Below the pieces are notes generated by a model. The model saw only the letters and a list, made by a program, of their open reading frames with translations. It made no database searches and was not told where the DNA came from. Shown one piece after another: positions 1 to 64,000 of a DNA stretch of 64,000 nucleotides. A program made the translations under genes and the position numbers. Position 1 is the stretch's first letter, and every line of letters starts with the position of its first letter. Origin of the DNA: Amoebidium appalachense (Eukaryota > Protista > Ichthyosporea); contig CAVNZM010000012.1 of the NCBI GenBank assembly GCA_963693365.1, positions 7,878,001 to 7,942,000 on the forward strand. The letters run 5' to 3'.

Positions 1-166
1 TCTGTAGGAACGTGCTTGACTAAGCGTCGCATTCACTGTGAAAACAGTTAAATCTGATAGTTATCTTCTTTAATTTTCAAACCAATAATCAAACTAAACA
101 AAATAAAGTAATAAGAGATTACGAGTGCGCAAGAATTAATCATGCTCTCATTTAATGCACACCGAC

Positions 167-212
167 CAAGGCCTCCTAAATAGCACACCGGTGTGCTATT
201 TAGGAGGCCTTG
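167..212. mobile_element. Minimal hAT-like MITE: perfect 46-bp palindrome with 8-bp TSD
   Basis: CAAGGCCTCCTAAATAGCACACC|GGTGTGCTATTTAGGAGGCCTTG (167-212), flanked by ACACCGAC at 159-166 and 213-220. An 8-bp TSD and CAAGG (YARNG) termini fit the hAT superfamily. Confidence 0.75.
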
Positions 213-1326
213 ACACCGACCCAAACTCAAGACCTTCGCAACGCCAGTTAAGTTACAAAAAATAAACAGGCGTGGGCTGCCGGCCAATGCGTGAAGAGTA
301 GTTAGCTTGGCGGCATCCTGCGACACAACACATGCATGCACACACACCCCTACTGCCGGGGGGGGGGGGGGGGGGGGGGGGGGGCAGACCAGGTCCAACG
401 GTAAATTTGAACCTGATCTGCCCCCCCCCCCCCCCCCCCCCCCCCCTCCTCCGGGTAAATTTGAATTTGATCTGGCCCCCTCTCCCCGGCCTCCCCTCCC
501 TTCACGTGATCAGGCGGTAGAGCTACGTGCTTGACAATGTCCAGCTCGACGTTTAGCTTCGTGTTCTTGGTGTCTACGTGACCGGCAGGGGCTTGTACAG
601 TTTTTTTAAAACACTTAATGTAACTTGGGCTGATTCTACGTGTCACCGTGTTGATAACTTCGTGTTCTTGGTGTCTACGGGTGTGCCTGTGCGATTGTTT
701 TCTAGACGATTGCACACAAGAAACAAAACTTCGTGCACGTTAACGATATATTCACGGTGTCTGCGTGACCTCATGAGGTTGTCAATACAGTTTTTGTTTT
801 TTTTCCCTTTCTTTCATGTTTTTCTTCTCCCTGCTCCCGAGTCTTAATGACCCTTTGTTGTTTCAGTGATGCATAACACGTTACAGTAGGCATCCTCAGG
901 CGAAAAAACGACAGCTGGTGCCAAGTTTCAGGCTAAGGTATTTTTTTCTTTTTGTCTCCCTTTTTTTTTTTTTTTTTTTTTCCCCAAAAAAAAAATTCCC
1001 TTTCAGTGGGACATTCAGAGTCTGCAATAAAACGACAGCTGATGCCAAGATTCAAGATCTAGACTAGAAGGTAAAGATACATGGCAAACTAGGCCTGTCA
1101 AACCAAACAAAACTGGTATTTGCAAATTTATAAGAAGATAACACCACAACATCGGTCAGGTCATTTTTAAAACCTTGCACTCTATGAACTCATTATCAAC
1201 GTGTTTTTAGAATTTTTTAAGCCTTTTGAACGACGAAACAAATTTGTTACAGTACATGTCACATTCATTTCGGCAACTGCAGGTAAAAAAGTAGAAGAAC
1301 TTCGAATCACGTTCACGAATGAAAAT

Positions 1327-2723
1327 ATGGACAGATTTGAGCTTTCTCGCTTTTTGCCCGGTTGCAGCACAGCAGCCAAGGACTACCAATGTTTCATCTG
1401 CACAGAGGTGCACAGCAAGGAGACACGCTGCATGGCGCGAGACTGTCACAGTGCGTGTGTGTTCTGCCGGCCCTGCATCGAAAGCTGGCTGGAACGTGAT
1501 CAAATTTGCCCCAACGACAGAGGAAAACTCGTTAAAGATGACTTGGTGGAGTTTGGCAAGCTTTCTGCCCGCACACATAGCAACCTAGAGCTGAGTTGCA
1601 GTAACATGAAGTGGGGGTGTGGGGACACGTGCACCATAGCACCATAGCAGAGCACGCGGCACGCTGCCCCTTTGAGCCGGTCAAGTGTGCAAACGAGAGG
1701 TGTGGGGTGGAGGTGGCACGGGGGGAGCTGCAGGCGCACACAGAGGCTTGCCCCTATCACGTGCTGACGTGTGAGCACTGCAGCAAGAAAGTGCAACGAA
1801 ACGTCAACAAAGGTATGCATATCATGTGAGGGCGATGCTCACCTAGATTTCGCATGTCACGTAAGTTAGTGGTTTGGTAGACTGTGGTGTGTGTTTGTGT
1901 CGCTGTGATATTGTTCCACGTGTGTACCACGTGTGCGTGCGTGCGTGCGTGTGTATGTACAGTGTCACAGTGTGTATGTTTGTGTGCATCCGTGCGTGCG
2001 TGCGTGCGTGCATGCGTTTCGCTGCCCACAGAACACCTTGCTGCCTGCCTGTCGACCTCCGTCCCCTGCCTGGTTCCTGGCTGCAACGACGAAGTTCAGC
2101 GCCGCAACATGGCGGAACACAGAAAGAAAAAGGCACACGTACCCCTCCTGTACAAGCACGTAGAGGTTCTGCACGAGGAAATGCAAGCGCGTGACTTGGT
2201 GATGGCTCGGCAATTTTTTCCCAGCGATGACCCTGCTTCAGCGAGGCGGAAAAAAGGGGGCCTTTGTGTACTTGGAGAAGTGGAGTGAAAAGGCAACTGA
2301 CGCCCTTGGCACATGCCATTACACAACCCAAGCAACGCTGCCCAGTGGGTATTCTTTTGATCTGAGGGTGTTTCCAAATGCGACAGGCCTGAAGGTGCTG
2401 ATCACTTGTCGGTCATCTTTCGTTTACGTCCCGGGACTAGAGACGGTGCTTTAACATGGCCTTTTCCCCATTCCTTCACTATCACGCTGATCGACCACAG
2501 CCCCTCCCTTAGCCACAAATACGGTACACATCTTGACCTGGCCGACGCGGGTTTCCGGAGCCGCTTTCATGATATCGATGCAGTGCTTGTTCGTCCAACG
2601 AAACCGGTAGTGTTTGTGGGGAATTACGGTGTTATCAAAACCGAGAAACTTCAACCAGTGCCTGCAGGTGGGCGAGAATACGTTGTGGATGACACCGTGT
2701 GGTTTTACGTTTATACTTCATAG
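1327..2723 (+). pseudogene. TRAF-like E3 ligase (RING + TRAF zinc fingers + MATH/TRAF domain), three frameshifts
   Basis: RING CFIC...CVFCRPC...CPND; TRAF fingers HAARCPFEPVKC..C..HTEAC; intron 1813-2031 (GT..AG, phase 1); MATH motifs GYSFDLRVFPN, HLSVIFRL..G..DGALTWPF, YVVDDTVWF. Frame breaks at an 8-bp duplication (1631-1646), the A/G run near 2250-2260, and near 2389. Confidence 0.85.
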
Positions 2724-3101
2724 TATACATGAGCAAGGCGTGGATGAAAATGATTCGAAAGACGGTGAATTTTAGAGGCCTTCTATTCAATCTCCAACAG
2801 CTTTCCTTCCGACCAAGCATATTGACAGCTGTATGTACATAGTGAGTTGACTGAACTTGGCATTGTTTTAGCACGTTTTCCAGATAGTATATGCTCGGTT
2901 GCTAATCATGATGTACAGTAGTGATATGGTCAGTACTAGTATGAGTCATGTGATTATCATAGCAGTCGCGTTTAATGGCATCTTATTTACACAGCTGGCA
3001 GTCTACCGGAGGGCCTGTGCGAGGGGGCCGGTGGGCCGGTAGTGGGCATGTCACCGGGGCTGTGCACAGGGGTATGTGTGTGGGTCGGTGGTGGTGGTGG
3101 T

Positions 3102-3152
<51 letters not shown>

Positions 3153-3509
3153 GAAAGCAAATACCGACGTCCCCACCAGATGTGAGGGGAGGGGGACCCA
3201 CCTGTTGGCGGGGTGGATGGGTGCCCTCCTCCCCCCCCCCCCCCCCCCCCCCCTCCCCCCCCCCCCCCTCCCCCTCCCCTCTCCCCGTCTCCCCCCTGGA
3301 GGCTCTCCACCCGTGACCACCACTACCACCACTGACCGAATGGGCAATGGCCAAACATCCCTCTCCCTTAATTCCACCCAGCGGGCTTTCAAAACGGTTA
3401 GGTAAACTATTGGAAAGTTGATTTTTGGGGGGAAGGTTAGTGCTCATCTACCCATCCGTGCTGTGTTCGCGCGCGTGTGTGTGTGTGTGTACATGTGCAC
3501 ATGAGGATA

Positions 3510-3547
<38 letters not shown>

Positions 3548-4610
3548 TTTGCTACGCGCATATATGGTAGTTTGAGTACGTAGTGCGTACGCGTGTGTCT
3601 GTGTGTGTGTGTGTGTTGGAGGGGGGAGGGGGGGGGGGGGGGGAGGGGGGGCACATTTGCGGTACCGTGCATAACATATGGTGGTGTGAGTACGTAGTGT
3701 GACGATGCACTTGAAGCACTGTTGAGTTTGTGTACGCGCGCGCATTGATCTTTTTCTTTCTTTCTTTTCTTTTTCCCCATGGTGATGGTGGTGGTGGTGT
3801 GTGCACACATGTGACTGGACTGGGTGTGTGTGTGTGTGTGTGTGTGTGTACATGTGGCGAAGGGGGAGGGGGGAAGGGGGGAGGGGGCGCACATTGTGTG
3901 GTGTGTCTGCGTGACTGTGTGTGCATTGGAACGCTAATGAGTTAATCTTTGTGCACGCGCACTTATTTTTTCTTTTTCGTTTTGTGGTGACCGGTGGCAG
4001 TGGCGTGTGCACAATATTGTGACTGGACCGTGTGTGTGTGTGTGCTCGCGTGCGTGTGTGGGGTGGGGAGGGGTTAAACGATTCGAATGTGGTATAGGCC
4101 GGAAGGGGAGGGGATGTAGGGCTTCAAGCGGCTTCAATCGCCAGACGTCAAAATCGGGATTCTTGCCGAGACTAACAGGGCTTTATTCTCTTGCCACACA
4201 TGCACACACGCTAATCTAAATACTTCCATGATAATCCATCCCGAAACTAACCCACACTTTCCATGTATTGATTCATAGGAAACAGACCCCTACAACCTTT
4301 AGCGTTGAAAAGGGTTAAATCAGAGAAGAGCCAGCGTAGAACCAGAGCGAGAGAGAGCAACAGGAGAAAATCTTCAAGCATCAAAGTGGTGCCCGGGCAC
4401 TCAACCGTTAAAGCACCATGCCTACTCTACACTTGTACCTCAACATTGGCAAATTGACCATACGGACAAATATTCGGGAAATGAACCATGAAAAGTGCAC
4501 ATTTTGCCCCCGAAAACTGCAGACACGCCATGCATGCCAACCGAAAAAAAAACAGCCAAAAACGTAGATGTGTGCACGTATATACTTGAGGCAAAATATT
4601 AAAGAAACTC

Positions 4611-5053
4611 TCAGAAGGCCTTTGCCAGGTCGTTAAAGGCCTCGAGTTTCTTGTAGCGGCTGTCCTGGATGACCTCCTGAGTGGCGTCACTGCTGAAGTC
4701 GCTGAACCACTCAATGAACGTGGTGTTGTCCTGCACCAAAAATAGAATTAAAGGGGGTTTCTTTAAGAGATCCAGGTCGGGTCAGGCCAGAATGAGACAT
4801 ATGGCAATATGATTGGCTTGGTGCGCATCAAACAGCATTTGGCCCGACCCCAAGAAACCCCCTTTAACCAGCATGCTCTCGAGTGTTTCTTTAACGACTA
4901 TGGCGGCATTTCCAGAGAGCTCCTTTGCATGCTCAAAAAAAGTTATTTTGACTCCATATAATCAAGCATGTGGTTTCCAACCCATCCTTGGTTTCACACT
5001 ATTTAGACACTATGCAAGAAAACATTCAGAGTTGCTGACAGAAGAGGTCCCCC

Positions 5054-5133
<80 letters not shown>

Positions 5134-5703
5134 GGGGGGTTAGAATGAGGAACACGATAAGAAGTACAATTGCACGATGAATAACACAGTGCAGGACACA
5201 GGCAAAAGCAAACATTAAGGCATGCAACATCAGCAACCGCCGCAGTATACAAAATAAGTAGAGCCCATCTTCAGGGGGGGGGGGGGGGGGGGAGGGGAGG
5301 AGAGGGAAGGAGGGGGGGGGGGGGGGGGGGGTAGAAAGCCACACAAAGAATTCACAAAGCCTTGAATGATAGCCAAATATACAACTCCCCTCTCCCTCTT
5401 CCTCACCCTCCCTCTCCCTCACACCCTCTCTCTCTCTCTGTGTGTGTGTGAGCATGTGTGTGTGTTGGGCAGTGGGCATACTCTTAGATGAATGCAGAGT
5501 GCACACCACGCATAAAGAGTATGCATGGTAAGCACGAGGGGGGGGGGGGGGGGGGGGGGGGGGGGATAAGCTAAGCACGCAGGAACAAGGATACACAACG
5601 GAATGCCAGGTGGAGAACACATGCTTTGGGCAAAAAAGCAGGGGAGCGGCGGTGGGGTGGGGTAGGGTAGGGTGGGAAGGAAGGGCAGAGGAGAAAAAAA
5701 AAA

Positions 5704-5739
<36 letters not shown>

Positions 5740-5953
5740 GAGAGAGAGAGAGGGGAAGGGGGGGGGGGGGGGGGGGGGAGGGGGGGGGGGGGGAGGGAAG
5801 TCATGTGCATACTACGGTGACTCTCCTGAGCTGGATGGTGTGGATGGCCGACAACACGTTGATGGCAGGCTCACTGGAGATCACGTCGTACGTGATCTTG
5901 TGCTCCAGATCTAAAATTGAAAAATTGAATAAAACATAAAATATAAAAAAAAA

Positions 5954-5987
<34 letters not shown>

Positions 5988-6324
5988 GGGTAACAATGCA
6001 TCATAGAGTAAAAAGTACACATTCATAGTGGACATCACAGCATAATGCAGACCGCACACTACACACAAAAGAGTATGCATAATAAGCAGGGGGGGGAGGC
6101 GAGAGGGGAGGGGGCAAAGTCTTCCACAGGGTTAGAGTGCGAAACACGGCAAGAAGTACAACTACAGAGCGAGAAACGATGTAGGACACATTAAAAGGCA
6201 AATATCCAAGTATGGGACATAAACAGAGCCCATCCTCAGCGGCAAGGGGGGGGGGGGGGGGGGGGGGGTACGCATGTGTTAGGGGTGGGAAGAACTGAGG
6301 CCAAGGCACAGGTTATAATATACA

Positions 6325-6357
<33 letters not shown>

Positions 6358-6580
6358 TATTGTATATATATACCCACAAAATATAAGGTGCAACAACAAG
6401 TAGCCACACGAAAATCAAAAAGAACACGAGAATTAGTACGACGGGGGGGGGGGGGGGGGGGGGGGGGGTTTGAATGTGCTATAAAGTACGAAGTACACAT
6501 AAAAAACATAAACAACGGATAACACGATGCAGAATGCAGGCCACACACATAGAGTCTGCAGAACAAGTAGAGCCCATTCC

Positions 6581-6620
<40 letters not shown>

Positions 6621-8315
6621 GTCATCCAGGGGGGATTGGGGGGGGGGGGGGGGGGGGGGGGGAGGTTTGAGCATGTTACAGCGTACCAAAAAGTGCCCAG
6701 CGGAGGAGGGGATGGAGGGGGAAAGTAGGTGAATGTATTACAGAGTGTACAGTATTCATCAAGTCCAACCACACAATAAAAACAGTTAGGAAAAGGGGAA
6801 TACAAAGGGATGCGCCAAAAACAGAGCCCGTTCCCATGGCATTCACAAGATCAGAGTTTCGACCCAATCATCTTGCAGGCCCAACGGTTGAGGGGTGAGG
6901 GGGGGACGGGGGGTCTTATTGTTTGGGGGCAGGGGGAGGGGGGGGGGTTTGGAGAGGAGAGGTGGGGGGGGGGGGTTCTATACCGGAGAGCTCGACAATC
7001 TTCACAACCTGCACAGTCGAGTCCTTGAAGTTGAGGGTAACCTCACCACCAACTGGAGAAGGGGAAGGGGGGGGGGGGGAGGGGAGAGAGAGAGGGGGAG
7101 GCAGGGCTTGTTAGAGTGCGGAAGAGTATCACACGAAGTACACACATACGACGGACTACACAAATAACATTACATAGAACATATCAAGAGTGTGCACCAT
7201 AAGCAGAAACCATCCTTTGGGAGAGGGGGGGGGGGGGGGGGGGGGGAGGGGGGGGGGAGGGAGGAAGGGGAGGAAGGGGGGGATGTATCCCTGAGACGAC
7301 ATGAGGGGAAGGGAAAGCGGCCGAAAGCATAATAAAACCAAAAAATAAATAATAGTAAAAATAAAATATAAAAAAAAATAAAACACAACAAAGCAAGAGG
7401 AATGTAACCCATAGCCAGCTCTCTTACTTTCCTTTTTGCCTGTTTTGCTTTCACTTTCCTTCCCAGTAGAGAAAAGGGGAGAGCAAACGGGAGGAACATG
7501 GGGATGGTATCCGAGAAATGTATAAAACCGGGTGATGAAGGGGGCTGGCTCGCAAAAGTGGGGAAGAAGCGAGGGGGAGGGGACGGGGGGAGAGAAGTTT
7601 CGTTAGGAAAAGAGGGGGGGGTTTGTGGGGGAGGAGGAGGGGGGGGGGGGGGGTGGGGGGGGGGGGGGGGGGGGGGGGGGGCTTGTACCCTGGCCATCGG
7701 CACCCGACTTTGAGGCGCTTGCAATCAGACCCCAGAACTTGAAGTCGGCAGCACGGATCTTCTCCCACACCTAAAAGCGAGTAAGTACCTCACAGAGTAA
7801 CACAGAGTAAAGCAGAATGGAACAGAGCAAAACAGCCTGAGTAAAACAAGAAATAACTAACTGGGGACACTGACACAGTGACATACGAGATTTTAGAGCA
7901 AATTGGCATGTCGAAGTTATTAGCATCGTGCTGAATAGAAGCCGTGGAGGGTGAAAGAAGTAGTGAGCTGAGCTCGAAAAAAGAACGGTGCTTCGTGTGA
8001 GGAAGCAGTGTTACCATGTCGTTGTGAACATCGGCATCCTCGCACTGAGAGCAAAGGCGGGGAGGGAAAAAAAGACAGTAGAAGCGAAAATGAAAGCCCG
8101 AAAGAAAATAAATAAGGCGAGAAATGCGTGGGTGAAAAGAGACAAGGAATGATAGAAAGACAAAGGTATAGGGGAAAGGGAAAGACGAACATGAAGCAGG
8201 GAAAACACCAAGGGGGAAAAAAAAAAGGAAGAAAGAAAGAAGAAGAAAAACACAACGCACACACCTGGTTGATGGGGGCCTTAATAATGGCAGACTCATG
8301 AACGCGGGTAGCCAT
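4611..8315 (-). CDS. Bet v1-like / SRPBCC (polyketide cyclase-like) lipid-binding protein, ~138 aa, 5 exons
   Basis: Exons 8315-8265, 7770-7689, 7052-6984, 5910-5816, 4730-4611 join in frame via GT-AG: MATRVHESAIIKAPINQVWEKIRAADFKFW...QVGGEVTLNFKDSTVQVVKIVELSDLEHKITYDVISSEP...HTIQLRRVTDNTTFIEWFSDFSSDATQEVIQDSRYKKLEAFNDLAKAF*. Confidence 0.88.
5140..7220 (-). repeat. Degenerate ~130-bp intronic repeat family, several copies
   Basis: Recurrent AGAGCCCATC(C/T)TCAG-like core near 5261, 6224, 6570, 6822 and 7203. Related copies near 42470 and, on the + strand, near 56300 and 56935 (CTGAGGATGGGCT..GCTT). Confidence 0.6.
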
Positions 8316-8814
8316 TTTGACTTTTTCAGAAGAGAGAAAACTCAACTTCGTGTTGACTTCAAGACCTGAACTTTTTGTGGTGGTGAGGGCACGAGTTGAA
8401 GTTTTTCAAACAAGGCTGCGACAGAGAAAAAAATCTGTTGGGAAAAGGCGCATAGAGCCATCCATGATAATTCTCGAATAAACACCACGTTCTAGAGTAA
8501 TATCCAATTACTAAATTGTAAGTAAAAACGTAAACAAATCAAACACTAGTATTGCTGTCATCAGTTGCCTCATCGCGAAGGCCCGCATTTGCGCAATCCT
8601 TTCCCTTTTAAAGTCCGAAGTCCGACCTATAGCTATGTAAATTTTCTTATATTTCAGCTTCGCTTCAAAAAATGCGATGACGTAATGAAGGGTTGGGGGA
8701 AGGGGGCTACTCATATATCACATAACGCTTTAATCGATCAGTTACAATATGAAAAGAAAGCAGGTTTTGGTCAACTAATTAATATCGTCATACATAACGC
8801 GACACACATTTAGT

Positions 8815-8970
8815 GTATAAGCAACATGGGGTGCCCGCCGCTTACTAGAAAAAACTATGGTTTGTCATAGACGATCGACCAGGGCCCTGATGGTCGGAGG
8901 CCTGAGCCGGACGGGTTTTCGTCGATTTTGATGATGGAGGAAGCGTCGGACATCCTTGACCTCCTATATC
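8815..8970 (+). repeat. Interspersed repeat, copy 1 (probable transposon end or remnant)
   Basis: TATAAGCAACATGGGGTGCCCGCCGCTTA and GTTTTCGTCGATTTTGATGATGGAGGAAGCGTCGGAC...CCTATATCA match 37728-37910. Confidence 0.6.
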
Positions 8971-9904
8971 ATTTTTACACGTATTTTCATTTATAATAAA
9001 AAACCAAAACATCTTTTCTAGTGAAATATGCACATCAGGGCCTGTGGATTTGCACCCCGGCCGCAATGGGGTGAGCTGGCAGCCCTTACCCTACAGCCCT
9101 TTCGAAATCGAGTTCCAGAATCCAAATCTTGCAGGTAAGCCCCATACAACGTTACCCATGCAAATTCCAATGGGAATTCCGAACTAATTAGTAGCTGGCC
9201 AGCTCGGAGTCCCCAGGACTCCCGCTGATGCGCCCGGCTCCTTTGTCATTTTGAGTAGGAATGGAGGGACATCATGTTGGAGTACACTGGTACTCCCGGC
9301 TAGCAATGTCTGTTAGAGAAAGTTTCTGAGCAATTGAATAATTGTTTCAACACTCACTCGAGTGCATAGAGTTTTTTGTTTACGGTCATATTCATATATG
9401 GTAGTTATATGTTTGAGCCAAAACTGTACCAATGACGAGCTTCACTAGCAACGTGCTAATTGTGCTCATTAATTAATATTCCCGGTTCAGATGATGTCAT
9501 GTCTATATTTGCCACAGGATTCTATTCTTAGAGTGGTAGTGTGCTTTATTCCCGGATATTCTCAGAATATTTTTAGTTGTGTGAAGTAAGATTTACGTTT
9601 AACTGCAATTGGTGTGTTAAACACGTTTATTTGTGTGCTTTAGTGCAAGTTAACTAGCCACTCAACGTGCACAGTTAACTTTTATATCTTTAACGACTTG
9701 TTTTCATTGTGCTCTCTTTTCGGCCATGCTGTACATGGCCCACCACCAGGGTGCACACGAGGCCACCATGAGGTGGCCAACGACTATATAAAGCAGTGCC
9801 TCCCATGTCACAAACATGGGAAGCAGAACGTTTGATTTACACTTTTCTACTGTCGTTTTCAGTGCACAAAACACATAGACTAGTTACCCATCATACACGA
9901 CACT

Positions 9905-10296
9905 ATGTCTGACAACTTACAGTTGCAGCAACTAGTCCAACTACTGGAGCAGAGGTTGGCCTCACAAGATGAAATCATTTCTGACTTACAGAAGGAACAA
10001 CGTGCACTAGAACTAGCTTCTATGAACACAATGTCCAACACATCACCACTTTGGTGAGCACTAAAGACTATCTGTAAAAGAGCCGGTGTTCTATTGGTAG
10101 GGCGTTTTTTGGCTCTGGCGGGGACAGCAAGCTTGAGGGAGTACTCCACGTGGTACCGGTACAGGTGGTGTGTCATATGGTGGTGGTTGTGGTGAAATAT
10201 GTGGCTAATCATGTTTGGCCCAAAGTCCATGGCCAGCCATGCATGCCCCGGGTCCCCCCGCCATGGTCCAACGGGTGGCATTGTGGCACATGCATG
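9905..10296 (+). CDS. Putative spliced hypothetical protein with N-terminal coiled coil (partial model)
   Basis: TATATAAA near 9785. ATG at 9905 gives MSDNLQLQQLVQLLEQRLASQDEIISDLQKEQRALELA, then a GTGAG donor at 10054. A possible in-frame exon from ~10128 ends at a GTAAGT donor. No recognisable family. Confidence 0.3.
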
Positions 10297-11469
10297 TAAG
10301 TGATCCCGTATGCATACAAATCTCGAGGTGCCTACTTTGAAGCGCAAAAGAAAAAACACATGTGTCAATGTTAATTGTAACACATGTATTTATATGTACG
10401 AATTCGGTACCTACGGACTCACATACGCAGCACACATGTACACGGGTCGTCCGCGTACAGGCACCGTCACAGTCAGCCTCAGCTGCAGGCAGGCCTGGCT
10501 TATTTAGTGCAGGCCATTCGAAAACAATTCCTCGTCAGAGTAGGAGGCCTTGTTATGTACATGTTCAAAAGTCGTCGACGTGCACAGCTCGCCGTGTGTG
10601 TGCCTAGCCAGTGCTTACACTTAGCCTTTCATAATTTCATTGCGAGGACCGTAACACGTGAAGAACGCACACCACTTGTACAGTGTAGTAGGCGCACACG
10701 TGCACGCCTTGCACACCAGCTGCCAGCACGGTGCGTGCACGTGTTTCGTGTAACTTTTGAGTTCTGGATCTTCGCCACAGCCACTCGCAAACCTGGATCT
10801 ACGCTGCTGTGATCTGCGCAGGAATGACAATGAGCAGATAGATGGAATGCGTAATCTAGATTTCAAGATACATTATTGGCTCACCAATGGTACTTGGAAT
10901 GAAGGATAGATTTCGCCAGATTTCCCGTCCGACGTAGGACAGTACGCACGGTGCGTACTGAGTCTGTACTTCCTATCATTTGTAGTATTATGATGATGTA
11001 TTAACAGTATACCATTCACTAGGGGAATAGGCAGAGCAAAGTGGAAACGCTTGGCCTCTGTGAGTGAGGTAGAACGGGGTGGAAAAGCTTGATAGATAAA
11101 CGCCCTGGTCAGTGATATGTCAGCTACTGATCATGATGCATGTGTCTACACATGCATGGCAGCCTGAGATGGACACAGACTAACTTGGCGCGTACCGTAG
11201 TTATAGAACTGCGCCGAGCCTCCTCTCTAGGTTTCTCCGTCAATTGAACGTCACATTTTAGCTACGCCCACAGCATATCGAATAATAGGCATCAGTGGAC
11301 AAAATGACGTCAATGCACTCCGGGTATAGAAGACGGACAGTGGCCATGGTGGGTTACCGGAGCCTCCGCCGGGGCGGAGATGTACATGTTAACGAGCCAA
11401 TCAAGACAGCATTCTTGCAGTTGATTTTGAAACAGCCCGAGGGAGGGGTTAGTAGTAGCTTTGGGGGGA

Positions 11470-11503
<34 letters not shown>

Positions 11504-12327
11504 CTCACCCACACCCACCCTCGGCTAGCCCGAGGAGGAGGAGGCGGGGGTGCGATGGGGGGGGGGGGGGGAGGGGGGGAGGGGAGAGGGGGAGAGGGGG
11601 CGGGAAGGGTGGGAAAGAGGGGCACCACCCCGGAGTAGGTGGGTCCGGGGGAGGAGGGGGGGGGGTGGGGGGGAAGGGGTCACCCACCTCGCAGGCTGCA
11701 CCAATAAACTACTATTAGATGGGCCCTGGTCGTATTTAATCATAGCCTATAATTTCGCAGCGGTTCAGTACTGCATACATACAAGCTTCCAATGCGTGAG
11801 AAACATCGAAGAATACTACTACTAGGACTCCATTGAATCTGAAAATCAGGCTATGCCTTCCGGTCATATGCTCGAGCCCCCCCCCCTCCCTCCCTTCCCC
11901 CCCCCTCCCCCCCCTTCTTTTCTGGCCCCCTCCCCCCCCCCCCCCCTCCCCCCCCCCCCCCCCCTCCTTTTGCGGGCCTGGGCGGGATCGTCTCCAGTCT
12001 CCCCACAGCGCGCGCACACACACACACACTTTCACACGTGCCCGCACACACTGTAGGCTGTACCGTAACCACCGGCGCACACATCGTGCACAAACCAGTG
12101 ATTCTGCTGCGCACAAGACATGAAACGCATGCAAATACACTCACGCACACCACATGTACACTTAGTAGTACATATACATTCCCCGCCACACAGGCACGCA
12201 CACGAACATTGCAAGGTGAAAACGTGCATCCATTAATTAATTTATATAGGTGAGTCATTATAGTTGGCCGTAACGAATACAGCCTTCGAGGTGGGTGGAA
12301 AAGAGATGTTTGGCCATCACGCACACG

Positions 12328-12373
<46 letters not shown>

Positions 12374-12458
12374 TCCCATTGTTGGGAAGAAAAAAGAAAG
12401 AAGTGGGGGTTTTGTCTGACTCCACCCCCCCCTCCCCCCACACACACCCTCCCCCATC

Positions 12459-12493
<35 letters not shown>

Positions 12494-13072
12494 ACCCCCT
12501 CATTTTCCCTCCTGCCTCCGGGCCACTTTTTCCCCCTTCGTTACTGCACAACACTCAGTTGAATCTCTTTTGTTTACAAAGTGCTATGGGGTGGAAAGGA
12601 ACAAAATAGAAATCTACTACTTTTTTAGCGAGTTCCTGTTGGTCAACGTCATAGCAGCCAATGTGCTCATGATCATGATCAATTATGGCGTATGCATATA
12701 TGACGGCGGCTTAGTCAAAAGTTGGCGTTGGAGCTACTGTCGAAGCTACACACTATTTGAAAGTAATTTGAAGTACATAAAGCCTTTTTCCTTATAGTAA
12801 ACAGGCTTTGGGTGCCTAATAAAAAAGTTTCTGTAGTGCCTTGTAGATAGCGCGGTGGGCAAATTTAGACCGGCGCAGAGCTAGCTAGTCATGAGCTGCG
12901 CCGGTCGTTCAGCCAATCAGCGGTGTTAGCCTCCTTGAATCTGGTCAAACCAACCAATTGCGTAGCCCCAAAAAGTAGTATCGTTTTCTATTTTGTTCCT
13001 TTCCACCCCATAGTAGTTCCTGTCACCGTTAATTGTGTAATGTGGATGCCTGTGTGATATCATACGGTGTGT

Positions 13073-13103
<31 letters not shown>

Positions 13104-13223
13104 ACCTGACCTGGGTGGGGAGGGGAGGGTAGTGGGGGATGGGCGGGAGAGGGGTTGGGGGTTGGGGGAGGGGGCCAAGGTGTTTGTGTGTGTGTGTGTT
13201 GGGGGGGAGGGGGAGGGGGGTCG

Positions 13224-13522
13224 TGTAACTTAGAGGTTTCTCTGTGAGACTTTATTATTTGCTGACTTGCATTGACTGGCCCGCCGGGACCTTTATATAC
13301 TTGTGGTCTGGCTCACTGGAATGTTACATACTATTCCCGATTGGTCTACCCGCCGCTATGGATCTAGTCGCTACCAATCAAAGCACTCCAATAGAATCTT
13401 CTAGACTCTTCTAGATCTATCCTGATCTATCGTGAACCTATCCACCAGTTTATCCCGAATATCTCGAATATTCCCGATCACTAGTGCTACGCTAACGCAG
13501 GGCATACCGGATGGCTATCCTG
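13224..13522 (-). repeat. 3' LTR of the copia element (major part; its terminal bases lie at 24603-24613)
   Basis: Identical by eye to 27572-27869. Contains minus-strand TATATAAAG (~13291-13299) and AATAAA. The LTR sequence resumes as CCTGTTCGACA at 24603-24613. Confidence 0.95.
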
Positions 13523-14410
13523 GCCCGGGTACCATATCAGGAGCGGGCAATTTTTGAATTCTCCCTCCCCGGCCCCGCCGGGGAAAATTTGAGGTTTTTG
13601 GACCTCAAAGAAGTCAAATCCTGCAAAATCCACTACCGGGAGGCCAAAAAGGGTGATTTTACAAAAAAGGAGGGACATACATGAAAAAGAGAAAATGGGC
13701 GAGTTCAGTGGGCTGCCGATAAGTATATTTCGTGCTGGGCCGGTATACATGCTGCCGTGGTTGTTGCTGTAGACGGCAGTATGGCATCGCATGTGTCACG
13801 TGACCTGCACGTGAATGCGACCATGTGCAGGCACTGAGTCTAGGGGGGATTTGTATGTGTGTTTTGGAGCACCGACAAGGCAGAGCCAGGGTGAGGGATG
13901 TGTAAACATGGAGTTTAGGGAGATCGTGCTGCTATTGTAACATGTGCACAAAACAGCCACGTGCACCGGCACACTCCGGTGTACAGAACAATAATATGCA
14001 CATGCGTCACTGTAATATCATGTATGCGCATGCCGCACAAGGTTTAGGAGACCACCACAGTATATACTATTTTCTTTTGGTTGATATCCATGTAGGAATG
14101 GTGTGTTGCAGTTGTCATGATCAGCCTGAGGCAGGCACGTGCACTCACTGAATCACTAGAACTCATGAATAAAAAATACATTCGCTAAAAACGGCAAGGT
14201 AAATTTGGGGCCAAGCTATTATTTCCCCCTTTTAAACGTTTTTTTAGCTCCAAGAACTTCGACGCCAAAATTTCTATATTTGGCCATCGTATATGATAAT
14301 GAACACGTGTACTTAAATTAAAGTAGTTATATAAATATGAGCGGCCCGTTACAAATACAGTGACGAAAAACAGTGACCCACGAGCAGTTTTTCTTTCTAT
14401 CCCCCCCCCC

Positions 14411-14441
<31 letters not shown>

Positions 14442-15755
14442 ACACACACACCAGACACACACACCACCACCACGGTGACCACCACCACCACCACCACCAC
14501 CACTCACCCCTTAAAAAAACCACACACATACGTGCACGTGTACACACACACACAGAACACCACCACCACCTCCACTGGACCCCATTTCCTCGTTGTTTTC
14601 TTAAGCCTTCAGACCAGTCCTGCACACTGGAGTTAAACAATTGAATTCACCTAGGCTGACATGCATCCACCCCCGCCTTCCACTTCCCTCCCCCCACCCC
14701 CTCCCCCCCCCCCCCCCCACCCCCACCCCTCCCCCTCGATGAAGAAGGGCCCCCGTAAGCCTTGGGGGGGGGGGGGGGGGAGGAGGGGAGAGGGGGGAGC
14801 TCTTGAGCCTCCGGGTAGGGAAGTGGGGTCCGGGGATCCGGAGAGGAGGGGGGGGGGGGGGGGGAAGGGGCATATAATATTGGGCCTAGATATCATAGTA
14901 TGGGGCCCCGGGGGAGGGGAGAGGTGGGGGGGGGGGGGGGGAGGATCCACGGGAAAGACCTTTAGGTGCATGTTCTTATTTATACCCCCTTCGAATCATC
15001 CCCCCTCTCCCCCCCCTCCCCCCCCTGAGTGCAGGCCGTGACGTAGCTACGATAACCCTGCAGAAGGCAACAAAAATGTATTAATTACTAGCACTATACA
15101 TGTGTTCATAGTGCAGCTTGCACCACGTATGATCTCAGCAACTTTAAAGTAGTCACAAAGTTTAGTTATTTTCATTATTTTCATTGCTCTGAACTCTATT
15201 ACTCTGAAATGATCACCGTGCATGTGCCGCAAGATAACAACCCTATATGTGTGCAGCTGCTGCCTGCAGGTTAGACTCGCTGAAAAGACAATTGTCAGTG
15301 TGCACCCGACGCTTGCAGCTGCAGCTAGCCTCTGCAACATTAATACTTGCCAAGTGAATGCTCTTACACTTGATCATCATTCACTCAAAAAACCGAGGAC
15401 CGACAGATTAAATATTAATGTCGATCCGAATGATCAGCAAGTGTCTATGCGTACTACTATATATACACACACGTAAAATGCGAAGCTATCAGTTACAAGG
15501 CACACCTGCTGCACTGGCACACATACACATACACACCGGCAGATCGATGCTGTCAAAATTTACTTTCATGTACTTCGTAGGTCCGACACAGGTGCACATG
15601 AACACGTACATATGTACAAGCCGCGCACACACCACACCACACATACACACACACACACACACACTCACACACACACACGCACACACGCACACACGCACAC
15701 ACGCACACACGCACGCACGCACGCACACACACACACACACGCACGCACGCGCGCG

Positions 15756-15817
<62 letters not shown>

Positions 15818-16258
15818 GACACACACACACACACACACATCACTGGGTGCGCTCGCTGGGGATTAGTTTTTTGGCACGCTGTTGACTTTATCGTGTGTTT
15901 ATTATTTGCTATTTATTGGCCAGCGGCCAACATTTAAAAATATACTATATACCTAAAAATAGATACTGACTACGGCCAGCAGACATTATACACCTTCCAG
16001 GACACATTAACACCAATAGTCTAACACACCATACTCTCGATCACAAAGAATTCCTAACAAACAGAGAAAAGTGCAAAGGCTCTGTACTATTACTCAGATT
16101 CTAAATTTTAATTCTTTACAGTAAACTTCGGAATGAAAGCTAGCCCCCCCCCCCCCCCCCCCCCCCCCTCCCCCCCTAACATGACTGTACGAAGAACAGG
16201 TATAACTTGAAGCACTACAACACATATGAGATCCGTTACATTGGTGTACATTCCAATA

Positions 16259-17915
16259 TTAGACACTAGTTTGGCTACTCTGACTACTCTGAGATCCTGA
16301 TTGGCTGCCTGCAGACTTGCGGCCACGATTACTTTGCTTTCGATCGTGCCATTGCAGCTGCGTCTCTCCAGCAGGTGGCAACGCCAGGCCCAGCACAGCA
16401 GATGCACGAGAAGGGGGTGGGAACTGCCCACCAGCCGAGGGCTGGCCCACATGGCCCAAGTAAGGATGGGGACCGTGCTGCGGCAGTAGCCCAGGCATGG
16501 GGAAGGCAGGGCCGGGCTGAGGCGGCATGATGCCCCACGGTGGGGGCCAGCCATGTGGGTGGTGCGGGCCTGGATGGGGTGCAGGGGGCATGTGCGGCAC
16601 ATGGCCCTGCTGCATGTCAAGCGCGGGTGCTGGTGGCATGGCATCCTGATTGGCTGCAACCCAACGTGGGCAGCTCTTGGCCCGATTGGAGCCGGGGCAG
16701 CCCTTGCCCTGGCGGCCACACGTCTTGCAGGTCTTGGGGGCTCTCTGGGGTGGCTGCATAGGAGGGGGCACCGGCAAATCCATCTGCAGGGGCCCCTCAG
16801 GGCCAATGTTGCGATGCTTTTTGCCCACTAGCATGGGCAAGGGCCGCTCACGCTGCGCCCCTGCATCGACACCGTCTGGAACAGGGAGGGGTGGCAAGGG
16901 GGCAGGCCGTATGGTTGCTGGCACAGCGTCTGCCCTCTCCTCGCGCATACGCTTGCGGTGATCTGCCAGGCCCTCGTGTGTGGAGCGCTGTGCATGTGCC
17001 GTCTGCCAGGTCTTCCACTTGTCGAAATGCTTCTTGATGTAGGCCGCATCCTTCATGTAGATTCCCCCAGCCACAGAGGCAGCCTTGTTGAAGTCTTGGG
17101 CCAAAGCCTCGAACAGCTGGCCGTTGGGCTTTGCATGTGCCTTGTAGGTGCCCAGGAGCAGCGTGCTGAATAGCTTGCGCTCCTGAGGGGTAAGCACCGG
17201 AAGGAAGGGGATGGCCACATGTTGCTTCTGCGCCAGGAACTTGTAGTCGCCCCTCAGTGCAGGGTCCGGCTGTGGTGCACCACGCGCCACCTGGTTGCCC
17301 CCCCCCATGGCAGCACCGTCACCCTCCTCGACCTCACAGTCCTCTGGCCCGCCCATCACGCCATTGGCTGCAGGCTCGATGTTATCAGACGGAGGTGGGG
17401 GTGCGGGCACCGCAACTGGCTCCTGCGCCGGGGCATTGGCCACACAGGAGAGCGGGGCAAAGTTGAAGTACTCCTCCGGTAGCTTGTAGCAGCCTACGGG
17501 TACCCACTGGGGGTCGAGGTGATGGCCGTACAGCATCAGCGCCAGTGCCTCCATGTCGTCAACAATCCAGGGGCTGTAGTGGGGGGGCCCCGATGCCTGG
17601 CCCAGGCGGTTGCGGTAGTGTGCACGCAGGTTGTGGCGGTGGCGCCTATTGGACATGGTGGCGTCCAGCAGGCGCAGCGACATGCGTGTGGCCCCAAAGT
17701 GGGTGGCCAGGGGGTTGTGCACTGCCCCCTCCACCTCGTTGGTGCCCCGGATGCAGCGGTAGCGCATGAGCCCATCTGCGTCGGCAGTGGTCTCGTAGTA
17801 GAGGGGCAGGCCGGGGGGGTCCGACAGACAGCCATTTTGGGCGTGTTCGAGCAGCGACTGTGGGGGCACAAGCAAACATCAGAGAGATGGGTGGGTGGTG
17901 GTGGTGGTAGTGTGT

Positions 17916-17989
<74 letters not shown>

Positions 17990-18061
17990 TGGGGTTGCTA
18001 AGGAAAAAAACGAGCAGGGAAAGGCAAAAAACAACTGGCTAGGCAGCAAGGGCCGTGCGGG

Positions 18062-18155
<94 letters not shown>

Positions 18156-18730
18156 ATGTTTGGGGGGGGGAGGGGGGGGGGGGGGGAGGCTAGGGTGTGC
18201 GTGTGTGTGCAGATGAACCAAGGATGACAAATAAGCGAAGAACCTTTTCTGTGGTGGTGGAGTTGTTGGGCGCCTGCAGGGGGAGGGGGGGGGGGGGGGG
18301 GGGGGGATGTTGCCTCGAGTCTTTCAAAGCCATCCTTCTTGAACAGAGGCTTGCCATCCGGTCCGGGCGGCACATCCTTGTAGGTGTTTTTGAACTCCAC
18401 CAGCCGCGAGACCAGCGTGTATGGGTCGGGAATAACCCGCCGGATGCGCTCCATGAAGTAGCTCAGGTCGCCGCCCTTGAGCTCGGTTTCAATGTCGATG
18501 CCCTTCTGCTCCAGCACCCCCTGTGAGGCAGGATGCCAATATTAATTTACTACGCACACTGCAATTTGGGTTTGGTAGACTTTGATACCTGCCGTTATTG
18601 TAGGACCCCTCCCCTCCACCCCCCCCATCTTCTCCCCCAACACAAGTAAAAAATGCATGTGGCTATTTCCCCCCACAACCCTACATTATTTCTCTCTAGG
18701 CATATGAATAACCCCCACTCTCCTCCCCCC

Positions 18731-18826
<96 letters not shown>

Positions 18827-19878
18827 TTGCCCCCCCTCTCTCTGAGGCTCAGGCTCTCTCTCTTCCCTCAGAAGTTTTGTCGAAGGTGTGCATGGTTGTG
18901 GGTGGAATGGTGAGTGTGTGCTAACGAGTGTATGTGTGTGTGCGCGTCAGTCACGCATGTTGTTGTTGCCGTTTTTTTTATTTTTATTTTTTATTTTTTA
19001 TTTTGGGGGGGGGGGGGGAGGGGGGGGGGGCACCTTCACATGTCCGTAATCCTCTTCATTCCACACAAATATTGCCTCGCTGAGTGCGCGTGCGTACTCA
19101 GCCCTGCGGGGGTGTGACTTGTACGTGCCGTCCGCCGTGTTTGCAATGGAGTGGAAGGCGTCATTCAGCACAGTCTGCCACACCACCTCCCCAGGCGGTG
19201 CCTGGCCCAACATGCCCTCTCTGGGAGCTGCCTCGGGTCCCCCTGGGGCTGCCTCAAGGCCCCCCGGGGCTGCCTGGGGGTCCTGGGGGGGTGCCTGTGG
19301 GCCGGCAAGGGGTTGCTGCTGCTCGGCAGGGGGAGGCCTGGCAGGGGGAGGGGCTGGGTCAGGGACCACCGGCACCTCGGCACCTGGGTCCGGTGGGGGC
19401 TGAATGGGCCGTAGCCACTGCAGGTGCACCATCAGCTCAAAGGGCGGCGGGCCCAGCTCTCCCAGGGTCTTGCCCTTGTCGGGGCCAAAGGGCACCTGCA
19501 TGGCCGGCGACAGCACCTGATCCACCCGCACCACTGCATGCTTCTTGCCCACCTTCATGCCCCCCCAGCGCTCCGGCTGCACAGCCAGCACCACCCCGGT
19601 GGCTGCTGCAGCATGTGGGCCCCGCCGGGGCACAATCTCAACCCCTTCACCGAGTGCCTTTGCATGAAGCCGCGCTGCATGTCATAGAGGGAAGCAAAAA
19701 ACTCAGCCAAAAAGCCACAGCACCAACGTTTTTCTCTTCGCTCCACAAAAATCAAATGCATATTCCTTAGCAACCCCCTTCCCCCCCCCCCCCCCCCCCC
19801 CCCCCCTTCTCCCTCCCCCCCCCCCCCCTCTCCCAGTGCCCAGCTTGTGTGGCACTTGCACGTGTTAACAGTGCTATA

Positions 19879-19909
<31 letters not shown>

Positions 19910-21514
19910 CCACCACCACCACCACCACCAATCACCCCCTCCTTTGATAGCCACCCGACACCCAGCATAACACAACTGGAACACTGGCCCATGTGGTCAG
20001 CCACCCCCCCCCCCCCCCCCCCCTCCCCTCCCCCCCCTCCCCCTCTCCTCTGGGGGGCCCACAATCTTTCTATATCTGGCATAAGCACATAAGCACTGGG
20101 GCAAAAAGCAGGTGGGATACACACCTGACAGGTTTGGCCTATCGACCACGGCCGAGTAGACCTGCAGGGACGCATATGCATCAAGGGCAGCGTAGGTGGC
20201 CTGCACCTCTGATAGCGGCTCGTGCCAGTTGGAGCATCGAACAAGTGCCGGCTTGGGCAGCTTCTTGCCTATGACCTGGGCAGTGATGTCGGCCAAGCCC
20301 CGGGCCGCAGAGGTGATAGCTGCACGGGCATAGCAGAACCGGCCCAGCTCCAGATAGCTGGCCACAGGGGTGCCGTAGTCCTTGTTGAGGTGGGCCGAGT
20401 CCGTGCCGATCTGCTTGCCCACCTTGATGATGCTGGGGTCCCTAAGCAGCGCAATCAGCTCGTCCACCAGCCGCGCGGGCGGGCTGTGGTTGGGGCCCAT
20501 GCGTGCCAAGTGGAAGATGTACACGGCCCGTGCGGTGGCAATCTGCAGCGTGCAAACCTTGGACCGCGCCTGGCCCACCCGATAGACCCACTCGCAGTCC
20601 AGCCCCACCACGCGGTGCTGCTGCCCCTCCAGGTCGGCACGAATGGCCGCTGTAGCCACCACCGCCCCCTGGCAGTCGGTGTACACCGGCTTAGGGTAGT
20701 TGGCCGGCAGCTCCAGCCCAGGCAGACCGTCCGTCACGCTTACCAGCGCAGCCTCGTTCAGACGGACGGGGCATTTTGGCCGGGCTAGGGTTGGAAACAT
20801 GCGCTCAACAAACGCCCGGTCTTGGCAGCACCGATCTGTGTAGAAGAAGGCCGGGCCCTTGCTGTTGAGCGCCGCCGTGGTGGCAGAGATGCGCTGGATC
20901 ACGGGCTCAATCTCCTGGTGGCTGCAGTCCCGTGTAAATACCTGCGCCCGGATCTCTGGGGTGCCGCACTGTGTGAGAGGGCATCTCCGAGCAGCCATGC
21001 ATGTTCTAGCTTCCCTTACCACATGGCCCTTCACGAGACTTCAGTGCCCACACAATCCTTTCCCCCTCCCTCCCCCCAAACCCATGTGCCCACATACTTT
21101 CCCCTCCCTCTCCCCCAAAACCCTTCCCCCTCCTTCCCCCCAAACCCATGTGCCCACATACTTTCCCCAGGCCTCCCTTTCCCCCAAAATCTTCCCCCCC
21201 CCTCCCCCTAAACCCATGTACCTACAATCCTTCCCCCTTCCTCCCCCTAAACCCTTGTGATCACAATCCTTTCCCCCTCTCTGCCTTCCCCCCAAACCCA
21301 TGTGCCCACGATCCTTCCCCACTCCCCCTCCCCCCAAACCATGGGACAGCCCTCCATATGGCACCTACTGTCCCCCCCCCCCCCCCCCCCACCCCACCCC
21401 GGGCCTCTTGCCCTCTCTACCTTCAACCCCGACGGTGGTGTCTCTCCCCCCCCCCCCCCCCCCTGCATCCCTTGCAATCACTGGCCCCTACTCCCATTCT
21501 GCTTGGCAGAAGCT

Positions 21515-21580
<66 letters not shown>

Positions 21581-22808
21581 ATTCCCCGCCAAAAGAAAGC
21601 TCCACCCCAGCCCACCCCAATCTCTACCCAGCAAAAACACATACACACATATCTGGAGCTTCCTAGTTTTTGCTCGACAGGGCAAGAATTGTCCCCAAAA
21701 CCCACATACTACAAACCTCTACTCACAGTGTGCCACCTCATTAAATGTGGAGCCTAAGAGATTTAAAGGCCCTAGAGGGGGAGGGGGGGGGGGGAGGGGG
21801 GGGGGGGAGGGGGCGTGTGTGTGTGTGTGTGTGTGGGGGGGGGGGGGGGTGGGGGGCGTGTGTGGGGGGGGGGGGAGGGGGGGGAGAGGGGGCCTGGGGG
21901 AGAGTGGGGGGAGGGGGGAGAAGAGGAGGGACCACACACCGCCAAGCTCGTTTACACAAGTCCATAGGCCTCGGTACAGAGGCTCCCCATTGATGCCGGT
22001 GAGCTTCCCAATTTGGAAGGTGTGGTCGGCCTTGAGCACGTTGTTTACGGGCTTGAGCTGCGTGTCCAGGCTCTGGTACTTTGCCGTGCGGTCGCTGAAC
22101 TCAGTATACACGGCACTCAGGTATTTGCCTGAACCCCAAGTACTGTTAGAACTCCACCACCCTCCCATCAGGACCATCCCCCCCATTCCCTCTAGTCCCT
22201 CGTGTTCATCTCACCTCTCTGTATTTTCGTAAGTCTGTATGGCTTTTCCCATCTCAAAAACGCTACACACCCATCTCCGGCCGTTTGCCCCCCCCCCCCC
22301 CCCCCCCCTCCCCCCCCCCCCCCCTCCCCCCGCCTCCCGGCGCGCGCAAACCCTCCAAGTCATTGCACCAACTTTCACCTTCTTTCCCCTTTGTGCCCCA
22401 TCTGCAGTTTGTCCCCTGCACGTCCGTTTGCCCTTCCCCCCACACCCTCCTGCCACTACTATAATAACCATTAAGTACCGCCACCAAGATCCAGTCTACC
22501 ACCATGTGCCCTCCCCCCCCCCCCCCCCCCCCCCCCCCCCCGCTCTCCACCTCCTTTCCCCCAACACACACAGACACACATGCGCACACCCACCATCTAA
22601 TTTCAGGCATAACAGTTCTCCACGATTTCCCAAGCACACTCACTGGTACATGGACCGTTATGCTTTCACCCCTCTGATGATCCCTCTGCCCTCCCCCCCC
22701 CCCCCCCCCCCCCCCCCCACCACCACCACCACCACCACCACCACCATGACTGATTGCCACCACCACCACCTAATCCATCACCATGTCCCCCCTCCCCCTC
22801 CCCCCCCC

Positions 22809-22839
<31 letters not shown>

Positions 22840-24235
22840 ACACACGGACCCACAAGTACACGCACACTCACAGGCGCACATCCACCACCACACATCCACC
22901 ACCACCATAATAGAAACTTATTGACCACACTTCCAAAACCCATTTCCAAGTCCCCCCCCCCCCCTAAAAAAAAAATAAAAAATAATAAAACAAAACCCTA
23001 CCAAGCCAACCCAAAAAATGCCCAAGCACGTGCATACAAAACAATGGGGACCATTTACACACCCAAAATGCAGTGCACACTTGCCTGAAGGCACATGTCC
23101 AGCGTAACCATTTTTGTCACCAAACGCCGAGAACTTAGCCGCCTGCTCCTCTGGGGGAAGTTCTGTCAGGCGCTGGTCGTGGGGGCGGAAATCGTTACGC
23201 TTTTTGAGTTCATACTTGGTCCAATGCAGCGCCCTCGAGTAATACAGGAGCCGCTGCTCGTCGTATCGCTGCTTGTGGAGCTCCGAGAGGAGGGTGGCAA
23301 AGGCGTTTGGGCCCACACCTTTGTCTGCCAGTGCACGCAACAATGTTACCACCTTTAGGTCGAGCCCACTGCGGTGGCTAAGGTAGGCCGGAAACTGATC
23401 ACGCATGAAGAGTGGAAGGCGTTTAATTGTCTGGGGGTTTGTGCCGGCAAAGTTTTTTTTGCATGTGTCACAAAAGTACCGGGCCGTGATAATGTAGTAG
23501 CAGCTGTCAAAGTCGATAACACGCCGTCCTACGGGGTTGCTCATGAACCCATTGCGAGAAGTACGGTGTGGGTTGGGGTGGTTGTGGGGGTCCACGTAGT
23601 GATCATCGAAGGGGCACGGCACCATGAAACCGGGAGACAACCTTTCCGGAAGCCAGGCAAAACATCTGGGTTTGTAGAAAGGCGCTGGATCGCCCCCAAA
23701 TTTAAAGCCTATAATGGGAGGTGGAAGATGCCACCCCACAGGCGTCTTCTCATCTTTGAGACTCTCTTTCACTGTGTGCAGGTGCGACTTGATTGTTTCG
23801 CCCGCCGCGTCAGAAAACTCCTCTCCACCGTCATCCCCGTCCGTATTATCTTCTCCCTCTTCCTCCCCTTCATCCTCGTCTACCCGGTACGCATCTGCTG
23901 CTGCATTTAGCAAAGGTTCCTCGTCGGGTTGCACCTGTATGTCTGGTGGGTGTGGAGCAGGGGCCCGATCCATTTCTCTTGGTAACGAATGGACGCTACC
24001 TGCCTCAACTACACGGGCCCTTATGTCGGCGGCCTTAGATAGAGGGGGCTGTTCGGGTTGTACGTTTACGTTTAGTTCCTGCAAAACAGCTTTGTTTGCC
24101 GTCCCAAAACCTGCAAAGTTCGCTAAAGGCTGAACAAATGCAGCATCTTTTTTTTTTGCGCCCAGCTCCCTCCCTAGCTCCGCCTGTTTTATGCCCAGGG
24201 CGCTGTGTTGTGCCCTTAGGGCAGCCTGGCTTCAT
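16259..24235 (-). CDS. Dada-type DDE transposase with inserted DEDDy 3'-5' exonuclease, ~1540 aa, 6 exons (one +1 frameshift in an A10 run)
   Basis: Exons 24235-23085, 22128-21940, 20955-20125, 19674-19034, 18520-18314, 17857-16259 join in frame; introns 1 and 5 use GC donors. Motifs: GGAREGAGRK; DUF6729-like region (RRVIDFDSCYYIITARYFCDTC, FPAYLSHRSG); catalytic KADHTF, YTDRCC, DAFH, RGTNEVEG; exonuclease VGLDCEW, IGTD, YAALDAY; C-terminal CKTC..C..C finger. Confidence 0.85.
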
Positions 24236-24414
24236 TTTAAACACTTGGGGCCTGGCCCCCTGCCCCCCTAGTGCGACTACGTTACCGCAAACATTCCCGT
24301 ATTCCAGTGTGCTCGGCAATGCTGCTCATGGCCTTAAATTCGCGCTCTTTACTGGTCACAACCAGTCCGGGAAGGCCATGAGCAGCATTGCCGAGCTGGG
24401 CGCAAAAAAAAAGA
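24146..24414 (-). promoter_or_regulatory. Compound inverted repeat bracketing the transposase start codon
   Basis: Perfect 25-bp IR, 24311-24335 vs 24372-24396. Second IR of ~22 bp, 24146-24168 vs 24393-24414. ATG at 24235 lies inside the larger loop. The repeats are directly visible; a regulatory role is inference. Confidence 0.55.
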
Positions 24415-24613
24415 AAAAAATTCCTGACCGCCGCCTACAGCAGTGTATGATCTGTTATCCATATTCGGCAAAAGGGGTCTTGCCCAACCAATGGCTTGAA
24501 TCCTTGTAACTTTGCTTTATCCATATAAGGTTAGCTGAACACCCCCCCTCCAATCATACCCCCCCCTTCTCTCTAGTAGTAGCTCCTGGCATGCCGCACC
24601 CCCCTGTTCGACA

Positions 24614-24626
24614 CCCCCACTTGCAC
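24614..24626 (-). other. Polypurine tract of the copia element
   Basis: Minus strand reads GTGCAAGTGGGGG immediately followed by the LTR start TGTCGAACAGG. Confidence 0.8.
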
Positions 24627-24746
24627 TGTGTTCTATCTATGTACCGCATGCAACCTAAACCTAAGATGCAACTCTAAAACTATGCTACTATACTAACACA
24701 TATAACACCTACTACACGAACATTAACACTACACTATTTGTAGTTC

Positions 24747-24914
24747 TTACTCAGCCATGCCGATGGCCTGCCGATGCTGCACTAACTTAAGTCTCCCTAA
24801 AGCTTTGGTGCACATGTCGGCCACGTTACTGTTCGTGCTGCAATACACAAGTTCTACATCCCCATTCTCCACACACTCACGGGTGTAGTGGTACTGAACG
24901 TCGATGTGTTTGAT
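24747..24914 (-). pseudogene. Out-of-frame C-terminal RNase H remnant of copia pol
   Basis: Translates IKHIDVQYHYTRECVENGDVELVYCSTNSNVADMCTKALG...AE*, containing the KHID and ADxxTK signatures of Ty1/copia RNase H. Confidence 0.9.
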
Positions 24915-47141: not shown

Positions 47142-47666
47142 ATGTCCAAAGAAAACACACCCAAGTATGTCCTATGGGACCGAAAAGCCGATAGAGAGGC
47201 ACCTATAGACTGGTATGGTGAGGAATTGGATGAAAATCAACTCGAAAAGTTAACCACTGGTGATTTTGTACGCCTAATCTTCATGGACCCCATACCACCA
47301 GAGCGAATCTTGAAAGCAGAGATAGACCAAGGACTGAGCACGAGAGGTTGGGAGAAAATATACGTGCAGATAACAAAGGTGGACTACTATTCAAAAGGGG
47401 GTGTCAATAAACCACGAAAATTCTGGGGGAAAGCGATGGATACTTATAGGACGATAGAGCCATTGAGATATGTGCAAACGGGGGAGATAGTCATGTTTCA
47501 GAGGAGAAATATTCTTGAAATTCCGGGATGGCGTGCCGACATGCTAAATTTGGCAGGTGAGCAAAAGGGAAAGGAGGTGGTTGAGAGAGAGCGGGAGAGA
47601 ATGTTGAGGGAAGAGAGGAGGATGCAGGAGGAGGAATGGGCACGCCGACGCCAAGGAAACCCTTGA
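47142..47666 (+). CDS. Uncharacterised protein, 174 aa: beta-rich core plus charged C-terminal helix
   Basis: Non-repetitive ORF with GCCATG start just after a CTTCTAG acceptor (5'-UTR intron). Core GDFVRLIF...WEKIYVQITKV...FWGKAMDTY...GEIVMFQRRNILEI. Divergent from the carbamate kinase gene. Confidence 0.75.
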   Translation: MSKENTPKYVLWDRKADREAPIDWYGEELDENQLEKLTTGDFVRLIFMDPIPPERILKAEIDQGLSTRGWEKIYVQITKVDYYSKGGVNKPRKFWGKAMDTYRTIEPLRYVQTGEIVMFQRRNILEIPGWRADMLNLAGEQKGKEVVERERERMLREERRMQEEEWARRRQGNP

Positions 47667-48296
47667 GAAACCCAAGTGCACAATTACGGTGATATTATTT
47701 GAACTGCTTTTAGGTCTCTCGCCCAGGGGGGGGGAGGATTTTATTACGTAACTGAACACTATTCCACAATAGTTTGGACGAAAATAAGGGCCTACTTTAT
47801 TTTAGGTCGTGTACACGGGGAGGGAGGGGAGAGAAGAGAGCAGGACGGGGCCCGTGGGAGGGGTGGGTTAGGAAGGGAGGGAGATGGTGATATGACGAAG
47901 AATCAGTAATATGCTCTTATATGGCCTCACGATAACTTCTAGTAGATTTCTTTCGGTGCTTGCTGTATTGATATCATGATCCAACTCTTCGAGGATATAT
48001 TATAGTACCATTCTATTGTTGCACCTGCACGGAACTGAACCCTGAACTTTTACAGGGTGACTTGAAATATGAAAAGGCTTTGCGTGTGATTCCATCAGAA
48101 TTCAGCCTGAACACTGTAGTACCATAGGCAGTCATGGCACATGGTTTTATTAACAAAACGACAAAGTTTTAACACCATGATTTAAAAATCCTCAAGATCT
48201 TCGCAAGCTCAGGTAGATTATGCTGCCAGTGGCTGCTTCCCTGTTGCCTCATATTTGCCCACTTAGCAAGCACCAATCGCGCACACTACACAAGTG

Positions 48297-48372
<76 letters not shown>

Positions 48373-48593
48373 AAAAAAAAGAACCCATACCTGGGAAGGC
48401 GCGCATGCTGTGCTCCAAAAACATATACCTTCGAACATCCCCCCCTCCCCCCCCCCCCGCCCCCTCACCCCCCGCCCCCCCGTCCCCTCCCCCCTACACA
48501 CATGCAGACACTGGACTACCCATGTCCTCCCCTCCCCCCCCCCCCCCCCATCCCCCTTCTCCCACCCCCCCCCCCCCCCCCCCCCCCCCACCA

Positions 48594-48630
<37 letters not shown>

Positions 48631-49470
48631 AAAAAATAAAAAATAAAAATCCGATCACATACTGCATGGCGCCTTGTGGCCCGTGTTGAGTGTGTCCCCC
48701 TTCCCCTCCCCCCTCCTCCCACCCCACCCCCCAGCCCCCCTCCTCTTCTTTCCAGAGGGGGCGGGCACGGGAGGGGGGGGGGGGGGGGGGGGCTAGGAGG
48801 TCTTGTTTTAACTCTAAGTGGTCCCTCCTCTCCCCCCCCTCTTCTTCCCAGAGAGAGGGGGGGGGAGGGGGGGGGGGGGGAAGAGGGGAGGGGGTAAACT
48901 CTAAGTGGTCTTGTTTACAGTGGGTAAGGGAGATTCTGAACACGGAAAGACCAAGGAATACGCCGAGGAGTTGAAATGGATGGGTTGAGGGGTTGGGCTG
49001 GGGTTTTTGCGCAATCACACACATTCATTGGTTGTCTTGATATGTTTTTTGTATTTTTTTGTCCGGATAATTATGCTCGCCATGCATGATTTGCATATGG
49101 TGGTGAACTCCGCAAAGTTCGGAGACTTCGATCAACAAGTTGTATTATGTGACAGAAGGAAGTGGGTAATTGAAAAAGGGATTGAGAGCGAAGAAGAGTC
49201 ATGTGCGTGTAGAGCAAACACGGGTAAAGCCTTGATAATGATAAATGGCGTTTGATAGAGTAAGAAAACCTTGATATATGAAAACCACCCGACATCTATG
49301 TACCTGATATGATAAAGCTCAGGAGGGGATGTACCAAGCAAATACCTATATATACTACCCAAGATTGGTCTTTCTTGTGCCTCGTGTAAACAGCGTAAAC
49401 CCCAAAGGATTTGTAAATGTGTGTAGCATCGTGTGTGCACATGTGTGGTGGGTGGGCATATGTGTGTGTG

Positions 49471-49563
<93 letters not shown>

Positions 49564-49740
49564 TGTGCGTGTCACCTGATGTGTGTTTGCACGCATGTGC
49601 GCACGCGCGCGCGTGTGTGGCAGGTATGTGGTATTGGTGAAAGCTGCCGGGGAGGCGAGGGGGGGAGGAGGAGGGAGGAGGAGAGGGCGCGGGGGGGGGG
49701 GGGGAGGGGGGAGGGGGGGGGGTGTGGGGAGGGGGGGGGG

Positions 49741-49808
<68 letters not shown>

Positions 49809-50994
49809 GGTGGGGGGAGGAGGAGAGGGCGGGGCCAGGGGGGGGGGGGGAGAGAGAGAGGGGGGGGGGGGGGAAGGGGGGTTTGGTTCTATCACAGGAA
49901 GACATCGGGCATTTCTTGCCCTGGATAATCCCCATAGTTGATATCATGGATAACTGGTTTATGCATGTAAACCGATGGATCACTCATGATATAACCGATG
50001 GATCACTCATTTTTTTTGTGACTATGTATGGTAGATAGTAAAGTGTAGGGCATTTTAGTAATTCCATTTATCATTTTTTTGTCCGGGTCAAAAATTTCAG
50101 GCAATGCTTTACGCAGCCCACGAAAACTTTTTGTAAACCCCCTACTGATGGTCCTCATTGCTCAGGGAAGGAGGTGGGGATGGATGGTTGGGTGGGTGGG
50201 TGGTGGCCGTGGTGGTGGCGGCGTGTGTGTTTGGGGGGGGGGGGGGGGGGGAGGGAAGGGAGGGGGCGAGGCAGGGGGAGGAGGGGAGGGTGGTGGTGGG
50301 TGGTTGGGGGGTGGAGGGAGAAGGGGCAAGCAGTGCCAAGAGAAACTGGAGAGCGCTCAGTGATGCACGCACGTGTCTTTAAATGATTAGCACAACATCA
50401 GAGGTTCCGGACCTTTCCGGCCGGGCACTTCCGGGGGCTAATGACTAGGTTGTTTTGCTTTCATTTTATGTGCTTTATAAATATTCATTGACACTTTGCA
50501 TTTGCAGATCATCGTCTTCAGGGTAGGTACAAGCTTATAAGCCCTCAAGAGCCTGCAACAAAATCTGCATTGAGTACAAACCAAATCCGTAATGCAGACA
50601 TAGCCAAAAACACTTTAGGTCATTACAGTTATTCATATACTGAGTTAGTGGTTCACACATTACTATTATATAGTGGGCCACACAGTCAGTGTAATAAGCA
50701 CATACTATACACATCGATAGCTTAAAGGTCACACATACCACATAGGTGCATTCTCCACATTGTCAACAAACCACACTGCACAAGCCTTTACCCCCCCTCC
50801 CCCCCCTCCCCCTCTCCCCGGCGTCCCTTCCCCCTTAGCATCCTTCCCACAAACCCAAAACAAAAAACCGGATACCTGCGCACCCACACCCACCCACACG
50901 TGAAAACACCTTTAGCAGTGTCCCCTTGCCTGCTCTTTCCTAGCCAACGGGAGGCGGAAGGGGTGTGTGTGAGGCGGAAGGGGTGTGTGTGTGT

Positions 50995-51073
<79 letters not shown>

Positions 51074-52664
51074 CGTGTGTGTGTGTGTGTGCGTGTGTGC
51101 GTGCGTGTGTGAGTGTGTGTGTGTATATGTGTGCGTGTGTGTGTGTGTGTGTGTGAGTGTGTGTGTGTGAGGGTGGGGATGAGAGGAGGAGGGAGATGGA
51201 GTCGACGGTGTGATCCTCTATCCTTGGCATTTGCTAATTGTGTAAAATTAGGGAATCACAGGTGGTGAGAGATCCTGTTCATAGAAAAGAAAAGACGCCG
51301 AGGGAAATGCGAGGGCGGGGGGAGCGAAATTGTAGGTCGGGAGGTGCGGCGGGGGACTAGGGGGAGCGGGAGAGGGGGAGGGGGTGCGGTGCGAGGGGGA
51401 GGGAAGAGAGTGCTAGCGCGACCAATGGGAACCACCTGTAAGAAGGCCATCTCGTGTGGAGGGGTATATGGGCAGATACTTTGAAAAGGAGTCTAGGAGA
51501 GGGATAAAGTTGGGAGGTGGGGCTAAGTGCTGGTGGGAGGGAGAGAGGGAAGGAGCACGGAATTGCTTCCTACAGGAAAGATGGTACAGAGAGAAGGGGG
51601 TAGCATATGGTGGGGGCAGGAGCTCGAGGGGAGGGGGGGGGGGGGGGGGGGGGGGGGGGAGGGGGGGCTTACTGGGGTAGAGACGGAAGATGGTAAAGTG
51701 AGAAAGTACTTGAACACCAAGGGAAAAAAGAAAGCAATCAACCAGCCTAACGGGAAAATTACTTGCCCTCCATAATTTCGATGGTCCTCTGGGTCATGCA
51801 AGCATGCCTTACCGGGCAATTACCATGCCATGTGATTCCCCATGACAAGCGACAACACCTACTGTATACCACGCCCTAATGTATAGCTATTAACTACAAC
51901 ATAGCCATGTAATCAATATGCATTTACATAAAGTTCCTCTCCTTCCACATAGTGAAAAATCGCCGTACAGGCCCGCCTTTCTGCCCTCAACTTGTTGCGC
52001 TCAGAAGTTCAGCTTCACAATTGTTGTTTATGATACTCTTCAAACGTCCCCATAGAAAGAATGGTCGAAATCTTTTTGAACAATTTCAGATGGAAATATT
52101 TTTAAGTTTTCGACGTTCTCAAATTAGTCACCAAACCCAAATCAACACAGAAAGCATTAGGAATATCAAATTAAACCAAAGTAAATATTTCTTTATGTGG
52201 TTTGAAGATAAACAAAGAAAATAATGGTGGTATTATGATACTGTTAATATTCGTAAGTGCTGTGCTCAACTGGTTCAATTTATGAAGGTGGGTATATGGG
52301 GCTTTCGGAAGCTACCCAGCTATAACCATTTGATTGGTTGAGGGGGGTAAGGAGGAATTTTGAGCCTCTGGTGCGCAAAAGAACGAAAGCAAAAAAACAA
52401 TCACACTCACCCAACCACACATGTGCACAGTGCACAGGAAGCACAAGACTCTGCTAGAATCGATATCATAGGTTATAGTGTGCTTGTATACCTGTTTGGT
52501 TCTCTTTTTACCTTCCAGTTCATAGAAATAACCTCTAATACTCGCAGGTTCTTTGAACCTTACCACAAGAGCTAATCTCACTCCTGTATACACTTGCACC
52601 TTACCACCTTTCTCATCCGTATTTTCGTTCCCATTTCCCATTTCCTCGTTGCCATATTCACAAC

Positions 52665-54378
52665 ATGTCTTTCTGGAGAAGAAGCAGCAGTGGTGCTCAG
52701 TATTCTTCTCTCGGCACCGTGGACACGGGGAACGCAGCCGACACTGACGATGGTCTTTTTGACAATCAGAGAGAGTTCAGCGTCTACCGTGCACTGGTGC
52801 AGGATGCAAGGTGCGTGTGCTGTTACTCTTTTCTTTTATTGTGATCTCCACTTCCTGGTGCGTGTGCGCGTTTGCAGCTGCGAAAAATGTTGGGGGGGGG
52901 GGGGGGGGGGGGGGAGGGAGGATGGGTGTGCGTGTGTGTGCATGGGGAGGGGGATAGGGGGTGGGGGTTGGGGGGAGGGGGAAGGGTGGCAAGGCCGAAG
53001 CCTGAGGTGAGATGGCAAATGGTGTGTTCAGTTCAATTATTGCCCTTTTGTATTATAGTTGATCGTTTTCTTCCTCAGCCCCATGCATTCTGTCTGCCTT
53101 TACCTTATTTGTGTCTTCTTCCTAACCTCCTCGTGTGCCTGTGCCTTCCGGTCCATGCCAACTACCATTGGAGTCGTTAACTGTTGTTTCGAAAAAGCAG
53201 AGGACGCTGTAGAGTGCAGTGCTTTCACGATGTGTTAGGGCACGGGAGCACGAAGGAGTGTGTTCGACGAAATTAGACTGTCCGTGCTGTGTTCTTTGTG
53301 ATCTATGATCCCCCCCGCTGCCCCCTCCCCCCTCCCCCCCCCCCCCCTCTCCTCCTTTTCTTCCTCCCTCAAACAAACACCTTTCCATGCGGCGTGCGGA
53401 GCCCATGCCCGTTTTCTGACTTTCCACCTCTCCCTTCACCAACTAGTCAACTTTTTCTCGCCCAAGCCTCCTGCCCCCCTACATACACACACCTCCCCCT
53501 CTCGTCCCTCCATCCCACCAGCCACTGCCCCCCCCCCCCCCCCCCCCCATTCCCCTTTCCCCCCTCCCCTCCCCTCCTTCCCCCCCCCCCCCCTCCCCGC
53601 CGAAGCTTGACCCTCCCCCTCCCTGCCCTCCCCCCCCCCCCCCCCCCCCCAGCCGCTCTTTGTCTGGCAGGTTTATGCACTTGTCTCTTCGTTAATCGTG
53701 CGGACTCTTTTCTTCTCGTTTACTTTGCTACCCGGTAAAGGCCTTTTCACACATGCCCCTTAAAAATCCACACACGTGCGCTTGAAATTGAAGGCTTCAC
53801 GGGTAGGCCACCTATCACTCCCTTTCGTGAGATGCTCTACCCCCTCCCCCCCCTTCCCCGCCCCCCCCCCCCTCCCCCCCCCCCCCCCCACCTCACCTCC
53901 CTCCCTCTCTCCTCCACGCGTGACACACCTAGCTCACCATCACCCTCCTTTTCTTTCCAGGGGGAGAGACAATGACGGAATTACAGAGATGAGCTTCCGA
54001 GTTGAAAAGATACCCCAGAACAAGTGTGAGTTGGTGTTTGGTGACCGCGGGATAGAGGTACTTGTGGATCATGGAACCGTCCAGTGCACTTACAAGTATG
54101 AACTCCCCCCTCCCCCCCCCCCCCCTCCCCGCCAACACCCCTACTTATTTCATGTTATTACAAAGGCACGCGCACACACGCGCTTGCGCGCGCACACACA
54201 CACAGAGAGACGCAGACTCACAGTTATGCGCGCGCGTACACAGACACGTAAGCACACAAGCACACAGGCACACACACACACACACAAGCACACGGACACA
54301 CACACGATCGGACACACATACACAGGCACGCACACACACGTACAAATGTACATACATACACCAACATGCACGCGCGCG

Positions 54379-54475
<97 letters not shown>

Positions 54476-54518
54476 AACCCCCCCCCCACACACACACACG
54501 TGCCTTCCCGTCTACCCG

Positions 54519-54587
<69 letters not shown>

Positions 54588-55146
54588 CACTGCCCCCTTT
54601 CACTGCCCCCACATGCTCTGCCTTGTGCCCTTTGTTGTGGCTTGGTAACTCTGCTGATCGCGTACTACCCCCCTCCGCCCCCTCCCCCCCTCCCCCCCCC
54701 CTCCCCCCCCCTCCCCCCTCCCCCCCCCCTCCTCTCCCCCCCTCCCCCCCCCCCTCTCCCTCCTTGTCACTACATGACCACCTTTCCACACACACATACC
54801 TCGGCTCACACAGAGCATGCGCCAGTGCGTACACCTACACCTAACATACACGGAAACGAGCATTCATGCATATGTTTACACACAGATAAGTGCACGACTA
54901 CAAGCACAAGCACGACAAAAGCACACCCCCAAGAACATACGCACGAACTCGTGCATGAACTTACACAAACCCACTCAGATGCATGCCTGTGGTAGTCATT
55001 CACACAAACACAACCTTTACATCGAAGTGTTTATGCTGTCGTCTTCCACCCGGTTATTGTTATTTATTTTTTCTGCATGCAACCACTTCCCTCCCGCCCT
55101 CCCTCCCGGGATCCCTTCCTTCCTCACTCCCACGAAGTGTAGTGCC

Positions 55147-55191
<45 letters not shown>

Positions 55192-55604
55192 GGTGAATTC
55201 TGCTTGTTGTTTCCTTCTACGTGTTGCTCCATTGTTATTTTCGCCTTTGAGTGCATGGAAGCCTCATTTCTGTAACGTGTCCTGAACGCCTCCTTTTTCT
55301 ATTAGTGCAGCCTCCTCGTAATTTTTTTGGGGGGGTTTGTTGTGTGCTGTAGCCTCACTTCTTTTCCCGCCAGCTTCGTCGTTTCACCCACACCCACACT
55401 CTTCTTCATTCTTGGCTTTTTGTATGAATATGCATACGTACACACACACATGCACGAATGCATGCACAAACACACACACACACACACATGCACACACACA
55501 CATGCATGCACGCACACTCACACGCACGCACAAGCACGCCTGCACATCCACACACGCACGGACGCGCGCACACACCCGCTTTAACACACACACAGCTTTT
55601 TATT

Positions 55605-55635
<31 letters not shown>

Positions 55636-57269
55636 CCCCGCCCCCTTCACACACCCTTGGTTCCTTCCCCCGTAAAAAGGGCCAAAACAAAAAGTCATAC
55701 GCACACATGGACATACACAACGCTTCGGACGTGTGGATAATTCTTGTGTTCACGTGTCACACACACATACATGTACACCTGCACACACACACCACATACG
55801 CACAGCACTCAGGCACCGTGATGCATGTGCACATGAACTACTCAAGCCTGCATGCACATGGGAACACACACGAGTACGCGTACACACATTCGATGCACAT
55901 TCGTACATTCGTACACCACCAATACACCTACACTACACGCACTAGTAATTCAGTCACACTATGTTGCATGCAGAACTCGTATTACCCACCCTCTCTGCCG
56001 TGTTGCATACTGTCCCCCCCCCCCCCCCCCCCCCCCCTCCCCCTTTACTTCCATGCAACCGGGCATGGTTGCTATGTGTCGTGCATCTGTAAGCACATAC
56101 GCGTTTTTCGCTGCACTGCATTACTTTGCACACGCATCTTCACCGTTTTGCTCACCTTGCTTGCATAAGCAACTCTGCTCGTCTTTGATCAAGACGGGTT
56201 GACCCACCCAAGTTCAGTTGATGCTGCTGTCTGAGTTGGAGCGTCGTATATACGCGGGCTAAGGGGTCGAAGCTCAGACGCAATTGATGACTTGGGCCCT
56301 CCCTGAGGATGGGCTCTGCTTATGACGCATACTGTGCGGATGGCTGATGTTGCATACTTGAATGTTTGCATTTGCATGTGTCCTGCACCATGCTTCTCAT
56401 CGTGTATGCGTACTTCGTACTGTGTTCCGCATTCAAACCCCCCCCCCCTCCCCCCATCGATTCGGCTTTTTTCAAGCCCAAAGCAATGGGTGATACCATA
56501 TTTCCGGCTGACATCCGGGGGCATAGCTTTCCGTTCGAAGACGTTAAAGTTCCGCCCTAGTAAGCGTGTTACTACCCTGCGGCGTGGGTCAAATCTCATA
56601 TTTTCCCCTCTGATTGCGAATTCTGCGGCCTTCGGGACTTAATTCTTTTCAGCTGGTGTAGTATGTTAGCCAGGGAAGTATCGACTTAGGTGGCGACGGG
56701 AGAACTTCCTAGAAGCCCCGTCTCCTGAGTTCCTATATATATATCTTGCTTATGCTTACTGCTGCAACTTTAACCCCCGGCCTTTCCCACTGCCCTTGCC
56801 TGCATAAGCAACCCTGCTCGTCTCTGATCAAGACGGGTGACCTTCCCATGTTCAAGTGAAACAGTATCTGAGTTGGGTTTCGTTAACGAGGTGAATAGGT
56901 CGAATCTCGGGTACTGTGGATGACGTGGGCCCCCCCTGAGGATGGGCTATGCTTATTATGCATACTCTGTATGTATGGCTTGAATTCTGCATCGTGTTAT
57001 CCGTTTGTTCTTGTGTACTTTGTACTTTTTGACGCATTCAAACCCCCCCCTCCCCCCCCCCCCCCCCCCCCCCACCACCACCACCACACACACGCGCGCG
57101 TACACACACACACACGCCCGCCTAACATATTCTCCCCCCCCCCCCCCCTCCCCCCTCTCCTACATAACACATCCCCCCCCCCCCCCCCCCCCCCCCCCTC
57201 TCCCCCCCTCCCGGGTCCCCTGCAAAATGCATTCTTATCCCCCCTCCTCTACCTCGCCCCGTTCAGCCT

Positions 57270-57304
<35 letters not shown>

Positions 57305-57779
57305 TTTTTTCCCCCAATGCCCAGATTGTGCTGCCCGTCGTGAACTTGTATATTCCGCCCCCCATCCCCCCCTCCCCCCCTCCCTTTCCCCTCTCCCCGA
57401 CGCCTTGTGTTGTTCATCGTGTGCAATTCATAATCTTTGACAGGTTGTAACCCCCCCCCCCTCCCCCCCCCCCCAAAAAAAAACACACACGAACCTCCCT
57501 CCCTCCCTCCCCCCCCCCCCCCTCCCCCCCCCCCCCCCCCCCCCCCCCCCTCGCTCCCTCCCTCTCTCCCCTCTTTCCCCTTCCAGATACGGCCAAATGT
57601 GCAAGATCAACCACAAGCGCGGCAAAGACAACTTCCTTGCGATTGTGATGAAAGACGGGGAGGTTGCGGCGTTCTGCAGCCCCGACACGGTGAAAATCAA
57701 GGCGGTACTCGTGGCCATGATTGAGAGGAACACAAATCTGGAGTTTGGAAACTACAAGAGCAGCCGCATGCTCCAATGA
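52665..57779 (+). CDS. Small protein with a probable PH-like fold, 157 aa, 3 exons
   Basis: Exons 52665-52810, 53961-54095, 57587-57779 join in frame (474 nt): MSFWRRSS...[81 protein letters not shown]. The pattern of about 7 strands plus a C-terminal helix is my inference. Confidence 0.8.
56160..57040 (+). repeat. Two diverged ~270-bp direct repeats in intron 2 of the PH-like gene
   Basis: TGCATAAGCAAC.CTGCTCGTCT.TGATCAAGACGGGT...CTGAGGATGGGCT..GCTTAT at ~56162-56440 and ~56801-57040. Confidence 0.8.
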
Positions 57780-57946
57780 TTTTAGGGTTTTTTGGGGGGG
57801 TTTTTGTGTTTTTGGTTTTGCGTTTCATCTGTGCGTGTTGGTTGGGGTCAAGTTGGGCCGACAAGGACTGATGTGTGTTGGGTTTGGTGTGCTATGGTAG
57901 TAATCGTGGTGATGTTGTTTCAGTTTGCTTGTTTTCTTTTCTGTTC

Positions 57947-57980
<34 letters not shown>

Positions 57981-58341
57981 CGGTGGTACCGGTGGAGGGA
58001 CTGGTCAGCTGGGGGGGACGGCGGGATGTTATAGCTTAAAGGGTGGGTTGGTTAGCTATGGCTGTATTAGCCCTTGTATTGTTTCTGTTTAGATTGGTGA
58101 TTACAAAGATAGAGCAAATGTGTTGCTCGGAGTAAAATCACATACAAGGCATGCATATTGACTTCTTATGCGTGTGTGGGGTTTCCTTGCCATGTTTGCT
58201 GTACAGAGCAAGGTTTCATTAGTTTGTGGGTTAGTAAAACACCAGCTATTTTATTGGGGCGGTGTAAGGAAGTATTCTGGGTCAATAAATAAACGAAAGC
58301 CTATGACCCAATTTCCATAAGTACTTTTCAAAGCTGGCAAC

Positions 58342-58386
<45 letters not shown>

Positions 58387-58968
58387 ACGGGGGGGGCTCA
58401 CATGTCAAACCATAAACACACACGTGCACGCGAGCACACATGCACCGACCCCCCACCATGCAAAGGCAGTGCGCGCAGAGGGTATGTATTATTACCGAAA
58501 GCCGAAAGCCTGAATTCGCACGTGCATCATCCTCCCGGTGATCGACCGGAGAGACGTTTCAGTTTCCAACCGGTGCAACTCGAATTGTTTTTGCCCTCCT
58601 CCAGGCGGCCTTTTGAGAAATGGCGCATTCTCCGGCCGTTATTTTGTTCACCTCACTGAGTGCGCGTGAATAGTGAAAAGTAGCCGGCCATAAATATTAT
58701 AGTGATTAGAGAGGGAGAAAGAAAGAAATACGTGCGTTGGGGCATAATTATGGCCCTGTGATATGCCCGGTGCACGAAACCAGCAGGACAATTAGTGGGG
58801 CATTTCCCATAAAAAAGTTTGCAGGCTTTGATGGCACTCATAGAATTTACTTGACTTGGTGTTATAGTTGAATGTAGCAGTCCTGTGCCGATAAGAGATT
58901 AGCTTTCAGAGTTGGCTAGACAAAAAGAGACGCTTCAAGACAGCAACACTGAATTCAAACGAAAGAAG

Positions 58969-59409
58969 ATGGACTTTCTGGGCGTTAGTTTGGTGCCTTT
59001 TGTAGGGGTGGCGGCTGCAGGTGAGCTCAAGCTTTCAGGGTTTGATTGGTATCATCAGGTGTTTTCAATGAGTGTGACACACAGGCATGCACTCAGGCGC
59101 GCACACGCCAGCGCATGTGGTGGGAGTTTTGGAAAAAGACTGAAGGAAAGAGAAAGGGAAGGTTGGGGAGGAGGGGTGGGAGGGAGGGGGTCGGGGGGAA
59201 GGGGCGGGGGGGGGGGGGGGGGAGGGGGGAGGGGAGAGATGAGAGGGAGGCAGATGCGGCGGGGAGGGAGAAGGGGGGAGGGAGGGAGGGAAGGGACGGA
59301 GGGAGGGGAATAGAGGAAGGGGGGAGAGAAGGAGGGAGTAGGGGAGGGAGGGAGGGAGAGAGAGAGAAAGAGAGAGGGAGGGAGAGAGAGAAAGAGAGAG
59401 CGAGGGAGG

Positions 59410-59441
<32 letters not shown>

Positions 59442-60834
59442 ACAGAGGGAGGAAGGGAGGGCGGGAGGGCGAGAGAGGCATATATGACTATTTACGACAC
59501 CGAGTTATAATGTCATTGTTCAACATCGGCTTTGTCAGAGACATGGTCATGTGCAGATCTGTGCACCACCACTTCTGTTGTTTTCTCTTCCGTGAGCAAG
59601 ATTTCAAGGCACTTTCACGGTTACCAACAAAACCTAACTTATTTTTTATTGTTTTTGCGTTTGCCTCTTTTGTAGCATAGCTTTTTTAAAATGGGGGGAT
59701 GCATATGAAGACAATGAGATGATAGTCCCAGCTCTTTGTTTGCCTTCCAGGACCTTCTTGATAACTCTTTTTCGAGAAGAAACATCTAATACGCTCTGTG
59801 TGTGGCTGTAGTGTTTTTAGCTGTGTGGACGCTGGCGCAGAATGTCTACCTGCCGTTTCAAGGAGCTTTCCGAGGTAAGAATTTCTTTTGCCCACATTAG
59901 ACTTCACATCTCGGAAGTGGTTTGCATGTATAGAAACCACTCTTTGAATGTCGGGTGTGGTTTCTTGCTTTCATTTTTTGCACTATGTTTGTGGTGAAAC
60001 TATCCTCTATCCATGCTGAATTAGAAATGGGCGGTTAGAAGGCATACTACCTTTTTGCCGAAAGCCGCAGTCGAAACATTAGGTAGATCTCATAGAAAGT
60101 CTGATACTTTGAGGCGCACACGTTGGCAAGCATTATTAATCTTCGAAAGGTCAAATTGAGCACCTTCTTGTGATGGACTTCTTCTGATATCCAAGTGTAT
60201 GGATGTTGAAGGTTAGGAAGCGAATATCTTTTGAGTGTATGGAGTGTATGGCTAATACGTCACCTTGGCAAACTTGCAGGGAACCAGCCACTGTGTTCAA
60301 TCATGGCTCAACCGGACACCGATTCGGATGTTCTGGTAAGTTAAGTTTGCCCACTCTGTGCTGTAGATGCCTGTGTGCACGTGTCCATGCACACACTCCC
60401 GTACTAGTGGAAAAGGCCGTATATGCACACGCATGTGTGTGTGTGTCTGTTTGTGTGTTATATGTTGTATGTTTGTGTGTGCGGTTGAGGGGGGGGGGGG
60501 GGGGGGGGGACGGTGGGGGGCGGAAGGGGGGGAGAGGGGCGGGGTAGGGGGGGGAGGGGGGGGGAGGGGTCAGTGTTGCAAGTCAATTCCATCTCTTGTA
60601 GATGGCCTCTCTCAAGTTTGTCCCATCCCTAAGGATCAAATATAGAAGCATCCCCCATGTCTCACAAAAACCCATCCCTGAGTTAGCTGAACTTTTTCGT
60701 TTCGGCGCAGTTTAAGATCCGGGTGATGAAAGATGCAGAAGAGAAAGAGTCCCTTAGACGGCAGATCCAGGAGCATGGGGAGCGTATGAAACTGACGAAA
60801 GAATACGTGAGTATTCTCTCATTCACTTTACTTA

Positions 60835-60874
<40 letters not shown>

Positions 60875-61227
60875 CCCGCCGCCCCCGGCCACCACCACCA
60901 CCACATACACACACGCACACACACACACACGGATAATCGTTTTTCAAGCTTTCCTACCTTGTTTCCTCTACATACCTTTCGCGTTTTCTAATGTTTTGAT
61001 TGAGACTTACACTACAATATGGGATGTGTGTATGTGCGCGCACGTGTGTGTGTGGGGTGGGGGTGGGGTGGGGGGGGGGGGGGGGGGGGGGGGAGGGGGA
61101 GGCTCGAGTGAGCAGGTTCGACAAAAAAGGGGGATGGGGGGGGGGGGGGGGGGGGATGAGTGAGTAAGTGGACAAGAAAGAAAAGAGGAGCGAGCTGGGG
61201 CATAAGGAGGAGAGAAGGTGTGTGTGC

Positions 61228-61258
<31 letters not shown>

Positions 61259-61332
61259 GGGGGGGGGGGGAGGGAGGGGGGAGAGAGAGCGAGAGAGAGA
61301 TTTTTATTTGTTTGTTTGTTTGTTTGTTTTTA

Positions 61333-61378
<46 letters not shown>

Positions 61379-62334
61379 TTATTTTATTTTTTTTTGGGGG
61401 GGGGGGGGGAGGGTATTCGAAGACAAATAAAGGGTGCACTGTGATGGCCTGAGGAACTATGTCACATGCAATCACTCCCTTTGCTTCCACATTTCCAGCT
61501 TATCCACATGTTAACCACACTATACACATTATTCTAAAAAGGAATGAGTACTTCACGGTTTCTAGAATTCCCCTCTAACTCTATTGGTACAAAGATTTTT
61601 GCATGTTTTTTCACTCGGTTTCTTGGGAACATAGTCCATATTTTTACTCCCACAGCTACGTTTCATCGTCTGTTTGAGCTAAACCCCCCCCCCCCTCCCC
61701 CCCCCCCCCTCCCTTCCGTCTCCTCCCCCTCCCCCTCCCCCCCTCTCCGCTCCAGCATCCACCCACCCGCCCACCCACTGAACCTTCGCCCCACTTACGA
61801 GGGAAAAAACAAAAAGAAACACACACACACGCGCGCGCCCACACACACACACACACACACACACGCACATACACCTCTCCCATGCAGGTAACGAGAGTAA
61901 ACGAAGCCTGCAACAGTTTGCTGGAGGGGTTTTCAGTCTCGTTCGAACGTGTATTCCCCTTGGGCAGCAACGTGCACAAGTTCGAAGGAGAAATAGAGAG
62001 AAAGGCCGATGGGTTAAGACAGAAACTGGTCATCACCAGTCACGAGATCAACCCCACAGCCGACACCATCGTTGCTGAGATCCATGCGGCCATTCCGGAA
62101 CTGTTTCCTACAATTGAAAAGGTGTCCCCCCCCCCCCCCCCCCCCCCCCAACCCACCCACCCTCTTCTGCCGGCACTTTTTTTTTTTTGGTTGTTTTTAG
62201 TTTTTGTGTATTGTAAAGTCTTGTGTTTGGCCATTTGATGTCTCCACTCCTATAGCTCCCCCTCGATGCATAAATCTCAACCCCCCCCCCCCCTCCTCCT
62301 CCCTTGCCCAATTCGGCGATCCACACATACACAT

Positions 62335-62369
<35 letters not shown>

Positions 62370-63091
62370 AACGGCACACGTGTGTGTGTGTGTACTTAAG
62401 GCACACGCAAATTTTGTCAAGAATCCCCCCCCCCCCCCCCCCCCCCCCCCCAACCACCATCAAAACACACACATACTACAACCAATATCAACTCTATTCG
62501 GCAGGAGCATATTAGTTCACAACCCGATTCCATAAATTTTTTTTTTTTTTTTTGCTCCTCCTAACTATCCGTCCGTCATGTTACCACAAGATACCACAAG
62601 ATGCCACAAATACCGCAAATACCATAAGTCCCAAATACCACAAGATACCACAAATACCACAAATATTATAATTTTCCCAAATACCACAAAATACCACAAG
62701 ATACCACAAAAACCTCAAATACCAGAAGTTTCCCAAATACCACAAAACACCACAAGATACCACAAATACCACAAATACCGCAAACATCCCAAATACCACA
62801 AGATTCCACAACATACCACAGCATACCACATCACACTACAAGATGCCACAAGATACCACACGATACAGAACACACAACAACACAATGTCTAACTGTGACA
62901 ATAACCTCTATACAGCCATCTTCAGTGGAGGATACCTCCTCTTCCTCACACACAGCATCCGATGCACCGACAAAACAGCAACAGGAGTCAGAGTCTGGCG
63001 AGGAAGCACAGACTTTGACAGAGGCTGAATTGGGGGACTGGTACGAGCAACAGATAGAGAAAGGTGTGTTTTGTTTTGGTTTTTTTTTCGT

Positions 63092-63153
<62 letters not shown>

Positions 63154-63346
63154 TTTTGAGGGGGAAGGGGGGGGGGGGGGGGGGGGGGGGTAATGTTTGA
63201 GCAACAGATAGCAAAAGGTGGGTTTGGTTTGTTTCTTTGTTTCCGTAATGTTTGAACAGATAGAGAAAGGTGTGGTTATCTTTTTTTTTTTTGTTTATGC
63301 GATGTTTGAGCAACAGATATAGAAAGGTGGGATTTTTTATTTTATT

Positions 63347-63388
<42 letters not shown>

Positions 63389-63974
63389 GGGGGGGGGGGG
63401 GGGGCGGAGGGGGGGGGAGGAGGGAGGGAGGGGAGGGTTTGTTGTGGCAACAGATAGTGAAAGCGGGGTTTGTTTTTCTTTCTTTTTTTTTTTGCGTAAT
63501 GTATGAGTAACCGATATGTCTTTTTGCGTTATGTTTGAGTAACAGACAGAGTATGTGGGTGCGTGGGTGTGTGGCGCGTGTGTGCACGCGCGTGCGTTAT
63601 GTTTGCGTGATGTTTGATTTCAGGAGTGTGTGGCGGGAGGGTGAATAGTTTAGCCCTCCACGACATACGACACAGGCGCTGTGGCCTGTGTGTGGGTCAA
63701 AATTGACTCAACAATGCTCATGCAGCGATGCCCACCTCCGTTTTTTCCTTTACGGAAGATCCGCTGCTTGCTCTCTAGATTTGTAAGTCATTGTTTTTTC
63801 ATGCTCGTTTTGTTGGGCTTCCCCCTCCTCTTTTTCTGCCCTTTTTTGAATTAATGAAGTTGAATATGTTGCTGTTTCTCTGCCACAGGGCTTCAAGCAG
63901 AAGGGGATGAGAGAGCGGCAATTGTGGATGCTATTAAGACCAAGATGAGACAGCATGGATTTGTAGATGACAAG
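58969..63974 (+). CDS. Multi-exon uncharacterised protein, 3' end beyond the window
   Basis: Phase-compatible exons ~58969-59020 (or start at ATG ~60303), 60280-60335, 60711-60806, 61888-62121, 62917-63064, 63889-63974: MAQPDTDSDVLFKIRVMKDAEEKESLRRQ...LGDWYEQQIEKGLQAEGDERAAIVDAIKTKMRQHGFVDDK. Confidence 0.7.
62582..62860. repeat. Minisatellite of 9-10-bp units (ACCACAAAT / ACCACAAGAT)
   Basis: Degenerate tandem array seen directly in an intron. Confidence 0.9.
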
Positions 63975-64000
63975 GTAATACAGTACGTGTGTTTGCATAT

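Follow-up and report, generated by a model that had tools for sequence, protein, structure and literature searches.

A probable exonuclease-bearing Dada transposon nested in a Copia LTR of Amoebidium appalachense

We found an 11,083-bp DNA transposon nested in the 3' LTR of a Copia retrotransposon in the window (the whole 64-kb stretch of Amoebidium appalachense DNA that was analysed), with the matching empty site in the sister LTR. The element, which begins with GG, ends with CC, and duplicated a single base of its target, most probably belongs to the exonuclease-bearing branch of the Dada superfamily; it likely entered the Copia LTR recently and by chance, since a fixed target is unlikely for its family. 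Exonuclease-bearing Dada transposons were described in 2013, and what is new relative to that description is the ends. These ends are not described in the literature that we searched, a scope that excluded Repbase and most subscription journals.

Results

The element interrupts a Copia LTR whose sister copy is empty

The initial annotation described an insert of about 11 kb with ends fixed by the sister LTR, and comparison of the LTRs within the window agrees: positions 13225-13522 and 27572-27869 are 100% identical over 298 bp, the sister LTR is unoccupied, and the remaining 8 bp of the interrupted LTR resume at 24606 (Table 1). The host Copia element is young and internally deleted, and the tail after the stop of its frame is presumably RNase H-like, judging by general features of Copia sequences. 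The unoccupied LTR is also present in contigs of runs X6, X7, X8, and X9, and no second copy or derivative of the element occurs within the 64-kb window. The insertion into the LTR is likely recent.

Table 1. Features of the transposon and its Copia host in the window
Feature	Positions	Strand	Description or basis
Whole Dada-type DNA transposon	13522..24604	-	GG...CC ends; sister-LTR empty site, contig break points, other flanks
Left end, downstream of gene	13522..13544	.	GG, CAT at 12-14, CAGGAGC at 17-23
Right end, upstream of gene	24582..24604	.	Same motif, same register; 14/23 identical to left end
Single duplicated T	24605..24605	.	Other copy at 13521; compared with empty LTR 27860-27876
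Exon 1	23085..24235	-	Acidic N-terminus, DUF6729 (PF20499 E 2.5e-18), C-x4-H...C-x2-C finger, GC donor
Exon 2	21940..22128	-	First catalytic D (DHTF); joined to exon 1 in spliced X7 and X8 contigs
Exon 3	20125..20955	-	Second catalytic D and WRN-type DEDDy 3'-5' exonuclease (PF01612 E 4.7e-15)
Exon 4	19034..19674	-	Beta domain, proline-rich linker, DxxH
Exon 5	18314..18520	-	Helical insertion; GC donor
Exon 6	16259..17857	-	CLSDP, catalytic E (GTNEVE), CCCC finger, low-complexity tail
Copia 3' LTR, main part left of insert	13224..13521	-	LTR comparison
Copia 3' LTR, first 8 bp, adjoining polypurine tract	24606..24613	-	LTR comparison
Copia gag-protease-integrase frame, without reverse transcriptase domain	24854..27529	-	Frame and domain matches
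Intact Copia 5' LTR (empty site)	27572..27876	-	LTR comparison

The ends carry a short imperfect TIR and are shared by other copies

The first 23 bases of the two ends match at 14 positions, a level reached by 1385 of 200000 random window pairs. A symmetric subterminal CAT-nn-CAGGAGC motif had been noted together with an absence of long TIRs. We confirmed the motif and found no long TIR at the element ends, but the motif belongs to a short imperfect TIR. Contigs of public runs contain other genomic copies with the same termini. At least eight contigs, from four of four runs, begin exactly at 13522; four X9 contigs have a different sequence before this position (agreement 0.58), and in variant left ends from X18 and X7 the preceding base is C, G, T, or A. 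On the right, X7 and X8 contigs keep CC to 24604 and then leave the window sequence with an A, and two X9 contigs diverge after 24606. The flanks taken from run contigs are unpaired 30-letter ends that were compared by eye.

The end signature extends to related loci. All twelve ends identified, in 8 of 18 related metagenome loci, have the pattern GG-N9-YAT; the other ten loci have no definable end and lie outside the end counts. Because a matrix built from the non-Amoebidium ends ranks the left and right ends of the window element 11th and 1347th of 127,956 positions, the common signature is mostly GG plus YAT. Both ends are present in L002, L005, and L009, where no duplication of any length, not even one base, was seen; these loci are possibly collapsed repeats whose two flanks come from separate sites. 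In L005, two ends abut head to tail across a 6-bp spacer, and the 6 bases after the 3' end are identical in L005 and L014, which hints that one sub-lineage prefers certain targets. Insertions nested in L011 and L018 proved to be other elements. Searches for further loci yielded none of 98 candidates in metagenomes with exon 6, and with alignment A2 none of 13 in viral contigs and none of 5 in prokaryote genomes. A 16-mer end pattern gave 52 viral matches, but no other similarity in DNA or protein accompanied any of them; a fungal-type end pattern gave no matches, nor did the end pattern in prokaryote genomes.

The gene encodes a transposase with an internal exonuclease

The six exons lie on the minus strand, and two of the introns between them are GC-AG. 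The annotation's six-exon protein of about 1540 aa agrees with transcript-derived Amoebidium proteins of 1538 aa, one of which (P0162) matches the model through all five splice junctions with one substitution. Spliced contigs occur in X7 and X8, though no run among the matches listed is recorded as RNA. Window positions 24148-24157 are a run of 10 T, and contigs of four of four runs have one T fewer; the extra T breaks the 1538-aa frame from the ATG at 24235 in the window as assembled. The next ATG, at 23973, gives 1451 aa and keeps all domains.

P0162 has the transposase motifs originally read from the DNA, D418(HTF), D487, D895xxH898, and E1049, and these are conserved among its relatives (816 at E<=0.001). 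In the non-gap rows of a 65-sequence alignment, the first D is kept in 39/40, the second in 49/50, the two residues of DxxH in 63/64 and 63/63, and E in 65/65. The exonuclease follows the second D and precedes DxxH, its catalytic residues intact as predicted (D566/E568/D632/Y701/D705), and the corresponding alignment counts are D 44/50, E 43/50, D 51/62, Y 58/62, and D 55/63. One zinc finger is formed by C207-H212-C255-C258, and the proposed terminal CCCC finger is present as C1383-C1386-C1393-C1402. The tree gives no order of gain or loss because its base is poorly supported and it has no outgroup.

The structure model (pLDDT 74.8, pTM 0.70) aligns with the WRN exonuclease (Z 27.9, rmsd 1.8, 184 aligned; Foldseek E 2.8e-14) and with ISCth4 of the IS256 family (Z 13.7, rmsd 3.7, 246 aligned); no other transposase appears in the best 50 matches. 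A profile match to a fish DUF6729 protein has E 3.4e-44, with a D-D spacing of 69 in both proteins; this spacing is 68 in Dada-U6_DR (PMC3706591). A word-index protein search with exon 1 gave no match, no KDZ or CxC family was among the Pfam matches of the six exon frames, and CxC4/CxC5 clusters ranked below DUF6729 in a feature search. A host WRN/EXD2 exonuclease gene was ruled out, the gene being bounded by transposon ends rather than stand-alone, and beyond the exonuclease domain the protein shows no grouping with host exonucleases.

Motif order, DUF6729, the IS256-like fold, and exonuclease position all uphold the earlier assignment to Dada-type transposases. The element has a DDE core with D, D, DxxH, and E, a short subterminal inverted motif, fingers in variant form, and, as in exonuclease-bearing Dada, a DEDDy exonuclease that retains four acidic residues and lies between the second D and DxxH. 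It departs from the usual definition of Dada in its target, a Copia LTR instead of a fixed small-RNA-gene site. That definition also includes a 6-7-bp duplication; the 1 bp at the sole paired filled and empty site may be typical of the family or a product of repair. A relation to described Dada transposases appears to hold indirectly, through fish DUF6729 proteins, whose range fits published Dada, and through Dada-5S-A_CaAu DNA motifs read by eye.

Junction, target choice, and alternative readings

The annotation had left two readings of the junction, a 4-bp CCTG duplication or GG..CC termini with one duplicated T, and in view of the contig ends only the second stands. We tentatively read the junction as a near-blunt insertion with a one-base stagger, leaning only slightly toward it over an eroded 8-bp duplication; with a single paired site, the two are about equally likely. 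If the family ordinarily duplicates about 8 bp, a quite plausible reading, the right-hand copy at 13522-24604 lost 7 bp through repair: slippage during gap filling between the flank CC (the 8 left bases end in CCT) and the C run at the element's terminus would delete exactly 7 bases, so that a single T stays behind. The CC microhomology is present in the sequence, Dada-U1 was reported as apparently 8 bp (PMC3706591), and ISCth4, the closest solved transposase fold, duplicates 8 bp (PMC7780238). However, neither the element's ends nor the target show any other damage, and LTRs identical over 298 bp leave little time for later decay. Moreover, no 7-base insertion occurs at the right junction among the contigs listed, and no 8-bp pair occurs among the flanks seen, all of which are unpaired or possibly chimeric.

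tRNA and Rfam searches found no RNA gene in the window, including the empty site, in accord with the proposed non-RNA-gene target. The 18 metagenome loci likewise gave no tRNA or Rfam match (none at E<=1 in the eight with ends); ARAGORN at a relaxed score returned only noise from the L002 and L009 flanks (15 calls, 14 with long pseudo-introns). Relaxed targeting, as first suggested, fits the varied flanks in run contigs and metagenome loci, and no tRNA or snRNA gene stands among the flanks seen. Because many unrelated sequences neighbour its copies, the family likely has no special target, and the landing in the Copia LTR was therefore likely chance. It is improbable that the element aims at the LTR end or at a Pol III B-box-like GTTCRA, as a shifted form of Dada RNA-gene targeting. 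GTTCGA does adjoin the insertion, 8 bp from the LTR edge, but neither the motif nor the same LTR is found at any other flank among the contigs listed, the LTR contigs of X6, X7, X8, and X9 are empty, and GTTCRA is below chance in the window (37 observed, 53 expected from shuffles). No role for this hexamer finds support.

Two further readings fare worse. An assembly artefact joining two repeats is very unlikely: among the contigs listed none bridges either window junction, and a homopolymer error is probable in the window, but both junctions fall exactly at the family's ends, the LTR is rebuilt to within one base, and the Copia 5-bp duplication GGTCG is retained at both outer sides (13219-13223 and 27877-27881). 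A duplication of CCTG (4 bp) or CTG (3 bp), with the element 1-2 bases shorter at its ends, formally fits the single filled and empty site but is hardly credible, since X7 and X8 contigs hold CC through 24604 and then A, contigs begin at G13522, GG starts 12 of 12 relatives' ends, the 4-bp version places CAT at 11 from one end but at 10 from the other, and varied flanks at contig-fixed GG...CC ends rule that version out.

Discussion

The definition of Dada by RNA-gene targeting and a 6-7-bp duplication was read from animal and Perkinsus families. For the exonuclease-bearing branch, our work supplies ends mapped to the base together with an empty site, from a family with a spliced, catalytically complete 1538-aa frame. 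Is targeting derived in some Dada lineages? What is the role of the exonuclease? Is duplication length tied to it? These questions are now testable. Duplications of MULE, hAT, and P transposases are 4-10 bp (PMC3706591), and a one-base stagger, if true, would be very unusual among these relatives.

We propose that the subterminal CAT-nn-CAGGAGC motifs are where the transposase binds, that its IS256/MULE-like DDE core (D418, D487, E1049) would cut at the GG/CC ends, and that the 3' ends would then be joined to target DNA. In line with a proposal in PMC3706591, the WRN-type exonuclease would likely trim donor-derived DNA at its 3' ends ahead of the joining step. A broader scheme is speculative and on balance doubtful: the exonuclease-Dada branch (fungi, Rhizaria, and unicellular holozoans) would be untargeted with GG-N9-YAT ends, the Amoebidium family inserting near-blunt with one base, and the exonuclease would trim the donor spacer of an IS256-like end-to-end junction, whereas animal Dada, exonuclease-free, would carry 6-7 bases along. 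If true, an untrimmed spacer in animal Dada would account for what look like duplications there and would also solve the published puzzle of 'target replacement'.

How does the element compare with known systems? WRN and EXD2 share the exonuclease fold and DEDDy residues, but there the exonuclease is a host repair protein and here an insertion in a transposase core. ISCth4 (PDB 6XG8) has a similar catalytic fold at 11% identity, and the L005 head-to-tail spacer resembles its 6-8-bp junction spacers; unlike the Amoebidium element, ISCth4 is bacterial, with an 8-bp duplication (PMC7780238) and a 401-residue chain without an exonuclease match.

Animal Dada (Dada-U6, -U1, -tA, and others) shares the D, D, DxxH, E order, D-D spacing, DUF6729, N- and C-terminal zinc fingers, and a subterminal inverted motif (PMC3706591, PMC8869645), and Dada-U6 5' ends from three species read A-GG-N9-NAT (PMC3706591 Fig. 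S2), the register of the Amoebidium element. However, the exonuclease is absent from 24 of 24 animal DUF6729 proteins tested, the fingers are CCCC and CCHC rather than C-H-C-C and CCCC, and animal Dada is described with RNA-gene targets, 6-7-bp duplications, and no TIRs (PMC3706591, PMC8869645), in contrast to the LTR target, 1-bp duplication, and short imperfect TIR here. Families without a known target are also counted as Dada (PMC3706591).

Among the closest counterparts are Dada-1_LB and Dada-2_LB from Laccaria bicolor and Dada-1_ES from Ectocarpus, in which a DEDDy/DnaQ exonuclease separates the second D from DxxH (PMC3706591). The exonuclease fusion noted in the initial annotation is no novelty, having been published in 2013 at the same position, with all catalytic residues and with introns. 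By eye, the exonuclease motifs in Fig. S1 resemble Amoebidium exon 3; the exact Fig. S1 motifs had no match among the proteins searched. The size of our element deviates by no more than about 100 bp from the Dada range of 4.7-11 kb (PMC3706591). That paper reports ends, targets, and duplications for RNA-gene-targeting families alone, with none for these three in its text or Figs. S1-S4, whereas the ichthyosporean element comes with its ends, an empty site, and a full-length spliced transcript.

Results

The insert is genuine and young, and it belongs to the exonuclease-bearing branch of the Dada transposons. Its 11,083 bp split the 3′ LTR of a minus-strand Copia element, 8 bp from the LTR start. 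This host has gag, protease and integrase matches and is flanked on either outer side by a GGTCG duplication. It gave no reverse transcriptase match although its LTRs are identical, which makes it a non-autonomous derivative that moved recently. Contigs from the public sequencing runs that diverge from the window at 24869 and 24916 may represent longer relatives.

Coordinates of features in the window
Position	Strand	Feature
167-212		Perfect 46-bp palindrome
1171-2720	plus	TRAF-like gene; RING, zf-TRAF and MATH matches
8746-8992, 37659-37930		Dispersed repeat pair, 67%
12584-13013		MITE-like element, 430 bp; 44-bp inverted ends, 93%
13225-13522, 27572-27869		Copia LTR pair, identical in window self-comparison
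24605-27876 + 13224-13521	minus	Copia host, ~3.6 kb without the insert
13522-24604	minus (gene)	Dada element
24148-24157		T run
24311-24418		Element 5′ region: 25-bp inverted repeat and 20-bp inverted copy of 24149-24168
38321-38866	minus	Exon with amino-acid kinase match
44632-45308		Tandem repeat, three copies of ~225 bp, 95%

Compared with the undisrupted LTR, the filled site carries one extra T when the insert is taken as GG...CC; duplications of 2, 3 or 4 bp are formally compatible with this single site alone. The left end starts at 13522 in at least eight contigs from all four runs, four X9 contigs differ from one another before that position, and the base just before variant left ends is C, G, T or A. 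Depth in X7 is 330 for the contig with T before GG versus 1836 for the left end itself. On the right, X7 and X8 retain CC through 24604 and then read A, and two X9 contigs diverge past 24606. Since these contigs fix both ends, the 3- and 4-bp readings drop out, and with them the CCTG duplication offered in the initial annotation.

The lineage of relaxed or different targeting envisaged there survives as probably untargeted behavior: none of the listed run-contig flanks, inspected by eye, is a tRNA, an snRNA or this Copia LTR. The two ends share 14 of their 23 positions; on both sides CAT occupies 12-14 and CAGGAGC occupies 17-23, bearing out the symmetric subterminal CAT-nn-CAGGAGC motif. X7 and X18 also hold related subfamilies at 13522-13540, with bases 3-11 changed and the GG start and subterminal motif kept. 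Summed contig depth in X9, which is not a copy number, is far higher at the left end than at exon 1 and therefore suggests many short derivatives.

A metagenome profile scan yielded 18 loci with relatives, and ends could be placed in eight. Alignment edges placed the 5′ ends of L002/L009 and L005/L017 and the 3′ ends of L002, L008, L009, L010 and L012; two copies within one contig placed the L005 end, and likeness to L005 placed that of L014. All 12 placed ends, from 8 loci, read GG-N9-YAT, against a base rate of 2.3% of GG in the loci having CAT at the matching distance. Both L002 (6.5 kb) and L009 (6.1 kb) are whole elements bounded by imperfect TIRs of 22 bp. No duplication is common to their two flanks, but the contigs barely exceed the elements in length and probably join flanks from different copies. 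In L005 a 3′ end meets a 5′ end head to tail across a 6-bp spacer (1-78 and 5180-5275), as either a tandem or a circle junction. Six bases after the 3′ end are identical in L005 and L014. No RNA genes were found in any of the 18 loci. Nested in the Dada-like gene of L018 is a 1.2-kb element (2804-3971) that has TIRs of 51 bp and is flanked by an 8-bp duplication; its empty site is present in L008 and L009.

The gene model comprises six exons assembled from splice signals, with two GC donors. An exhaustive exon 6 search gave a 100% match, whose cluster, judged from 15 of its 18 members, is made up of transcript-derived EukProt entries under the name Amoebidium parasiticum. One of these transcript proteins, P0162 (1538 aa), follows the model over all five junctions with one substitution, upholding the spliced ~1540-aa protein first predicted, and has 87 additional N-terminal residues, from ATG 24235. 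In the T run, the window has one T more than contigs of all four runs, due either to misassembly or to damage in the window copy. Exons 1 and 2 are joined in X7 and X8 contigs. These data show that the family is transcribed and spliced, and bear on the family, not on the window copy itself. Isoforms P0008 and P0158-P0171 include an in-frame 5-residue loss in exon 4; some end early in exon 5 and others begin within intron 1. A spliced 7054-letter X7 contig at 23081-24604 runs ~2 kb past the upstream end into a different flank, common to X8; transcription starting outside may run through one other copy, although contigs do not prove a single transcript. The element leader exists in two variants, with 24341-24371 inverted and ~24372-24418 absent in X7, X8, X11 and a minor X9 contig.

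Pfam places DUF6729 in exon 1 and a 3′-5′ exonuclease in exon 3. Exon 6 matches 816 cluster representatives; among the best 149 non-self matches, many of them fragments, the exonuclease region is also present in 60 and the DxxH region in 77. Among 20 proteins looked up (19 without the self match), the named relatives belong to basidiomycetes, a chytrid, Amoeboaphelidium and Plasmodiophora. Across 65 longer proteins that we picked and aligned, every catalytic position of the transposase and of the exonuclease is conserved. The structure model (exon 2 onward) matches the WRN exonuclease, and its core matches ISCth4, an IS256-family bacterial transposase. Our tree holds 72 of 99 sequences, 27 having been left out for core coverage below 70%. 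Its 24 animal DUF6729 proteins, chosen from at least 120, form one long-branched clade without the exonuclease; 46 of 48 non-animal sequences carry it, partly an effect of how those were found. These results show a bounded family with multiple flanks and a complete catalytic set.

Discussion

We propose that the transposase would recognize the ends at the subterminal motif and cleave at the GG/CC termini, that DDE strand transfer would exercise little sequence choice in the target, and that the exonuclease may trim 3′ ends of donor DNA. By established DDE chemistry, a 3′-5′ exonuclease acting on target ends after normal staggered joining would not shorten the duplication, because the intact strand templates refill of the gaps. 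Trimming by the element's own exonuclease, raised in the initial annotation, could therefore account for the short duplication only if the stagger were small or the enzyme acted on donor DNA. The single T could well be a one-base stagger, to which we give slightly under an even chance. Almost as probable is an 8-bp duplication that lost 7 bp through CC slippage; passages of PMC7780238 describe 8-bp duplications and 6-8-bp junction spacers for ISCth4. Dada may sometimes make no duplication and may carry flanking bases, according to PMC8869645, which also reports one off-target copy, inside a hAT element.

The exonuclease fusion is already known: the paper defining the Dada superfamily reported it in Laccaria and Ectocarpus and proposed a role in processing cleaved 3′ ends (PMC3706591). 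Passages of other sources give a profile-based count of 1,023 Dada in fungi, spread over four phyla (PMC5751038), and one Ectocarpus family of 15 copies (PMC12477816); the word Dada is absent from the main text of PMC11244446. Every family with definable ends lies in small-RNA genes, per PMC3706591. Probably untargeted behavior and GG-N9-YAT ends broaden the published definition, and published supplements may hold ends of exonuclease-bearing families. The 5′ ends of Dada-U6 (Fig. S2 of PMC3706591) read A-GG-N9-NAT, the same register as the ends of the Amoebidium element.
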